A stretch of 64,000 bases of DNA from Terriglobales bacterium. Its GTDB lineage: Bacteria > Acidobacteriota > Terriglobia > Terriglobales > Acidobacteriaceae. This document shows positions 1-64,000 of this stretch, piece after piece. The number at the start of each line of letters is the position of its first letter. The first letter of the stretch is position 1. Made by a program: the position numbers and the translations under genes. The DNA lies in NCBI GenBank assembly GCA_049585795.1, contig JBAVAQ010000023.1, forward strand, positions 45,915-109,914. The letters are read 5' to 3'. Under the pieces are notes generated by a model. The model searched no databases. It was given only the letters and a program-made list of their open reading frames with translations, and was not told the DNA's origin.

Positions 1-72
1 GAAATAGTCGCATACGAACCTTCGCAAATCAAAGTTCCGTGACTTTGGCTCACTCAGAAATCAGCCCAGTGC

Positions 73-1782
73 TTGGAAAATCTGATGCCGACATTGCTGT
101 ATTTCCTTCTCGGAGGGGCGCTGGTCAGCTGTATGCTGTTTGTTGTGACAGAGCGCCAATTTTTGGAAGCTCTGTGCAACAACTGGCGATGGCTCGGCCT
201 GATTCTTTTGGTAACACTCCTGTGGCGGCTTCCTTTCGATGGGCATTGGTTTTTCGGTTTGGAATACGAGGATTCGTACATCTACTCGGTGTCGGCACGT
301 TATGTTAATTCAGGCACCATCATGTGCTCACCCGGCAACTCCTGCTATTTGACGACGGTGTGTGCCGTCGGAAACCAGAATTCCTGTAGACTCAGCGAAA
401 CATCTTCAGGGCATTTTCTTGGCTACCCGCTCGTGATCGCGATTGCCTCGCGAGTGTTTGGTTATAGCCCTGCAATGGCCGCCCGCCTGAGCTTGACAGC
501 ATCGATGGCAACGGTGGTTCTTATATTTCTTTCCGGCAAGCTGATCGGTGGGGAGACTGCGGGACTCGCGGCTTCCGTCATTTTTGGCCTCACTCCCGTA
601 TTCGCGGTTCAAGGCGTCGGCGCATACGCCGAGCCCGTTTCAAACATGCTTGTGGTTGCGTGCTTTCTTCTCTGCGTTCGCCTGGTCAACTCAGACGCAG
701 ACTCCACACGGGCCCTACTCGTGAATTGGCTGGCGCTAACCTTTACCGCTGTCCTTGCCGTTGCCGTGAAGAGAGAAAATGTGCTCCTCGTACCCGTGAT
801 TACTCTGACCGGCTTGATGTTCAACGTGGATACAAGAAATCGCGCGCAAGGGAAGCGATGGCTCGTAAATCTGGCGGCGCTCTTGAGCGGCGGCATCTGC
901 ATCGTGTTTGCGGTGGTTCAGCTTCGTATCGTGACCGTCGTCCGGAGGGAGATGTTGGAATATGCGGTCTTCCCATTCAACGCCGCAGTCCTGCGGACGA
1001 TGTTGCCCTTGTTCCTGAAATCGTATTCCTCCGTCAGTTGGTATCTCGGCGGAGGCATATTGGTTCTCCTCGGGTTGATTGCGTCGATGCGAGCAAAGAG
1101 ACGCGGCGTCTACGCGGTCGGCGCGCTCATTGCCTATCTCTTGCTCTACGCATCCCACGTTCGGAGCTACTACCAGTTGCAGAGCGGCGATGTAACGCAA
1201 TTCGACACGCTGCGATACTCAATGAATATTGCCGGACTGTGGTCGATACTCGCGGGCCTGGGGTTTGCATTTTCCGCTGAAACTCTGGCGAAATGGCGTT
1301 TTGGAGCGTGGCTTCGACGGCGGCCCGGACGGGTTATCCTCTGGCTCTTTGTCGGAGCGTATATCGTGAGCAGTTGGGTGCTCATGAACCGGTGGAAGGA
1401 GGATATGGTTTCTACCGAACTTGCAGTCCGAATTGAGCCCGCTGAGGCTGCCTTGGAACAGGTCGATGATCTCGGCGCTAAGAATACGTTTGTGATCACG
1501 CTCGAACCGCTTTTGGTACAGATGTTTTGCCGAGAGCCGGTGAACGTGATTGCATTCCCGTACCTAAGCGGCTCTTTAGTGCAAGATGTGCGGCGGAGCA
1601 GCCCCGATGCCACATTCCTGTATGTTGAGCAAGCAATTTACCGTTCAGAAACCGACCGCGAGCGATACCGGGCGGCTTTCGATTTTCTCGATGGCTTACA
1701 GAAAGAGCGATTGTCTGGCGGCAAGAACTACGCAATCTATCGTATCAATATGCCTGAGGGTGCGCAGGTTGAGCAGCATTGA
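73..1782 (+). CDS. Polytopic membrane protein, GT-C-fold (PMT_2/ArnT-like) glycosyltransferase candidate
   Basis: 569-aa ORF. Many hydrophobic helices in the first ~430 aa, an acidic first-loop motif GLEYEDSY as in GT-C enzymes, and a soluble C-terminal ~130 aa. Convergent with hxsC. Confidence 0.45.
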   Translation: MENLMPTLLYFLLGGALVSCMLFVVTERQFLEALCNNWRWLGLILLVTLLWRLPFDGHWFFGLEYEDSYIYSVSARYVNSGTIMCSPGNSCYLTTVCAVGNQNSCRLSETSSGHFLGYPLVIAIASRVFGYSPAMAARLSLTASMATVVLIFLSGKLIGGETAGLAASVIFGLTPVFAVQGVGAYAEPVSNMLVVACFLLCVRLVNSDADSTRALLVNWLALTFTAVLAVAVKRENVLLVPVITLTGLMFNVDTRNRAQGKRWLVNLAALLSGGICIVFAVVQLRIVTVVRREMLEYAVFPFNAAVLRTMLPLFLKSYSSVSWYLGGGILVLLGLIASMRAKRRGVYAVGALIAYLLLYASHVRSYYQLQSGDVTQFDTLRYSMNIAGLWSILAGLGFAFSAETLAKWRFGAWLRRRPGRVILWLFVGAYIVSSWVLMNRWKEDMVSTELAVRIEPAEAALEQVDDLGAKNTFVITLEPLLVQMFCREPVNVIAFPYLSGSLVQDVRRSSPDATFLYVEQAIYRSETDRERYRAAFDFLDGLQKERLSGGKNYAIYRINMPEGAQVEQH

Positions 1783-1810
1783 GGGTCGATCCAGGCGTAA
1801 CGCCGATCCT

Positions 1811-2971
1811 TTAGATAGCGGATGTCGCAATCGGCTGAATGCCACGACTCTGCACTTTCGTGTTCCAGTGGAAAAACCCGCCACACTGTTCTTTGACGGC
1901 ACAGTCGTGACAGACCTCCGCGTAGGCGTTTTTCCAATCGGAGATGGATTGCTTGGAATACTTCCAGAGCGATCGCTTCAAGAGACACAACTGAAGATTG
2001 TAGATGCGGGCGTCTATGCCGAATCTCGCAAGAACGTCCACGCTGCTTTCCAGTTGCTCTTGATAATCCACCGGATCGATCCACAGCTCGCTCATGTTCC
2101 GGGGAGCGTAGCCGATGTGTTCCATTCCCATGAAAGCCACATGATCGACAAAAGTGAGATTCCTGCAAATGTACTCCGCCAAGTGGGTTAGGCGCGGGAT
2201 TGTCAATGCGTGCAGTACGACACGGATTTCGATCTCGACGCCACGTCTCGCGAGTTGATGCAAGCCCAAGATGGTTTGGTCGAAGGCGTCCCGCGCCTGA
2301 ACGACGTAATCGTGCAGCGCCGCATCATCGGCATAGAGAGGAATCCCTACGCTCAGATTCGGATGGCTAATTGCGGCGAACCGAGAAGCGAAATCAGCCC
2401 AGGCGAAACGGCGACCGTTCGTAAGCATGTGGACATAGGTCTCCGGCATAGCGTCCCGCAGCTTCGCGACGATGGTCAGGAGGCGCTCTTCCAAGAGGGT
2501 TGGTTCTCCGCCGGTTATGCAAAGGTATTCAGGCGCCGGGGCCATCAGGTCAATGAGTTTAAGGTTGCGCTCCGTGAGCGCGGTGATATCGTCCCTGTCG
2601 ATTGGAGGCTGTGAACACATCAAGCAATTACTGTTGCACCGCTCCGTGGCAAACAGCGTGTTGTGGCGGGATTCGGGACGGTACAGGGTGCGGATAAATC
2701 CGTTCGCCGGTTCGAGGGCGACAACGTGACCCGAGATGAGATGGTCGATATCGCGAACTGAATGCAGGAGCGGTGCGGAGAATGGTCGGCCGTTGACTTC
2801 CTGTTTGACGATGACGGCCGCATATCCGCGAACGTCGTCCGCACGTCCGTCGAGCGACGGCAACACCAGCGCGGCGTCCTTTCTTTCGGAGGCGGGAATC
2901 GGCTCCGTCGTGATGCGCGCAACAATCGGTTTCCGGAAACCGCGTGCGCTGCCTGCCGTGTGCAGTCTCAT
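1811..2971 (-). CDS. hxsC: His-Xaa-Ser system radical SAM maturase HxsC
   Basis: CNSNCLMC (CxxxCxxC) radical-SAM motif and C-terminal CHDCAVKEQC. The start is set at the internal ATG at 2971, which forms an ATGA overlap with the hxsB stop; the track ORF extends to 3223. Last gene of the hxsADBC order. Confidence 0.8.
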   Translation of the reverse strand: MRLHTAGSARGFRKPIVARITTEPIPASERKDAALVLPSLDGRADDVRGYAAVIVKQEVNGRPFSAPLLHSVRDIDHLISGHVVALEPANGFIRTLYRPESRHNTLFATERCNSNCLMCSQPPIDRDDITALTERNLKLIDLMAPAPEYLCITGGEPTLLEERLLTIVAKLRDAMPETYVHMLTNGRRFAWADFASRFAAISHPNLSVGIPLYADDAALHDYVVQARDAFDQTILGLHQLARRGVEIEIRVVLHALTIPRLTHLAEYICRNLTFVDHVAFMGMEHIGYAPRNMSELWIDPVDYQEQLESSVDVLARFGIDARIYNLQLCLLKRSLWKYSKQSISDWKNAYAEVCHDCAVKEQCGGFFHWNTKVQSRGIQPIATSAI

Positions 2972-4467
2972 TGGGGAAGCCCAGCTCGAAGTTCGGCAAG
3001 ATTTCGGTCGGTCACCCATGCCCACAGGATGTCCTGAACGTCGCGATCTCCACCATGCAAGAGTGACATGAGGTGTTCGATGACGCGCATATTCCGCTTG
3101 CAAAAACCGCTCGTTGCTCGGTGGCCGAACGCGTCGCGCTGCGTGGCGTGATGATAGACCGGATCGGCTCCGCAGAACGGCTGGAAGGCGCAGTCTGAGC
3201 ACCCCGGCAATGACTGGTTGCACGCCGCCTGGAGGAGACTCACGAATGCGGGGTCCGTGAATATCTGGTCCCGCGAGTGCGTAAGCACGTTGCCCAGCCT
3301 GAAGGTAAAATCTCCCATTTCCGCGAGCATCCGGGATTCGTCCGTCGCGTACACGTCTCCGTCGTAGTTGTAGACAAGCACGTTCAACCCCGCACCGGAC
3401 GGGGACTGGAGATCGACATAGCCGGTTCCGTCGGGCGTAAGGATTTTCTGGAGTAGGATCTTCGTGTAAATCTCGACGAGGTTGTAGCCCCTCTTATTCA
3501 ATTCAAGAATGTGACGAAGACCCGTCCGGTAAAATTCCAGGAACGCATCCATCTGGTAACCGGTCCGGTGACTGCTTTTGATCGCAAATCCGTATGGGCT
3601 GATCGGCCTCAGGAAAATCGTGTGGAATGACTGTCGCACGTATTCATCGATGATCTCGTTAGGATACTGAAGCGAGAGCTGCGTGGTCGTCATCAGAGCA
3701 GCGACCTGGTCAGCACCTAACGCGCGACGAGCCCGCTTTATCCCGTCGATGGCGGCTCGATAACTGTCACCTTCCGGTCGCGGGCGATTTGCATTGTGGA
3801 TGAACTCCGGCCCATCAAGCGATGTCGAAAGCTTGATCCGCTCAATTCTGCAGTAGTCAAGGATGTCGCCTGTCAAGAACGCCAAATTTGAAGTGATGAC
3901 GATATCTAGCTCCTTATTGAGCCTGGCAGCACCCGGCTTCGCGATTGAAACGATGTACTTGATCGTGTCGAATGCCAACAGCGGCTCTCCTCCCTGTAGT
4001 TCGAGCGTGAGGTGCGGGGAGGGAGATTGCAGCATCATATCGACCGCTGCGGCGGCCACATCCTGCGGCATATCGAATTCGCCTTTGTTGACCGTCTGGC
4101 GCGACACTTGGCAGTAGTGGCAGGAATGATCGCAACGCAGCGTCACGACGAAAATGTGCAACTTGGTCGATCCGTGTATGAACTCGAATTTGGTTCGGTA
4201 CTTTGACGCCAGAACATCGAGAAGAGGCGAGGAGTAATCATCATAGAGGAAATGTTTCGCCTTGAGGGTGGGGTATATGTCGTCGGCGGGTCCCAACGCT
4301 CGTCTCACGATTTTCTCGGCGGTGCCGCGAGGCGCGAGCAGGAATTCCCCGCATTCGTTGACGAGGATTTCAGTCTGCTTGTTGAGACGATGAAACCGGA
4401 ACGGCAGAAGGCGATAGCTGCCGTTGGAAGACGTGAAATCCGTTATGGGTGAGAACGACCGCGCCAC
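2968..4467 (-). CDS. hxsB: His-Xaa-Ser system radical SAM maturase HxsB (SPASM-type C-terminus)
   Basis: 499 aa with CDHSCHYC radical-SAM motif, GGEPLL, and C-terminal Cys cluster CNQSLPGCSDCAFQPFCG. Sits between hxsD and hxsC. Confidence 0.8.
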   Translation of the reverse strand: MARSFSPITDFTSSNGSYRLLPFRFHRLNKQTEILVNECGEFLLAPRGTAEKIVRRALGPADDIYPTLKAKHFLYDDYSSPLLDVLASKYRTKFEFIHGSTKLHIFVVTLRCDHSCHYCQVSRQTVNKGEFDMPQDVAAAAVDMMLQSPSPHLTLELQGGEPLLAFDTIKYIVSIAKPGAARLNKELDIVITSNLAFLTGDILDYCRIERIKLSTSLDGPEFIHNANRPRPEGDSYRAAIDGIKRARRALGADQVAALMTTTQLSLQYPNEIIDEYVRQSFHTIFLRPISPYGFAIKSSHRTGYQMDAFLEFYRTGLRHILELNKRGYNLVEIYTKILLQKILTPDGTGYVDLQSPSGAGLNVLVYNYDGDVYATDESRMLAEMGDFTFRLGNVLTHSRDQIFTDPAFVSLLQAACNQSLPGCSDCAFQPFCGADPVYHHATQRDAFGHRATSGFCKRNMRVIEHLMSLLHGGDRDVQDILWAWVTDRNLAELRAGLPQ

Positions 4468-4481
4468 TGCTCCTGTCTCCC

Positions 4482-4925
4482 CTATTCACCGGACTTAGTA
4501 GAAATACTGATCAAATCCCCAGGTTTTGCGCCGCTCCGCTCAACCGGGTCCTCGAAAGTTCCCGGCGGTGGGTCTTCCAATACCCCGGATTCGGCGAACG
4601 CCTTTGCAATAATCAGTTCGCGTACCCCGGCAGTTTCGGCTTGAATCTCCACGCGAAGTTGCGAGTCAAGCAGGGCGTCGTAAAGGTCGGGCAGCCATTC
4701 GTCGATCTTTCTGACGTTCGGTTGGTCAAGCGTCGGGGAAGACACGCGCAGCCCAACAGTCACTGCCAGTGACTCGTCCGTCTCGCTAAGATGAAAATAC
4801 AGGTCCTTGCCAAACCAATAGCACGCTCGGAGAACGGCGGGTTTTGAATAGACCTTCTTGTCGATCGAAATGGTCGCGGCGGTGTGCTGATCGTTAAACT
4901 CGACGGGGCCGAATCGTTCACTCAT
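4482..4925 (-). CDS. hxsD: His-Xaa-Ser system protein HxsD
   Basis: 147 aa. Contains LLDSQLRVE, matching the LLNDYxLRE family signature. ATGA start/stop overlap with hxsA at 4922-4925. Confidence 0.7.
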   Translation of the reverse strand: MSERFGPVEFNDQHTAATISIDKKVYSKPAVLRACYWFGKDLYFHLSETDESLAVTVGLRVSSPTLDQPNVRKIDEWLPDLYDALLDSQLRVEIQAETAGVRELIIAKAFAESGVLEDPPPGTFEDPVERSGAKPGDLISISTKSGE

Positions 4926-5260
4926 ATCGCCCGAGAAGCGTGCGAAGAATGGGATGAATGCGAGGAATGCGAAGCGTGGGAAGCATGGGATGCGTGCGAT
5001 GCGTGGGAAGCGTGCGAAGAATGGGACGAGTGCTGCGCGATCATTTTCAGCCCCTTCATCGTCTTTCTGAGCACAAGTTTCGATGGCAACCGATGATCAC
5101 TACCGGGCTGGACCACCCGAGAGGTGCTTTCCGAAGGGACTGGAAGCGTTGGGGAAGCCACTAACGGAGAAGAATTGCTGAACGCAACGGTGCCGCCCAG
5201 CAGGAGCGCCAGCTTCGTCGAGATTCGTCGGAAAAACGCTCTTAACGTTTGCTCATCCAT
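4922..5260 (-). CDS. hxsA: His-Xaa-Ser repeat precursor protein HxsA
   Basis: 112 aa. N-terminal RR + hydrophobic leader (FFRRISTKLALLLGGTVAF). The C-terminus is 11 uninterrupted H-x-S triplets (HSS HSS HASx5 HSSx3 HAS) followed by RAI-stop. Confidence 0.85.
   Translation of the reverse strand: MDEQTLRAFFRRISTKLALLLGGTVAFSNSSPLVASPTLPVPSESTSRVVQPGSDHRLPSKLVLRKTMKGLKMIAQHSSHSSHASHASHASHASHASHSSHSSHSSHASRAI
4934..5032 (-). repeat. 99-bp tandem repeat with 9-bp (3-codon) periodicity, encoding the His-Xaa-Ser core
   Basis: Units on the + strand such as gcgtgggaa/gcatgggat/gcgtgcgat repeat head to tail. A mirror ORF on the + strand reads CEEWDECEECEAWEAW. Confidence 0.85.
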
Positions 5261-5282
5261 ATATCACCCCGAATGGCCAAAT

Positions 5283-5312
5283 ATTACATCGCCTGAAGGT
5301 CCTTCACGTCAA
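5283..5312 (-). promoter_or_regulatory. Possible sigma70-like promoter for hxsA
   Basis: On the minus strand, TTGACG, an 18-nt spacer, then TGTAAT. Located 23 nt upstream of the hxsA ATG, with a GGGGTG SD-like element in between. Confidence 0.25.
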
Positions 5313-5343
5313 GTATCAGGCATATTATTGCCTAGAGTATCAT

Positions 5344-5592
5344 CTAGTGCGGCTTATGGACTCCGTATCGATTATTGGTCCTCGGATTAACATAGTGCCC
5401 GCCCTTGTGATGAGCGTTTACTTCACCAGCGTACCGTCCGCCGTGTGATGTTGTGTGATGCGATCCACTATAGCGGGGGCGGGCAACTGCACTGCTGGTA
5501 TGACCAGATGAGGTAGAGTGACTTACGCGCTGCCCGAATGTCGGAGCGCCGAGCAGCAACAAAACCAACGTGAACTGAAGTAGCTTTTTCAA
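5344..5592 (-). CDS. Small secreted His/Ser/Thr/Gly-rich protein
   Basis: 82 aa. Sec signal MKKLLQFTLVLLLLGAPTFG. The mature part has SHSTSSGHTSS, GSHHTTSHGG and HHKGGHYVNPRTNNRYGVHKPH. Directly upstream of hxsA on the same strand. Confidence 0.55.
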   Translation of the reverse strand: MKKLLQFTLVLLLLGAPTFGQRVSHSTSSGHTSSAVARPRYSGSHHTTSHGGRYAGEVNAHHKGGHYVNPRTNNRYGVHKPH

Positions 5593-5881
5593 GTCATCCC
5601 TCCAACCCAGTGAGAGTCTGACCTAGTGATGTGAGTGCGGGGCACCTGCCCCTTTTGCGAGAAAATCTTAGTTCTCCGCTGATCTGTGTTCAATGGCACG
5701 TTGGTGCCAAGAACGCGGGAGACGATTTTATCAGTTCTGGGGCTAGAGCTACACAGGCAGGAGGTAAGGTCCGCCTTCCGAAAAGCATTTGATTTCTTAT
5801 TTTACAAGAGGGCAGAGTCGGCCTCACCAGGCGACGGAACGGCCGGACGATGTGAAATGTTTTTGCTCCGATGGGTCAGTT

Positions 5882-7351
5882 CTAGACCAACCGAAGTCTT
5901 CCGAGAAGTTTGACTAGGGCCAGCGTGTCCTGCCCGCAGTAATCCAGCAGCGCCTTCGTGATCCTTTCCCGCTGAGTCTGATCCAAGCCGCCCCGTATGA
6001 GCGACTCCCAGGCCAGCCCTGCGTCCGTGCCGTCCGCGACCTGCATGCCCGCGTAGGTCATATCGGGCACCAGCGCAGGCAGGACGTACTTCAGCGAGAA
6101 CGATCCGGCAAAGCGTGGATGGTACACGTGGTCGCGGATCACGGGCAGCAAGTCCCACAGCCGCCGCTGGATTCTCTTGATGCGCCCCGCGAACTCGGGC
6201 AGCCAAGCCGCAAGCTCCGAAAATCGCTGCGACTCGAAGGAGCTGTAGACCAAGATGCTTCCGCTCTCGCCGAGGACGGAGCACAGCGAAGCGATGAACT
6301 CATGTCGGGGATCGCTTTTGTCGTTGGCTAAGAATTCATGGTGTTCGGGTTCCGCTCCAGGTTCCCTCAGCACGTGAATCGACCACTGAAAAGGAATCTG
6401 GTCGTAGGGCCGCATGCCTGGAAAGCGCGGAATCGCGGGGTTTACCGTCTCGAAATCCATAAAGAGAAGCGGGTATTTCAGCCCGCTCAACTCCCTCTTT
6501 AGTTCTGCGCTGAACCAAGGCTCTCCGGTCTGCACGCTCGCGCACGCACGCCGCTGGCGCTCGTTCAGCGGGAAGTCGTCCGGGATGTCGCGGATGGACT
6601 CGACGCCCATCTCCTCTAATTCTTCCATCGCGCTCGCCTGGATTCTGGGCAGGTAGCCGACGTGGTCGTCAGGGCGCGGGGCATTGCAGCGGTCGAAGAA
6701 CTCGCAGGTGACGGGCGCGGTGCAATGGCGTCCCGTAGGTAGGTCCGGCGCTTTCAGCATGTTGAGAACGGTGAACTCCGCACGCAGCTGGAACGTGAGC
6801 TTGGGCTGCAATTTCTTAACTCGCCTGGTCAGGTTTCGGATGCGGAAGAACTGTCGCACGTCGATGGGGCCGCCCTGAAAGACGTAGTTCCGGTTGACGT
6901 GCATCAGGCACGACGCAGCCAAGTCCAGCCCGGACCGGGAGACGACGCGGGCCTGGATCGCCACGTCGTCGAGGTGGTGCTCCTTCAGGTCGGTCGTCGA
7001 CTTGACCTCCACCAGCCGCCATCGCCCGTCCCTGCGGCGCTGCAACATGTCCGTCCGCACGAGCACGCCGCCGTTCTCGAACGTGCCCTCGAAGATCGCG
7101 GGGACCTCAGGGTTCGCCACCAACTCGCGGGTTATGCGGATCGCCTCGTCCAGGCCAGCGGAACCGCCAACCTCCACGCCGCCGGGGAACATCTGGCGGG
7201 CGAGCAGTCCGACCTCTCGTCCCTGCTCAAAGATGGCTTCGCTAGCCGCGTCTGGTTCTCCCGCCAGTTCCGGCTCGTGTACCTGAAGGTAGAGGCGCTT
7301 GAGGCACTGCACGCCCGCGACGAATTTGGATTTGCTGATTCTGATGTTCAC
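5882..7351 (-). CDS. DUF2779 protein: Cas4/RecB-like PD-(D/E)xK nuclease domain + DnaQ-like domain
   Basis: 489 aa. N-terminal SKSKFVAGVQCLKRLYL with a distal CTAPVTCEFFDRC (4-Cys Fe-S pattern), then FMDFETVNPAIPRF...PYDQIPFQWSIH typical of DUF2779. The GTG start overlaps the upstream stop (GTGA). Confidence 0.7.
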   Translation of the reverse strand: MNIRISKSKFVAGVQCLKRLYLQVHEPELAGEPDAASEAIFEQGREVGLLARQMFPGGVEVGGSAGLDEAIRITRELVANPEVPAIFEGTFENGGVLVRTDMLQRRRDGRWRLVEVKSTTDLKEHHLDDVAIQARVVSRSGLDLAASCLMHVNRNYVFQGGPIDVRQFFRIRNLTRRVKKLQPKLTFQLRAEFTVLNMLKAPDLPTGRHCTAPVTCEFFDRCNAPRPDDHVGYLPRIQASAMEELEEMGVESIRDIPDDFPLNERQRRACASVQTGEPWFSAELKRELSGLKYPLLFMDFETVNPAIPRFPGMRPYDQIPFQWSIHVLREPGAEPEHHEFLANDKSDPRHEFIASLCSVLGESGSILVYSSFESQRFSELAAWLPEFAGRIKRIQRRLWDLLPVIRDHVYHPRFAGSFSLKYVLPALVPDMTYAGMQVADGTDAGLAWESLIRGGLDQTQRERITKALLDYCGQDTLALVKLLGRLRLV

Positions 7352-7716
7352 CGCAGCGCCTCATCTTCCATCTGTTTCACTATGCTCCTGAACCCTCGCA
7401 TTGCGGAAATCAGCTCGGACCGCTCTGCGTCCTCCCGCCAGTCAGAGGGCACGACAAATTTGTCGTAGTCGTACTCGACGCCCTTGTTCCTGTGGTCTTC
7501 GGCTTCGAAGAGATCGAATGTCACAGCGACATTCCGGCTTTTGACATCGCCGCTTTTGTCGAGATCGAGCGACGTGAGCACAAACACATTGAAATAGTCC
7601 ATCATGCCTCCGCCAAAGAAAGGTAGGGTGTCGTGCCTGCGGCCACAAGCGTGCGTACCTGTCCGCTCGCCTCTTGAACGAATCTCGTCTATGTCACCTT
7701 GTCTCACCCGAGACAA
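7348..7716 (-). CDS. Small acidic hypothetical protein
   Basis: The track ORF is 122 aa with a TTG start. The conserved-looking part probably starts at the ATGATG at 7605 (85 aa, MMDYFNVFVLTSLDLDK...). Its ends overlap both neighbouring genes. Confidence 0.4.
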   Translation of the reverse strand: MSRVRQGDIDEIRSRGERTGTHACGRRHDTLPFFGGGMMDYFNVFVLTSLDLDKSGDVKSRNVAVTFDLFEAEDHRNKGVEYDYDKFVVPSDWREDAERSELISAMRGFRSIVKQMEDEALR

Positions 7717-8183
7717 GGTCGCTTTCGCGTCGGGCTCTTTGTAAAGCTACTCCACGCGCATAGCAGAAGCAGCGGCGAGAACACCGCGAACGGGGCGACC
7801 GCGAAGTAGACCGCCGGGCTCTTGCTCACGGCGCGAAACGCGAGGTTGAACGCGACCTCTGCGACGATCGTGCCGAGGAAGCCGACCAGCGCCCACCCGC
7901 AGCCCGCGATCTGGACGCGCATGCCGCACGAGGCGGCGGTGCGGTTGCCTGGGGTCGTTGTCCGCAGGACGCGGCGGAGGCTCATGAAGAACGCGGTCCA
8001 GACGGCGGAGACGAAGGGGCCAGCCGCCATGCAGAAGAAAGCCAAAAAGCCAGGGTTGCTGCCAGCGCCGCCCGCGATAGCGAAGAGCGAGACGCTTACG
8101 AGGATCGCCGGGGCGAGAAGCAGGAAGCCTAGGATCGCCAGCTGCGTCAGGATGAACCGTCCGACCGCCCTCAGGAATTCCAT
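7704..8183 (-). CDS. Four-helix integral membrane protein
   Basis: Start set at the ATG at 8183 (MEFLRAVGRFILTQ), preceded by AGGAGGG 5 nt upstream. Four hydrophobic segments. Confidence 0.55.
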   Translation of the reverse strand: MEFLRAVGRFILTQLAILGFLLLAPAILVSVSLFAIAGGAGSNPGFLAFFCMAAGPFVSAVWTAFFMSLRRVLRTTTPGNRTAASCGMRVQIAGCGWALVGFLGTIVAEVAFNLAFRAVSKSPAVYFAVAPFAVFSPLLLLCAWSSFTKSPTRKRPCLG

Positions 8184-8218
8184 TTGTGCCCTCCTGTTTT
8201 GTCTAATCCCGGCGAAGG

Positions 8219-9226
8219 CTAAGCGCCGGCCGTCTGTCGGACGCACCCGTCCTGCGGCTTCGGCGGCATCTTCCGCGCCGTCGCGTTGTCACAGAGCGCC
8301 TGCAACCGCCCTCTGTACTTCGCGGCCAGGCCGGACGCCGCGTCGATCGCCCTCGATGCCTTGCTGAGTTCCTTCTCGACCTCGTCCAGATCGACGAACG
8401 TGCGCCGGACTTCCTCGGCCAGCGCGGAATTCTTCTGGAGGAAGTCGGGGCCCTCGGTTCTCATCCGCTCGAAGACGGGCCTGAGCACTTCGAGGTCCCG
8501 CGGCAGCCAGCGGCGCGTCGTCCGGAGCACCCACACCCCGTCCTCCTGGCCCCAGCGCCGCTCGCGGTCAAGCTGGCGGAGCTGGCTTTCTTCCCTCGCG
8601 ACGATGATGCCGACCGGGATGCGCCGTTCCTTCGCGTCGCGGATCAGCTTCTTGATGTCGCCTTCGCTGACTACCGCCTTGTCCTTGTTGTCCACCAGCA
8701 TGTTCGGGTCAAGCGGTGCCCCGCTAGCATCGCGGAACGCCAACAGGTAGTCGCCATTCTTGGGGAGCTTCTCGGTAACGTGCATTCCTGGCCACGTCCG
8801 GGCTTCCTCTTCGAAGCTGAGTTCTTCCAGCTTTCCACGCCGGGGGGCTTTGGACATTTCCCCTTCAAGTTCCTGATTGCGCTCACGGAGGTTGGCAACC
8901 TCCCTCAGCGCATCTTCGACTCGGCGATTGGTTTCATCCCTTTCGGATTGTGCGGTGCGCAGTTCGTCCTTGTGTCGCTCTCTGATTTCCAAGGTTCGTT
9001 TCGCCAGTTCCGTCTCGAATCGGGCCCACGCGCTCTGGTGCTCATGATCGTGCTTGTTCTGGAGCAGCCGGAACGCCTCCTCCGCGCTGAGCTGCGCGAC
9101 CCGCGCGAAGTCCTTTGCCCCGAGCCGATCCAGAATCTCGGCGCGTGTGAGTGCGCCCGCGCCCGAACACAGCGGACACTCGATGGTTTCCGTCGGCTGA
9201 GGACAGCTGCCTGCTTTATCTGGCAA
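8219..9226 (-). CDS. Zn-ribbon + coiled-coil + PD-(D/E)xK-like protein (DUF2130-like architecture)
   Basis: 335 aa. N-terminal CPLCSGAG, a long charged heptad-like region (residues ~60-130), and C-terminal GDYLLAFRD...LVDNKDK...IKKLIRDAKERRIPVGIIV resembling the DUF2130 nuclease-like core. TTG start with AGGAGG 5 nt upstream. Confidence 0.55.
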   Translation of the reverse strand: MPDKAGSCPQPTETIECPLCSGAGALTRAEILDRLGAKDFARVAQLSAEEAFRLLQNKHDHEHQSAWARFETELAKRTLEIRERHKDELRTAQSERDETNRRVEDALREVANLRERNQELEGEMSKAPRRGKLEELSFEEEARTWPGMHVTEKLPKNGDYLLAFRDASGAPLDPNMLVDNKDKAVVSEGDIKKLIRDAKERRIPVGIIVAREESQLRQLDRERRWGQEDGVWVLRTTRRWLPRDLEVLRPVFERMRTEGPDFLQKNSALAEEVRRTFVDLDEVEKELSKASRAIDAASGLAAKYRGRLQALCDNATARKMPPKPQDGCVRQTAGA

Positions 9227-9521
9227 TTCGTCCTCCTGTGATCAGCTCCAGTTTGGCTAGAGCCGTGGCTTCGCTCGGCTGCGCTTGCGGTCGTCCATCT
9301 GGCGCGGGAACCGGTATCGGAACGCGGTTGCCGATGATCAATGCCACGGCTACCCAGCGGTCGGAGACGTTCAGCCCGGTCCTCCGCTCGGCGAGCCGGA
9401 TCAGGTTCTCGTCGGGAATGCCGTGGAACTGTGGCAGCGACGACAGGTACCTCACCGCCTCGCCCTTGATCCGCAGCGGCACCTGCTTCTGCGTGTGAAC
9501 GGTTGTTTGTCTCACCCTCAC
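9216..9521 (-). CDS. Hypothetical protein, first gene of the 5-gene operon
   Basis: 101-aa ORF with strong GC3 codon bias. GTG start, no clear SD. Its 3' end overlaps the next gene by 11 nt. Confidence 0.4.
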   Translation of the reverse strand: MRVRQTTVHTQKQVPLRIKGEAVRYLSSLPQFHGIPDENLIRLAERRTGLNVSDRWVAVALIIGNRVPIPVPAPDGRPQAQPSEATALAKLELITGGRIAR

Positions 9522-9621
9522 ACTGTACGGAGCAGGCGGGAAAATCGTCCGGAGAAGCGGGAGCTGTTACCGAAGATTTCCCTCCGAGCCCGGACGATTT
9601 TTCCAGTCGCTCCGTACACTG
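9521..9621. promoter_or_regulatory. 101-bp imperfect palindrome in a divergent intergenic region
   Basis: Arms at 9521-9552 and 9590-9621 match 26 of 32 nt as an inverted repeat (cactgtacggagc...gggaaaatcgtccgg / ccggacgatttttcc...gctccgtacactg), with a 37-nt spacer. Confidence 0.6.
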
Positions 9622-9636
9622 CAAGCGGAGAGGGAA

Positions 9637-9990
9637 GTGACGATCCGGGAACTCATCGACGAGCAGAGAAGGCGCTTGGGCTCCCGCTCCCCCGTGGAAC
9701 GGTTCGCCGCTGCAACGCTGATCCCCGCCGTGCTGGCGGAGCGACTCGTCGGATTGGCGGATCGCCAGGTAGGGCAGCTGCTGCTCGACGAGGTGTGGCC
9801 GGGGCTGAGCCCTCTCGCTCCTGAGTCGACGATCTGCCTCCACGCCGCGGATCGGCTCCGCGGCCCGATGAAGCAAAATCCGACGTGCCCGAAGTGCGGC
9901 TCGGAGATGATCCGCCACGTCGGGATCGACGAGCCCGATTTCCTGGAATGCAGCCTCCTCCGCTGCGGACTTCGGATACAAGAAACGTAG
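9637..9990 (+). CDS. Hypothetical protein with C-terminal zinc-ribbon
   Basis: 117 aa with CPKCG...x19...CSLLRC. Lies 25 nt upstream of the serine recombinase. Confidence 0.45.
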   Translation: MTIRELIDEQRRRLGSRSPVERFAAATLIPAVLAERLVGLADRQVGQLLLDEVWPGLSPLAPESTICLHAADRLRGPMKQNPTCPKCGSEMIRHVGIDEPDFLECSLLRCGLRIQET

Positions 9991-10015
9991 CCAACACACA
10001 AGGAGCATCGAGCGA

Positions 10016-10654
10016 ATGAAGAGAGCAGCCCTGTACGTGCGCGTCAGCACCGTGGACCAACACCCGGAAACCCAACTGCACGATCTCCGGCAGTTCGCAG
10101 CTCAGCGCGGGCTCCAGATCGTCGGGGAATACACGGATCACGGGTTCAGCGGGATGCGGGCGCGGCGGCCCGAGCTCGACAGGATGATGGACGACGCTCG
10201 CCGTCATAAGTTTGACGTGCTGATGGTCTGGGCGTGCGACAGGCTCGCGAGGAGCACCAGGCACCTGCTCCAGACGCTCGACGAGCTTTCTGGGTTCGGC
10301 GTCCAGTTCCTGAGCCAGCGCGAGGCGATCGACACGGAGGGCCCGCTCGGCAGGGCGATCATCGTCATCGTGTCGGCCATGGCGGAGCTTGAGAGGTGCA
10401 TCATCATCGAGCGCGTGCGGGCCGGGATGCGCCGGGCGAAGCTGGAGGGCCGCCAGATCGGCAGGTCGCGGCTGGACGTGAACCGCGAGCAAGTCGTCCT
10501 CGACCGCCGCTCCGGGATGTCGCTGACGCAGGTCGCCAAGCGCCACAACATTTCGAGGGCCTCAGTATGCCGCCTGATGAAAGAAGCGAATGTTGATAGC
10601 TCTCCTGCGGTCCTGCCTGACGGGGAAGACCTCGGGCGCGAGGTTGAGCTTTAG
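10016..10654 (+). CDS. Serine recombinase (resolvase/invertase family) with C-terminal HTH
   Basis: N-terminal AALYVRVSTVDQ (catalytic Ser), then VWACDRLARS, ELERCIIIERVRAGM, and HTH SLTQVAKRHNISRASVCRL. Confidence 0.9.
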   Translation: MKRAALYVRVSTVDQHPETQLHDLRQFAAQRGLQIVGEYTDHGFSGMRARRPELDRMMDDARRHKFDVLMVWACDRLARSTRHLLQTLDELSGFGVQFLSQREAIDTEGPLGRAIIVIVSAMAELERCIIIERVRAGMRRAKLEGRQIGRSRLDVNREQVVLDRRSGMSLTQVAKRHNISRASVCRLMKEANVDSSPAVLPDGEDLGREVEL

Positions 10655-10712
10655 GGACGACGCAAAATGAATCACGACAACAGCCATTTCTTCCGGGAGG
10701 AGCATCACGGCA

Positions 10713-10988
10713 ATGACGCTGAGAGAGAAAATCGAGAAGCGCAACCCGGACGCGTTGTTCCTCAGCCAGTACGGGGACGCGCTCGTCGGAATAACCCTGG
10801 GGGACCATCCCGTCGCCGTATACGACTTCGACCTGATGGTCGCACGCTTCAGGAAGCTCGACTGGTCCACCGAAAAGACGCGCGATGAGGCGGAGAAGTG
10901 CATCGTCAGGAATTTCCGGGCGGTATACCCGGAGCCCAACTTCCCCGTGATACTTCGCAGAAATGTCCCTGAGCACAAGGATGAATGA
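10713..10988 (+). CDS. Phage-like small hypothetical protein
   Basis: 91 aa. The DALVGIT...PVAVYDFDLMV motif resembles common phage small proteins. 4-nt overlap with the next ORF. Confidence 0.45.
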   Translation: MTLREKIEKRNPDALFLSQYGDALVGITLGDHPVAVYDFDLMVARFRKLDWSTEKTRDEAEKCIVRNFRAVYPEPNFPVILRRNVPEHKDE

Positions 10989-11236
10989 GCCAAGACATCG
11001 AGATAGGGGAAGCCCAGAAAACTCGGCGAAGCGCACGCACCGACCAGGTAGGCAAGGTGTTCATCGTCGTCGGCCAGCGCATTCGCAGGTGCCTCGTCTG
11101 CGAAGAACTCTTCACGCGGCGAGCCGCCTCAGAGCACGCGGCGGTTCCGTGCGTGCCCGGAACCAAGGTGCAACCTGGGAGGAAATCGCATGCAGATCGG
11201 CGAGCCATTGCGAACCTTCGTCGTGGAGCCGCTTGA
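10985..11236 (+). CDS. Small hypothetical protein with VFIVVG..IRRCLVCE motif
   Basis: 83 aa. A paralogous motif occurs at 12004-12273. Confidence 0.35.
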   Translation: MSQDIEIGEAQKTRRSARTDQVGKVFIVVGQRIRRCLVCEELFTRRAASEHAAVPCVPGTKVQPGRKSHADRRAIANLRRGAA

Positions 11237-11327
11237 GTCTCCGGTGGAGCAGCCGACACGCGAGCCCGAGCCTGAGCCGACTCGGTCGCCGGAACCGGAG
11301 CCTGAGCAGGTTCCGGCCGCGCCGTGA
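11190..11327 (+). CDS. 45-aa Pro/Glu-rich micro-ORF (not in the ORF track)
   Basis: ATG at 11190 preceded by GGGAGG 7 nt upstream. Translates to MQIGEPLRTFVVEPLESPVEQPTREPEPEPTRSPEPEPEQVPAAP. Its stop overlaps the GTG of the next gene (GTGA at 11324-11327). Confidence 0.4.
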   Translation: MQIGEPLRTFVVEPLESPVEQPTREPEPEPTRSPEPEPEQVPAAP

Positions 11328-12031
11328 AAATCCCTGATCTCATTTCGCCGATCGTCGGCCACCGCGTCTGGCGGTGGGATGCCGCTGGGCTGAGCTCGCT
11401 CAACGGCAAGCGATGGTGTCCGCGTCAGCCGTTGGCGGCGAAATGCGGTGCCGGAAACGCGCATGACGCCGACGAACAGCCGCACTTGGAATGCACTTGC
11501 GGCGTCTACGCGGCGAAGAGCCGTGAGCACCTGCGGCAGTTAGGCTACGAGGGGCGCGGCATCCGCGGCGAGGTCTATCTCTGGGGAACCGTGGTGGAGC
11601 ACAGACTCGGCTGGCGTGCCCAGTTCGCATACCCCAAGAGCCTCGTCCTGCCGCCCCACTTGATCCCGTCCGACACAAAGGAAATGGAGGCCCGCCTGGG
11701 AGCCCTCGCCGCCTATGACATCGACATCTTTATGCTTGGCGGCGGACGGAAGATTCCCCTCTGCCGGAAGGGATCGGGCTTCGACGTGGCGGGGCTGGAC
11801 TATCTGATCGAGAAGCGCACGGAATATTACGTCCGCCGCCAGCGGGACAGAACCCTTATGAAGGGCGACCGGGTGGCGGTCCTCGGCCGCGGGATCGCCG
11901 TGGTCGAGCACGCCGACGAGAGAGAGGTTGAGGCTCTTCTGGGGAACAAAACCTTATTAAGGATGCGGCGCAACGACATTGCCTGGAACCGTCAGAACAT
12001 GCGGTGGGAGGCAAAGGACTTAGCTCTCTAG
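11324..12031 (+). CDS. Hypothetical protein (phage-associated type)
   Basis: 235 aa with the motif GHRVWRW...LECTCGVYAAK...GEVYLWGTVVEH. Confidence 0.5.
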   Translation: MKIPDLISPIVGHRVWRWDAAGLSSLNGKRWCPRQPLAAKCGAGNAHDADEQPHLECTCGVYAAKSREHLRQLGYEGRGIRGEVYLWGTVVEHRLGWRAQFAYPKSLVLPPHLIPSDTKEMEARLGALAAYDIDIFMLGGGRKIPLCRKGSGFDVAGLDYLIEKRTEYYVRRQRDRTLMKGDRVAVLGRGIAVVEHADEREVEALLGNKTLLRMRRNDIAWNRQNMRWEAKDLAL

Positions 12032-12273
12032 AGCGCCAAGCGACATCCAGACCAAAGCAGCCGTGGCGCAGCCACCAGCCCCCCGACAAGGTCGACGAGG
12101 TCTTCGTTGTCATCGGTCACGATGTGCGCAGTTGTCTTATCTGCGAACACGAGCTGTCTGCACGCCGGGGATCAACTCGAAAACTGCGAGCAAACGATGC
12201 GAGTCGGGCGACGAGTCGCCAGTTGTCGTCATTTCACTTTTTCGATGTCGCCAGGCTTCCAGCTCTTGTCTAA
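12004..12273 (+). CDS. Small hypothetical protein, paralog of 10985-11236
   Basis: 89 aa. EVFVVIGHDVRSCLICE compares with KVFIVVGQRIRRCLVCE. The 3' end overlaps the convergent DUF1254 gene. Confidence 0.25.
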   Translation: MGGKGLSSLERQATSRPKQPWRSHQPPDKVDEVFVVIGHDVRSCLICEHELSARRGSTRKLRANDASRATSRQLSSFHFFDVARLPALV

Positions 12274-13761
12274 AGCGGCTTCGGTCGGGCCATAGAGTCT
12301 GAGGATGGCGAAGAACCCCCGATCTGGAGCAGTGGCGAGCCAGTTGCCTTCTTTACCCGCAGGTGCTTTTGGACCGAAGTAAAGGTCCGTGCTGCCGTCC
12401 GCGTTCTGCACCGGCTTGTCCCTCGAACCGAGCGAGGGGAAAGGTTGGCCGTTGGCGAGACCTGACGCGTTCGCAGCGTCATAGAGCGTAACCGACCAGA
12501 AGATGGCAGCCGGGACGTTGGGCGGCAGGTGCAGGCGATAGTTGCTGTCACCCACGAACGGCTTGCCCTCGCTATCGAAAAAGGCCATCCAGTAATTGGC
12601 TCCCTTGCCAGGTATTCGTGAGGCCATGCCAATGCTTATCGCGTAGTAGCCGGTGAAATAGTTGATCCGGGAGTCAGTTGTCAGAACCCCCGCGGCGTTC
12701 AACCAGGGCCAGTCATTGACAGAAGGTGTTGGGTTCGCCGGCGTCTGGTTGGCCAGCGGATTGGACCATTGACGGTCGGGGAAAATCAAATATGACACGC
12801 CACCGACAACATTTTGGAAAAGCAGCACGCGGCTCATTTCGTACCCGGTCTTCGCAGCCTGATCGAGGACCTTCCGGGTGCCCGCATCAGGTGTGAACGG
12901 CTGTCCCTTGACGATGCCGATTGCCGCCAAGTCGCCGAGCCGGTCGGGGCCGGCAAGGTTGGCGCCCTCCTTGTCCAGGAGCAGCTTGAGCTGAATAAAC
13001 GCGCTGCCGTCGCTGATCGGCAGCATGTTGACCGGGACCCCCGAAGCATCGGGAAATTTCATCGGCTTGGCCTCAGCCTCACCGTTCAGCGGATAGATTT
13101 TTGTCCGTTCAAGGTGTTCGACGGCGGGTGCCAGATTCTTCGGGTCCTCGTAGAAGCCACGCAGGAAAACGAAGACGCTGTTGGTTGCTGAACGGTAAAT
13201 GAAATAACCTTCCGGCACCGTGCCCTTATAGCCGGGCGGCAATAGCAGAAATTTGCCGCCCTTGCCACCATCTGGTCCAGCCAGACCGATGTCACCAAAG
13301 AACTTGCCACCATCGACCGGGATGGGACGCTGCCAATAGTCGTCAAAGATGCCCTGCAGCCCGGGCGGCGCTTCCATCACCAGCGGACCGTCCTTCCCAA
13401 GATCCACGTAGCTCATGGCGTAAAGCACGTCAGAGTTCGGCGTCGTGACTAGGGTCTTGGCGTCTAGGCGTCTTTTCCAAATTGGCAGGACGTTGTAACC
13501 GGCACCGAAGGTTTTCTCGGACCCGACCTGCATGCCGAGCATGTTGATTAACGGCATCGCCCAGAGGTAGGTCTGCGTCGCCCGTTGGAAGAGCAGTTCG
13601 TCGCGCAGTGTCTGCGCTGCCTCCTGCGTGGGCCGTCCGTCCGCGAACGGGAGATTGGCGAGTTTGTCGAAGTCAGCTTCCTGAGCGAACGCAGCGGACA
13701 CCAGCCACACTGCTGCCAAAGTCCAAACGACCACAAGTCTGTACACCATATTTGATTTCAT
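12229..13761 (-). CDS. Secreted DUF1254/DUF1214 domain protein
   Basis: 510 aa with a signal peptide. Motifs WAMPLINM, VTTPNSDVLY, FWSVTLYD and WLATAPDRGFFAILRLYGP are typical of this family. Confidence 0.75.
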   Translation of the reverse strand: MKSNMVYRLVVVWTLAAVWLVSAAFAQEADFDKLANLPFADGRPTQEAAQTLRDELLFQRATQTYLWAMPLINMLGMQVGSEKTFGAGYNVLPIWKRRLDAKTLVTTPNSDVLYAMSYVDLGKDGPLVMEAPPGLQGIFDDYWQRPIPVDGGKFFGDIGLAGPDGGKGGKFLLLPPGYKGTVPEGYFIYRSATNSVFVFLRGFYEDPKNLAPAVEHLERTKIYPLNGEAEAKPMKFPDASGVPVNMLPISDGSAFIQLKLLLDKEGANLAGPDRLGDLAAIGIVKGQPFTPDAGTRKVLDQAAKTGYEMSRVLLFQNVVGGVSYLIFPDRQWSNPLANQTPANPTPSVNDWPWLNAAGVLTTDSRINYFTGYYAISIGMASRIPGKGANYWMAFFDSEGKPFVGDSNYRLHLPPNVPAAIFWSVTLYDAANASGLANGQPFPSLGSRDKPVQNADGSTDLYFGPKAPAGKEGNWLATAPDRGFFAILRLYGPTEAALDKSWKPGDIEKVK

Positions 13762-13807
13762 CGCTCGATTACGCTCGCTTTCTATTCACAAGCTGCTGCC
13801 GCTCGAA

Positions 13808-15274
13808 TCACTTTATGAGTTCCACGTCCGGCATCTCGAATGACTTGTTCCAGAAAGGCTCCTCGGGGGCGTAGAGCCGGAGCCACGGATAAGGTTCTTT
13901 GTCCTCCGTTGGAATCCAGTTGGATTCCAAGCCTTTCGGCGCTTTTGGTCCAAAATAGAGATCAACACTTCCATCAGCATTCTTCTTCATCTGGTCCATG
14001 TTGAAAGAACCTAACCCCGCTCGGTCCAGCGGATTCTTGATGAAGGACCAGGTCCTGCGGTCGTAAACAGTCAACGACCAAAACTGCTTGGCCGGAATTT
14101 CTTTCGGAACGTGAAGCTTATAAGTCTTGCCACGTTCCAGGGGGTGCCCGTCGCTGTCCGCAATTGGGGCGAGGTAAACGGTTCCCGCGTGCTCCGTCAG
14201 CACTTTTGGATAGAACGTAAAGAAGAACCACGCCGCAGCACGCTTGTCGATTTGAACCGCGTCGTCGGTCACAAAGCTGAAGCCGTGGTTCTCGTCGGGA
14301 ACCATGGCAAAATTCCAGTGACGGTCTGGCCAATATAAATTCGCTGCAAACAACTTCGTATCAAGTTCCTGCATGTAGTAATAGGCGTCGACAATACCCC
14401 GCTCCAATGCAGCCTTGTACTTCTCCGGAGGATTGAAGGGCTTGCCCGGTTCTATTCCAATTGTTGCCAGCATCCCCATCATCACCTTGTCACGCGGTTG
14501 CACCGGCTCATAGGTGACAACGTCGTAGATGTCCTTTAACGCTCGGATGTCGTAGAACGGCAACGTACGCAATGGATACGGACGCCCATCGGTAAACTGC
14601 GTTGGTTTGGGATTCGCTGCTTCCGACAGCGGATACATTCTTAAGGTTTGGCTATAGGCATGGGCTTCAGCATCCGTTGCGCCGCCTAATGGAATGGAGC
14701 GGAACCCAAACAGGATGCGGTAACTGGTCGAGCGAATCGCGAGATACCCGTCAGGAACTTGACCGTTGTAGCCCGGTGGGAGAAATAGATATTTACCACC
14801 TTCACCTTTGTCCAGTCCCGAAGGACCCACATCAGCAATTGTCGCCTGCCAAGCATCAACGACTTGACCATACAGAACAGCCCGAGCAGTCTTGGCCGGA
14901 ACTTCCAACACCACAGGACCGTTCTTCAGATCGGAGACTGCACCGAGATACGGTGTCACCTGATTCGGCGTAATCAATTCCTGCGCCATGGTCAATGGCC
15001 CAGAATAGGCGGTAATTGCGTTGTCGGCCATTCCGGGTTGTTCCAGCAATCCGACACGAAACCGATAGATTGCCGACGCAGGCGTCGCCCACAACACCGC
15101 TTCGAACGACCGCTGATAGGCAACCTGTGCATCAAGGTCGGGCACGGATTGCTTTGCCCCAGGCGCGGGCTGTCCGCCAAGAGGCTCGCCCTGCGCTGCG
15201 GCTTGAGTCGCGTTGAATGCCAGCGCAGAAACGAGCGCGGCGACGACTATGATTTGCGTCGGTAGGGTTTTCAC
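13808..15274 (-). CDS. Secreted DUF1254/DUF1214 domain protein (tandem paralog)
   Basis: 488 aa with a signal peptide. FWSLTVYD and WIPTEDKEPYPWLRLYAPE are colinear with the neighbouring gene. Confidence 0.75.
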   Translation of the reverse strand: MKTLPTQIIVVAALVSALAFNATQAAAQGEPLGGQPAPGAKQSVPDLDAQVAYQRSFEAVLWATPASAIYRFRVGLLEQPGMADNAITAYSGPLTMAQELITPNQVTPYLGAVSDLKNGPVVLEVPAKTARAVLYGQVVDAWQATIADVGPSGLDKGEGGKYLFLPPGYNGQVPDGYLAIRSTSYRILFGFRSIPLGGATDAEAHAYSQTLRMYPLSEAANPKPTQFTDGRPYPLRTLPFYDIRALKDIYDVVTYEPVQPRDKVMMGMLATIGIEPGKPFNPPEKYKAALERGIVDAYYYMQELDTKLFAANLYWPDRHWNFAMVPDENHGFSFVTDDAVQIDKRAAAWFFFTFYPKVLTEHAGTVYLAPIADSDGHPLERGKTYKLHVPKEIPAKQFWSLTVYDRRTWSFIKNPLDRAGLGSFNMDQMKKNADGSVDLYFGPKAPKGLESNWIPTEDKEPYPWLRLYAPEEPFWNKSFEMPDVELIK

Positions 15275-15739
15275 GCTTTATCCTTTCTCACGTTGAATCT
15301 TGATTTTTTTTGCAGCGTGGGCGGGCGTTCAGTGCAAGGCTCACACGGTGGGAACCACGAACGATTTTCTTAGCCAGACGCACTAGACGCATTTGTGCCA
15401 CGGCGTAGGCTATGCCCACCGCGCTGCCCAGAAAACTGGCAGAACTGCCAGTCCGCACAGGAATCGTCTAAGCTTCTGGATTGCGCCCTAGGTCACGGCA
15501 AGGTGGAAGTCAGCACTCAACCCCAGTGGTCCAAAAGGGTTCCTGCGCGGCGGCCGCAAGTGAGTGAATCCAATGCCCGAGAAAACCGCGTCTTTGCCAG
15601 TCAGCCCGGTATACGTTTTGAGACGGAACAACGCCCGCTGCGTGAGCGTGTCTATGACTGGGGCGGCTTTCGCAGCGTCATCACCCTAATGTGACCTGAG
15701 CCGGTCGCTCAGAACTTGAGAGACGGAAGCCCGATCCTT

Positions 15740-16594
15740 TCATTTGGTCATCACTGCTTTCTGAAGTCTGCTGTACTCATCCCACACTAGCTTGCGTTGC
15801 CAATCGGGATACGATGCTTCCTTCAGCCGGTTCGTCACATCATTCCGAACTTGATTCCAGATCGCCGGAGTCAGCTTGGAGCGATACGGTCTGAATTCTT
15901 CGGTGAACCCTTGAATCTCATTGCACCCGCGCAGCGGGGCATTAAGACAGGTTTCGACAGCCACAGTCATCCGCTCAACAATCTGATCAAGTTGTGCTTC
16001 CTGACCGGGCTCAGGATCAGAATCTTGCTTCGGGGGAAGCTCTTTCTTCCCTATCTCATACTTGCACACACCATGGGTCGGAGCCATCTCTCCTCCAACT
16101 TTGAAAGATATGGGTTCATCCCCCCATCGCATCACCAAGTCCACGTGCAAGTATTTCGCATAATCCCCGTAATTACCTCCATACCAGAGGGATCGGACAG
16201 GATTTCTGTACTCCACCGTCGCGCCGTGTACGGCGTAGGCTTGCATGTTGAACGTCCAGTGTATGCGGTCGTCGTTGTTGAAGCCTGAGCCATGAACCCA
16301 ACTGAGTTGCAGGATGTCTCCCAACACCGGCTTCTGTGGGGTTGTGCGAATGACAAAACGGGTATAGCCATACTCATTGCTCAAAGGGCAAACTACTGTA
16401 ATAATCTCCCCGCTTTCCCTTTGCGGTCTCGTCCTAGTGAAGTAGGCGTCGGCATTCCTCACAGCCTCATCCAGATTGCCTTCCATGTTGAGGGCGCTGA
16501 GGTCGTGCACGGTAAGACCCCCAAGAGTCTGCCCGGAGGACTGTCCCACTAAAGCCAAGCTAAGGAGCGTCAGGGACGCGAGAAAACGCTTCAT
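15740..16594 (-). CDS. Secreted hypothetical protein
   Basis: 284 aa with signal peptide MKRFLASLTLLSLALVGQSSG. No recognisable family. Confidence 0.5.
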   Translation of the reverse strand: MKRFLASLTLLSLALVGQSSGQTLGGLTVHDLSALNMEGNLDEAVRNADAYFTRTRPQRESGEIITVVCPLSNEYGYTRFVIRTTPQKPVLGDILQLSWVHGSGFNNDDRIHWTFNMQAYAVHGATVEYRNPVRSLWYGGNYGDYAKYLHVDLVMRWGDEPISFKVGGEMAPTHGVCKYEIGKKELPPKQDSDPEPGQEAQLDQIVERMTVAVETCLNAPLRGCNEIQGFTEEFRPYRSKLTPAIWNQVRNDVTNRLKEASYPDWQRKLVWDEYSRLQKAVMTK

Positions 16595-17077
16595 TGTTCC
16601 TCTCCTCTGTCAGATTCCCACCACGCAATCTGTTGGAGGGAACTGTCGGCGTGCCATTTATACTGCTTGTTGTTAGTCACGCTTAGTTGAAGGGAAGGTC
16701 AAGGTCTAGCAGTACACTCCGTCTGCCCTTCCGTGGCAGAGAAGCAAACAATAAGCGTGATCGTCATTCGTTGATGCTGATAGACCAACTCTCAGTATTG
16801 TATGAGAGGGGAACCAGCGTCGAAAGATTACGGCGGTCACTGCAAGTCTGATTTCGTACAAGCCGTGGATCAGGAGGGAGGGCACCCGGCTCCCAACAAC
16901 CGCGTCTTCAGGCGAGGCGTTCCTCTTCAAGAAAGCAAACCATGACCTCGGTAACTAGGTCGCTCCCCGACATCGTGGTGGAATTCAGAATGGGGAGAAG
17001 TGTCATGTGGAGAATGATGATCCGCACCCCCTGTTCGCCTCTTTGGACTCAAGCTTTTTCGATCAAGGAGCACTGAC

Positions 17078-18328
17078 ATGGCATGCTTCTGCACAACCTG
17101 TGGGACGCCGCTAGTAGCCGATACTTCGCGCTTTTGCAACAAATGTGGGGCGACTGTTGCCGCGTCCCCGGACTCCTCCATCGCCATTCCCCCTCCGAGC
17201 GTTTCAAGACCGGGATGGAGCATCACGAAGGGGGTAGTCGTGGTTGCTGCTGCTGTAGGTCTGATGCTTCTGTTCATGATCGTGGTCGCGGCGTCCAAGC
17301 CGTCGCACTTGAGCTTTAGAGGTCTCCAAGCTGGACAATCCAGAGCCGAGGTTGAGGCAGTCCTTAAGAAGCAAAATCCAAATTCGTCGATGGTGTGCGA
17401 TGATCCCAGTTCTTCTCATGATTACGACTGTCACCGCGCCCTTACCCGCCCCGAAAAGACGGATGAGTGGATTGCCGCGACCAACTTTCACTTTTATAAC
17501 GGTAAGCTCACCGGATTTTACCTTTCCCTTAGAGGCGCTGGCTCCGAGGACTTGTTCTCCACACTTCGCGAGGAACTAACCCGAAGCAACCACAAGGACG
17601 GCACTCTCGAAGCAAATGGAGGCGGCGTGTTTGGTGAATTGGCGGCAAGCAATGGCATAAAGACGTTCACTTGGGGCACGGACCGAACCGTCGTGTGCTT
17701 CTCGGACCAAGAACGTGACGACTGTCCTGCCGAGAAGATTGAGCTAACCCGCATCTCTGAAGATTCGGCGGACGTCAAGTTCGAGGACAACTTCTCGGAA
17801 ACCGAAGGATGGGCCAAAAAGGACAAGAACCGACCAAAGCCCAAAATTGCCGGGAAGATGACGTTCATGGGCATTGAGGGCGGAGAGCCGCGCAGCCAAG
17901 TGGACGCAGCACTCCAAGGGCTTCACTATAGCCCCCTTGCCTGCAAACAGGAGCCTGATGAGGTCAAACTCACGTGCACGACCGTATCGCAAGGCCACCA
18001 GTTTGAGGCTCTGTGGTTTGTGCACGGTCGGCTATCGAGTCTCCGCTTCCGCTATCCGGAAAATGAGCGCGACGCGCTTTACCAAACGTTCGTAAAGGGT
18101 TTTGGCGAGCCGACGGACCACATTGGTAAAAAGGGAGCTGAAGTGCTGTTCGAATGGGACAGTGAGCGTACTGTGCCTACTTTGTTAGATAAAGAAAAAC
18201 AGTGTCCTGCCACATCGCTGATGCTTACCCCGCACGACGGAATAGTCGTCTTCAATTACATGCCGCTCGTCAAGGTTGGGATAAAGGATGACTCACAGCG
18301 GATGATCGAGGCCGCCCACCGGAACTAA
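17078..18328 (+). CDS. Zinc-ribbon, single-pass membrane protein with two repeated extracytoplasmic domains
   Basis: 416 aa with CTTCG...CNKCG, then TM VVVVAAAVGLMLLFMIVVAA. Two similar modules start at FRGLQAGQSRAEVEAVL and FMGIEGGEPRSQVDAAL. Confidence 0.55.
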   Translation: MACFCTTCGTPLVADTSRFCNKCGATVAASPDSSIAIPPPSVSRPGWSITKGVVVVAAAVGLMLLFMIVVAASKPSHLSFRGLQAGQSRAEVEAVLKKQNPNSSMVCDDPSSSHDYDCHRALTRPEKTDEWIAATNFHFYNGKLTGFYLSLRGAGSEDLFSTLREELTRSNHKDGTLEANGGGVFGELAASNGIKTFTWGTDRTVVCFSDQERDDCPAEKIELTRISEDSADVKFEDNFSETEGWAKKDKNRPKPKIAGKMTFMGIEGGEPRSQVDAALQGLHYSPLACKQEPDEVKLTCTTVSQGHQFEALWFVHGRLSSLRFRYPENERDALYQTFVKGFGEPTDHIGKKGAEVLFEWDSERTVPTLLDKEKQCPATSLMLTPHDGIVVFNYMPLVKVGIKDDSQRMIEAAHRN

Positions 18329-18331
18329 TGG

Positions 18332-19105
18332 TGACCTGCCCCCAGTTTTCGTTCACGTAAGAATACGACAACTTTCTGCTGCTCCATCGCCGGTTTGAGC
18401 CGGGATGGGGGAGCGCGAGGGGCAAGGGACGGCGTTTGAGTCCCTTGCCTCTCGCTCAGCTGTGTAGAAGTCTGCTGCTTGCGCCTCGGCAAACTCTTTC
18501 GGGGTTTTGTATCCCAAGCTGCTGTGTGGACGCTCTTCGTTGTAATCGATCCGCCACGCCGCGATCTTCCGCCGCGCGTCGAACAAGTTCTGAAACCAGC
18601 TCACTGTCAAGCACTCATCTCGCAGCCGTCCGTGGAAACTTTCGACGCGCGCGTTCTGCGTCGGCTTTCCCGGTTGAATGTGCAGCAACTCGATCTTTCG
18701 TTCCACGCACCACGCCAGAAAATGCCGGCTCGTCAGTTCCGGCCCGTTGTCGCAGCGAATTGCTTTCGGCTGTCCGCGCTCGGCCACGATTCCGTCCAGC
18801 ACCCGCGTGACTCTCCGGCTGGCAAAGCTCGTATCCACTTCCAAGGCTAAACACTCTCGCGTGTACGCATCCACTACGCTCAGCACCCGGATCGTTCGTC
18901 CACACTCCACCGCATCGTGCACAAAATCCAGCGCCCACTCCTGGTTCGCCGCAGTCCGCACCAGCAGCGGCTTGCCCTCGCGGACGCAATGCTTCCGCTT
19001 CTTCCGCCGAATCATCAACCCGGCCTCCCGATACACCCGATGCACCCGCTTATGGTTCACATGCTCTCCCGAGCGTCCCAACAACACATGCAGTCGCCGA
19101 TACCC
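18332..19105 (-). mobile_element. IS3-family (IS407-group) insertion-sequence remnant
   Basis: The terminal repeat TGACCTGCCCCC starts at 18332, right after the stop of the preceding gene. Only the 3' two-thirds of orfB is present. orfA, the frameshift site and the other IR are missing. Confidence 0.7.
18353..19087 (-). pseudogene. IS3-family transposase OrfB fragment (DDE/rve core)
   Basis: VNHKRVHRVYREAGL, NQEWALDFVHD, IRCDNGPELTS and YNEERPHSSLGYKTPKEF. The N-terminal region is absent. Confidence 0.8.
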
Positions 19106-19115
19106 GAAGCGCGGC

Positions 19116-19460
19116 TTGCTTGGCCTTCCCCGTCCGCGCCCACTCGTAGAAACCGTCCGCGGGGACCAGGCACCTGCGGAATCTCAGCGCGTCGCGGAAC
19201 GCGGGTTTTGTGGTTGCCGTCTCCGATCTTGCGTTAATCATCTGGGCGGCGACAGATGAATCTTTCGCCCATGACGGGATGAGGCCCCACTTCATCAGCG
19301 AAAGTTGCCTGACCGGCTCCTTTGGGTGCTGGCGGACGACGAGGACGGGCTGGGTAGGCGCGATGTTGTACCGCGGGCCCCAGTCTTCTTCGCCTGAGAC
19401 GGCGTCGAAGTGCTCCTCCACAAGTTGCTTCCGCCGCGACAGTCTGTAGCGCCCGCACAT
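19116..19460 (-). pseudogene. SOS-response-associated peptidase (SRAP/YedK) gene truncated at about residue 115
   Basis: MCGRY start (Cys2), YNIAPTQ, WGLIPSW, INARSET and PADGFYEW. Homology stops at GKAKQ, where the sequence runs into the IS remnant. Confidence 0.75.
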
Positions 19461-19570
19461 GGAGGAGATTATGGCAGATTGGGTGGCCGCGTCGCTCGCC
19501 ACTTGCAGGGGGTCCGAGAAATGCGGGAGAATTCACCCTCGCTCATTCCACCGATCGCGATGGGGAGAAC

Positions 19571-19870
19571 ATGCGAGTCAGTTACGATCGGATAACGACG
19601 ACAATCGAACGCGAGTGGCTGGCCCAGATCATCGCGGGCACCAAGAAGATCGAGTATCGCCAGATCAAGCCCTACGGGACGCAGCGGTTCGAGAAGGTTT
19701 CGGTGCCCTTTGAACTGCGCCTCCTCAACGGCATGAATCCTCCAGTCCCCGAAGTGACTGTGCTGATCCACAGGATCACCAAGGACCGCCGTGCTGGCAA
19801 CTACAGGTTGCACATCAAGAAGGTTCTAGGGTTCAAGCATTGGGACAAGCGGCGGCAGAAACCCAGATGA
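19571..19870 (+). CDS. ASCH (PUA-like) domain protein
   Basis: 99 aa. EREWLAQIIAGTKKIEYRQIKPYGTQRF matches the ASCH pattern (..G.K..EyR.ikpYw..R). ATGA overlap with the next gene. Confidence 0.55.
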   Translation: MRVSYDRITTTIEREWLAQIIAGTKKIEYRQIKPYGTQRFEKVSVPFELRLLNGMNPPVPEVTVLIHRITKDRRAGNYRLHIKKVLGFKHWDKRRQKPR

Positions 19871-20412
19871 ATGAGACGGAGAGTGTGGAGAGGCTTGTGT
19901 TGGGGCCCAAATGCACCGCGGCTCAGTCGCTCTCGCGTGTCCCCACGAGTCCCGGCTATTACACGATCTTCATTCACGACGGTGGTGCCTTGCCAAGTCC
20001 CTATTGTGACCTGCTGCGAGAGAGGGATACGCGCCTTATCTACGTCGGCATCGCGACGGTTTCCCTGTACGGCCGCCTGGTGGAACAGGACCTCCAGCAT
20101 CGAAGAGCGTCGAGCTTCTTCCGGGGAATAGGCTCAGTTCTCGGCTATCGACCTCCGCCGGGTTCCCTCGTCGGAAGGGCGAACCAGAACAACTACAGGT
20201 TCAGCGCGGCAGACACAACTGAGATCATCGAATGGATCAGCGGGCACCTATCAGTGGACTGGGCCGAGGCTGATCCGGCGCTTGAGACAACGGAGGCGTC
20301 GTTGATCCGAGCATATCGGCCTATCCTCAATACGAAGTACAATCCAGCCCCCGTTTCACTGCTGGCTGCTCTCCGGAACGAATGCCGAAGGCTCGCAGGG
20401 GCGGCTGGTTGA
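19867..20412 (+). CDS. GIY-YIG nuclease family protein
   Basis: GYYTIF...LIYVGIA...LYGRL, SSFFRGIGSVLG, and E..LIRAYRPILN (catalytic Glu/Asn region). Start taken at the ATG at 19867, which overlaps the ASCH stop. Confidence 0.6.
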   Translation: MNETESVERLVLGPKCTAAQSLSRVPTSPGYYTIFIHDGGALPSPYCDLLRERDTRLIYVGIATVSLYGRLVEQDLQHRRASSFFRGIGSVLGYRPPPGSLVGRANQNNYRFSAADTTEIIEWISGHLSVDWAEADPALETTEASLIRAYRPILNTKYNPAPVSLLAALRNECRRLAGAAG

Positions 20413-20694
20413 GCGAAGGGCAGCTCACGACGGAGATGGTTGAATCTCAATGACGTTTACGCTCGGAGATCGCGTCCTGGAGTTTTTGCCGATCCCAAGC
20501 AAGTTCACCGACTGCGTGCCCGATGTTGAGCGATGAGGACATCGGCCTTACCGAAGCGGCGCTCATCGCCAAAGAGAATCCGGACTGGAACATTCAGCTG
20601 AAGACGTATCCCAAATAGGATCGTCTAACCGGCGATTGCAAGGTTGTGATGCGTCCCGGACCCTGATGCAGCAGTTTGGGATATCGACCCCCTA

Positions 20695-20868
20695 TCAGGC
20701 AGCGTTGGCGTCCTCAATAGAATCTGATTCCTTTGATTGGGGCTCGCCCTTATTGCGATCCCGCGATTCGTCGCCAATCGGGTCAAGGCTCCTCTTCCAT
20801 TTGGGCCATGCATCGACTTCTGCGCCTGCTTGTCTAAGAACGTCATCCAGTTCCTTCGATACCTTCAT
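20695..20868 (-). CDS. 57-aa charged micro-ORF coupled to the dCTP deaminase gene (not in the ORF track)
   Basis: ATG at 20868 overlaps the deaminase TGA (ATGA at 20865-20868). Translates to MKVSKELDDVLRQAGAEVDAWPKWKRSLDPIGDESRDRNKGEPQSKESDSIEDANAA. Confidence 0.35.
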   Translation of the reverse strand: MKVSKELDDVLRQAGAEVDAWPKWKRSLDPIGDESRDRNKGEPQSKESDSIEDANAA

Positions 20869-22409
20869 GATTTCCCCTTTTTCTTCTGCTTAGATTTTAG
20901 ATTCAAGTTCTTTTTCTTGAGTTTGTCCCTCAAAAGGCTCAGGTCTTCTTTTTCGTATTCCAAATACGACCAGAACGAACCCGACACTCTAGGATTCGCG
21001 GTCTCCGCAACCCACTCGATGACCTCCCCGTTCTTCGCCTTTCGGACTGGCATCGCAAAAATATCAGAGAAATTCCTAGGAGCAACTCCCAGGAATGGGA
21101 CAAAGGGAATTTTGTCCGCGTCGGCGTCCGTGTCGAGCTGGATTGCATTCGAATGAAGTTCTAATGCTAAGCTCTTCGCATAGGGTTCGATATACACCAC
21201 TCGCGCGATCCCTGCTGCGATAATGTTCCGAGCACACTCATGACAAGGGAAGGTAGTGATATACATAGTGCAACCCCGCACAGGCACTCCCCTCGATGCC
21301 GCATCCATGAGAGCGCCCATCTCAGCGTGAACTGCCCTAATGAATTCGATGAGCTGCATGTATCTAGTGTGCTTTGTCAGCGGAGCAATCGTGGCACTTT
21401 TCTCAGGCGTGGAAAGACGCCTAAAGTCCTTTGACAAAAATCCCTTATCTGAAAGTACCTGCAGTAGCTCGCCTAAGTTTGTATCCTTGGAGTAATCGGA
21501 ACTGTCGAAACCTCGACTCCAATCTCTACCGTCATTCTGATCACCGTCCCAGTAGTAGCCCCCTCTTGCCTTGGGCACTTCGTTCGTCCCCACGGCGATG
21601 ATGTTGTGCCATTGATCCGCAATGGCAGCTCCTACTTGCCTGCCCATCTCGGCTGAACGCACTGCAGCCATGTGAGCGTGCGCCATGGCCATCTCATCTG
21701 GAGTTGGAGTGACAACTGGCTTTCCGAAAAGCAAGTTCAGAAAGCGTTCCAGGTCGCGTGTGATCGCCTGAGGATCGGAAGAGTCAAGAAAAAAATCCGC
21801 CATCCCAAACGCGGACCTCAATCTCTGTCCGTGGCTCTTCCTTTCGTCGGATTCGTCCCTTAAGACCAGTTCTTCCGCCTTGTCGCGAAATTGATCGTGC
21901 TGGGCAGAGAAATGAGACTTTGCAATTCGCTTAGCGAGGTCTTCGACTCTCCGCTCGCGGGGCGAATGAACGCCGATGACGACTAGATTGGAACCATATA
22001 TCCTCCGGAGTGCGGTAACTTCCTCCGGTCGTTTCAAAGAGCGAAACACATACGCTTGACGGGGCACTGTTTTGCCATGCTCCGGCGGTGGGTTTCTATT
22101 TCGAAATCGCACGACGGCAGACAGCGAAAGAAGTGCTAAAGCGTCGTCGCGCCCCATCTTTTCACGGAAGTTATCGCCCGCGTCCATCCGCATCTTGCTC
22201 TTCTCATACTCAGACACAGGTTCTTTTCTGAGATAAGTATCGAACTGCTTCAGTTGCTCAATCACTCGAATCGGCTCGACACTGTAGTCGAAAACCTTGA
22301 GCACCTCGACCAGTCCGTCACAAACTCCACTCACGTTCGCCCCAACTGGGGCCACAATGGCAAAAAAGAGCTCTGGGGAATGGTGGCGGATGAGGCTAAT
22401 CGGAAACAT
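20865..22409 (-). CDS. Anti-phage dCTP deaminase-type protein (N-terminal kinase-like domain + C-terminal CMP/dCMP zinc deaminase)
   Basis: 514 aa. The C-terminus has HAEMGAL (HxE) and FPCHECARNI (PCxxC). The N-terminal ~200 aa begin FFAIVAPVGANVS, as in the kinase-like domain of this family. The segment is visibly AT-richer than its flanks. Confidence 0.7.
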   Translation of the reverse strand: MFPISLIRHHSPELFFAIVAPVGANVSGVCDGLVEVLKVFDYSVEPIRVIEQLKQFDTYLRKEPVSEYEKSKMRMDAGDNFREKMGRDDALALLSLSAVVRFRNRNPPPEHGKTVPRQAYVFRSLKRPEEVTALRRIYGSNLVVIGVHSPRERRVEDLAKRIAKSHFSAQHDQFRDKAEELVLRDESDERKSHGQRLRSAFGMADFFLDSSDPQAITRDLERFLNLLFGKPVVTPTPDEMAMAHAHMAAVRSAEMGRQVGAAIADQWHNIIAVGTNEVPKARGGYYWDGDQNDGRDWSRGFDSSDYSKDTNLGELLQVLSDKGFLSKDFRRLSTPEKSATIAPLTKHTRYMQLIEFIRAVHAEMGALMDAASRGVPVRGCTMYITTFPCHECARNIIAAGIARVVYIEPYAKSLALELHSNAIQLDTDADADKIPFVPFLGVAPRNFSDIFAMPVRKAKNGEVIEWVAETANPRVSGSFWSYLEYEKEDLSLLRDKLKKKNLNLKSKQKKKGKS

Positions 22410-22729
22410 GGCTCAGAGGTTGCCTACGCCGAGACAGGCTGAACAAGAAACACTAAACACTCGTGCGAGCGAGAGGCTAAGAGTGCTTCGCGCAAGCTAA
22501 GAATATTCAGGCGGTCCTGTGAGTCGCCTCGTATAGAAGGCAGATGATATCACCAGAGCAGTCTTGACCTTAGCTCAAGTTTTCCGCGGCTGGAAGCATT
22601 CTGTGGAAAAGACGTCCCGATTTGATAAACAAGTCTTGCGGCGAAGCGCGATGCAAAACTATAGGACTTCGTCGACGGCCGCAGCGGCATCACGCGTTGT
22701 CCCCGGCGGGGCGAAGCACGTGATCCGGT

Positions 22730-23137
22730 TCAGGACCAGGAGGTAAGAGCCCTCTGCGCCTCGCGCGCCAGGCTGGGCCAGCCCTTTTGCTGCCTCTCCG
22801 TCGCGCCGCTCTCCTTGCCGTCGCCCGCCTTGGGCGTGGACCACGGGGCGGGCTTAAAAGTCCGCGGAGAGGGCGGCGGGAGCAGCGCGTCGCACTCCGC
22901 GCACACATAGTCCGGGTCGCGCCCGTCCGGCCAGATAGTCCGGGCCTGGTCCAGGAGCCGCTGGTTCACCGCCGCATCCAACCTGTCGACGGCTCCGCAC
23001 ACTGCACACTGATTTTCAACCATGAAAGCCTCCGAGTGATTGATACTGCGTTTCTCGTCGGCTGGAGGAATATGGGCAGGATGAGTCCCCAAAACCGCGT
23101 CGTTGCCGAACTGGCGGAGAGGAGGGATTGGAGTCAT
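22730..23137 (-). CDS. Hypothetical Cys-pair (zinc-ribbon-like) protein
   Basis: 135 aa with CAVCG...x44...CAEC. ATGA overlap with the upstream gene at 23134-23137. Confidence 0.45.
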   Translation of the reverse strand: MTPIPPLRQFGNDAVLGTHPAHIPPADEKRSINHSEAFMVENQCAVCGAVDRLDAAVNQRLLDQARTIWPDGRDPDYVCAECDALLPPPSPRTFKPAPWSTPKAGDGKESGATERQQKGWPSLAREAQRALTSWS

Positions 23138-24294
23138 AGCTCCTCCCGCGCGGCCGCCCTGGGCAGGTGGTCGTCGTCGAAGTCCTTGTAGCCGGACAGG
23201 TCGTCCTCCTCGGGCTCGTCGAAGTCGTCGAACGTCTGGTAGTCCACGTTCGGCCGCTTGCGCGGCGGCCCGTCGAACGCCTCCGTGCCCGCGGGCGCGA
23301 GGGGCAGGTAGGTGTCCTCCAGCTCGCCGTAGCGGAAGCCGGGGCAGTCGTGGTGCTCCTGCGGGGGGAGTATGTTCTTGCAGCGGCGGCAGAGGGGCAG
23401 CCTACCCCCGAGCCAGTTGCCCTGCTTGTCCACGCAGCCCCTGAACAGCTCCTCGTAGCAGCGCCAGTTGGGCAGGGGCTTCTTCTCGCCTTTGGTGACC
23501 TGGCCCTCCGGGCGGTTCCGGTCTGCCCAGGAACCTTTGGAGGGTTCGATGTTCTTCTTCACGTCGACAGGCGCAGCCGCGCCTAGCTCCGGCGCAGCCG
23601 GGACTAGCTGACGGCCGTCCTGCGGAAACGGACTGAAAGGCAACCCCCTAGAATCAACCCCCTTCACGGTCATCTCAGCCGTGGCTGGTGTCTGAGATGT
23701 CCTATGGCTTAACGGCTCAGATGACCTATGGTCCACGGCTGAGATGTCCTGTGGCGGCGGCTGAGACGTCCTATGGCACTCAGAATTTTCAGCGGGGCTT
23801 GAGTGTTCCTTTAGCGGCTGGTTTCCCTTCGAGAACGACCCCTTGTTGGCCTTGTACTCCCTGGAGCTCCGCTTCGGGCGCGGCGCTTCCTTATCGTCCG
23901 GCCGCTTGTGAGCTTGGACCACGTCCTCGTTCACGTGGTACTCGCAGTGGGGGCGGCCGTTGCTGTCCGTCCACTCGCGCACCGTGATGGCACCGTCCTT
24001 CTCCATCCTGGCTATGTCCCGCCTGAGCTGGCGCTCGGACCCGCCCACGCGCCTGGCCAAGTAGGCCTGCGAGGCGTAGCACCAGCCCACGTAGTCGTCC
24101 TTCCACGGGCTATCCTTGGGGTAGTTGGGGTTCTCCTTGGTGGCCTGCATAAACGCTATCGTGCTCAGCACGGCTCGTAGCCCCCTGTTCCAGTCGTAGA
24201 GGTCGGACTGCTGCACCTGGATGAAGTCGGAGGAGGAGACCGCATTCCGGGCCTTCCGTATCCTGTCGAGCCTGTCTTGGAGTTCCTTACGCAT
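23134..24294 (-). CDS. Mobile-element replication/winged-helix protein (hypothetical)
   Basis: Start chosen at MRKELQDRL. The wHTH-like segment YASQAYLARRVGGSERQLRRDIARMEKDGAITV resembles DnaD/phage replication-initiator N-termini. Cys-rich C-terminus CYEELFRGC...CRRC...HHDC. Confidence 0.45.
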   Translation of the reverse strand: MRKELQDRLDRIRKARNAVSSSDFIQVQQSDLYDWNRGLRAVLSTIAFMQATKENPNYPKDSPWKDDYVGWCYASQAYLARRVGGSERQLRRDIARMEKDGAITVREWTDSNGRPHCEYHVNEDVVQAHKRPDDKEAPRPKRSSREYKANKGSFSKGNQPLKEHSSPAENSECHRTSQPPPQDISAVDHRSSEPLSHRTSQTPATAEMTVKGVDSRGLPFSPFPQDGRQLVPAAPELGAAAPVDVKKNIEPSKGSWADRNRPEGQVTKGEKKPLPNWRCYEELFRGCVDKQGNWLGGRLPLCRRCKNILPPQEHHDCPGFRYGELEDTYLPLAPAGTEAFDGPPRKRPNVDYQTFDDFDEPEEDDLSGYKDFDDDHLPRAAAREEL

Positions 24295-24502
24295 TGGTCT
24301 GCCCCGCCTTCTTCCCCGTGCTGTACCCACCCCCGGCGTTCAGCCTCTTCGGCAGCTTCATCTCGCGCCGCCACCTCACCGCGGTGACCCTGTGAATCCC
24401 GAGCGCCTCGGCGATCTTGGCGTAGCTGGCCCCTTGCGCGAAGGCCTCGGCGAACAGATGCCGCTTCAGCGCCTCGGGCTTTCTTCCTCCTGCGTGCTTC
24501 AT
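24287..24502 (-). CDS. Small HTH DNA-binding protein
   Basis: 71 aa with HTH ASYAKIAEALGIHRVTAVRWRREM. Confidence 0.6.
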   Translation of the reverse strand: MKHAGGRKPEALKRHLFAEAFAQGASYAKIAEALGIHRVTAVRWRREMKLPKRLNAGGGYSTGKKAGQTNA

Positions 24503-24791
24503 TTGTGTCTCCTAGTAGCGGTTGCTCCGCTATCTAGGGTCCAGATAGTTGCGAAACGCGCTCGTCAACGATCCGGCGAATTCCTCATAGGGATTTAAGG
24601 AGATTATTTTTGTCAGTGTTATAGGGAAAACGATGACCTCCAACGAGCGATCGCTGTCGGACTAGGGATGCCTCTGGGGACGGGGCCCTGGCTTCCTTCT
24701 TGCTTCCGAAAGTCAAAGGCCCGATGATTCCCGGGCCACCTCGGGGATCTTGAAAGCCTTGGCAAGCTTTGACCACATCCGTTTTGTTGAG

Positions 24792-25781
24792 CTATTTTGT
24801 GCGGTCTTTCTTCTTCCCCTTGTTTTCTTGGCGTTCCTTTTCAATTGACTTGAGCAGGCCATGGGCTTCCTGTTCGTAGGGATCGTCCTTGAACGCGGGA
24901 TTTTCCAGGTGCGCACCCTCGGCAAAGAAGTGGTCCACGCCGCGTTTCATTGATCTGCCGCGGCTGGTGTGCTTATCAAGCGCGTGGTCCGGCACCTCAA
25001 GTTTCCCCTTGCCATGGTAGGTGACATTCAGCAGATGATCCACCATCCTGCTTTTCCTGGCGCGGCACACAACCATCGCGGCGTGAACCAGGAACAGCCT
25101 CTTCGCGCTGCCTTCCTCGGTCGCGTCATCGGCCTTGCCGGGGAACGTCCGCCAATTCTCGTAGAGCGCACGCACGTCGGCCGCAACGCCGCGTTCCGCA
25201 ACGCCAATGTCCTCGCTGGCGGTTATCAGGATTCGGTTCCACGCTGAGCCGGGGAAGCCTGCCTGGTCCAATTCCTTGCACCAGTACGCCGCTTGTCTCT
25301 CGTCCCCGCGCCGGATCGCCTTGTGCAGGGCTGAGACGGCTTCGTCCGTCGGATGATCGTCCAGCGTGGTTGCGCGTCTGAAGTCCGGCTTCACAGTTTC
25401 CGGCCTGGTGCCTGCGTCAATTGCCGCCTTGAGCAGTCGTTTCTGTGCGCGGGATTTCCAAGACCGCACGGTGCCGTAAATGAGACCAATGGACCTGAAA
25501 TACGCTTCCACGGTCGGGCAGTCGTTCATTCGGTACTGCACGCCTTTGCCCGGCTGCTTGTAGCGGCGGATTGCCTCGTCCAGAGCGGGCAGGAGCTGCT
25601 CGTGGGCGTGAGACTCGGACTCGTTCTGTGCTGCCTCAAAGGCCTTTTTTGCTTCAAGGATCGCGGCGTGCAACGCTTCCGGCGTGTGGCTGCTGTAGGC
25701 CGTAGGTGCGGGCGCCTCTGTTGCTGGTAGCTCCGTTGCAGCTGCAACAGAGGTTTGGTTTGCCTGTTTTGCTTTTGCCAT
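24792..25781 (-). CDS. Protein with an MgsA/RarA C-terminal-like domain and no AAA+ module
   Basis: Start set at MAKAKQ (ATG at 25781). VSALHKAIRRGDERQAAYWCKELDQAGF...ILITASEDIGVAE parallels RarA ...SIRGSDPDAALYWLARM...RRL...ASEDIG.A. Confidence 0.5.
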   Translation of the reverse strand: MAKAKQANQTSVAAATELPATEAPAPTAYSSHTPEALHAAILEAKKAFEAAQNESESHAHEQLLPALDEAIRRYKQPGKGVQYRMNDCPTVEAYFRSIGLIYGTVRSWKSRAQKRLLKAAIDAGTRPETVKPDFRRATTLDDHPTDEAVSALHKAIRRGDERQAAYWCKELDQAGFPGSAWNRILITASEDIGVAERGVAADVRALYENWRTFPGKADDATEEGSAKRLFLVHAAMVVCRARKSRMVDHLLNVTYHGKGKLEVPDHALDKHTSRGRSMKRGVDHFFAEGAHLENPAFKDDPYEQEAHGLLKSIEKERQENKGKKKDRTK

Positions 25782-26041
25782 GGTGGTTTCTTTCCCTTTC
25801 AAACGTCCTCCCCTAATACTGGGTTTGTGGGATTTACCCGAGAAATTGGTGTCAGCAGGGGAGGCTGGCAGGAAGACCTGGACTAGAAGTCGGGGCTCTC
25901 GGCCGGTAGCTAACTTGAGGCTTTCCGGGGCTCCGTTGCGCAGCCTCGGCGGTCCCAGGTTGGCGTCCTCTATATACGTGCGAACCCGCCCGGACGCGGT
26001 ATTAGGCAAAAGAACCGACACCCACAAACTAGGAGGTCTAT

Positions 26042-26239
26042 ATGAAGAGTTGCGAAGACTGCGGCGGCACGAGCTTTGAGTTGACGAGATCCGGCCGCGA
26101 GCGGTGCACGGAATGCGGCCTGATGATATGCGTTGACTGCGGAGAGGGGGTTCTTCCTAGAAACGGACACGCCAGGCTGCTACAGGCCGGGCCGCACCAA
26201 TCAGTGCCGGGACTGCGGCCGCAAGAGCGACAAGCCTAA
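26042..26239 (+). CDS. Small double zinc-ribbon protein
   Basis: AGGAGG lies 6 nt upstream of the ATG. Contains CEDCG...CTECG...CVDCG. Confidence 0.45.
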   Translation: MKSCEDCGGTSFELTRSGRERCTECGLMICVDCGEGVLPRNGHARLLQAGPHQSVPGLRPQERQA

Positions 26240-26485
26240 GGTGAAGGGCATCACGGTTGTTGAAGGCAAGAACGCCACCTCTATTGAAGTAGTGAGCGCG
26301 GAAGCGACGGATGAGTTCAGGCGGCTCTCCCGCGTAGGCGGCGCCGGACACAGTGAAGACATAAGGACGGGCCCCGCGCCCTTTCGGGGAGTGTACCCGG
26401 CGTGCCCTAGCTCGTCCATGGCGCCTACGATGGCGGAGACGGATGCAAGCCGCATGCGTGAGGAACCCGAAAAAAATCGACGCCC

Positions 26486-27652
26486 TCACGCCCCAAACTT
26501 GACGGCGTTGACTTTCTCTCTAACCTTCTTGCTCTCGGCACGCGCCAAATATCGCATCGTGCTTTCGATGTCGCGATGGCCGAGAAGCTTCTGCACGGTT
26601 TTCAGATCGACGCCGTTCTGTAGCAGCCGCGTCGCATACGTCGCGCGGAACTTGTGCGGATGCGCGCCCTCGACCTTTGCACGCTTGGCGATGGCGGCGC
26701 AGTCGTCCCAGCTGTGCGTGTACTTGTGGCCGCCGGAGTTGGCGAACACCTGCTTGCCGCGGTGCGGCATCCCCTTCAGGATCGTGAGTAGATCGTCGGG
26801 GACCTCAATGTCGCGGGCCTCCCACGTCTTCGGCTGCCAATCCTTCTTTGGCCTAACGCGGATGATGCCAGCCGTGAAGTCAACATCTTCCCACGTGAGG
26901 TTTTCTAGTTCTGCTTTCCTCAAGCCAGCCATCAAGAACGTTTTGAAAATCGCGTGACGGTAAGGGTCGCACTCCTTGAAAAATTCCGCGAGCTCGTCGT
27001 CGTTGTACACGCTGACTTCCGGTTCAGTGAACTTCATGTCCTTGACGGTGATGAGTCCCTTACCGGGATCGAGCTTGAGCACGCTACGGATGAACTGGTT
27101 TATGCGAAGACACTTGTTCGCTGCTGTGCGTTCGGAGCGTCCCTTGTCAATAAGGTGTTGCTTGAAGCGCAGGAGATCATAGCGCCTGACGAGTTCAATC
27201 AGGTTTGTGGAAACGAAGCCCTGAACACGCCTTCCCTTCTCGTCCCAATACCCGAAGAATTCGTACAGAGTATGCTTCATCAGGTTGTACGTTTCCTCGC
27301 GGTGCGACAGCCTGTACTCTTCGAGCCAGCCGTCAAGAAGGTCGCTCACCATCTTCGGAACTGGCGCTGCCTGTCGCGTTGGGGTCAGTCCGTGCGCATA
27401 GGCATTCAGGTAGGCTTCTTGCCTTTCGCGTGCGACCGTCGCGTCGGCCGCGCTGCTGCATTTGCGCCAAATGACCTTCGACCCTTCGCGAAAGCGAAGA
27501 TAGTAGCCTGCGTTCGGGACGTGCGTCGCCACTCCGCCGATCACGGCGTGATCCGGTCTGAGCTTGTTGTTCTTGCCCACAACAGGTTTGACGTAGCGCC
27601 AGCGGCCACCAACCTTGACGTACATCCAGATGCTTGCTCGACGGTTTGCCAT
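26486..27652 (-). CDS. Tyrosine recombinase / phage-type integrase
   Basis: 388 aa. C-terminal HPHKFRATYATRLLQNGVDLKTVQKLLGHRDIESTMRYL (HxxR...Y catalytic box). Directly abuts the 3' end of tRNA-Leu. Confidence 0.92.
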   Translation of the reverse strand: MANRRASIWMYVKVGGRWRYVKPVVGKNNKLRPDHAVIGGVATHVPNAGYYLRFREGSKVIWRKCSSAADATVARERQEAYLNAYAHGLTPTRQAAPVPKMVSDLLDGWLEEYRLSHREETYNLMKHTLYEFFGYWDEKGRRVQGFVSTNLIELVRRYDLLRFKQHLIDKGRSERTAANKCLRINQFIRSVLKLDPGKGLITVKDMKFTEPEVSVYNDDELAEFFKECDPYRHAIFKTFLMAGLRKAELENLTWEDVDFTAGIIRVRPKKDWQPKTWEARDIEVPDDLLTILKGMPHRGKQVFANSGGHKYTHSWDDCAAIAKRAKVEGAHPHKFRATYATRLLQNGVDLKTVQKLLGHRDIESTMRYLARAESKKVREKVNAVKFGA

Positions 27653-27740
27653 GCCTGCCTAGCTGCAAGCATCAGGCAAAACGGTAAGAAGGTGGTAGGA
27701 ACGGACGATATTGGACTTAAGTAATTGAAACTAAAAGTGC

Positions 27741-27827
27741 TGGTGCCGGGAGGGGGAGTCGAACCCCCAAGGGCCGAAGCCCGGCGGATTTTGAGTCCGC
27801 TGCGTCTGCCAGTTCCGCCATCCCGGC
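27741..27827 (-). tRNA. tRNA-Leu (anticodon CAA), CCA encoded
   Basis: Reverse complement gccgggatggcggaactggcaga...ggactCAAaatcc...long variable arm...ggttcgactccccctcccggcacca. Cloverleaf with a 7-bp acceptor stem. Confidence 0.9.
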
Positions 27828-27892
27828 TTGGGATTTCACGTGACGAGAGTTTAGCTTAATTGACCGTTTGGGGCTTTGCAACGGCGTCGTTC

Positions 27893-29284
27893 CTAGGCTT
27901 CGACTGCGGTCTGAGTGTACACGGGAAACTCGGCCTCCTGCCAGGCGTCAAAGCCTCCGATCACGTTTGTAACGTTTTTGAATCCTGCCCGTTGCAGCAG
28001 GCTACAGGCGATCATGCTGCGATATCCGCTCTTGCAATGAACGGCAATGGGCCGGTCGCGATCGATCTCGGGCGGAGAGACTTTGAAATTGTCCAATGGC
28101 CACCAGGTCGCGCCTTCAAGGTGTCCCGCCTGCCACTCAGGTCCGCGGCGCACATCGAGCACTTGCGAAGCTTGTGATCGCAAGCGATCGTGCAAAACTT
28201 TCACGGTGATTTGGGATAATTCTGCAAGCGCGAACCCAGCCTGCTTCCAAGCTTCGCCGCCGCCGTCTAAATATCCTCGCGGATCTTCCAGTCCTACTCG
28301 CGCCAAGCGGAGCCGGGCTTCGGATAATTGTTCCGCAGAATCGGCAATCAACACTGGACGAGCGGTCAAGCCCAGGACCGTTCCTGCCCAGGAAGCGAAC
28401 TGTCCTGAGAGGGCAATATTAATTGAGCCGGGTACGTGCTGGTGAGCAAACCGATCGCCCGGGCGGACGTCGAGCGCAATGACACCGTCGTCGAGCAGCG
28501 ACTTCAGTTGAGCCGCCGAAATTGGCGGCAGTTCGGGAAGATCGGAGAGCGTTGGCGCGCCCTCTCGGTTTATTTCCGCGTCCTGCAGAAAATATTCAGG
28601 ACGCGTGGGCAGGTTGGTGGTCAGCTGCCGAATGAATTCCTCTTTGCTTTTTATCTGCAGCGCGTAGTTGGTAAGCCTTTCCGTGCCAATGGTGGAGGAA
28701 CGCTCGGCGCGCATATTGCGTCCGCAGAGAGAGCCGGCGCCATGCGCCGGATAAACGAGCACGTCATCGGGGAGCGTGAGCAGCTGGCCGTGCAGGCTCT
28801 CATACAGCATGCCTCCCAATTCCGCCGGAGTGTGAGTGGTCGAGAGATCGGGCCGTCCGACATCGCCGAGGAAGAGGGTGTCGCCGGTCAAAACTGCCCA
28901 GGGATTCTGTGATTTTTCTTCGTCCGTGATTACAAGGCATATGCTTTCGGGTGTGTGTCCCGGCGTGTCCAGCACCTTGAGAAGCAAATTTCCGACGCGC
29001 AACTCGAAGCCATCTCGGACAGCGATGTGGGGAAATCGGGCGCGAGCGTTGGCTCCGATGTAGATCTTTGCACCGGTACGCGCGGCCAGCTCGTTATGTC
29101 CAGAAACAAAATCGGCGTGCAGGTGAGTTTCAAAAATATGGAGAATCTTGACTTCGTGTTCTTCGGCGGCCTTCAGGTAGATATCCACATCACGTTGAGG
29201 ATCGACCACAATGGCTTCTCCCTGCGACGCCAGCATGTAGGAAGCGTGCGCCAAACAACCCAAGTAAAACTGTTCGAAGTACAT
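27893..29284 (-). CDS. MBL-fold persulfide dioxygenase-like protein fused to two rhodanese domains
   Basis: Start at MYFEQFY (ATG at 29284). THLHADFVSGH metal site. Two rhodanese-like repeats, the last with the CKSGYRS active-site loop. Confidence 0.8.
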   Translation of the reverse strand: MYFEQFYLGCLAHASYMLASQGEAIVVDPQRDVDIYLKAAEEHEVKILHIFETHLHADFVSGHNELAARTGAKIYIGANARARFPHIAVRDGFELRVGNLLLKVLDTPGHTPESICLVITDEEKSQNPWAVLTGDTLFLGDVGRPDLSTTHTPAELGGMLYESLHGQLLTLPDDVLVYPAHGAGSLCGRNMRAERSSTIGTERLTNYALQIKSKEEFIRQLTTNLPTRPEYFLQDAEINREGAPTLSDLPELPPISAAQLKSLLDDGVIALDVRPGDRFAHQHVPGSINIALSGQFASWAGTVLGLTARPVLIADSAEQLSEARLRLARVGLEDPRGYLDGGGEAWKQAGFALAELSQITVKVLHDRLRSQASQVLDVRRGPEWQAGHLEGATWWPLDNFKVSPPEIDRDRPIAVHCKSGYRSMIACSLLQRAGFKNVTNVIGGFDAWQEAEFPVYTQTAVEA

Positions 29285-29501
29285 GATGTTGTCCTCAGTG
29301 GACAATCGAAAGCTGAAGAAGATCTCGACCCAGACCATCATAGTCCACACATCGAGGGTTGGGAACGTCCCTAAGGAAACGGGCCGAACGATGTTGAAAT
29401 TCGCAGTGGAAGAGGAAAAGTTGGCTGTTTTCCACTTTCATTTCTGCGCTACAATGCAAGTTGGAAATCGCATTGTCCTGTTCCCCCCAGGAGGTTGTTT
29501 G

Positions 29502-29960
29502 ATGTACCGGCCCCCCCTTAGTAGCGGATCCAATCCACCGCTCGATGTCGAATCAACCATTCGCGGTCTCACCCAGGATTTGGGCATGGCCTTCAACACC
29601 GGCAACTATGACCAGGCAGCGGCCTTATTCGCTTCCGATGGCGTTTTGATGCTTTCGCATCGCGAGCCGTCTCAGGGGCCGAAAGGAATTGAGCGCGCGC
29701 TGCGCCAGTACGGCGATTCGGGATACCAGAATCTGCGCTTTGAAACCACCCGTGTCGATTACTCGGGTGACATGGCCATTGAGATGGGCCGTTACACGGT
29801 TTCGAATGCTCTGGGCAGCAGAACCGTCGGTGATGCCGGAAAATTCTTGCGCGCCTGGCGTCGCCTGGGTGTTTGGCGCATCGTAGGCGATTCCTGGAGC
29901 AGCAGTGCGCCTATTGCCAGTCACGAAATCAAACTTGGCGAGGATGCAAGAGTTGCCTGA
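29502..29960 (+). CDS. SnoaL-like/DUF4440 (NTF2-fold) protein
   Basis: ATG at 29502 with AGGAGG upstream. Pattern FNTGNYDQAAALFASDGVLM...GKFLRAWRRLGVWRIV. Confidence 0.5.
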   Translation: MYRPPLSSGSNPPLDVESTIRGLTQDLGMAFNTGNYDQAAALFASDGVLMLSHREPSQGPKGIERALRQYGDSGYQNLRFETTRVDYSGDMAIEMGRYTVSNALGSRTVGDAGKFLRAWRRLGVWRIVGDSWSSSAPIASHEIKLGEDARVA

Positions 29961-30015
29961 GAATCGGGAGTTGCAATTGCAGGCAGCCGGTCCCAGATGA
30001 TAAGTTTCGGCAAGC

Positions 30016-30204
30016 GTGAATCGCGAAGTATCGAGCCCGATCAATTCTGAGAGCGTCGAATTAACCAATCATGCCGCTATCAATGCCGATGACGGCGCCG
30101 CATCGCGCTTCTGCCCGAACTGTTCGGTGGAATTGCAGGAGAATCGCTGCAAACTAATCTGCCCACGCTGCGGCTTTTATCTAAGCTGTTCCGACTTCTA
30201 CTAA
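30016..30204 (+). CDS. Small zinc-ribbon protein
   Basis: 62 aa with CPNC...x14...CPRCG, ending in CSDFY. Confidence 0.4.
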
Positions 30205-30344
30205 GATCAGCGTTGCGGAGATCCTCGATTTTCGCTGCGCGCTGGGGCGGCAGATAGCGAGTGCTAGGTGCTTCGGGCCTGACACCTTGGCTCGCTTCCA
30301 TCTACAATAGCTAAGCACATGACTTCATAATTTAAGGAGCAGAA

Positions 30345-30770
30345 ATGCAACGCAAGGCAAGCGCAGTTTGGAAAGGTGGACTTAAGGACGGCAAGGGGGC
30401 GGTATCGTCGTCGAGCGGCGTTCTGAACAATACACCTTACTCTTTCAGCACGCGATTCGAAAACACTCCCGGCACGAATCCGGAAGAGCTAATTGCGGCG
30501 GCGCACGCCGGATGCTTCTCAATGGCGCTCTCCGGGCAGTTGGGCGCGGCCAACCTCACGGCCTCCAGCATCGAGACCACAGCCACGCTCACCCTGGAAA
30601 AGCTCGATTCCGGCTGGACGATTACCGCTGTTCATCTGGATGTGGTCGGCCACGTACCCAACGCGGATCAGGCTGCGTTTCAGAAGGCGGCAGAGAATGC
30701 GAAGAGCGGATGTCCTGTATCCAAGGTGCTCAAGGCGAACATCACAATGAGTGCCAAGCTGGAAGGGTAG
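30345..30770 (+). CDS. osmC: OsmC family peroxiredoxin
   Basis: 141 aa with [19 protein letters not shown] and GCPVSKVL, the two conserved Cys motifs. Confidence 0.85.
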
Positions 30771-30965
30771 TGGGTCGGGCTCGCTAGCGGTAGAAACTGG
30801 ACGGCGATTTCAGAAGGATGTATCTGAAATTCTGAGGCCTGAAGCGTGAAGCCCGGAGCTGAAGTCTGAGAGGTTTGACAGCAATCGTTGCCCTTGTAGA
30901 ATATTACCTGTGGTTCTCTCCTGAAGGTGGCCTGAATAGGTCGCCGCGTAACCGAATCACTTTTT

Positions 30966-31052
30966 GCCATCGTGGCGGAATTGGCAGACGCGCATGGTTC
31001 AGGTCCATGTACCCGCAAGGGTGTGGGGGTTCGAGTCCCTTCGATGGCACCA
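30966..31052 (+). tRNA. tRNA-Leu (anticodon CAG), CCA encoded
   Basis: gccatcg...catggttCAGgtccatg...long variable arm...gggggttcgagtcccttcgatggcacca. Confidence 0.9.
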
Positions 31053-31173
31053 ACGGTTTTTCTCCGGCTCTCGGTTCTCTCGCGAGAATTGTTTCCTGCC
31101 TTTGACCAGCCTGGTTTGACAGGCTGGTGACAAGGGTTCCGATACCCCTCCCGTATAATTGTTGCGACTTGCC

Positions 31174-31986
31174 ATGCCTGGTAGCCTGGATCAAATCGTC
31201 GCCGCAACCCGGCGAAAAGTCGCGGGGGCCAAGCCTGTAGCCGATCTTCGCCAACTCGAGCAGCAGGCGGGAAACCATGTCCCACGTGGCTTTCGACGCG
31301 CATTGGAATCGGCTAGCCAGAACGGCATTGCCGTAATCGCGGAGCTAAAACGCGCGTCGCCTTCGCGAGGGCTGATTCGTTCTGATTTCGATTCTGCGGT
31401 TCTGGCGAAAGAATTGGAGGACTCGGGGGCCACGGCTTTGTCTGTTCTGACCGATGAGGAGTTCTTTCAAGGGTCGCTGGAAAATCTGCGGCGTGCGTCT
31501 GCCAGCACAAAGTTGCCTTGCCTGCGCAAGGATTTCATCGTCGACGAATTCCAGTTACTCGAAGCGAGAGCCAACGGCGCCGACGCAGTTCTGTTGATTG
31601 TGGCCGCGCTGGCTCGGGAGGAATTGAAGCTGCTGACTGAGCGAGCCCGTGAGCACGGCCTTGACGTTTTGTGCGAAGTGCATGATGAAGAGGAATTGCG
31701 TCGAGCTATAGACGCCGGATGCGCGCTCATCGGCGTAAACAGTCGCGATTTGCGAACATTCAAGGTTGACCTTGAAACCGCATTTCGATTAGCTGCCTCG
31801 ATTCCCAGGAACGTGCTGCGCGTAGCCGAAAGCGGAATTCGCAGCGGGGTGGATATCGCGCGCCTGCGTGCCGCTGGTTACCAGGCATTTTTGATTGGCG
31901 AGTGGTTAATGAAAGCCAACTTGCCTGGAGAAGCATTGAAAGCTCTTCTGGTCGAAGTACAACGCGAGTCTCTAGTCAAAAAATAA
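31174..31986 (+). CDS. trpC: Indole-3-glycerol phosphate synthase
   Basis: IAELKRASPSRG, LSVLTDEEFFQGS, CLRKDFIVDEFQ and IGVNSRDLRTF. ATG at 31174; the track ORF starts at the TTG at 31159. Confidence 0.92.
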   Translation: MPGSLDQIVAATRRKVAGAKPVADLRQLEQQAGNHVPRGFRRALESASQNGIAVIAELKRASPSRGLIRSDFDSAVLAKELEDSGATALSVLTDEEFFQGSLENLRRASASTKLPCLRKDFIVDEFQLLEARANGADAVLLIVAALAREELKLLTERAREHGLDVLCEVHDEEELRRAIDAGCALIGVNSRDLRTFKVDLETAFRLAASIPRNVLRVAESGIRSGVDIARLRAAGYQAFLIGEWLMKANLPGEALKALLVEVQRESLVKK

Positions 31987-32035
31987 GCCGCCGTCAAGGC
32001 TGAGAACCGACAACGGAGAACCGGGAACTGGTTTC

Positions 32036-32770
32036 ATGACGTGGGTAAAAATTTGCGGGATTACGAATCTCGAAGATGCGTTGACGGCAGTCGATGCCGG
32101 CGCGGATGCGTTGGGATTCGTGTTTTACGAGAAGAGCCCGCGAAACGCGGCACCAGCAACCGTGCGTGAAATAGTGCACCAAATGCCCGCGCACATCGAG
32201 AAGGTTGGAGTGTTTGTCGGCAATAATCCTAAGAATCTGCCTGAACTCGCGCATGATTTGGGCCTGACCGGAGCGCAGCTACATTTCGGCACTGAGGTCG
32301 GTTCGGTAAACGAAACGATGGTGCATGGTTCAGGGTGCTTTCCACTAGGGTTCAAGAGCTACACCTCAATGCCGGCTGAGTGGTTCATCGAATCGGAAGA
32401 TTCCGCGAGTCGTTTTATCGCCAGTGCCGCGCGAGCAGCAGAGATTATGCGCTCCCACCCGGGAGGGGATAAGTTGTCGAACTTCGTTCAGACAATTTTT
32501 CTCGATTCCGGTAGCCTTCAGCAACCTGGTGGAACCGGTACAGTATTCAATTGGAAGAAAGCAGCACCAATCGTGGAACACATGCGACAAGTCGTGAGGG
32601 TCGTGGTCGCCGGCGGCCTGAACCCCTCGAACGTTACCGATGCGATCCATATCTTGAAGCCCTGGGGGGTGGATGTTTCGTCAGGTGTCGAATCGAAACC
32701 GGGGAAGAAAGATCCCGAAAAAGTCCGGGCGTTTGTTGCTGCAGTTCGTCAGGCGGAGAGGGTCGAATAG
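32036..32770 (+). CDS. trpF: Phosphoribosylanthranilate isomerase
   Basis: VKICGIT, ADALGFVFYEKSPR, DSGS...GGTG..FNW, AGGL and GVDVSSGVE. Confidence 0.88.
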   Translation: MTWVKICGITNLEDALTAVDAGADALGFVFYEKSPRNAAPATVREIVHQMPAHIEKVGVFVGNNPKNLPELAHDLGLTGAQLHFGTEVGSVNETMVHGSGCFPLGFKSYTSMPAEWFIESEDSASRFIASAARAAEIMRSHPGGDKLSNFVQTIFLDSGSLQQPGGTGTVFNWKKAAPIVEHMRQVVRVVVAGGLNPSNVTDAIHILKPWGVDVSSGVESKPGKKDPEKVRAFVAAVRQAERVE

Positions 32771-32773
32771 GAA

Positions 32774-34021
32774 ATGGCAACGGCGACAGTCATGAAGAAC
32801 AAAGAATCGTCAACCGTCAAAGGTCGTTTCGGCGCGTACGGCGGCCGCTACGTCCCCGAGACGCTAATGGCTGCGCTTGAAGAATTGGAGCACGAATACG
32901 ACAAGGCGAAGCGGGATCGCAAGTTCCAGCATCGTCTGGATGAATTGCTGCACACCTACGCTGGTCGGCCGACTCCGTTGTTTTTCGCGCGCCGACTCAC
33001 ACAAAAACTTCGCGGCGCAAAGATCTATCTCAAGCGCGAAGAACTTCTCCACACCGGCGCGCACAAGATCAACAACTGTCTCGGACAGGGACTGTTGGCC
33101 GAACGCATGGGCAAGCGCCGCATCATCGCCGAAACCGGCGCGGGACAGCACGGTGTCGCGACGGCTACTGTGTGCGCGCTGCTCGGTTTCGAATGCGTTG
33201 TTTACATGGGCACCGAGGACATGCGGCGCCAGGAGCTAAATGTTTTCCGTATGCGGCTGCTCGGGGCTGAAGTACGCGGCGTGGAGTCGGGCTCGCGCAC
33301 TTTGAAAGACGCCATCAACGAAGCCATGCGCGATTGGGTGACCAACGTTCGCACCACGCATTATCTTCTGGGCAGTGTGCTGGGCGCTCATCCCTATCCC
33401 ACGATGGTGCGCGATTTCCACAAAATCATTGGCCGCGAGGCGCGAGCGCAGATTATCAAAGCTGAAGGCAAACTGCCGGCCGCGATTATCGCCTGTGTAG
33501 GCGGCGGCTCAAATTCGATCGGCATTTTCTATGAGTTCATCAAAGAGAAACGCGTAAAGCTGATCGGCGTCGAAGCTGGTGGACGGGGTAACAACCTCGG
33601 CGAGCACGCCGCACGTTTTCACGGCGGTTCGCCCGGTGTGTTGCAGGGAACGTTTTCCTATCTGCTGCAGGACGCGGCGGGGCAGGTTGCCAACACACAT
33701 TCGGTGTCAGCCGGGCTGGACTATCCCTCGATCGGTCCTGAGCATGCCGCACTTTACGATTCGGGTCGCGCGGAGTACGTTTCAGCATCTGATGCTGAGG
33801 CTTTAGATGCTTGCACTTTGTTGGCTCAGACGGAAGGCATTATTCCTGCTCTTGAGTCGGCGCATGCCGTAGCCGAACTGATCAAGCGCGCACCCAAGAT
33901 GAAGAAGTCAGACATCGTGATCGTGAACATCTCCGGACGCGGAGATAAGGATATCGGAATCTTAAGGGAAAACCTGAAGCTCGACGGCCAGGGCAATTCA
34001 CCATTTTCGCCTCGCATATAG
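32774..34021 (+). CDS. trpB: Tryptophan synthase beta chain
   Basis: [24 protein letters not shown] (PLP Lys), [12 protein letters not shown] and GGGSNSIG. Confidence 0.95.
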
Positions 34022-34048
34022 CGAGCTTCAACCGGATTTCTAAAAACT

Positions 34049-34837
34049 TTGCCTCTTTCCTTTCAAACTCGCCCCGCTCTCGTCGCATACGTGACTTGTG
34101 GCGATCCCGACCTGGCGACCACGCGGGATGTTGTGTTGGCTGCGATCGACGCCGGAGCCGGTGTAATTGAACTCGGTGTGCCCTTCAGTGACCCGGTAGC
34201 CGACGGTCCGGTCATACAACGCGCCAGCCAACGGGCACTCCACCACGGCACAAGGCTGGCGGATGTTTTGAAACTCGCGGCGGAAGTGCGCCAACACGCG
34301 CAATCAACCGGGCTCATCATATTTTCCTACTTGAATCCGATTCTCCGCATGGGATTGGAAAAGTTCTGCAAGATTGCACGCCACGCCGGAGTGGATGGAG
34401 CGTTGCTTACAGACTTGCCGGTAGAAGAAGCGGGCGACTATTTGCGCGAGATGCGTCGAAACGATTTGGCAACGGTGTTTCTCGCGGCACCCACCAGCAC
34501 GGATGACCGTCTGAAGCGGATTGCAGAAGCGTCTAGCGGATTCGTGTACGCGGTCTCGCGGACCGGGGTCACTGGAGCCCGTCAAGAGTTGACTAAAGAT
34601 GCGCAAAAACTTGTCCGCCGCCTGCGCAAATACACGAAGCTTCCCATTGCTGTTGGCTTCGGCATTTCCACCGCAGAGCAATTTGCGGCGGTAGGAGAAT
34701 TCGCTGATGCGGCGGTGGTTGGCAGCGCCATTGTTGAAACCATCGAACGGAATCCCGGCAAAGAAGCCGAGTCTGTGGCAGAATTCATAAAACAGCTTTC
34801 AGCCGTCAGCTCTCAGCTTTCAGCTCAACAACGATGA
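34049..34837 (+). CDS. trpA: Tryptophan synthase alpha chain
   Basis: YVTCGDPD, ELGVPFSDPVADGPVIQ, and GFGIST near the C-terminus. Confidence 0.92.
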   Translation: MPLSFQTRPALVAYVTCGDPDLATTRDVVLAAIDAGAGVIELGVPFSDPVADGPVIQRASQRALHHGTRLADVLKLAAEVRQHAQSTGLIIFSYLNPILRMGLEKFCKIARHAGVDGALLTDLPVEEAGDYLREMRRNDLATVFLAAPTSTDDRLKRIAEASSGFVYAVSRTGVTGARQELTKDAQKLVRRLRKYTKLPIAVGFGISTAEQFAAVGEFADAAVVGSAIVETIERNPGKEAESVAEFIKQLSAVSSQLSAQQR

Positions 34838-34901
34838 TTTTTTGCATTCGAGTCGCTGCGGAGCTGATATTCATCTCAAGTGAAGCTGAGAGCTGACAGC
34901 T
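34801..34901. repeat. AGCT-rich inverted repeat spanning the trpA stop
   Basis: agccgtcagctctcagcttt (34801-34820) pairs 18/20 with gaagctgagagctgacagct (34882-34901). The 61-nt loop contains the trpA stop codon and a T6 run. Confidence 0.6.
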
Positions 34902-34918
34902 GAGAGCCAATAGCTTCT

Positions 34919-35245
34919 ATGGACATTTCGGATTGGCGTAAGAAAATCGACGAGCTTGACCGCAAACTGGTGGAGTTGCTGAGCCAGCGGGCGCAAGCCG
35001 CCCATGAGATCGGCAGATTGAAACGTGGGGCTGGCATGCCCATTTATGAGCCAGATCGTGAACGCGCGGTATTCGACAATGTGCGGGGAGTGAATCCGGG
35101 GCCATTGCCGGATCGCGATCTGCTCTGCATCTACGAACGCATTATGGATATCATGCGCCAGATTCAACAAGAAGAGATTGCCCCGAAGCCAGCAGCGGCC
35201 AAGGTCCCTGGCGATACAGAATTGGATGCAGAAGTAAATGATTGA
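34919..35245 (+). CDS. Chorismate mutase (AroQ class)
   Basis: 108 aa with IDELDRKLVELLSQRAQAAHEIGRLK and YEPDRERAV. Confidence 0.85.
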   Translation: MDISDWRKKIDELDRKLVELLSQRAQAAHEIGRLKRGAGMPIYEPDRERAVFDNVRGVNPGPLPDRDLLCIYERIMDIMRQIQQEEIAPKPAAAKVPGDTELDAEVND

Positions 35246-35331
35246 GAGAACCAGCGTCTAGCTGCTAGCTTCTCGCGAAGACAAAAGCTAGAGGCCAAGA
35301 GCTGGAAGCCAAGAGCTAGAAGCCGCTTTTT

Positions 35332-36351
35332 ATGATCGTCGCAATGCAAGAATCGGCAACCGAGGAGCAAATCCAGGGAGTGGTGGAGCACCTGATCGAG
35401 ATGGGCTTCTCGGTGCATCGCTCTACCGGCGCGAGGCAAACGGTTGTAGCTGCCGTCGGGGCGCGAGTTGATTTTGATATTCGCAATCTGGAAGTCTTGT
35501 CCGGGGTCGAGCACGTTCACCGTATCAGCGCGCCTTACAAGCTGGCGGGACGAAGTTTCCGCCCGGCGGGCACCGTGGTCGAGTTTGCCAACGGATTAAA
35601 AATCGGAGGCGAACAAGTGGTCGTGATCGCGGGTCCGTGTTCTGTCGAATCTCGAGAGCAGCTTTTCACCACGGCCGAGCGAGTGGCGAAGGCGGGCGCA
35701 CGCGCGCTTCGTGGAGGCGCTTTCAAGCCGCGCAGCTCTCCTTATTCGTTCCAGGGACTCGGGTTGGAGGCTCTGAAACTTTTGCGCGAGGCCGGCGATC
35801 GCTTTGGGTTGTTGGTCATCAGCGAAGTTATGGAGATTTCGCAGATCGCCATCATGCTGCCTTTTGTCGACATCTTCCAGGTCGGCGCGCGCAACATGCA
35901 GAATTTCAATTTGCTACGCGAGTTGGGCAAAGTCAAAAAGCCGGTTCTGCTCAAGCGCGGCATTGCAGCGACTTTGGAAGAGCTGCTGCTCTCCGCCGAA
36001 TACATCATGGCCGGCGGAAACTACGATGTAATTCTGTGCGAGCGCGGCATCCGCACGTTCGAAACCTACACTCGCAACACGCTCGATATTTCGGCCATTC
36101 CGGTCATTCACAAGCTCTCGCACCTGCCCATGGCGTCCGACCCCTCGCACGGCACCGGAATTCGCGATAAAGTCGCTCCTATGGCGCGGGCGTCCGTGGC
36201 CGCTGGCGCTGACGTGCTGTTGATCGAGGTGCATCACGATCCGGACAAGGCGTTGTCAGATGGTGCTCAATCGCTCTATCCTGATCAATTCTCCGAGTTG
36301 ATGGATCAGTTGCGGATGATTGCGCCCGCCGTCGGCCGCAGGATCGCCTGA
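35332..36351 (+). CDS. 3-deoxy-7-phosphoheptulonate (DAHP) synthase, type I-beta, with N-terminal ferredoxin-like regulatory domain
   Basis: 339 aa with IAGPCSVES, LRGGAFKPRSSPYSFQGLG, KRG, DPSHG and IEVHHDP. Confidence 0.9.
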   Translation: MIVAMQESATEEQIQGVVEHLIEMGFSVHRSTGARQTVVAAVGARVDFDIRNLEVLSGVEHVHRISAPYKLAGRSFRPAGTVVEFANGLKIGGEQVVVIAGPCSVESREQLFTTAERVAKAGARALRGGAFKPRSSPYSFQGLGLEALKLLREAGDRFGLLVISEVMEISQIAIMLPFVDIFQVGARNMQNFNLLRELGKVKKPVLLKRGIAATLEELLLSAEYIMAGGNYDVILCERGIRTFETYTRNTLDISAIPVIHKLSHLPMASDPSHGTGIRDKVAPMARASVAAGADVLLIEVHHDPDKALSDGAQSLYPDQFSELMDQLRMIAPAVGRRIA

Positions 36352-36368
36352 GTAGAAACCTCGCCGCC

Positions 36369-36467
36369 GAGACACAGAGGCACAGAGAAGGAAAGACAAA
36401 TGCTGGAACGTACTCTGGTGATGATTTTGTGTTGTGACCTTGTGCGATCTCTGTGACTCTGTGTCTC
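36369..36467. repeat. Long near-perfect inverted repeat (cacagag-type palindromic element)
   Basis: gagacacagaggcacagaga (36369-36388) and tctctgtgactctgtgtctc (36448-36467) match 19/20 as complements, with a 59-nt spacer. Located between the DAHP synthase gene and tyrA. Confidence 0.7.
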
Positions 36468-36484
36468 TGTGGTGAAAATCGCTG

Positions 36485-37363
36485 ATGTCTATTCGCCAAA
36501 TCACGATCATCGGTACCGGCTTGATTGGCGGGTCGCTCGCCTTAGCCCTGAAGAAACACCGATTTGGCGGACGAATCATCGGTTGCGATCGTGCCCCCGT
36601 TCTCGAGCGTGCGCGCATCAAGGCTGCCATTGACGCCGGACACACCAATCCCGCCGACGCGGTTCGCGGCAGCCAAATCGTCGTTCTTGCGACGCCGGTC
36701 AGTGGAATCATTGACCTGATTGAACGGCTCGGTCCTGCGCTGCCTCCGAAGACTCTGCTCACGGACGTTGGCAGTACCAAGGCCCTGGTCCTTGAGAAAG
36801 CTAAAATAATCTTCCGCAAGAACACGGGCGTTCGATTTCTGGCTGGGCATCCCATGGCTGGCAAGGAACAGTCTGGCGTCGAATTCGCTGACCCCGATTT
36901 GTTTCAAGGAGCTCCATGGTTCGTCACTCCAGTTTCGGGACAGAAGGTCTATGACGATTTGAGTGGCGAGTATTTGGAATGGATCGAGAAGATTGGCGCG
37001 CGCATCGCGAGCATGGATGCCGGCGAACATGACCAACTGTGCGCCTGGATCAGTCATTTGCCTCAGATGATTTCCACCGCGCTTGCTGCGTCGCTAGTCG
37101 ATGAATACGGCGCAGAAGCGCCACTGCTCGAAGCCGGTGGACCCGCGTTGCGGGAGATGACGCGCATTTCGAGCAGTCCTTATTCCATGTGGCGCGACAT
37201 CGCTCTAACCAACAAGACCAACATCCGCACCGCGCTTTTGAGGTTGGAGCAGCATCTGGCGCACATTCGCGAAAATCTCGATACCCGAGAACTGGCAATG
37301 GAGTTCGAGCGTGCTCACCAGTTGAAGAAAGTCGGGCCAACCAAACGGAAGCAAATGGAATGA
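36485..37363 (+). CDS. tyrA: Prephenate dehydrogenase
   Basis: Rossmann fold ITIIGTGLIGGSLA, then DVGSTK, GHPMAG and SHLPQMIS. Confidence 0.88.
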   Translation: MSIRQITIIGTGLIGGSLALALKKHRFGGRIIGCDRAPVLERARIKAAIDAGHTNPADAVRGSQIVVLATPVSGIIDLIERLGPALPPKTLLTDVGSTKALVLEKAKIIFRKNTGVRFLAGHPMAGKEQSGVEFADPDLFQGAPWFVTPVSGQKVYDDLSGEYLEWIEKIGARIASMDAGEHDQLCAWISHLPQMISTALAASLVDEYGAEAPLLEAGGPALREMTRISSSPYSMWRDIALTNKTNIRTALLRLEQHLAHIRENLDTRELAMEFERAHQLKKVGPTKRKQME

Positions 37364-37415
37364 ATCATTGATTCATTGGCTCATTGCCGCAATTGTCGTT
37401 TAGAATCTTTCTCTC

Positions 37416-38114
37416 ATGAACAAGGTCGTTGCCAATGCCGACGAGGCCGTGCGCGATATTTCCGACGGGGCTACGCTCATGGTTGGCGGCTTTGGGCTTT
37501 GCGGCATTCCGGAGAACTTGATCCGCGCCTTGGTCCGAAAAGGCGTGAAGAATCTGACCACGATCAGCAATAACGTAGGTGTCGACGGCTTTGGCATGGG
37601 CCTCTTGCTCGCCGCGGGACAGATTCGCAAACATATCGGAACCTACGTTGGCGAAAATAAGCTGTTGGAGCGGATGGTTCTGGAAGGCAAGGTCCAATTG
37701 GACCTTGTCCCGCAGGGAACATTTTCTGAGCGCATGCGCGCGGCTGGCGCCGGCATCCCCGCCTTCTTCACACCCACCGGCGTGGGCACGATCGTCGCTG
37801 AAAACAAGGAGACACGCGAGTTCGATGGCCGCATGTACGTCATGGAACACGCGCTGAAAGCGGACTTTGCACTGGTGAAAGCCTGGAAGGGCGACCGATG
37901 GGGCAATCTCATCTATCGAAAAACGGCGCGCAACTTCAATCCAATGATGGCAACCGCAGCCAAGGTAACGATCGCGGAAGTTGAGCATCTGGTCGAGGTA
38001 GGCGAGTTGGAACCCGATTTGATTCACACTCCTAGTGTCTATGTGAATCGCATCTTCCAGGGCGAGCTCTACGAGAAGCGAATCGAGAAGCGAACGACAA
38101 GGAAGGCAAGTTAG
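37416..38114 (+). CDS. scoA: 3-oxoacid CoA-transferase subunit A
   Basis: GATLMVGGFGLCGIPENLI, GENK and LVKAWKGDRWGNL. Confidence 0.9.
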   Translation: MNKVVANADEAVRDISDGATLMVGGFGLCGIPENLIRALVRKGVKNLTTISNNVGVDGFGMGLLLAAGQIRKHIGTYVGENKLLERMVLEGKVQLDLVPQGTFSERMRAAGAGIPAFFTPTGVGTIVAENKETREFDGRMYVMEHALKADFALVKAWKGDRWGNLIYRKTARNFNPMMATAAKVTIAEVEHLVEVGELEPDLIHTPSVYVNRIFQGELYEKRIEKRTTRKAS

Positions 38115-38123
38115 ATCAAGTGG

Positions 38124-38145
38124 GGACAGCCGCCCCCGGCTGTCC
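38124..38145. repeat. Perfect 9-bp GC hairpin (ggacagccg-cccc-cggctgtcc)
   Basis: Lies between the scoA stop and the inserted HNH gene. No T-run follows. Confidence 0.6.
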
Positions 38146-38178
38146 AGGCTGAGAAAACCTCGGCAAGGAGAGAGCGAC

Positions 38179-39141
38179 ATGTCAGCCGCGATCGATAACT
38201 TGTTAAGTACTCAGGCCACCGGTGGGAACGACTATCTATTTACGTGGAAACCGGAGCGTTGGCCTATCGAAGAGCTTCGCAAGAGGGTGAATGAATTCGC
38301 ATCAGGGGGTACTACTGAGGAGCCTTGGAGTTGCCAAGCGTACAGGCAAATCAAAATCGGAGATCGGGCGTATCTGCTCAAACAAGGAAGGCCGATTGGC
38401 ATCTTTGGAAGAGGAACCGTTGTTGCTCCACCCGAGCGCAAACAGAAGGTGGTCCCGGGTGAGAGCCAATGGGAGGTTCGGATCGGTTTCACTGTGTCTC
38501 GAGGCGATGTACTATGGGACCCCGGCGATTCGGAGGACCATTTTCTTGTCGATGAGAGACAGTTGCTCACCGTGCCAGCACCGAAAAACCGATGGCAAAC
38601 TCGATCCGCTGGGATCAGATTAGAGGCCGACGCGGCCCGTGAGATCGACGACATAATCAGAATTTCCGTCTCGATAGGTCGCGGTCGAAGCACTCCCGTC
38701 GATGAAGCCGTTCAGGAAATTGCGCGCTTGAAAAGACAAGTCGAACAGGCAACGCGGCCAGACCAGCAGACATTCCGGGAAAAAATACGAAAAAGTTATA
38801 GGGATAAGTGTGCCGTCACTGCGTGTGCGACGCCGACCGCGTTCGAGGCCGCCCACATTAGCACACGGAAAGGGTCCGACGATAATAGCACCGCAAATGG
38901 GATTCTCCTCCGGTCAGACATCCACGCGCTATTTGACAGCTTTCTCATTACACTGAGTGAGGACGGCGCGGCGGTAGAGGTGAGTTCCGAGCTAAGCGAT
39001 CCGACCTACGGCTTCCTGCGAACGGCCGTAGTCACCCGGCCTGATAACGGGCCTCCATCGAAGGAAAATATCCGACAACACCGCAGACGGTTCTCTGAGA
39101 GGCAAAGACTACGCTCCGGTATTCGCGGCGGCCGGCCTTAG
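38179..39141 (+). CDS. EVE/PUA-like domain + HNH endonuclease (type IV modification-dependent restriction-like)
   Basis: 320 aa. N-terminal [10 protein letters not shown]...[22 protein letters not shown] (EVE-like). C-terminal CAVTAC...FEAAHI...[18 protein letters not shown] (HNH_2 pattern). AAGGAG SD upstream. Confidence 0.65.
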
Positions 39142-39152
39142 GCTCGAAATCT

Positions 39153-39836
39153 ATGTCTGTTTCTTCCAAACCGCTGAAAGATGTCGACAAGCGCGAACGC
39201 ATCGTCAAGCGCATCGCTCAAGAACTGCGAGATGGTTTCTACGTTAATCTCGGCATCGGGATGCCGACGCTCGTGGCCAACTACGTTCCCCCCGGCATCG
39301 ATGTCATCCTGCAAAGTGAAAATGGCATGTTGGGCATCGGCCCTTATCCGGTCGAGGGTCAGGAGGATTCCGACCTCATCAATGCCGGCAAAGAGACTGT
39401 CAGCGAAATGGCGGGCACAGCTTATTTTTCAAGCGCCGATTCCTTCGCCATGATTCGCGGCGGCCATATTGACTTGAGTGTTCTTGGCGCCATGGAAGTC
39501 GATGAGGAAGGCAACCTGGCCAATTGGATGATCCCCGGAAAAATGGTGAAAGGCATGGGCGGCGCAATGGATCTCGTGGCAGGAGCGCGCCGCGTAATCA
39601 TTGCCATGGAGCACACCACCAAAGATCTTCAAGCGAAAATATTGAAGAAGTGCACACTCCCGCTTACTGGATTGAGAGTCGTGAATACGATTGTGACAGA
39701 GATGGCGGTCATTCAGGTGACGCCTTCGGGCCTGTTGTTGGAAGAAGTCGCACCCGGCATTAGTGCAAACGACGTCCAGCGCGTCACCGAACCCACCTTG
39801 ATGATTAGTCCTGATCTAAAAACGATGGCAAGCTGA
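39153..39836 (+). CDS. scoB: 3-oxoacid CoA-transferase subunit B
   Basis: [21 protein letters not shown] (catalytic Glu) and GMGGAMDL. Confidence 0.9.
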
Positions 39837-39851
39837 ACTGCTCTTGCGGAT

Positions 39852-41546
39852 CTATTGTGCCCCGGCAGAGCTTTTCACTCGCGCCGCCTCGAACTCATCA
39901 CCCTTTTGCCAGCCAATCAGTTTGGTTTGCGACGCGGCTTCCCATCCCAGCACAAATCCAAATCGAGCCATCGCCGCATCGCCCGTGAAATCCATGCTCG
40001 GACGATATTCGTCGCTGGGCTGATGGTAATGCTTCGAGGTGTACTCTTCGGCTTGCTGCACCCCCCAAGCAGCGTCGTGTCCTTTATATTTTGTGCCTTC
40101 ATTGATCGAGAACGATGGAATACCCACGCGCGCCAGACTGAAATGATCGGAGCGATAGTAGTGCCCGGCCTCGGGACGTGAGTCGGGACGAATGGTCAGG
40201 CGAAATGTTTTCGCCATGGCCTCAACCTCGGGATAGAACGTGGTGCGCTCCGCTCCCGACACTTCCACTTCTTCGGGCGCGCCGAGAGGCGGCACATCGT
40301 CATAGTTCAGATCGAGACTGATCTTGCCTGCCGGAAATGGCGGGTGCTTGCCCAGATACTCAGAACCCAACAAACCCTGCTCCTCCGCGGTTACGGACGC
40401 AAACAGAATCGATCGGCGCGGCCGCTGCGCTGCCTCGGCGTACGTGCGCGCCAGCTCCAACAAAATGCCGCAACCAGTCGCATTGTCGTTGGCGCCGTTG
40501 TAAATGTTGTCGCCCGGCAGATCCGGACGAATGCCAAGGTGATCGTAGTGAGCCGTATACATCACGGCCTCGCTCTTCAGCTTGGAATCGGACCCGGGCA
40601 GCATTGCCAAAACGTTGTTCGATTCGAAGGGACGAATCTTGCTTACCATGTGGGCTTTCAATTTGACTGGCAGCGTCACCGGATGAAAATCGCGGGAGCG
40701 CGCATCTGCCATCATCTTGTCGAGATCCATGCCGGCGGAAGCTGTCATTTGTTTCGCAACTTCGAACTGGACCCAGGCCGCGACCTTCAATTTCGGCGAG
40801 CCGTCGAGCTTCAGGTACGCCTTTTCTCCCGAGTTCGAGTTCCGCACGACTTCCCAGGGATAGCTCGCCATCTCGGTCTGATGAATGAGAATCGCGCCCA
40901 CGGCTCCCTTCCGCGCCGCTTCTTCATACTTGTACGTCCAGCGTCCGTAATAGGTAAGAGCTTTTCCTTTGAAAAAATTCACATCGTCGGAGGGCGGCTC
41001 GTTCACCAGCATGAGCAGAACTTTGCCGCGCACATCCGTGCCCTTGTAGTCGTCCCATTGATATTCGGGAGCGTCAATTCCGTAGCCCACATACACGATG
41101 TCGGCGTTTACGTCAGAATGCGGCTCTTGCGTCTGGTCGTACGCAACATACTGTTCAAGCGGCTTCAGATCTGTAGTTCCTTTCGATGAGACCACGGAAA
41201 ACGTAGTTTCCGGGGCAGGCGTAATGCCCACCAATGGAACCTTCTGCATGTAGGTGCCGTGGTCGCCGGCCGGCTTTAGACCGTAGAGAGCAAATTCAGT
41301 CGCAATATATTCTGCCGCGATGTCACCGCCGCGCTGGCCCGTGCCGCGGCCTTCAAGCAAGTCGTGCGAAAGAAAGCGGACGTGCGCCCGAATGCGTTCC
41401 GGATCGATCTTCTGCATGGCGGCAAATGCAGCCCCGGGTAGGCGCACGGAATCGGTCGTTGTACGGTTGTGCTTGTGCGAGGACTGTGTCACGGAAAAAG
41501 TTGAGAACGTAAAAACTGAGAAGAACACAATGATGCCAGTACGCAT
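39852..41546 (-). CDS. Secreted M28-family metallopeptidase with PA domain
   Basis: 564 aa with a signal peptide. YDHLG, GANDNATGCGILLELAR, AEEQGLLGS and SDH. Confidence 0.85.
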   Translation of the reverse strand: MRTGIIVFFSVFTFSTFSVTQSSHKHNRTTTDSVRLPGAAFAAMQKIDPERIRAHVRFLSHDLLEGRGTGQRGGDIAAEYIATEFALYGLKPAGDHGTYMQKVPLVGITPAPETTFSVVSSKGTTDLKPLEQYVAYDQTQEPHSDVNADIVYVGYGIDAPEYQWDDYKGTDVRGKVLLMLVNEPPSDDVNFFKGKALTYYGRWTYKYEEAARKGAVGAILIHQTEMASYPWEVVRNSNSGEKAYLKLDGSPKLKVAAWVQFEVAKQMTASAGMDLDKMMADARSRDFHPVTLPVKLKAHMVSKIRPFESNNVLAMLPGSDSKLKSEAVMYTAHYDHLGIRPDLPGDNIYNGANDNATGCGILLELARTYAEAAQRPRRSILFASVTAEEQGLLGSEYLGKHPPFPAGKISLDLNYDDVPPLGAPEEVEVSGAERTTFYPEVEAMAKTFRLTIRPDSRPEAGHYYRSDHFSLARVGIPSFSINEGTKYKGHDAAWGVQQAEEYTSKHYHQPSDEYRPSMDFTGDAAMARFGFVLGWEAASQTKLIGWQKGDEFEAARVKSSAGAQ

Positions 41547-41807
41547 CCTTCAGAGGCTCCAGAAAAGTAAGTTGTGGATAAGGACCTTATTGTACGGGAA
41601 ATCGGCAGAACCGCCTTGTTACTAGTGGACTGACCTTTTGGGTTCTGCCTTAGTAGCGCCGCCATCCACGGCGGCTGTCGTGAGGGCGTCCCGCTCCCAC
41701 AGCGAAGGCAAGCTCTCCGCTCGACAGCCGGCAAGATGCCGGCGCTACAAAAAGATTCTTTCGGTCAGGTAGCTCATGCCCGCGACCGCGGGCTAGTTTT
41801 TCGAGCT

Positions 41808-42305
41808 TCAACCAGCGCGAAAATCAGGAATCTGCTCGTTGCCGCGGAACACCGGTTTTGGTCCATCGCCGTTGAGTTGTGCGGCCTTGCGGTTGATTTC
41901 TTCGATCGCGTTCCGCTCCCATCCTACGCTGGAGATTTCGATCTCACCATCCTGTCCGATCCAGAAAATGGTCGGCACGTTGGTCAAGCCATAGGCGTTC
42001 GAGACTGGATAGGTGTTCGTGTCATCCAGCAGCACGGGAAAAGTCAGGCCGTATTCCTTGATAAACGCGGCCGTGTCTTTTTTTTCGTTCTGCGATACGC
42101 CGACAATGGTCACATTTTTCCCGCCATGAGCTTTGTAAATCCGCTCAAGGAACGGGAAAGTGTATTGGCACACCGGGCACGAGACTTTGAAGAAAGCCGC
42201 GATGACCGGGCCGCGCGTAAGCGCCTCGCGCAAAGAGAACTGCTTGCCATCCATCGTTTGCAGCTTGAAATCCGGCGCGGACGTTCCCGCGCTAAGAGCA
42301 GCCAT
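41808..42305 (-). CDS. TlpA-like thioredoxin-fold redoxin (AhpC/TSA family)
   Basis: Start at MAALSAGTSAPDF. CPVC active site. Confidence 0.8.
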   Translation of the reverse strand: MAALSAGTSAPDFKLQTMDGKQFSLREALTRGPVIAAFFKVSCPVCQYTFPFLERIYKAHGGKNVTIVGVSQNEKKDTAAFIKEYGLTFPVLLDDTNTYPVSNAYGLTNVPTIFWIGQDGEIEISSVGWERNAIEEINRKAAQLNGDGPKPVFRGNEQIPDFRAG

Positions 42306-42400
42306 ATTGTTTCCTCCGAAGATTTTTCGAAGCCACCTCACGGTTCCTTCCATTTTAACGTGGATTTGCAACTGCCCAGCCGCAAGACCACGCGCACTCC

Positions 42401-43435
42401 TTATTCCAGCCACTGCGGATTGTGGAATGTTCCGTCAAAGTTATGGGCCGTTTTGTAGAGCTCATACTCGCCACTCTGCGCAGCCTTTTCCGTTTTCGCC
42501 AGAAGAGCATTCACCTGTTCCTTGCTCAGAGAGCGGAAACTACGAGCGACCTTCAGCGCCTGTTGCAGAATCGGAAGCGAATCGCAGCCGGTGATGACGA
42601 CGCTGGTCGGCAGGTTCAGCGCGTACTGCAGGCACTCCACCGGTTCAGCCGTTTTGCTCTTAAGGATCAGGCTGTCGCCCATGGGCTTCATGCCGAGCAC
42701 GCCGATGTTGTGTTTCACCAGCACCGGCAGAACTTTTTTCTCGAAACTGTCGTAATGCGCATCCATCAGGTTCAGCGGCATCTGTACGGTATTCAACGTG
42801 AATTTGTGCGCAAATGCAGTGTCCAGCATCTTGAGATGGATTTCCGGACTCTTGTGCCCCGTAAATCCAATGTAGCGAACTTTGCCCTTTTCCTTGGCTT
42901 CGACCACCGCCTCCATCCCGCCATTCACCGCAAAAATTCGCTCCGGATCAGTATCGCGGATCACCTCGTGGAACTGGAGAAGGTCAATGTGATCTGTCTG
43001 CAGTCGCCGCAGAGATTCATCGATCTGCCGGGCTGATCCTTGTTTGGTTCGGCCATCGATTTTGGTCATCAGGAACGCTTTCTGCCGGTAGCCGTCGCGC
43101 AGGGCCTTCCCCATGCGGATTTCGCTCTCGCCGCCGTTATAGTCCCAGCAGTTGTCGAGAAAATTCATGCCTTCGTCAAGAGCGGTCCGAATGATCCGAA
43201 TGCTTTCGTGCGGATCGCTCTGCATGCCGATGTGAAATCCGCCAAGGCCGATGCAGGAAACGTTCTCGCCGGTATTTCCGAGTGTGCGGTAGGGAACGCC
43301 GTTCTTGATTTCAGTCGACCACCCGTTTTGCAACAGACTTCCGGCCACCACCGTGCCAACAGTAGCCCCGAGAAAGCGGCGTCGCGTAAGCTCGGCGTTC
43401 ATCTTTTCGCTGACTGCGGGCATGGATCTTCCCAT
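42401..43435 (-). CDS. Aldo/keto reductase with Tat-type signal
   Basis: TRRRFLGATVG twin-arginine motif. AKR motifs GLGGFHIG, FLDNCWDYNGGESE and IDLLQFHE. Start chosen at the ATG at 43435 (GGAG 6 nt upstream). Confidence 0.85.
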   Translation of the reverse strand: MGRSMPAVSEKMNAELTRRRFLGATVGTVVAGSLLQNGWSTEIKNGVPYRTLGNTGENVSCIGLGGFHIGMQSDPHESIRIIRTALDEGMNFLDNCWDYNGGESEIRMGKALRDGYRQKAFLMTKIDGRTKQGSARQIDESLRRLQTDHIDLLQFHEVIRDTDPERIFAVNGGMEAVVEAKEKGKVRYIGFTGHKSPEIHLKMLDTAFAHKFTLNTVQMPLNLMDAHYDSFEKKVLPVLVKHNIGVLGMKPMGDSLILKSKTAEPVECLQYALNLPTSVVITGCDSLPILQQALKVARSFRSLSKEQVNALLAKTEKAAQSGEYELYKTAHNFDGTFHNPQWLE

Positions 43436-43471
43436 AAGAGTCTCCGTTCTCGGCCAGGGGCCACAAAACAA

Positions 43472-44461
43472 TTAGATGATCTTAGCCGCGCGCAGGATTT
43501 TTCGCGCCAGACCGGTTAACGGCAAAGCAGTGACGCGGGACTTCCGCACCCAGCGTCCGTTTAGATCCTGAGGAGCGTGGCCGCGCAGCACATGCACGAC
43601 ATAGTCGGTCACGGTGATGGAGTGCCTCACCGTGAGCCACGCCGCCTTTGTTTCGTCCGCACCGAGAGCCTCCGGCAACTCCCACATGCCGGGCATCAGA
43701 GCCGCAGCCTTCGCGCGCTGAACCAGAAAAACTGATCCCTTCCGGCGAGCCAGCGTGTAATGGATTACTCGCTTGGTCTGGCGAGGTACCTTCCTTGGCC
43801 TCTGCAGTTCTCCGCGGGTCGCGCACAGATCAGACACTGGGCACAACAGGCACTGGGGCTGCCGAGGCAAACATACGGTCGCACCCAATTCCATCATGGC
43901 CTGGTTGAAATCGCCCGGACGCTGGCGACTGAGCAGGCTCCCCGCTGCTCGCCACAACTCTTCGCCTGCAAGATTCTTTCCTTGGACACGCTGCAAAACG
44001 CGCTCCACGTTTCCATCGACCACAGCCACTGGTTGGCCGAAAGAGATGCTGGCAATCGCTGCCGCCGTATAGCGGCCAATCCCAGGCAGAGTGCGTAAAC
44101 TTTCTGCGCTCCCCGGATACGCTCCTCTATGCTCTTTCACAATCATCTTCGCCGCCGCATGCAACATGCGAGCGCGACGGTAGTATCCCAGCCCGCTCCA
44201 GGCCGCCAGCACCGAGGCTTCTCTCGCGGAAGCCAGCTTTTCGACGCTGGGGAAGCGCCGCAAGAATCTTTCATAGTGATTCATAACAGCAACTACCCGC
44301 GTTTGCTGCAGCATGATTTCGGAAAGCCAGACACGATACGGATCGTGATCCTGCCGCCAGGGCAAGTCACGTTTATGCTGGTCAAACCAGTTGAGCAGGC
44401 GTTGCTGAAAGCGTCGCCCGTCCGCCGAATTCTCGTTTTTCCTGACTTCTTCTAAGGTCAT
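43472..44461 (-). CDS. mutY: A/G-specific adenine DNA glycosylase
   Basis: WLSEIMLQQTRV, GLGYYRRAR, HhH GIGRYTAAAIASI, Fe-S cluster CLPRQPQCLLCPVSDLC, and a NUDIX-like C-terminus. Confidence 0.9.
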   Translation of the reverse strand: MTLEEVRKNENSADGRRFQQRLLNWFDQHKRDLPWRQDHDPYRVWLSEIMLQQTRVVAVMNHYERFLRRFPSVEKLASAREASVLAAWSGLGYYRRARMLHAAAKMIVKEHRGAYPGSAESLRTLPGIGRYTAAAIASISFGQPVAVVDGNVERVLQRVQGKNLAGEELWRAAGSLLSRQRPGDFNQAMMELGATVCLPRQPQCLLCPVSDLCATRGELQRPRKVPRQTKRVIHYTLARRKGSVFLVQRAKAAALMPGMWELPEALGADETKAAWLTVRHSITVTDYVVHVLRGHAPQDLNGRWVRKSRVTALPLTGLARKILRAAKII

Positions 44462-44724
44462 TTATGGAGACCGTACAACCTCCGGGGTTCCTAACCTCAC
44501 AAACTTGAGAGACTATCTCGAAGGACGACTTCGCATGGCGCGATTTTACCGCAACTTCTCTACACGGTCGGAAGCGCTTGCTCGCACCTTTTTCCGCTTA
44601 TGCGGGAGTATGACCGAGGATGCCTCCCTGTTGACCTACGCTGCCGGGCAGGGAATAATGGCTGAGCCTGGTGTCCGCAATCTACGAGTGCCGGTTTACG
44701 CGCTCACGAAATCGAAGGACCTCC

Positions 44725-44949
44725 ATGAACGACTTCAACCGCAAGGTGGAAGAAGCATCCGCGCGCATCAACAAGTCCGTGGCCGAGGTCGCCGCCACGG
44801 TGGAGAAAGAAACGGCGGAATTGATTGCTCATCTGAACGACGAAGTAGTGCCGGTGGTCCGCCAGCATTCCACCAGGGCGTTGCGAATTGCGGCGGAGAA
44901 ATTGGCGAACCTCGCCGACTACATGGAGAATCAGCCTCCCCGCAAATGA
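44725..44949 (+). CDS. Small helical hypothetical protein
   Basis: Start at MNDFNRKVEE. ATGA overlap with the rlpA start at 44946-44949. Confidence 0.45.
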   Translation: MNDFNRKVEEASARINKSVAEVAATVEKETAELIAHLNDEVVPVVRQHSTRALRIAAEKLANLADYMENQPPRK

Positions 44950-45761
44950 GCCTATGTTGTGGGCGCGGGTGCCCGCGCCGTGATGGCGACAATCCGAACA
45001 ATCCCCTTGCGATAGCTATTTTTGTTTTTCTTCTGGCTTTTCTGGCGACCGGCTGCGGTGGACACAAAAATGCCCAGGTCAATGTTCCGCCCCCACCGCC
45101 CATCACCGCGCCGGAATCGCAGACCAGTTCCGCGAATGCTGAACCCGCAGCCAAAATAAATGCACCACCACCATCAGAAGCAGACGCGTTCCGCATCCCC
45201 GCGAATGCGAAACCAATTTTCGTGGAAACTGGCCTTGCCAGTTGGTATGGAGGCCCGTATAACAAGCGCCGCGGTTCGAACGGCGAGATCTACGACATGC
45301 ACGCCATGACTGCTGCTCATCGCACCCTTCCCTTGGGATCGATTGTGCGCGTCACCAATGTCAAGACGGGGCGCTCGGCACTGGTGCGAATCACCGATCG
45401 CGGACCGTTCGTGGAAGGCCGCATCCTGGATCTTTCGCAGGCCGCGGCCAAGAAAGTGGACGTCTGGCAGGTGGGCGTCGCCATGGTCCGCATCGAAGTG
45501 ATGCGGGCGCCGTCTTCCCTGGAAACGGGGGGCAGATGGGCGGTACAGATCGGCGCTTTCGAGAAAGAACATTCCGCCAATAAGTTAGCCGACCATCTAT
45601 CCCACCGTTATCAGACTGCGAAGGTGCAATGTTTCAGCAGTCCGATTGGCGACTGGTGGGTCCGAGTTCGCGTGCAGGATGACGATCGTAAACTTGCCGA
45701 AGAGGTTGTGCGCAAAACTCAGACTCCGCAAGGCGCCATCTTTCTAGTCAGGCTCGACTGA
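44946..45761 (+). CDS. rlpA: Septal ring lytic transglycosylase RlpA (DPBB + SPOR), lipoprotein
   Basis: Lipobox LAFLATGC. GLASWYGGPYNKRRGSNGEIYD...TAAHRTLPLGS.VRVTN...RITDRGPF, and SPOR WAVQIGAFEKEHSANKL. The track ORF's 5' extension from 44505 is rejected. Confidence 0.85.
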   Translation: MSLCCGRGCPRRDGDNPNNPLAIAIFVFLLAFLATGCGGHKNAQVNVPPPPPITAPESQTSSANAEPAAKINAPPPSEADAFRIPANAKPIFVETGLASWYGGPYNKRRGSNGEIYDMHAMTAAHRTLPLGSIVRVTNVKTGRSALVRITDRGPFVEGRILDLSQAAAKKVDVWQVGVAMVRIEVMRAPSSLETGGRWAVQIGAFEKEHSANKLADHLSHRYQTAKVQCFSSPIGDWWVRVRVQDDDRKLAEEVVRKTQTPQGAIFLVRLD

Positions 45762-45872
45762 GCACCAAGAACCGCACTGCAAGAACGCTCTCCGATCAGA
45801 TATAGTAGCTCTGCGCCTTCCCCGTCCCGGCGACACCCGTGCTAGCGCGCGGCGTGTCTCCTATTCCGATCT

Positions 45873-46226
45873 ATGGACGGTGTCATGAACGACTGTCTGT
45901 TCTGCCGCATCATTCGTGGGGAAATTCCCTCCAAGAAAGTGTACGAAGACGAGCACACCTACGCGTTTGACGATATCAATCCGCAAGCTCCCACACACGT
46001 GTTAGTCGTTCCCAAGAAGCATGTGCGCGGTCTGAAGGAAGCTGCGGCCGAAGATGCCGAATTGATCGGCCGCTGTCAGCTTGTCGCAGCGAATATCGCG
46101 CGCCAGCGCAGCATCGAGGATGGCTACCGCACCGTGCTCAACGTCGGCCCTCGTGCCGGGCAGTCGGTCTTCCATTTGCACGTGCACCTGCTGGGTGGGC
46201 GAAGCTTGCAGTGGCCTCCGGGATAG
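45873..46226 (+). CDS. HIT-family (histidine triad) nucleotide-binding protein
   Basis: CLFCRII and HLHVHLLGG. The start may instead be the ATG at 45885. Confidence 0.88.
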   Translation: MDGVMNDCLFCRIIRGEIPSKKVYEDEHTYAFDDINPQAPTHVLVVPKKHVRGLKEAAAEDAELIGRCQLVAANIARQRSIEDGYRTVLNVGPRAGQSVFHLHVHLLGGRSLQWPPG

Positions 46227-46316
46227 AAGTGGCTCTGGGAGCCTGTCGCGGTGAGTTCGTTAACGTTCCACGGAATCCCTCAGGGGCTAAAGCCCGCGTC
46301 ATTATTAGCTCCGGGC

Positions 46317-46340
46317 GGCGCGGTTGAAGCCGTGCCCTTC
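46317..46340 (+). repeat. REP-like hairpin, GGCRCGGC-TNAA-GCCGYGCC-CTTC family (copy A)
   Basis: ggcgcggttgaagccgtgcccttc. Confidence 0.5.
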
Positions 46341-46428
46341 CTCAAAGCAAATACACCGATAGCCCGCTCTAGCAGTGATTGTTCGGCGACAGGCCGCTGG
46401 GGAAATGCTTCTCTCAGTTTGTTGTCCC

Positions 46429-47079
46429 TTACTCGGCGGCGGCTCCGTCTTCCGGGGCGCCGTGGCGGCGCAGCAATTGCGGCAGGTTCTGCGAGAAGGC
46501 TGAGCGCGGCAGCACCATGTCGCATCCGACCTCGTGGGCCTTCTGTTTCAAGTCGCCCTGCACATGCGATAGAAAGCCGATAATCGAAGTCTTCTTCAGC
46601 TTGCTCTTGAGTTTTGGAATCAGAGTCAGCGGCTTGGCGTTGGTGTTATTCATGTCGAAGATAACCAGCGAAGGCTTTTCTTCACCGTTCAGCTTAATCC
46701 GCTCCAGCATGTCTTTTTCGTTCTTGACGAATTCGACTTTGACATTGAGCTTGCGCGCCGTCTCCTGAATCTTCGCTTGGAAAAACAGATCATCCACGAA
46801 GGCGAAGATGCGCGAGTTGGCATCGTCGTTGGGCGGGAGCGGCTCGGGTTCCACGGGAGTATAGGACGGAGCGAAACCGGGACGTCCACCGCGTCCGCGC
46901 CCTCCTTTGTCTCCGTTGAGCGCGCCGCGATAACTGTGATCCATGGGAGCGCTGTAGATGCCGCTGATTTGCTGGCGATCACGACCGCCGGGCTGTCCCG
47001 CGCGATTCGAGGGGCGGCGCCCTCGCCGCCGTCTGCGTTGCCCTCCGCCTCCGGAGGGATTTCCTGGTCCAACATTCAT
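46429..47079 (-). CDS. Arg/Gly-rich disordered N-terminus + CheY-like receiver domain protein
   Basis: Start at MNVGPG (ATG at 47079). N-terminal GGGGQRRRRRGRRPS...GGRGRGGRPG. The C-terminal ~125 aa look receiver-like (IFAFVDD, VIFDMN, IIGFLSH). Confidence 0.6.
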   Translation of the reverse strand: MNVGPGNPSGGGGQRRRRRGRRPSNRAGQPGGRDRQQISGIYSAPMDHSYRGALNGDKGGRGRGGRPGFAPSYTPVEPEPLPPNDDANSRIFAFVDDLFFQAKIQETARKLNVKVEFVKNEKDMLERIKLNGEEKPSLVIFDMNNTNAKPLTLIPKLKSKLKKTSIIGFLSHVQGDLKQKAHEVGCDMVLPRSAFSQNLPQLLRRHGAPEDGAAAE

Positions 47080-47539
47080 ATTGTGTCTCTTTGTGTAGTT
47101 CAGCGTTTCAGTCCCCGCAGCGGGGACTCGGTCCTGGTGCCTGGGTACTACCGCTCTCCGGGTGCTGCCTCGCCTCGCACACAAGCACCGAGCGTGCGTG
47201 GAAACCCAATGCGGTTGGAGTTCATCCTTGAATGATCTTTGTCCGTCTAGGCGCCTGGAGCTAATGGGCGCGGGAGGCCAGCTAGGGAGCATGGCCGCTT
47301 GGGAACACTCTGATGGTATCTCTCGCGGCGGATAGAGCGCAAGTCCTAACTAACGGGAATTTTGCACAGAAGTAACTGGATTGCTTCGCCGGGGGGTTTG
47401 AATACCGATTTCGGCTTGCGGGGTGAAGCCCGGATTTTTCGCGGTTCGATCGGCAAGGCGGAAAGAGGCTGCGGAAATGCCATTATCAAGTTCGAGTCGC
47501 CTCAGCGGGCTAAAACCCTCGACCGTTATTGGCAATTTC

Positions 47540-47564
47540 GGCACGAGTAAACTCGTGCCCTTCC
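47540..47564 (+). repeat. REP-like hairpin family (copy B)
   Basis: ggcacgagtaaactcgtgcccttcc, with a perfect 8-bp stem. Confidence 0.5.
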
Positions 47565-47679
47565 CGAATTCGATACCGTCAGGGAAAGTTTCTCCGTAGG
47601 CTCTGAAGCGGCGTGCGCCCTTCACCGCATCGCTCGCGTCTCCCCAGACGGGGGCGTCGCGGGCAACGTGAGCTTGGAG

Positions 47680-48942
47680 CTAGGTTCCGCCACTCACCTC
47701 ACGGGCCCATTGCATGGCTTGCCAGTAGCACTCAGCGACCTCGCTCTCGGTGAGACGAAGCTGACTGGTCAAGTCAGCTGCGGTTTTCCACTCTCCGGAT
47801 TCTTGCGCCAGCATGAGCTGATAAAAGACGCGCAGGCGGCTGGCTCCGCCCAACAGCACAGCTTTCGTTTCGTGATCGATGGGAATGTGGTCGAGCACTT
47901 GGGACATGGGTATCTCGAGAATGGCATCCATCAATGAGAGCAATCCCATCAAGAATAGATCGGAGTCCCCGTGCGGGATCTTCGGCGAGAGCAGTTCGCA
48001 GAAGCGGGCGCGGACCATGGCGGAAAGAACCAATTCGCTGGTCTTGCCTTGGCCTGCGCCAAGGGTTGCCACTAAACGGATCCAGCGGCGGACTTCCCGT
48101 TCTCCCAGAATCGCCAGGGCATGCCGGACGGAGTGAATTTCGTTGGCGAACCCGAAGGCGGCGGAGTTCAAATAGCGCAGCAAACGATAGCAGAGCGCAG
48201 CCTCGCTCTTGACCAGATTCTCGATCTCGCGCGCGTCCAACTCGGGCTGCGAAACCGCTTTCAGCATGCGCAGATAGTTGATCCGGTTGGCGGGGATTTC
48301 GTGCGCTGTGAGTATCTCCGGCCGGCGGAAAAAGTATCCCTGGAAATACAGGAAACCCGCTTTCTTGGCGACCAGAAACTCCTCGCGCGTTTCCACCTTC
48401 TCGGCCAGCATGCGGCAGCGCCAGGGCCCGTAACGTTTGACCATAACCGCAGCCTCAGGGGCCGAGGTCTCTCGGAGGTCCACTTTGATGATGTCGGCGA
48501 GGTCGGTGAGAGCCTCGCGCGGGTCATTCACTGCAAAATCGTCCAGGGCGATTGCGTATCCGGCTTCTTTCAGGCGGCGGCAGGCGGCCACGACCAAATC
48601 ATCGGCCGGCACGCTCTCCAGAATTTCGGCTACAGCCTGTTCCGAAGGCAGCAGAGTGATGTAATCCTTAAGCAGGATGTCGCGGGTGCAGTTGACGAAG
48701 GCGCGACGTCCGTCGCAGAGAACGTCAAGGCCCAGCAACATGGCGGTGTTCAAGGTGCTGCGCGAAGCGACGTCTGGATCCGCGTGACGGAAGAAATCCT
48801 CCACGCCATCGCGAAACAGGAGTTCGTAGCCGAAAACCTTTTCGTCGACCGTGAGAATCGGCTGGCGAGCGACAAACTGGGTTCCAGGCTTGAGCGCCGG
48901 CTTGCCTTGGCCGGGGTTGAGAGCAGAAGTAGGGGCAGTCAC
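47680..48942 (-). CDS. EAL + HDOD domain protein (c-di-GMP signalling)
   Basis: 420 aa with FVARQPIL...YELLFR, DDF, KVD and EKVET, then an HDOD-like C-terminal half. Confidence 0.8.
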   Translation of the reverse strand: MTAPTSALNPGQGKPALKPGTQFVARQPILTVDEKVFGYELLFRDGVEDFFRHADPDVASRSTLNTAMLLGLDVLCDGRRAFVNCTRDILLKDYITLLPSEQAVAEILESVPADDLVVAACRRLKEAGYAIALDDFAVNDPREALTDLADIIKVDLRETSAPEAAVMVKRYGPWRCRMLAEKVETREEFLVAKKAGFLYFQGYFFRRPEILTAHEIPANRINYLRMLKAVSQPELDAREIENLVKSEAALCYRLLRYLNSAAFGFANEIHSVRHALAILGEREVRRWIRLVATLGAGQGKTSELVLSAMVRARFCELLSPKIPHGDSDLFLMGLLSLMDAILEIPMSQVLDHIPIDHETKAVLLGGASRLRVFYQLMLAQESGEWKTAADLTSQLRLTESEVAECYWQAMQWAREVSGGT

Positions 48943-49046
48943 TCTTTACCCATCGGCACAACCAAGAAAGAGATTAGAGGGGGAACGTGGTGAACCAAGG
49001 AGGCGATTCGAGCGGTTGCGGAAAACTTGTGGGGGGTCCCGGAGCC

Positions 49047-49073
49047 TTGAAGGGGCGCGGCTACAGCCGCGCC
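49047..49073 (-). repeat. REP-like hairpin family (copy C, inverted orientation)
   Basis: ttgaaggggcgcggctacagccgcgcc, with a perfect 8-bp stem. Confidence 0.55.
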
Positions 49074-49193
49074 GCCTGTTGGTTCAAATATTACGGCACA
49101 GCCGCGAAGCCGTTTCGGAAAAACACTCGGGCGCTGAGGTTTGAAAGGCCAAGGTTTTCCATGCCGTGCCGCCGTACTCCTAAACCGATGGAC

Positions 49194-49222
49194 GGCGCGG
49201 CTCAAGCCGTGCCCCTTCAAGG
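49194..49222 (+). repeat. REP-like hairpin family (copy D)
   Basis: ggcgcggctcaagccgtgccccttcaagg. Forms a 29-bp terminal inverted repeat with copy C. Confidence 0.55.
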
Positions 49223-49262
49223 CTCAAGGGTGTTGATTTTCGAATCTTTGGAGTTGTCATCT

Positions 49263-49679
49263 TCATTCCTCAACCCATTCGACGCCGCAGGTGTAGCACT
49301 TCCAGTTGTTCTTACGTACGGGAATGGGAAACGATAAGAGCAGCCATAGCCCGTAAGTCCAGAAGCGATTGAGTTTTTCGAATCCAATGTCGAGCGAATA
49401 ACAACGAGGGCAGCGTGGCTGCTCGTACGACTCGCCAACATCTTCTTCGTCGAATTGCAGCGGGATCGGTTCGTCCAGAATGGCGCGAGCCGCCTCCGCA
49501 TCTTGCTTATGGACCTGCAGGCGTATGCCGCCGATGGCGTTCGAGAGCAGCCAGTCCATGCGAACCAGGTTGCCATCAGCCAGGGCGCAGGCAATTCCCG
49601 CCGACTCCAGTTTTCCCTTGGCCAGCAGGGCCTCGGGAACATCGCGGAAATGTTGCAGTGTGACGAGCTCGGTCGACAC
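49263..49679 (-). CDS. DUF2007-type putative signal-transducing protein with C-terminal zinc-ribbon/TM
   Basis: 138 aa with ALLAKGKLESAGI, CPRC...x47...CYTCG. Confidence 0.6.
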   Translation of the reverse strand: MSTELVTLQHFRDVPEALLAKGKLESAGIACALADGNLVRMDWLLSNAIGGIRLQVHKQDAEAARAILDEPIPLQFDEEDVGESYEQPRCPRCYSLDIGFEKLNRFWTYGLWLLLSFPIPVRKNNWKCYTCGVEWVEE

Positions 49680-49719
49680 TTTCGACTAGCACCCAATCGC
49701 AAACAACGCTCGCGCTATT

Positions 49720-52533
49720 CTATTGCACCGTAAGCGTAACCGTCGCGGTATGCGTAAGAGCCGATGTGCCTCCCGTGGTGGCGCTTACGGTTACCGTGCT
49801 GGTCCCGGCGGGAGTTCCCGGATTACTGGGTTGACCGCTGCTTCCGCCGCAAGCCGGCATCCATAAAGTAGAGAGCGCCAGGACTAGCAGAAGGCTCAGC
49901 AAACGCACACGGTGCCATCCGCGTTTGCGATTTTCCGTCGAGATTAGCAGTCCGAAAAATCCTGGTAAGAGCAGAGCATAGAAGGTACCACGGTGGCGCC
50001 CGAAGGGATCTTTGTCCAATCTTGACGAGGCTGCCGTGGTCGAGATGGTCAGCGTCCCGCCGGTCGCTGCGGTCGGGAACGTGCAAGTGGCTTCCGGAGG
50101 CAGCCCGGTGCAACTGTAGGTTAAGGTCTGGCTGAAGCCGCCGAGTGGTGTGATGGTCAGCGTCGTCGTCCCACTCCCCCCGGGGGCAGCCACAGTAACG
50201 GTGGGGGGACTGGCAGCGATTTTGAAATCTTGAACGTTATAAGGAAGAGCCGATGAGGTCGACCCAGAGAAGTTCGTGTCTCCGCCATAGGTCGCGGTGA
50301 TGGAGTACGATGCCCCCGCCAGCGTGGTGCTCGCCAACGTGGCTACGCCTGAGCTGTTCAATGTTGCCGTACCCAGCTTGCCAAGGGTTGGGTCGGAAAA
50401 GGTCACGGTTCCGGTGGGTGTTTTCGTGCTAGCGGACGATGGCTTGACTGTGGCGGTGAAAGTCACACTGGTTCCCACATTTACGGGCGACGCGGGCGAG
50501 GCAGTTAGCGTGGTAGTGGTGGCGACGAGACTCGACGAGCTCCAGTTGTTAAGCAAGTTTGCTACATTGATCGAGCCGAGCCCGGTCGCTTCGTCGTAGC
50601 CGGCAGTGACCAGGTATCCGCTGAGACCACCGGTGAGCCCTGTAGGGCCCGCCGTGCTGTTGTTGCACATACTCGGCGTCGTGACTACGCAGCCGGTAAC
50701 TCCGCTGGAGGCCACCGTGACATCGTTAAACACAGCGTTCGTCGGCGTGGCGGCGAGAGTATAAAGGTTGGGATTGAGCAAGCCCTGGGCAGAGCCTTCC
50801 TTTTGATTGAGAAGAGCGGTGATGCCGGCCATGTCCGGCGCGGCGGCGGAAGTACCAGAGAAAACTTCGAACCCAAAACTGCCGTTGTTCACTACGCAGG
50901 ATCCCCCGCCGGCGGCGAGACAGCCGAAATAGCCGTCGTGATCGGAGGCGCTAAAAGCAACATCAGGGGTGTATCGGCCACTTCGTGCAGCGGGAACACC
51001 CGTACCCGTCTGGTATGAGGGCGTGGCGATGAAGGAACTCACGCCGCCGCCAGTCCCAGCAACTTGCGGCTGGCCGTTTCCGTTCAATGGTTCATTCCAT
51101 GCGCCCTCGGGAATGTAGCCCAAGGCCGATTCGAAGCCGTTGCCGTTGGTCGAACTCCAATACTGGCTCGGGTTGGCTGCATCAGCGAACTCGGTGCCGC
51201 CCACGCACGTGGCGTAGCTTGAGGCGCAGATAGAATTCGGGCTGAGGCTTTGAGTTGGAGGCGGCGTGGTGAAAGCCGTATCGCAGCCGGCCGCAGCCGA
51301 ATCTCCGGATGATACGAATACCGAGATGCCTTCCCCGGCGGCCTCCGTGAACAGGCTGTCCCAGAACTGGACGCCAGGTGCCCCAGCGCTGGCTTCGCAG
51401 TTCCCAAAACTAATGCTCATAATGTGCGCTGGAACCGGATTTGTATCGACAGCATATGCGACGGCGATCTGGATGCCATCCTGAGTGGAGGTGTCGCCGC
51501 TGATCACGAGATCGAGCGTCGCGCCTTGCGCGACGCTGCCGGAGCGGGTGACGTCGAGAGTTGCCTCGCTCTGATCCCCAGAAGCGCTCCCGCTGCAAGC
51601 GGCGGGGCCAGGGTCGACCCCGAGCGGCGGGACAATGACAGTGGGCACGTTCGCCGTCACTGCAGCCTGGGTAGCGAAGTTCGTGATATCTGCAGTACAG
51701 ACGCGCGACCGGCCGACAATGGCGATGGTCTGGCCCGCCCCGTTGATCCCCCCGGTCACTCCATTGAGATTGTAGATAGTAGCGAAATCTGCCGGAAAGA
51801 TAATGTTGCTGCAGGTGCTGCCGCTGCAAAAGGTAGCGTCCGGAATCGTTCGCCAATTCGATCCCACATTATGCGAAGGTGCCTGCACGGTTTCAGATTC
51901 GTGTTGGGGATAGAGCTTGACCGTAAACAAACCGCTGACGGATTTAATCACAGCCGCCAGCGCCGCCGGTATTTGCGGCTCGGTATTAATAGAGATGCGC
52001 TTTTCGCCGTTGACTGTGAAGTAGTGCAGCTCCGCCCCGAAGGCATTGCCGACCGCGGAGGCTGGACCGCTGAATGTGATTCTCTGACGGCTATTGGAGA
52101 CGGCGTCGACAGTGAGATTCTGCGACTGCAGCCAGACTGTAACCGCTTGGAGGTCGTGCGAGGAGACGCCGAAGCGTTTGCCGATCTGTACCGGCGTCAG
52201 CCAATGGTGATAGTCAGGTGATGCCGGGTCCTGCTGGTCCTTCAGAAATTGCGTATACGCCTGTTCAACTTGTGGCGGTCGGGCGAGGACCACCGTGAGT
52301 CTTTCCATTGGAAGATCGGCGGGAACCGCGCCAGCGTCGTTCTGAAGGCTTGCCCAAGCCGGGTGATGACCCGTCAATGGAACACGATTTGCCGGGTCGA
52401 CCTGCGTTCGCACCAGATCTGTGGTCTGCGCAGGAGCCACGCCCACGATGGTCAACAGAAGCACGCACAGCGTGCAAAAAAGAGAAGCTGCGCGGCAAGC
52501 GGCGGCATTGCGATTCGGCATTACGGGGCGCAT
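49720..52533 (-). CDS. S53 (sedolisin/kumamolisin-like) serine peptidase with Ig-like repeats
   Basis: 937 aa with a signal peptide and a pro-kumamolisin activation region (YHHWLTPVQIGKRFG). SGTSAAAP catalytic Ser motif. Ig-like Thr/Ser-rich repeats, then a C-terminal TM + lipobox-like segment. Confidence 0.85.
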   Translation of the reverse strand: MRPVMPNRNAAACRAASLFCTLCVLLLTIVGVAPAQTTDLVRTQVDPANRVPLTGHHPAWASLQNDAGAVPADLPMERLTVVLARPPQVEQAYTQFLKDQQDPASPDYHHWLTPVQIGKRFGVSSHDLQAVTVWLQSQNLTVDAVSNSRQRITFSGPASAVGNAFGAELHYFTVNGEKRISINTEPQIPAALAAVIKSVSGLFTVKLYPQHESETVQAPSHNVGSNWRTIPDATFCSGSTCSNIIFPADFATIYNLNGVTGGINGAGQTIAIVGRSRVCTADITNFATQAAVTANVPTVIVPPLGVDPGPAACSGSASGDQSEATLDVTRSGSVAQGATLDLVISGDTSTQDGIQIAVAYAVDTNPVPAHIMSISFGNCEASAGAPGVQFWDSLFTEAAGEGISVFVSSGDSAAAGCDTAFTTPPPTQSLSPNSICASSYATCVGGTEFADAANPSQYWSSTNGNGFESALGYIPEGAWNEPLNGNGQPQVAGTGGGVSSFIATPSYQTGTGVPAARSGRYTPDVAFSASDHDGYFGCLAAGGGSCVVNNGSFGFEVFSGTSAAAPDMAGITALLNQKEGSAQGLLNPNLYTLAATPTNAVFNDVTVASSGVTGCVVTTPSMCNNSTAGPTGLTGGLSGYLVTAGYDEATGLGSINVANLLNNWSSSSLVATTTTLTASPASPVNVGTSVTFTATVKPSSASTKTPTGTVTFSDPTLGKLGTATLNSSGVATLASTTLAGASYSITATYGGDTNFSGSTSSALPYNVQDFKIAASPPTVTVAAPGGSGTTTLTITPLGGFSQTLTYSCTGLPPEATCTFPTAATGGTLTISTTAASSRLDKDPFGRHRGTFYALLLPGFFGLLISTENRKRGWHRVRLLSLLLVLALSTLWMPACGGSSGQPSNPGTPAGTSTVTVSATTGGTSALTHTATVTLTVQ

Positions 52534-52792
52534 CGAGTCCTCCAGTGTCTTCTACGTACTTGTGTTGCGACAGGGATCGGCCTACCAACTTCGAGGGAAG
52601 GTGCAACGGATGGGTCCGATTATGCGAGAGCGGAAGATGAAGGTCAACATAATTATTCGGATCCCCGGTTACGCTCGCGCAACGTCCCGAAGTTAGGATC
52701 GGTTCGCATTCCTTCCCGATTGCGGCTTAGAAAATATCTCCGCATACCTACGTGATCTGGATGGTGCCTCTCTCAACCCTTAGGTTGGGGTC

Positions 52793-53206
52793 ATGGGACG
52801 CAGAACAGCTCGCCTTCTTCTCGGTCAGATCTTAATCTCCATCTGTGTCGCAATCGCAAACCGGGCAGAGGCCCAAGTTTTACCCCAGGCTCCAGCTGAA
52901 CGCCGCTTCTGGGACCGAACCAACAGAATTCTTTTTGCCAGTCACGCCGCATTGGAAGCGCTGGACTTTGGCATTACACATCACAACTTGAGCGATGGTG
53001 GAAGGGAACTGGATCCGATGGCAAAAGCGCTGTGCGAGAGCGGAACCGCCGGCCAGTTGATTTTCTTTGGCGGACGGATGGCCGGAGTGGTTGCGATCGG
53101 CTATGTGTTGCACAAAACCGGACACTACAAACTAGAACGCGCGTTTCCGCTTTATGCCAGCGGAGATTCTGCCTACGGAGTGGGTTACAGTTTCGCGCAT
53201 CGCTAG
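52793..53206 (+). CDS. Hypothetical exported/membrane protein (possibly DUF5658-like)
   Basis: 137 aa with an N-terminal signal and the motif LDFGITHHNLSDGGRELDPM. Confidence 0.4.
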   Translation: MGRRTARLLLGQILISICVAIANRAEAQVLPQAPAERRFWDRTNRILFASHAALEALDFGITHHNLSDGGRELDPMAKALCESGTAGQLIFFGGRMAGVVAIGYVLHKTGHYKLERAFPLYASGDSAYGVGYSFAHR

Positions 53207-53284
53207 AAAGCCTGCGGAAAAACTTGTCGAGGACATGAAAAGCTCGCCTGAGTCACTAAAGGGCACACTTTTCAGCGACCTATG

Positions 53285-53316
53285 GGGCCCGACTGAAGTC
53301 GGGCCCTTCCCAAAAC
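53285..53316 (+). repeat. REP-like hairpin family (copy E)
   Basis: ggggcccgactgaagtcgggcccttcccaaaa, with a perfect 9-bp stem. Confidence 0.55.
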
Positions 53317-53391
53317 CAGGGTGTGGACGGCAGGTCCCTCCACCACGCTTTGCTTCGGTCGTGATGACAGAGTTGTGGGAAGGCGGCAGAT

Positions 53392-55569
53392 TTATCTCGC
53401 CCGCGCCAGCACCAGGGTCACATCATCGGGTTGCTCGTTGGGGCCAATCCAGTCGTCCACGGCGGCGGTTACGATTTCGCTGATCCGCGTAAGCGGCAAA
53501 TCGCGATTCTCGCGCAGCAAGTCGATCAGGCGCGCTTCGCCAAACTCGCCAAAATCATTTTCCGGCTCGGTTACACCGTCGGTGTAACCCACAAAAATTT
53601 CGCCCCGGCGAAGCTCGACCGAAGCCTCGCTGTAGCTGATGTGATCGAACAGGCCGACCACGGTTCCTCCGCACTCCAGGCGGCGAATGGAACCATCCTC
53701 GCTCATGATGATAGGCGGCAGGTGGCCTCCATTGCTATAGGTCAGCTTGCGCTCTACACCGTTGTAGATCCCGAGAAACAGTGTCGCGTACTTCTCAGCC
53801 GGCGTGCTTTCATAAAGTTGGTGATTTAGCAAGGAAAGCAAAGCCGCGGGAGACACGTCGACCCCGCGGAATCCCGAAGCGAGTATTACGTCGGGCCCGC
53901 CCGCCGCGCCGACGGCCGCGGGTTCGCGCAACACCGGAACATCCTGCATACTGAGGGCGCGCACCGCAGCGTGGATGGTTGCCATCAGCAGAGCGGCCGA
54001 AATTCCTTTGCCGCTGACGTCGCCCACGGCCAGAATCAGGCGATCCGAGTCCATTGCCAGGAAGTCGTAATAATCGCCACTAACCGTCCGCGCGGGACGG
54101 AAAAATCCGTGTACTTCGAGCGTCGCGAGCTGAACGCTCTCCTGCGGAAACAACTGCGCCTGAACTTCCTGGGCGATGACGAGCTCGTTCTCCAGCCGCT
54201 GCTTGTCTTTCTGCTCCTCGATCAATTTTTCGAGGGAGGCGGTCATGGAGTTGAACGAATTCGCCAGCGTAGCGACCTGATCATTGGATTTCACCGGAAT
54301 GCGATGGCTGAAGTCGCCGCGATTGACGTGCTGGGTGCCTTCGTAGAGTTGCGCCACCGCGCCAGTCACCGTGCGCGTCAGCAACGAGGCAGTGATGAGC
54401 GCGACGATCTCGATAAGGCCAAAGACGATGGCCACGAAGAGCAGCACAAATTCCACAGTGGGAGCGAAATCTCCCAGCGCGCCAAACAGCCGCTCATACA
54501 ATTTGGACACGCGGGTTTGCACAATGATGGCGGCGGGACTGGAGGTGTCTCCGGTATCCCAGTTCACTACGAGTACCGTGGTAGGGAAGGTGACTTGATG
54601 GTCTACACCCGCTGCTGGCGGAGGGACTGTTCCGGCGATGTAAGTTGGCGGACGTCCCTGGCCGACATCGAGCACATATTCTCCCTGGGGTTTGGTTACG
54701 CCGATCGTGTTCTGGGAAGTCCCACTGCCGACGCGCAGACCGGGCTTAGCTTGCGATTGGTCAACCTTCTGGAGAGTGAGGCCGGTGGCATAAAGTGTGA
54801 TTTGGCCGAGGTTGGCGGCCAAATCCTGCAGCATTTGCTGATCGAGGGGTTCGCTCGAGAGCACGGTCACTGTCCCCCCGCTGACAGGAGTCGTCTCGAG
54901 AGCGCGCAAGAAAAGTTGATCCCCGTCTCGTACAACTCCACTGAAAGGAATCTTCAAGTGGGAAGGAATGGTTGGAGGCCCGGCGGTCGAGCCGTCAGGA
55001 GTGCTGTTGAGAATTAACCTCTTGTCCAGCCAAACGCAGATCTGCCGGCGCGCCCAAGTCTTGCCGGACTGGCGCAAGCTTTCGATGGCGCCGGTGCTGG
55101 TTCCGGAGCCGCGCTGTATTTGAGAAGCAAACTGGTGGGTGATCGCGGAATTTGTCGCCTGAAGACTTTTCAGCTCGGTGGTCAAGCTGGTGGTCACGAT
55201 AAAAGTGGCGAACTGCCCGGCAAATAGATAAAAGGAAAGCAGCGCCAGCGCCACCAGCATGACGACCGGAATGACGCCGATGAATATGTAGGTGACGATG
55301 AGCCGGTTGCGCAGCCGCCAAAGCGCTTTTGCTTTGATCCAGCGAATCGCCAGGATGGAGAAAAGAACGATGACGAGAAAGCTGAGAAAGCTGACCCATC
55401 CGCCCAGACTGTCGCCGTAGGAAAGATGAAATAAACCAGACACCTTCTGCAGCACAAATAACAGTAGGTCCAGGCCGAGGAGGTACCACGCGATCTGCGC
55501 CACTCTGCTGGTGGGCAGCAATCCTGCCTCGCGAAGCCGGAGCCGGAGATCACGAAAAGCCATGGCCAT
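53392..55569 (-). CDS. Membrane sensor HAMP + PP2C/SpoIIE-family serine phosphatase
   Basis: 725 aa with N-terminal TM helices and a periplasmic region. HAMP (ASLLTRTVTGAVAQLYEGTQHVNRGDFSHRI), SGDYYDF, GDVSGKG and TDGVTE. Confidence 0.85.
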   Translation of the reverse strand: MAMAFRDLRLRLREAGLLPTSRVAQIAWYLLGLDLLLFVLQKVSGLFHLSYGDSLGGWVSFLSFLVIVLFSILAIRWIKAKALWRLRNRLIVTYIFIGVIPVVMLVALALLSFYLFAGQFATFIVTTSLTTELKSLQATNSAITHQFASQIQRGSGTSTGAIESLRQSGKTWARRQICVWLDKRLILNSTPDGSTAGPPTIPSHLKIPFSGVVRDGDQLFLRALETTPVSGGTVTVLSSEPLDQQMLQDLAANLGQITLYATGLTLQKVDQSQAKPGLRVGSGTSQNTIGVTKPQGEYVLDVGQGRPPTYIAGTVPPPAAGVDHQVTFPTTVLVVNWDTGDTSSPAAIIVQTRVSKLYERLFGALGDFAPTVEFVLLFVAIVFGLIEIVALITASLLTRTVTGAVAQLYEGTQHVNRGDFSHRIPVKSNDQVATLANSFNSMTASLEKLIEEQKDKQRLENELVIAQEVQAQLFPQESVQLATLEVHGFFRPARTVSGDYYDFLAMDSDRLILAVGDVSGKGISAALLMATIHAAVRALSMQDVPVLREPAAVGAAGGPDVILASGFRGVDVSPAALLSLLNHQLYESTPAEKYATLFLGIYNGVERKLTYSNGGHLPPIIMSEDGSIRRLECGGTVVGLFDHISYSEASVELRRGEIFVGYTDGVTEPENDFGEFGEARLIDLLRENRDLPLTRISEIVTAAVDDWIGPNEQPDDVTLVLARAR

Positions 55570-55655
55570 GGTCCAAAACCGAATTATAGAAGAGAAGGCT
55601 GGATCAGGCTTCTAGCCGTCAGGCTTCAGCAAACGCTGACCCGAAGCCTACTCTT

Positions 55656-55856
55656 TCAAATTTCCGGATAGAAATCGAAGAACGCTTCCAGGCTGGTCTT
55701 TAGCTGTTTTTCAATCTCATCCTTGCTGCCTTCGAGCAAGTGCATGGTCACGTGGGCTTCGCGGCCGTTCTTAAGCTTGAGGGTTGCGTCTCCAACTTCC
55801 GCAACTTCCTCCGAGGGCAGCAAACGCAATCCGTATACCAGAGTTAAGTTTGCCAT
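55656..55856 (-). CDS. Small hypothetical protein
   Basis: 66-aa ORF with no recognisable family. Confidence 0.35.
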   Translation of the reverse strand: MANLTLVYGLRLLPSEEVAEVGDATLKLKNGREAHVTMHLLEGSKDEIEKQLKTSLEAFFDFYPEI

Positions 55857-55955
55857 GAAGCGATTTTACCGCGTTAGGAATGGAGACGCCTGCAGCGTGA
55901 ACCCTGTCCTTATTCGCAATTTAAGAATCTCTCCCTCTTCATTTAGAATGCCCAC

Positions 55956-56720
55956 GTGCTCCGAAACATCTTGGTAGTCTTGTTCACCGTTGGATTGACG
56001 CAATTGGCCAGCGCCCAACAATCTTCCCAGCCACAGGTCAAGCTGAACATGCTGAATGTGTGCTCGCCTTCGGCAGAGGAGCAGCAGGAGATTGCTTCTG
56101 CGCTGGCGCGGATTCCAAGGCAACCGCTTTTCAGTTCCGATTTTGAGGTCGATCGCGGGCGCTCGACGCTCGATCAGAGCCCTGATTTTCTTAAAGCGGG
56201 AGCGAGCGCACAATTCTCCCCCGACTCCGGAACCGCCGACTGGGTTCGGATTCGTCGCGAGTTCGCGGTGCAGGCTCTCTTTTCAACCGTGCAGTACTCG
56301 TTCAGCCGCGACCCGAAGAATATGGTCGAGACTCTGATCTTCCACGTGCGCGATCCCAAGGACTTGATGCAAGTTGCCATCGAAGACAATGCCTCTGCCG
56401 TGACCACGCCCGCGACCATGCTTTCTACCGATACGCCCGCCAGCCGCATCAAGCTGGAGCGTTTCGGGAAGTCGTCGGTGGTACTCGGCCGCTGCGCGGG
56501 GACGGAAGGGAATCCGGCGCCGGATCAAAGCGCTTACGAGCCGCTGTTTCAAAGTGCAACCGCGATCGTGGCTAACTATCGCAATCTTTTAGCGGCGCGG
56601 ACTACCGTGCCCGCAGAGCTGGCGCGAGTGAGCAGTGTGAAAGCGGGTAAAACAAAGCCCGCAGCGAAGGCGACGCCAAAGAAGGCGGTGCCGGAAAAGT
56701 CCGCATCGCAAAATGAGTGA
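55956..56720 (+). CDS. Secreted hypothetical protein
   Basis: 254 aa with signal peptide MLRNILVVLFTVGLTQLASA. 4-nt overlap with the trxB track ORF. Confidence 0.5.
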   Translation: MLRNILVVLFTVGLTQLASAQQSSQPQVKLNMLNVCSPSAEEQQEIASALARIPRQPLFSSDFEVDRGRSTLDQSPDFLKAGASAQFSPDSGTADWVRIRREFAVQALFSTVQYSFSRDPKNMVETLIFHVRDPKDLMQVAIEDNASAVTTPATMLSTDTPASRIKLERFGKSSVVLGRCAGTEGNPAPDQSAYEPLFQSATAIVANYRNLLAARTTVPAELARVSSVKAGKTKPAAKATPKKAVPEKSASQNE

Positions 56721-56773
56721 TCAAATCCGCGTTTGAACCCAAATCTGAAATCCGTAATCTAACTCCTTACTCT

Positions 56774-57697
56774 ATGGACAATATCCGCAACGTCGTCGTC
56801 ATTGGCTCTGGCTGCGCCGGGCATACCGCTGCGCTCTATACTGCGCGAGCGAACTTGAAGCCGCTGATACTCGAAGGCCACGAACCTGGCGGCCAGCTCT
56901 CTCTCACGACGCTGGTCGAAAACTTTCCCGGCTTCCCCGAGGGCATTCAGGGACCCGAGTTGATCGAGAACATGCGCAAGCAAGCATCGCGCTTCGGCGC
57001 GGAATATAAACATGGCCACGTGACCAGCGTCGATCTCAGCGAAAACCCTTTCAAGATCCATGTCAGTCACGAAGTGATCCAGGCCCACTCGCTGATCATC
57101 GCCAGTGGAGCTTCGGCGCGTTGGCTCGGATTGCCGCACGAGCAGCAACTGATCGGACACGGCGTTTCCTCCTGCGCTACGTGTGATGGTTTCTTTTTCT
57201 CGGGCAAGGAAATCACCGTGATCGGAGGTGGCGATTCCGCCATGGAAGAAGCGATTTTTTTGTCGCGCTTCGCCACCAAGGTTACGGTCATCCATCGCCG
57301 GGAACATTTTCGAGCTTCAAAGATCATGCTCGAGCGCGCGCAGAAGAACGAGAAGATCACGTTCCTGCTCGATACGGTCGTCGAAGACGTAAACGACATT
57401 CACAAGAAAGAGGTCACCAGCCTGACCTTGCGGAATCTCAAGACGAACAAAGTCTGGGATTTCCCTACCAGCGCTATGTTTCTGGGCATTGGGCACATTC
57501 CTAACACCAAGATATTTGAAGGCCAACTCGATATGGATCAGGACGGTTATTTGAAAACTACAAACTACGTCTTCACCCGTGTGCCCGGAGTCTACGCTTG
57601 CGGCGATGTGCAAGATCGGCGCTATCGTCAGGCGATCACGGCCGCGGGCTCGGGATGCATGGCCGCATTGGAAGTAGAAAAGTTTCTGGAAGAATGA
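56774..57697 (+). CDS. trxB: Thioredoxin-disulfide reductase
   Basis: VVIGSGCAGHTAA, redox CATCDG, GGGDSAMEEA, HRR and GDV. Confidence 0.93.
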   Translation: MDNIRNVVVIGSGCAGHTAALYTARANLKPLILEGHEPGGQLSLTTLVENFPGFPEGIQGPELIENMRKQASRFGAEYKHGHVTSVDLSENPFKIHVSHEVIQAHSLIIASGASARWLGLPHEQQLIGHGVSSCATCDGFFFSGKEITVIGGGDSAMEEAIFLSRFATKVTVIHRREHFRASKIMLERAQKNEKITFLLDTVVEDVNDIHKKEVTSLTLRNLKTNKVWDFPTSAMFLGIGHIPNTKIFEGQLDMDQDGYLKTTNYVFTRVPGVYACGDVQDRRYRQAITAAGSGCMAALEVEKFLEE

Positions 57698-57751
57698 TTG
57701 TAAACGCTCGACCCGTGCGGAACTCGGAATCTCGACTAACGCCTCTGTGTA

Positions 57752-57810
57752 CCTTCGTGTGCTTTGTGGTTTCAGCATCTGAAGTTCATCAACCACAAAG
57801 GACGCGAAGG
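57752..57810. repeat. Palindromic element (ccacaaag-type)
   Basis: ccttcgtgtgctttgtggtt (57752-57771) and aaccacaaaggacgcgaagg (57791-57810) match 18/20 as complements, with a 19-nt loop. Confidence 0.65.
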
Positions 57811-57840
57811 CACCCAAAGGAAGGATTTCGGAGGTTATGC

Positions 57841-58110
57841 ATGTCAGGGGCGCAAACCACCTGTGCCCACGTAAAAAAGATTCGCAAAGTAACGCCGAGT
57901 GGCAACGGCTGCAAAGAATGCCTTGAAATGGGCGACACCTGGGTTCACTTGAGAGAGTGTCTCATCTGTGGTCACGTCGGCTGTTGCGACTCGTCCAGGA
58001 ACAAGCACGCCGCCAAGCACTTTCACCAGACCAAGCATCCGATCATGCAGTCTTTCGAGCCGGGAGAGAACTGGCGCTGGTGCTATGTCGACGAAATTTT
58101 TCTGAGCTAA
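57841..58110 (+). CDS. UBP-type zinc-finger protein
   Basis: 89 aa from the ATG at 57841. CKEC...WVHLRECLICGHVGCCDSSRNKHAAKHF..TKHP. Confidence 0.75.
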   Translation: MSGAQTTCAHVKKIRKVTPSGNGCKECLEMGDTWVHLRECLICGHVGCCDSSRNKHAAKHFHQTKHPIMQSFEPGENWRWCYVDEIFLS

Positions 58111-58236
58111 GCATTTCACTCACCTCGATGACTGCCGTCGCACCCAGCTCACCTCACTTGTGATACAAATTCCTGTGATCTTCATGCACGTGCAAGGTAG
58201 TCATAACTCCATCTGCTCTACCTGCGCAGGTCTACG

Positions 58237-59163
58237 GTGCTAAGGGCGCTCTTTATTTCTCTTTCCGAGAGCCACTGGCTGCGCGCCGTTGCTGAGCGTT
58301 CCTCCATCGGCCAGAAATTTTCCAGCCGCTTTGTGGCCGGCACCCAGGTCGAAGATGTGCTTCGGGCCACGCGCGCCGTGAATGAATCCGGGCTGAGTGT
58401 CTCCATCGACAACCTCGGCGAAAACGTCACCAATGCCGATGAAGCCCGCGCCAGCGCACAGCTCTATCACCAGTTGCTGGACGATATCGCCGAGCAAAAG
58501 CTAAACGCCAACATCAGTCTGAAGCTCACTCACATGGGCCTCGACGTGGATGAAAAACTTGCCTACGACCAGGTTGCCGGACTCGTGGCCAGGGCCTCCT
58601 CCATGAACCCGCGCAACTTTGTTCGCGTCGACATGGAAGGTTCGTCCTATACTCAACGCACTCTCGATTTCGTCCACGAACTGCACCGCGCACCGGGCCA
58701 TCGTGGGGCCGTCGGCACCGTCATCCAGAGCTACATGCGGCGCTCGGAGAAGGATGTTGAGAATCTGTTGGCCGATGGCATTCGCATTCGCCTGTGTAAA
58801 GGCGCCTACAAAGAGCCGCCGGAGATTGCCTTCCAACAAAAGTCTGAAGTCGATGCCAACTACGTGAAGCTGATGAAGATCCTGATGAAGAGTTCCACTT
58901 ATCACGGGCTGGCTACGCATGACGAGAACATCATCAATCAGGCAAAGGCCTTCGCCACGAAGGAAAGAATTTCACGCGACGCTTTTGAATTCCAGATGCT
59001 TCACGGCATCCGCCGCGACCTGCAACAGGGCCTGGTACGCGATGGCTGGCGAATGCGCGTCTACATCCCGTTCGGGGCAGAATGGTATCCCTATCTGATG
59101 CGGCGCCTGGCCGAGCGTCCGGCCAACGTTTTCTTCATCGCCAAGAACCTGTTCCGGCAATAG
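58237..59163 (+). CDS. Proline dehydrogenase family protein
   Basis: 308 aa with SIDNLGE, VRVDMEGS, IRLCKGAY, ATHD, FEFQMLHGI and VYIPFG. Confidence 0.85.
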   Translation: MLRALFISLSESHWLRAVAERSSIGQKFSSRFVAGTQVEDVLRATRAVNESGLSVSIDNLGENVTNADEARASAQLYHQLLDDIAEQKLNANISLKLTHMGLDVDEKLAYDQVAGLVARASSMNPRNFVRVDMEGSSYTQRTLDFVHELHRAPGHRGAVGTVIQSYMRRSEKDVENLLADGIRIRLCKGAYKEPPEIAFQQKSEVDANYVKLMKILMKSSTYHGLATHDENIINQAKAFATKERISRDAFEFQMLHGIRRDLQQGLVRDGWRMRVYIPFGAEWYPYLMRRLAERPANVFFIAKNLFRQ

Positions 59164-59197
59164 CAAGAGGTCGGGCCGTCCGCCATTCGCTCCTAAG

Positions 59198-59290
59198 TTG
59201 TTGTCATTCCGAGGAGCGAAGCGACGAGGAATCTCGGTTTCGCCGTCAGCGCGAAGAACCCAGATCCCTCGCTTTGCTAGGGATGACAAA
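59198..59290. repeat. MITE/REP-like element with ttgtcattcc...gggatgacaa termini
   Basis: gttgttgtcattccgaggagcgaagcgacgaggaatctc...ccctcgctttgctagggatgacaaa. The termini are inverted complements and there is an internal gaggaatctc hairpin half. Confidence 0.6.
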
Positions 59291-59357
59291 CCGGCCAGAT
59301 GACAATCCACCCACAGTTTCGGAGTCCTACCCTCCCCACTTCTGCTAGCATAAATAC

Positions 59358-60212
59358 ATGGGCAACCATGGCCAGACCGCGATTGCGGAAGCATTTGCCG
59401 CGTTAGTGGGCCCGCAGGTCGGCGACGAGGATATCGATCTCGCTCGCGCAGCCTTGACCATCGCCCTGACCGAATACCCTGATCTCGACATTGAATCCTA
59501 TGTCGCCCGCATCGATGAACTCGCGCACATGGCCGAGGCTCGCATCTCCGAAGTCGGCGACGCCGCCCAGACCATTGCGGCGCTGAATCACACTCTTTTC
59601 GAGGAAGCCGGATTACGAGGCAATCGCGAGGAATACTACGATCCCCGGAACTCTTTTCTAAACGATGTGCTCGACCGAGGACTCGGCATTCCCATTACCC
59701 TGGCCTTGATCTATATGGAGGTCGGCCGCCGTCTCGGGTTCCCTTTATTCGGCGTGGGCATGCCCGGACATTTCCTGCTCAAGCACTATGACATTGACGG
59801 CCGCGAGACGTTAGTGGACTGCTTCAGCGGCGGAGATATTCTCAGTCCGCAGGACTGCCAGCGACGCCTCGACGAAATCTATTCCGGCCAGATGACTTTG
59901 CGCCCGGAATTCCTCTTCGCCGTCAGCCGCCGTCAAATTCTCACCCGTATCATGAACAATCTAAAAATGATCCAGCTGTCGGCGCGCAACTTCCGCAAGG
60001 CCCTGCCGCTGGTCGATCTGGTGCTGGTGATCTATCCTCGCTCTCCCGAGGATGTCAAGCAACGCGCTCTTTTACGCTATAGCCTCGGTCAGATGTCGGG
60101 TGCGGCCGAAGATCTGGAACAATATCTAAAGATGTCGCCCGATGCCTCCGACGCCGACGAAATCCGCCAGACAGCACTTTCTATCCGCAGAATGCTTGCC
60201 TTGATGAATTGA
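59358..60212 (+). CDS. SirB1-like transglutaminase-fold + TPR protein
   Basis: 284 aa with NSFLNDVLDRGLGIPITLALIYMEVGRRLG...GMPGHFLLK and a TPR-like C-terminus. Confidence 0.7.
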   Translation: MGNHGQTAIAEAFAALVGPQVGDEDIDLARAALTIALTEYPDLDIESYVARIDELAHMAEARISEVGDAAQTIAALNHTLFEEAGLRGNREEYYDPRNSFLNDVLDRGLGIPITLALIYMEVGRRLGFPLFGVGMPGHFLLKHYDIDGRETLVDCFSGGDILSPQDCQRRLDEIYSGQMTLRPEFLFAVSRRQILTRIMNNLKMIQLSARNFRKALPLVDLVLVIYPRSPEDVKQRALLRYSLGQMSGAAEDLEQYLKMSPDASDADEIRQTALSIRRMLALMN

Positions 60213-60312
60213 GTCACAGAAAAAACGCTCGGCCGATTCGACTGGGGCCGAATTTCCACAGAATTCATGCCTATTTTCACTGGCTGACGAGTGAACTGCA
60301 AAATCTTTCATC

Positions 60313-60341
60313 TTGACAGGGTCCCCCCGGAGGGCCACAAT
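60313..60341 (+). promoter_or_regulatory. Possible sigma70-type promoter
   Basis: TTGACA (60313-60318), a 17-nt spacer, then CACAAT (60336-60341). About 140 nt upstream of the GloVer gene ATG. Confidence 0.3.
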
Positions 60342-60484
60342 GTTTCGACTTTTTTTAGGCGTCCGAGTTGGTGAATTGTAGTAGGCCCGTCTCCCCCTAA
60401 ACCATCCCCCTGGCGAGGGCTTCCTCATTATCGGATGTTTGATAGTCAAATTTTCGATCTGCTAACAAAATTTAGGAGGAGTTT

Positions 60485-61720
60485 ATGCGCGTGAAAGCGC
60501 TTGTGCTGATGGCAGTGACCCTAATCCTTGTAGGTAGTGCGTGGAGTTCCGACACTGTACTCTACAACTTCTGTTCTCAGACCAGCTGTGTGGATGGTTA
60601 CATTCCCTATGGTCCCTTGGTTGCCGACTCCACGGGTAATCATCTCTTTGGCACCACCTACTATGGCGGTACCAACAACTATGGCGAGGTCTTCGAGCTG
60701 ACGAATTCCGGTGGCACGTGGTCCCAAACCGTAATCTATAGCTTTCTCGGTGCCAGCAACAGCGATGGTGCGTACCCGTTTGGCGGCATGGTCCTCGATG
60801 CGGACGGAAACATCTATGGCACGACCTACGGGGGCGGCGCAAGCAGCGAGGGTACGGCGTTTGAGCTGTCCAAGTCGGGGAGCACATGGAAGGAGACTGT
60901 GCTTCATACCTTCGACGACATTAGCGGCAGTGACGGCTACTACCCATATGGCGGAGTGACCTTTGACGCGGCCGGCAACCTGTACGGCACTACGCTATAC
61001 GGCGGTAAGTTCGGCGGCGGCACGGTCTTCCAACTAAAGCCATCGGGAAGCAAGTACACTTACAAGGGGATTCACAGTTTTGCCACAAGCAGCAGCAGCG
61101 CGTATTATCCCTACGGCGGGGTGGTTGTCGACAGCAAGAACGGTTATCTTTACGGAACCACCTACTACGGTGGTACTGTCTGGAATGCTGGCGCGGTTTA
61201 CCAAATGCGTCAAGTCAGCGGTGTATGGATCTTTTCGGTAGTTTACAATTTCCTTGGAGATTCACTCGGACAATATAGCGAATCTGGTTTGGCCGTGGAT
61301 GCAAGCGGCAACCTCTATGGCACGAACTATCAAGGTGGCGCCTATAACCTCGGAGATGTTTTCAAACTGACGCTAGGCACGAACAACAAGTTTACGCAGA
61401 AGATCATCTACAGCTTCAAGGGTTATGCCAAGAAGGACGGCGCATACCCGTATTATGCAGGGGTTACCATAGATTCAGCAGGGAATCTCTACGGTTCCAC
61501 CTATCAAGGCGGGTCAAGTGCAGCCAACAATCTGAATTATGGCACGGTGTACAAGCTGGCAGCGACCACCTATAAGGAAAGTGTTCTCTGGAGCTTCGGC
61601 ACCACTGGCGACGGATACTATCCCTACCACCCACCGATTTTCGTCAATGGAAAACTCTATGGCACGACCAATAACGGGGGAGTCCATGGAGGAGGCATCG
61701 TATATGAGGTTGCACCGTAG
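60485..61720 (+). CDS. Secreted GloVer (Gloeo_Verruco) tandem-repeat protein
   Basis: 411 aa with a signal peptide. Seven repeats of the ..G.LYGTTyyGG....G.VFkL type. Confidence 0.75.
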   Translation: MRVKALVLMAVTLILVGSAWSSDTVLYNFCSQTSCVDGYIPYGPLVADSTGNHLFGTTYYGGTNNYGEVFELTNSGGTWSQTVIYSFLGASNSDGAYPFGGMVLDADGNIYGTTYGGGASSEGTAFELSKSGSTWKETVLHTFDDISGSDGYYPYGGVTFDAAGNLYGTTLYGGKFGGGTVFQLKPSGSKYTYKGIHSFATSSSSAYYPYGGVVVDSKNGYLYGTTYYGGTVWNAGAVYQMRQVSGVWIFSVVYNFLGDSLGQYSESGLAVDASGNLYGTNYQGGAYNLGDVFKLTLGTNNKFTQKIIYSFKGYAKKDGAYPYYAGVTIDSAGNLYGSTYQGGSSAANNLNYGTVYKLAATTYKESVLWSFGTTGDGYYPYHPPIFVNGKLYGTTNNGGVHGGGIVYEVAP

Positions 61721-61897
61721 TCAGGGTCTTCAGGACTCTGGTACGGTTCCGCTCTGCTCGCCGCTGGGCCTTATGGCTCGGCGGCGATTTTCTTTTAGGA
61801 TCATGTACCGGCTGGGATGGCCGACCCGGCACGATGAGATCGGATTGTGAGAGGGGTGGCGGCTTGGCGACGGCGGAAAGACCCATGGCGTTGGAAG

Positions 61898-61925
61898 TTT
61901 TGAAAGGCACGGCTTGAGCCCTGCC
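61898..61925 (-). repeat. REP-like hairpin family (copy F, inverted, degenerate)
   Basis: ttttgaaaggcacggcttgagccctgcc. Confidence 0.4.
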
Positions 61926-61948
61926 GCAAGTCCTGGAAAACGATGCAC

Positions 61949-61977
61949 GGCGCGGCTGAAGCCGCCCCGCTTGAAGG
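61949..61977 (+). repeat. REP-like hairpin family (copy G)
   Basis: ggcgcggctgaagccgccccgcttgaagg. Confidence 0.5.
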
Positions 61978-62206
61978 CGTTGAGCCGCTGATTTCGGAAT
62001 TTTTTCTTAGGCTTGTGAAAGCCCTGCGCCACCCCAAGATCGGAGTCTTTCTGGAGCTCTGGGAATCGCTGCTTTACAAAACTTCAACGCCAGAAGTTTT
62101 TCTTGCAAGCTGGCCAGATGACCGTAGAATCTCGAATAAATAAGGATTTTGTCCGTCGAGAAGCGGTCGTCCGACGATGGGAACTCAAAGGCGTTTTTCG
62201 CGTGCG

Positions 62207-62785
62207 CTATTCTTCGGGCGGTTCGCTGGGTTCGGCCGGCGCCAGCGGCAACTTGGAAGCGCCACTCAGGACGTTGCGTTCCTGGGGCGAGAACTGCTTC
62301 TTATAGGCGTCGGAGTCAATCTCGCGCTGCCGCGCCTCGGGCGGCATCGCCCGTAATGCCTGGATGGCATTGCGGACAGCCTGGCGGCGTTCTGGCGGAA
62401 GTTGCTGCATCTGATCGTGGATCTGGCGCGCTTGCTGCTTCTGCCCTGGAGTCAGATGCTCCCAGGTTTCCATCCGGTTCAACATCTGCTGTTGCTTTTC
62501 CGGCGGCGCGCTGTTGAAGCGCTGCAACTGGTTGCGCAATTGTTGTTGTCGCTGCGGCGGAAGATTGCGGAATTGAGGATCGCTTTCCAGCGCCTTTCGC
62601 TGTTGCTCCGGCGACAGGTTCCGGTGCTGGCGCAGCCACTCTCCCGCATGATGTTGCTGGGGCTGCTTTCTCTGCGGATGCTCCTCCGGACCTCGTCGGT
62701 TTTGGGCCATCGACGGGGCCGCGCTGGCAAACGCCAACATCAGGGCGGCAATTCCCACCCATGCCGTCATGGACCTTACCCGCAC
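62207..62785 (-). CDS. DUF3106 domain protein (exported, Gln/Arg-rich helical repeats)
   Basis: 192 aa with a signal peptide. Repeats of LSPEQQRKAL / LPPQRQQQLR / LTPGQKQQAR / LPPERRQAVR. Confidence 0.7.
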   Translation of the reverse strand: MRVRSMTAWVGIAALMLAFASAAPSMAQNRRGPEEHPQRKQPQQHHAGEWLRQHRNLSPEQQRKALESDPQFRNLPPQRQQQLRNQLQRFNSAPPEKQQQMLNRMETWEHLTPGQKQQARQIHDQMQQLPPERRQAVRNAIQALRAMPPEARQREIDSDAYKKQFSPQERNVLSGASKLPLAPAEPSEPPEE

Positions 62786-62864
62786 TTGTATCCCCCGGTG
62801 TCTCTCTTCAACTCTCCGTTCAATTCTTGTATTGCGATCTTGGCCGCGCTTCGGTCGGCATTAC

Positions 62865-63350
62865 CTACGGATTGGCTTCCACATCTTTCTGCACCTGCAG
62901 ATCATCGAGTATTTCGAAATCGGAATACAACTCACTGTTCTTGTCCAATGCCTGCAAATCCCCTACCGCCGTTCCCGGCGCAGCCACCATCAGGGCCCTT
63001 GACGCCTCCGGCGTAGGATTTCGCCCGGCATCCGTGCGGAATAAAGTGATGCTCATTACCATGAGCACAGCCAGCGAGACTGCCAGCGCCGGCTTGCGAA
63101 TCCATTGCCACCAGCCCTGTGACTGCTTTGCCATTTCTTCCCGCAGGCGAGCCCGGAGCCGCACGTCGAAGTACGGGGACGGCTCCGGCACTTGCCACTC
63201 ATCCAGCAGGGCCATAGTCTGGCGGAACTCCTTCAGCTTGCCCGCGCACTCCGTGCAGGTCTCGATATGTTTACTTATTTCGGGAGCGACCGCGTCGTCC
63301 AAGCCGGCGGCCAGTTCCGGCATCAGTTCGCAAATCTCATTGCATTTCAT
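62865..63350 (-). CDS. Anti-sigma factor (zf-HC2 type), single-pass membrane
   Basis: Start at MKCNEICELM (ATG at 63350). H..x3..C..C motif HIETCTEC. TM ALAVSLAVLMVMSITLF. Confidence 0.75.
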   Translation of the reverse strand: MKCNEICELMPELAAGLDDAVAPEISKHIETCTECAGKLKEFRQTMALLDEWQVPEPSPYFDVRLRARLREEMAKQSQGWWQWIRKPALAVSLAVLMVMSITLFRTDAGRNPTPEASRALMVAAPGTAVGDLQALDKNSELYSDFEILDDLQVQKDVEANP

Positions 63351-63360
63351 GACTACTTCC

Positions 63361-63987
63361 TCACACAAACTCTTTCAGTTGCACGCGCAAGGTTTCGTAA
63401 GCGCGAAACAACAGAGACTTAATGGCGGACTCACTCAGCTTCAGAACTTCCGCGATCTGGCGATAGTCCATCTGCTGATACTTGTGCATAACCACAGCCA
63501 TCCGCTGCCGTTCGGGCAGCGCATGTACCCGTTCCCGGATGGCTGCCAACCGCTCGCGTCTGACGATCACCTCTTCCGCGCTGAGCGAGTCGTCGGGCAC
63601 ATCCATGGTCAACCCGCTTTCCTGGTCCGGTTCGTCCAGGCTCACGGTATTTTCCGGACGCTGATGCCGGGTATCGCGGGCGTGATTTACCGCCAGATTG
63701 CTCGCAATCCGATACAGCCAGGTGGTAAACTTCGCGCTCGCTTCGTAAGTCTCGCGCGAGCGATACACGCGTAGAAATACCTCCTGCGCCAGATCCTCGG
63801 CCACGGCCGTGTTGTGTGCCATTCGATACATGAAGCTCAACATGGGCCGGCGATATTTCTGCACCAGATAATCGAAAGCTGCCTCATCGCCAGCCTTCAC
63901 CCGCAACATGATCTGGGCGTCCGTCAATCCTTCGCCAGAGGGCTCGCCAGCAATTTTCGCCCCAGCATGAGACGGGACACCCGCCAT
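63361..63987 (-). CDS. ECF-type RNA polymerase sigma factor (sigma-70 family)
   Basis: Region 2 AEDLAQEVFLRVY and TWLYRIASN. Region 4 MDYRQIAEVLKLSESAIKSLLFRA. The exact start is uncertain. Confidence 0.88.
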   Translation of the reverse strand: MAGVPSHAGAKIAGEPSGEGLTDAQIMLRVKAGDEAAFDYLVQKYRRPMLSFMYRMAHNTAVAEDLAQEVFLRVYRSRETYEASAKFTTWLYRIASNLAVNHARDTRHQRPENTVSLDEPDQESGLTMDVPDDSLSAEEVIVRRERLAAIRERVHALPERQRMAVVMHKYQQMDYRQIAEVLKLSESAIKSLLFRAYETLRVQLKEFV

Positions 63988-64000
63988 CGACAGAAACCCG

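Follow-up and report, generated by a model that had tools for sequence, protein, structure and literature searches.

Gene layout of the locus

Within the window, by which we mean the whole 64,000-nucleotide stretch of DNA analysed, five open reading frames (genes 1 to 5) lie on the minus strand exactly where a preliminary description of the sequence had put them, and the G+C content by codon position is coding-like in all five (GC3 0.66–0.82 vs GC2 0.40–0.56). Three of the four gene junctions in that description also stood: genes 1 and 2 overlap by 11 nt (9216/9226), a 35-nt gap separates genes 2 and 3 (8183/8219; gene 3 starts at the ATG at 8183, as in the gene call of the source contig, L030), and genes 4 and 5 share a GTGA overlap (7348/7351), a 4-nt arrangement that recurs in several further called loci. 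The fourth, an overlap of genes 3 and 4 at 7704/7716, had to be abandoned, as it requires an unsupported TTG start at 7716. Since the call on L030 makes gene 4 84 aa long (6392–6646, or 7348–7602 in the window) and its homologs measure 84–99 aa, nearly all 84–86, among the best 120 of 355, we place its start at about 7602, roughly 100 nt from gene 3.

Table 1. Features of the cassette, the recombinase arm and the outer elements (window coordinates).
Feature	Position	Strand	Description	Basis or remark
Gene 5	5882–7351	-	DUF2779 protein, 489 aa	PF11074 match
Gene 4	7348–7602	-	Acidic protein, 84 aa, pI 4.6	Stop overlaps gene 5 start (GTGA)
Gene 3	7704–8183	-	Basic membrane protein, 159 aa, ~4 transmembrane segments	Hydropathy
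Gene 2	8219–9226	-	Predicted nuclease, 335 aa	Invariant residues, AF2, Foldseek, hhalign
Gene 1	9216–9521	-	Basic ORF, 88–101 aa	Sporadic accessory
Dyad-symmetric site	9521–9621	.	~100 bp, between divergent operons	Inverted repeat I1
o117	9637–9990	+	117 aa, C-terminal Zn-ribbon (CPKC...C....C)	First recombinase-operon gene
Recombinase	10016–10654	+	Small serine recombinase, 212 aa	PF00239, HTH_23
o91	10713–10988	+	91-aa ORF, variable accessory	Homologs in L009, L037
o83	10985–11236	+	83-aa basic Cys-containing ORF	Common downstream of recombinase
o45	11190–11327	+	45-aa Pro/Glu-rich ORF	Called in L030, L025
o235	11324–12031	+	235 aa, function unassigned	Last gene of shared block
o83 remnant	12063–12200	+	Remnant o83 paralogue, just outside o235	Direct repeat D1
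Conserved element	15505–15629	+	~120 nt	Copies in six or more other loci

The genes had been placed in accessory DNA beside a serine recombinase and phage-like genes. The accessory setting and the adjacent recombinase are confirmed, while phage-like neighbours found no support beyond the recombinase itself: o235, the sole other ORF scanned against PHROGs, gave no match there, nor in Pfam or PADLOC. The neighbours in the window are Hxs peptide-maturation genes and DUF1254 genes, with no defence genes among them. The unit takes in the recombinase arm and reaches about 12.04 kb (block ~5.88–12.04 kb): positions 5919–12041 retain 84–88% nucleotide identity in loci L025–27 and L032 between unrelated flanks, homology with L025 stops at 12041, and the G+C content is 0.62–0.64 in the block vs 0.54–0.58 in the flanks.

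The divergent arm opens with o117 (GC3 0.81, coding-like; only weak Zn-ribbon matches in Pfam), which adjoins the recombinase in many loci. The recombinase carries a resolvase/invertase catalytic domain (PF00239, E 8e-44) and a C-terminal HTH (HTH_23), and its best PHROG match is PHROG 125, 'DNA invertase' (E 7e-49). Farther downstream, L009 and L037 have o91 at 93–96% identity, whereas in L025 it is replaced; family searches with it and with o83 gave no match. By tblastn, o83 is found beside the recombinase in most loci and o45 in about 10 (67–88% identity). The identity of o235 is 86–91% in L025, L034 and L039, and 48–70% in other loci. The o83 remnant beyond it (42% by tblastn) coincides with direct repeat D1 (11040–11104 vs 12083–12147, 71%). 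Still farther out, the element at 15505 has copies in L112, L025, L039, L010, L005 and L108 (79–90% identical), always in the same orientation and on the island's recombinase side; it gave no Rfam match or supported RNA fold, and might possibly be an outer boundary marker or a gene remnant.

Between the two operons lies a dyad-symmetric site with two 32-nt arms (81% complementary) around an asymmetric conserved centre, GTTACCGAAGATTTCC. This architecture is repeated in about 25 divergent-type loci, where the arms co-vary and the centre is conserved. It is likely a shared promoter/operator for both operons, and a candidate recombinase-binding site. In Tn3, res lies between tnpA and tnpR, and the present arrangement is similarly resolvase-like, with a small serine recombinase (C-terminal HTH) divergent across a conserved symmetric site; unlike Tn3 or Hin/Gin, however, the block has no DDE transposase, terminal inverted repeats or flanking inverted sites.

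Two predicted nucleases and their partners

The gene 2 protein begins with a CxxC and a helical head, continues through a coiled coil into a PD-(D/E)xK core and finishes in a long helix. The coiled coil and nuclease core had been proposed earlier. Residues C17, C20, G22, G24, E135, D159, D179 and K181 are invariant. The AF2 model (pLDDT 78) has an alpha/beta core at 148–237, and Foldseek matches it to Mrr-type and restriction-endonuclease folds. Calling the protein DUF2130-like was right only in the sense of remote homology. Aligned by hhalign to a true DUF2130 protein, it reaches 94.8% probability (E 5e-8) across 122 columns that include the GD...(D/E)xK motif, but gene 2 has no Pfam match above threshold and none to the DUF2130 model even at an E of 1, and its close homologs reach 21–24 bits on that model. 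It is a distant DUF2130 relative outside Pfam membership. DUF2130 (PF09903) belongs to the PD-(D/E)xK superfamily, with function unassigned and an RmuC-like architecture; both share the order of coiled coil then PD-(D/E)xK core, and gene 2 differs in its CxxC/helical head and sub-threshold score. True DUF2130 genes adjoin restriction-modification, reverse-transcriptase and NB-ARC genes (defence-like neighbourhoods); of 6 plasmids inspected, only 1 had an adjacent recombinase. The gene 2 family is narrow: against more than 2,000 homologs at 69–94% identity there are only 354 clusters at 50% identity, and the carriers were Terriglobia or Acidobacteriota MAGs in every genome scanned.

The identification of gene 5 as DUF2779 was borne out by a match far over the cut-off (PF11074, E 8e-42, 142.9 bits, cut-off 23.3). 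Its N-terminal domain is of Cas4/RecB-like PD-(D/E)xK type with 4 Cys, and its C-terminal domain, described as DnaQ-like, resembles DEDDy 3'-5' exonucleases. The Cys cluster (C16, C210, C216, C222), the D..ExK residues (D101, E115, K117) and the DEDDy residues (D299, E301, D400, Y471, D475) are invariant or nearly so in Acidobacterial and plasmid homologs. Gene 5 is thus a full-length member, sharing the two-domain build, of an uncharacterised family (TM0106-like 'solo Cas4' plus DEDD exonuclease) that has been described as a Cas4-like and exonuclease fusion (PMC13621843, PMC3985635). In other phyla, DUF2779 genes lie within or next to operons of Mokosh-like, IetA-like, PDC-M27 and PDC-S26 type and WYL regulators. 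Their partners there are Mokosh-like helicases, IetA-like ATPases, PDC-S26 nucleases or WYL regulators, whereas here they are a membrane protein, a DUF2130-like nuclease and the acidic product of gene 4.

Gene 3 does encode the expected four-segment membrane protein (hydrophobic segments 4–42, 46–67, 90–116 and 122–147 by hydropathy). Its sequence is barely conserved across loci; in many of them a hydrophobic ORF of 146–245 aa holds the same position at only about 25% identity. Gene 4, small and acidic as described, immediately precedes DUF2779 in all called loci and is unusually conserved (76–100% identical in the best 120 of 355 homologs). These traits, the GTGA overlap with gene 5 here and in several called loci, and the persistence of a gene 3–gene 4–DUF2779 sub-cassette alone are compatible with an addiction or stabilisation module, in which DUF2779 (or gene 2) would be a toxic nuclease and gene 4 the antidote, so that the island is retained and any phage effect is of the abortive-infection type. 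A small gene preceding a 489-aa partner fits toxin-antitoxin order but is not diagnostic of it; DUF2779 of other phyla has no gene 4 homolog (in A. faecis, the upstream 61-aa ORF is dissimilar), and gene 4 resembles no known antitoxin in sequence or structure, its model being of low confidence. We regard this explanation as rather improbable. The AF2 model of gene 4 (pLDDT 64) is in any case too poor to support a role.

Distribution and linkage to the recombinase

The searches turned up about 100 related loci, every one in Terriglobia MAGs or metagenomes, and homologs of genes 2, 3, 4 and 5 occur together in dozens of independent Terriglobia loci. Among the 45 loci with enough sequence, 28 have DUF2779 no more than 4 kb downstream of gene 2; where gene 2 is at least 60% identical, the figure is 28 of 37. 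Gene 1 homologs precede gene 2 in just 8 of 91 loci; the gene is absent from most, and an unrelated ORF of about 72 aa occupies its position in many. The core is therefore of four genes, so that the five-gene operon proposed before stands for genes 2–5 and not for gene 1. Genes 2–5 are a conserved accessory cassette of Terriglobia (Acidobacteriota). The modules nevertheless separate, with recombinase and gene 2 found without DUF2779 (8 of 8 loci where gene 2 is under 60% identical, and several closer ones) and the membrane protein, gene 4 and DUF2779 found without gene 2, so that genes 2–5 may not be one obligate system.

Both nuclease superfamilies include repair enzymes (RecB/AddB, Cas4-like, RmuC-like), from which one could imagine the operon to serve Terriglobia in a housekeeping role, in DNA repair or recombination. 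The distribution makes this the least credible explanation: it is patchy, single genomes hold 2–3 divergent copies, flanks are unrelated at every locus, and the G+C content exceeds that of the surroundings. Moreover, the closest relative (L127) lacks the block at the equivalent position and has the DUF1254 genes alone in common with the window, homology beginning at 12225.

No gene accompanies gene 2 more constantly than the recombinase, which is at most 3 kb away in 49 of 57 loci, and the pairing is kept in all distant relatives without DUF2779. Single genomes can hold several copies, and one contig holds three units of GspE-like, recombinase and gene 2 that are 90–94% identical. In two loci of MAG CAVTNF, recombinase and gene 2 are 92% identical while the downstream cassettes are 66% identical. 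Together with the dyad site conserved between recombinase operon and cassette and the flanks that differ at every locus, this raises the prospect that the block, or just the recombinase with gene 2, represents a novel type of serine-recombinase mobile element with the nucleases as its own machinery; by analogy with IS607, gene 2 (and DUF2779) might act on element or target DNA to bring about movement, homing or retention. IS607, with its TnpA serine recombinase and TnpB nuclease, likewise pairs recombinase and nuclease genes in several copies per genome. However, the IS607 model gives our recombinase 45.6 bits (cut-off 110), the HTH is at the C rather than the N terminus, the block's nuclease is PD-(D/E)xK and not RuvC-like as TnpB is, and no element ends are defined. 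A search for island ends, terminal repeats, target duplication and an empty site found none, nor is there a second dyad-site copy at either end. The cassette also occurs without any recombinase, a cassette lacking gene 2 adjoins a tyrosine integrase instead, and the CAVTNF values fit gene conversion between paralogous islands equally well. On balance we consider a self-mobile element unlikely, if the least so of the alternatives.

The 'DNA invertase' match, and the occurrence of the o117/recombinase/o83 block in both orientations to gene 2 (30 divergent, 19 collinear), call to mind an invertase of Hin/Gin type, inverting its own segment and so switching the cassette on and off by phase variation; collinear loci appear to express the cassette by read-through from a single promoter-like half site. 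Yet no inverted-repeat pair surrounds the segment in the window, and all contigs with one same gene 2 protein have a single orientation. Collinear loci keep only the dyad centre and one arm upstream of o117, with no likeness of the other arm before gene 2, which is not what a simple inversion would be expected to yield. We find phase variation very unlikely.

Defence context and proposed function

The cassette's surroundings are often defence islands, with GmrSD, Mrr, Thoeris, DUF499 or restriction-modification genes beside the block. Within 10 kb, individual loci contain GmrSD, Mrr and a SNF2/NOV_C helicase; GmrSD_N, AAA_21, an HD-associated dGTPase-like protein, UvrD-PDDEXK, a methylase and Vsr; Thoeris-like ThsA/ThsB, TIR and Bub; a type III-like restriction-modification system; or a large helicase (DEAD/DEAH-type, about 1,700 aa); DUF499 lies within the same distance at other loci. 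Such neighbourhoods are guilt by association, and mobile elements gather there too. The view that no named system has this composition held up: the cassette fits no PADLOC model (none of the five proteins matches one specifically, gene 2 giving weak coiled-coil matches only), and we found no paper on this gene combination.

Kiwa (KwaAB) and Zorya (ZorAB-ZorCD) combine a small membrane component with cytoplasmic DNA-targeting effectors and lie in defence islands. The cassette has this general membrane-plus-nuclease logic in common with them, a compositional likeness only, since its proteins have no sequence similarity to their PADLOC models and its membrane protein has no recognisable motor or sensor domain.

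As the four-gene cassette is conserved, travels with the recombinase among soil Acidobacteria and sits in anti-phage defence islands, it is more plausibly a candidate for a new defence module than a housekeeping operon. Our preferred explanation, offered tentatively, is nuclease-based defence against phage or plasmid DNA, carried on a serine-recombinase island. Gene conservation and linkage, conserved catalytic residues, patchy multi-copy distribution, variable flanks and defence-island context are observed; the defence phenotype and each biochemical step are inferred. In such a defence, the gene 2 protein would dimerise via its coiled coil, its two Cys perhaps completing a zinc site within the dimer, while the helical head would bind DNA and the Mrr/DUF2130-like core make the first cut. 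DUF2779 could then act as the processive effector, degrading exposed ends by Cas4-like 5'-3' and DEDDy 3'-5' activities, with the translationally coupled acidic protein as its presumptive partner or inhibitor. The 4-TM protein may tether or gate the complex at the membrane, the entry point of foreign DNA. The recombinase operon on the divergent arm, with its Zn-ribbon protein, recombinase and small ORFs, would share with the cassette the common dyad-symmetric control site, and is probably behind the spread and rearrangement of the block. At one locus (L007), a TM, QueC-like, DpnII/MboI-nuclease fusion stands in place of DUF2779, an instance of effector swapping.

Gene content and conservation of the cassette

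All five minus-strand ORFs of the preliminary description are present in the window, each with the codon-position G+C of real genes, a signal absent from the overlapping alternative ORFs. Three of the four junctions described between them hold (the overlaps at 9216/9226, of 11 nt, and at 7348/7351, a GTGA, and the gap of 35 nt at 8183/8219), but the overlap at 7704/7716 depends on a TTG start and has to be given up. The gene call on the source contig is 84 aa long and nearly all homologs of gene 4 (among the best 120 of 355) have 84–86 aa, placing the start of this gene near 7602, with a gap of ~100 nt.

Coordinates of the features discussed (window positions)
Feature	Positions	Strand	Remarks
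Complete His-Xaa-Ser (Hxs) system	1811–5260	-	adjoins the block
Second radical-SAM gene of the Hxs system	1811–3223	-	
HxsB, radical-SAM maturase	2968–4467	-	TIGR03978, 592 bits
HxsD	4482–4925	-	
HxsA-like precursor	4922–5260	-	C-terminal HSSHSSHASHAS... repeat
Gene 5 ORF	5882–7351	-	DUF2779
Gene 4 ORF	7348–7716	-	acidic protein
Gene 3 ORF	7704–8246	-	membrane protein
Gene 2 ORF	8219–9226	-	predicted nuclease
Gene 1 ORF	9216–9521	-	small basic ORF
Dyad-symmetric site	9521–9621		~100 bp, between gene 1 and o117
Serine recombinase	10016–10654	+	
o235 (235-aa ORF)	11324–12031	+	
Degraded o83 paralogue	12063–12200	+	just beyond o235
~120-nt element	15505–15629	+	
tRNA-Leu CAA	27741–27827		
tRNA-Leu CAG	30966–31052		

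We mapped the window proteins onto ~100 non-redundant loci from genomes and metagenomes. Of the loci with enough sequence, 28 of 45 had DUF2779 downstream of gene 2, at most 4 kb away (28 of the 37 with gene 2 identities of at least 60%, and none of the 8 more distant ones). A small serine recombinase lay upstream of gene 2, at most 3 kb away, in 49 of 57 loci (30 divergent, as in the window, and 19 collinear). Gene 4 goes with DUF2779, and their 4-nt overlap recurs in several other called loci; that these two genes form a toxin-antidote stabilisation module strikes us as distinctly unlikely. The linkage first noticed in the source genome is therefore upheld outside it by DUF2779 and gene 4. 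Of the proposed five-gene operon, genes 2–5 stand as the core, whereas homologs of gene 1 are confined to 8 of 91 loci, an unrelated ORF of ~72 aa often taking its place, and the whole sits in a larger recombinase-bearing block. The cassette thus has four core genes, not five; it is a genuine and conserved feature that has not yet received a name.

Genes 2–5 are not one indivisible system. The recombinase and gene 2 occur without DUF2779 in all the distant relatives and several close ones; the membrane protein, gene 4 and DUF2779 occur without gene 2, beside a tyrosine integrase, in an abundant population; and the cassette is also found without the recombinase. Between the two copies in MAG CAVTNF the recombinase and gene 2 segment is 92% identical but the downstream genes just 66%, which fits gene conversion or independent movement of the recombinase and gene 2 pair. 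Another MAG, CAVRNQ, has a ~4-kb unit in three copies, 90–94% identical, on one contig (L012, L014, L016). Each unit encodes a 586-aa secretion ATPase of the GspE/PilB type, a serine recombinase and a gene 2 homolog that is long, at ~430 aa; small Cys-rich ORFs and a metallophosphoesterase come next.

The two predicted nucleases and their partners

Gene 2 presented no Pfam, NCBIfam, PHROG or specific PADLOC match. Across 17 sequences of its family, down to 29% identity, C17, C20, G22, G24, E135, D159, D179 and K181 are invariant, residues that read as a two-Cys CxxC motif and a full PD-(D/E)xK signature. Its AlphaFold model (AF2, pLDDT 78) has a long coiled coil, an alpha/beta core (148–237) and a long C-terminal helix, with block-mean pLDDT of 84–95 over region 145–315. 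Foldseek retrieved Mrr-type and restriction endonucleases, the Rpb5 N-domain, McrC and BamHI with modest scores (E 5e-3 to 0.15). The E...D...(D/E)xK residues on a modelled restriction-endonuclease-like alpha/beta core place gene 2 among the predicted members of the PD-(D/E)xK nuclease superfamily.

The likeness to DUF2130, which PMC3424549 lists as a functionally unassigned PD-(D/E)xK family, survives in part. Gene 2 of the window did not match PF09903 (DUF2130) at E up to 1, and close homologs remain below its gathering score of 26.7 bits (P0047, 23.6; P0117, 21.6; P0023, 21.1), but hhalign of the family profile A2 against a bona fide member from A. butzleri gave a probability of 94.8% (E 4.9e-8, 122 columns) with GD and (D/E)xK aligned. 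As judged from these profiles, the kinship is a remote one.

With more than 2,000 homologs at 69–94% identity but just 354 clusters at 50% identity, the gene 2 family is abundant yet narrow, and its carriers in a GTDB scan were all Terriglobia or Acidobacteriota MAGs. A phage or plasmid origin was rejected, since 72,556 plasmids gave no gene 2 match and the single match among 2.9 million IMG/VR contigs was to a locus with no evident capsid or tail gene in its ORF list. A general link between DUF2130 and recombinases was likewise discarded: it appeared in one of six plasmid neighbourhoods, so the association seems specific to the Acidobacterial gene 2 family. On the A. butzleri plasmid (L116) a true DUF2130 gene and a small serine recombinase lie 4 kb apart in divergent orientation.

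The assignment of gene 5 to DUF2779 was amply confirmed by PF11074 (142.9 bits against a cut-off of 23.3, E 8e-42, profile positions 2–126 of 126). DUF2779 is described as a functionally uncharacterised family (PMC13621843, PMC3985635) with an N-terminal Cas4/RecB-like core and a 4-Cys cluster (PMC13621843), and has been assigned to an exonuclease clade (PMC3985635). We aligned 12 sequences from 4 phyla (Acidobacterial homologs along with plasmid DUF2779 proteins of Campylobacterota, Betaproteobacteria and Cyanobacteria). The Cas4/RecB-like PD-(D/E)xK residues E88, D101, E115 and K117 were invariant, as were C210, C216 and C222 of the 4-Cys cluster, C16 being nearly so, and the C-terminal DEDDy residues D299, E301, D400, Y471 and D475 were invariant or nearly so. 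These conserved residues agree with the published sequence analyses (PMC13621843, PMC3985635), and by them the C-terminal part is a predicted RNase H-like 3'-5' exonuclease (DEDD). Searches of PDB sequences with genes 2 and 5 returned nothing, or just coiled-coil noise.

The remaining partners are as originally characterised: gene 3 is a basic membrane protein with four hydrophobic segments, its position elsewhere being held by a hydrophobic ORF only ~25% identical, and gene 4 is acidic (pI 4.6). A fold search with gene 4 was meaningless, given the AF2 pLDDT of 64. No Pfam match was obtained for the accessory ORFs, among them o83, o91 and the 72-aa ORF.

Recombinase, dyad site and extent of the block

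The serine recombinase reported beside the cassette is there: it matches PF00239 (E 8e-44, residues 4–146), followed by HTH_23/HTH_7 at 156–189, and PHROG 125 'DNA invertase' (E 7e-49). It is classed from these profiles as a predicted small serine recombinase of the resolvase/invertase type with a C-terminal HTH. The dyad architecture separating it from the cassette recurs in ~25 divergent-type loci, with an asymmetric, conserved centre (GTTACCGAAGATTTCC) and arms that vary among loci while remaining symmetric inside each. The site probably holds two divergent promoters and an operator, and is the obvious candidate for recombinase binding. In Tn3, res lies between tnpA and tnpR, an arrangement that the dyad site recalls; unlike in the Tn3 family, however, a DDE transposase is absent from every block ORF and the flanks have no common terminal sequences. 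The block differs from IS607 as well, its recombinase scoring 45.6 bits on NF033518 against a cut-off of 110 and no ORF being TnpB-like.

Given that the recombinase arm is known in both orientations, we examined a Hin-like switch, i.e. phase variation driven by the recombinase. No inverted-repeat pair bracketing 9.5–12.2 kb was found, and collinear loci keep only the centre and one arm of the dyad site, upstream of o117 (the Zn-ribbon ORF of the recombinase arm); transcription of the cassette in those loci seems to come by read-through from this one promoter. On both counts a Hin/Gin-type inversion switch was rejected, the orientations look like evolutionary variants and not switch states, and we regard phase variation as very improbable. 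A third copy of the dyad arm (CCGGACGAT...), 28 nt past the DUF2779 stop, was considered as an element end and dismissed as likely chance, since similarity between the dyad site and the flank downstream of DUF2779, compared in 12 loci, was no better than in random windows.

Comparison with loci in another genomic setting (L025–27 and L032) delimits the unit. Nucleotide identity of 84–88% extends over 5919–7611, 7995–9194, 9507–10581 and 11031–12041, so that the common block has DUF2779 at one end and the 235-aa ORF at the other, with o117, the recombinase, o83 and o45 among its genes. The match to other copies ends within ~40 nt of the terminal stop codons, past which the sequence is unrelated in every locus compared. 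The G+C content of the block is 62–64% against 54–58% in its surroundings, and several MAGs hold two or three copies. The nearest relative genome, 97% identical in protein and 96% in nucleotide sequence over the adjacent DUF1254 genes, loses its match to the window at 12225 and 15206; the block and the Hxs genes are both missing from it. By its sequence features the block is apparently accessory, horizontally moving DNA, and a role in housekeeping repair is extremely unlikely for it.

Terminal repeats or att sites were sought and not found, the flanks after DUF2779 and after o235 being unrelated among loci, and an empty site, approached by way of the neighbouring DUF1254 protein, was not identified, synteny with the closest genome being limited to the DUF1254 genes; among the loci and the nearest genome compared, no ends, repeats, target duplication or empty site could be defined. 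That the nucleases serve the mobility or retention of the element itself we consider unlikely. A broader proposal, in our view improbable and offered as speculation, is that the recombinase and the gene 2 PD-(D/E)xK nuclease, persistently paired across the conserved dyad site, would mark a class of mobile module in Acidobacteria that has so far gone unrecognised. Its nuclease would assist movement, homing or retention (a functional parallel to TnpA–TnpB in IS607), and the module would carry nuclease-based defence genes along with it, whether gene 3, gene 4 and DUF2779 or other effectors, from one defence island to another.

Some further features lie around the block. The degraded o83 paralogue forms a direct repeat with 11040–11104 (65 nt, 71%) and overlaps the 3' end of a DUF1254 gene on the opposite strand, which suggests that part of the element had an older or tandem copy here. 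The ~120-nt element is 79–90% identical in L112, L025–27/L032, L039, L010, L005 and L108, on the recombinase side and in a single orientation in all copies, with differing cargo genes between it and the recombinase arm. As an RNA it was rejected (no Rfam match, weak folding energy, no covariation), and no reading frame is common to all copies; it may be the outer boundary of a larger island (~9.7 kb here, including the DUF1254 pair) or a gene remnant. The two tRNA-Leu genes, the sole tRNAs in the window, are far from the block, which is consequently not a tRNA-targeted island here.

Defence context of the cassette

Inside the window the cassette has the HxsABCD peptide-maturation genes and a pair of DUF1254/DUF1214 genes for neighbours, so that the local context is uninformative. 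On long contigs the cassette often lies amid recognised defence genes. Depending on the locus, its neighbours were GmrSD, Mrr and a SNF2/NOV_C helicase; DUF499; GmrSD_N, AAA_21, an HD-associated dGTPase-like protein, UvrD-PDDEXK, a DNA methylase and Vsr; SIR2/STALD with ThsB-TIR (Thoeris-like), TIR and Bub/ThiF; a type III-like restriction-modification system with a SNF2 helicase; and a large helicase of ~1,700 aa. True DUF2130 genes neighbour type I restriction-modification, reverse-transcriptase-like, AAA/metallophosphoesterase and NB-ARC genes. L007 has, in place of DUF2779, a membrane segment fused to a QueC-like domain and a DpnII/MboI-type nuclease; such effector swapping is typical of defence systems. 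This fusion is a single 701-aa protein (L007 10941–13046) in the place of genes 3–5, its QueC-like part being a PP-loop domain, and a PLD-like protein follows a few kb on.

The preliminary description named no known system with this composition, and the cassette matches no specific model of PADLOC-DB v2.0.0. Genes 1, 3, 4 and 5, the recombinase and o235 had no match there, gene 2 had only coiled-coil-level matches to LmuB and DndD (E 4e-4 to 2e-3), and DUF2779 has no model in PADLOC. The combination of genes 2–5 is described nowhere in PADLOC-DB v2 or the searchable literature. The best explanation, which we put forward tentatively and at slightly less than an even chance, is a candidate nuclease-based defence cassette on a recombinase-associated island, its proposed mechanism being suggested by domain content alone.

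As such, the cassette joins the many predicted defence cassettes as a further candidate, and adds to consistent cross-phylum evidence of DUF2779 in defence islands. Its specific value is that it links two uncharacterised nuclease families. DUF2779 and DUF2130 are widespread and of no tested function, and the cassette offers a compact, strongly conserved setting in which to study them (four genes, intact catalytic residues, thousands of copies in metagenomes). If protective against phages or plasmids, it would be a new system from the Acidobacteriota, an abundant soil phylum with a poorly explored immune repertoire, and would give the 'solo Cas4-exonuclease' fusion a function. The recombinase link, tight but orientation-free, could also reveal how islands exchange their defence cargo.

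Outside Acidobacteria, plasmid DUF2779 genes lie in or beside Mokosh-like, IetA-like, PDC-M27 and PDC-S26 operons and WYL regulators. Individual arrangements, which are operons of known or candidate defence systems, are MkoA, MkoB, a 61-aa ORF, DUF2779 and an MkoC-like helicase on A. faecis pAFAEC (L120); an IetA-like ATPase, DUF2779, WYL and PDC-M27A/B on a Rhodoferax plasmid (L117); and PDC-S26, DUF2779 and WYL on the A. butzleri plasmid (L116).
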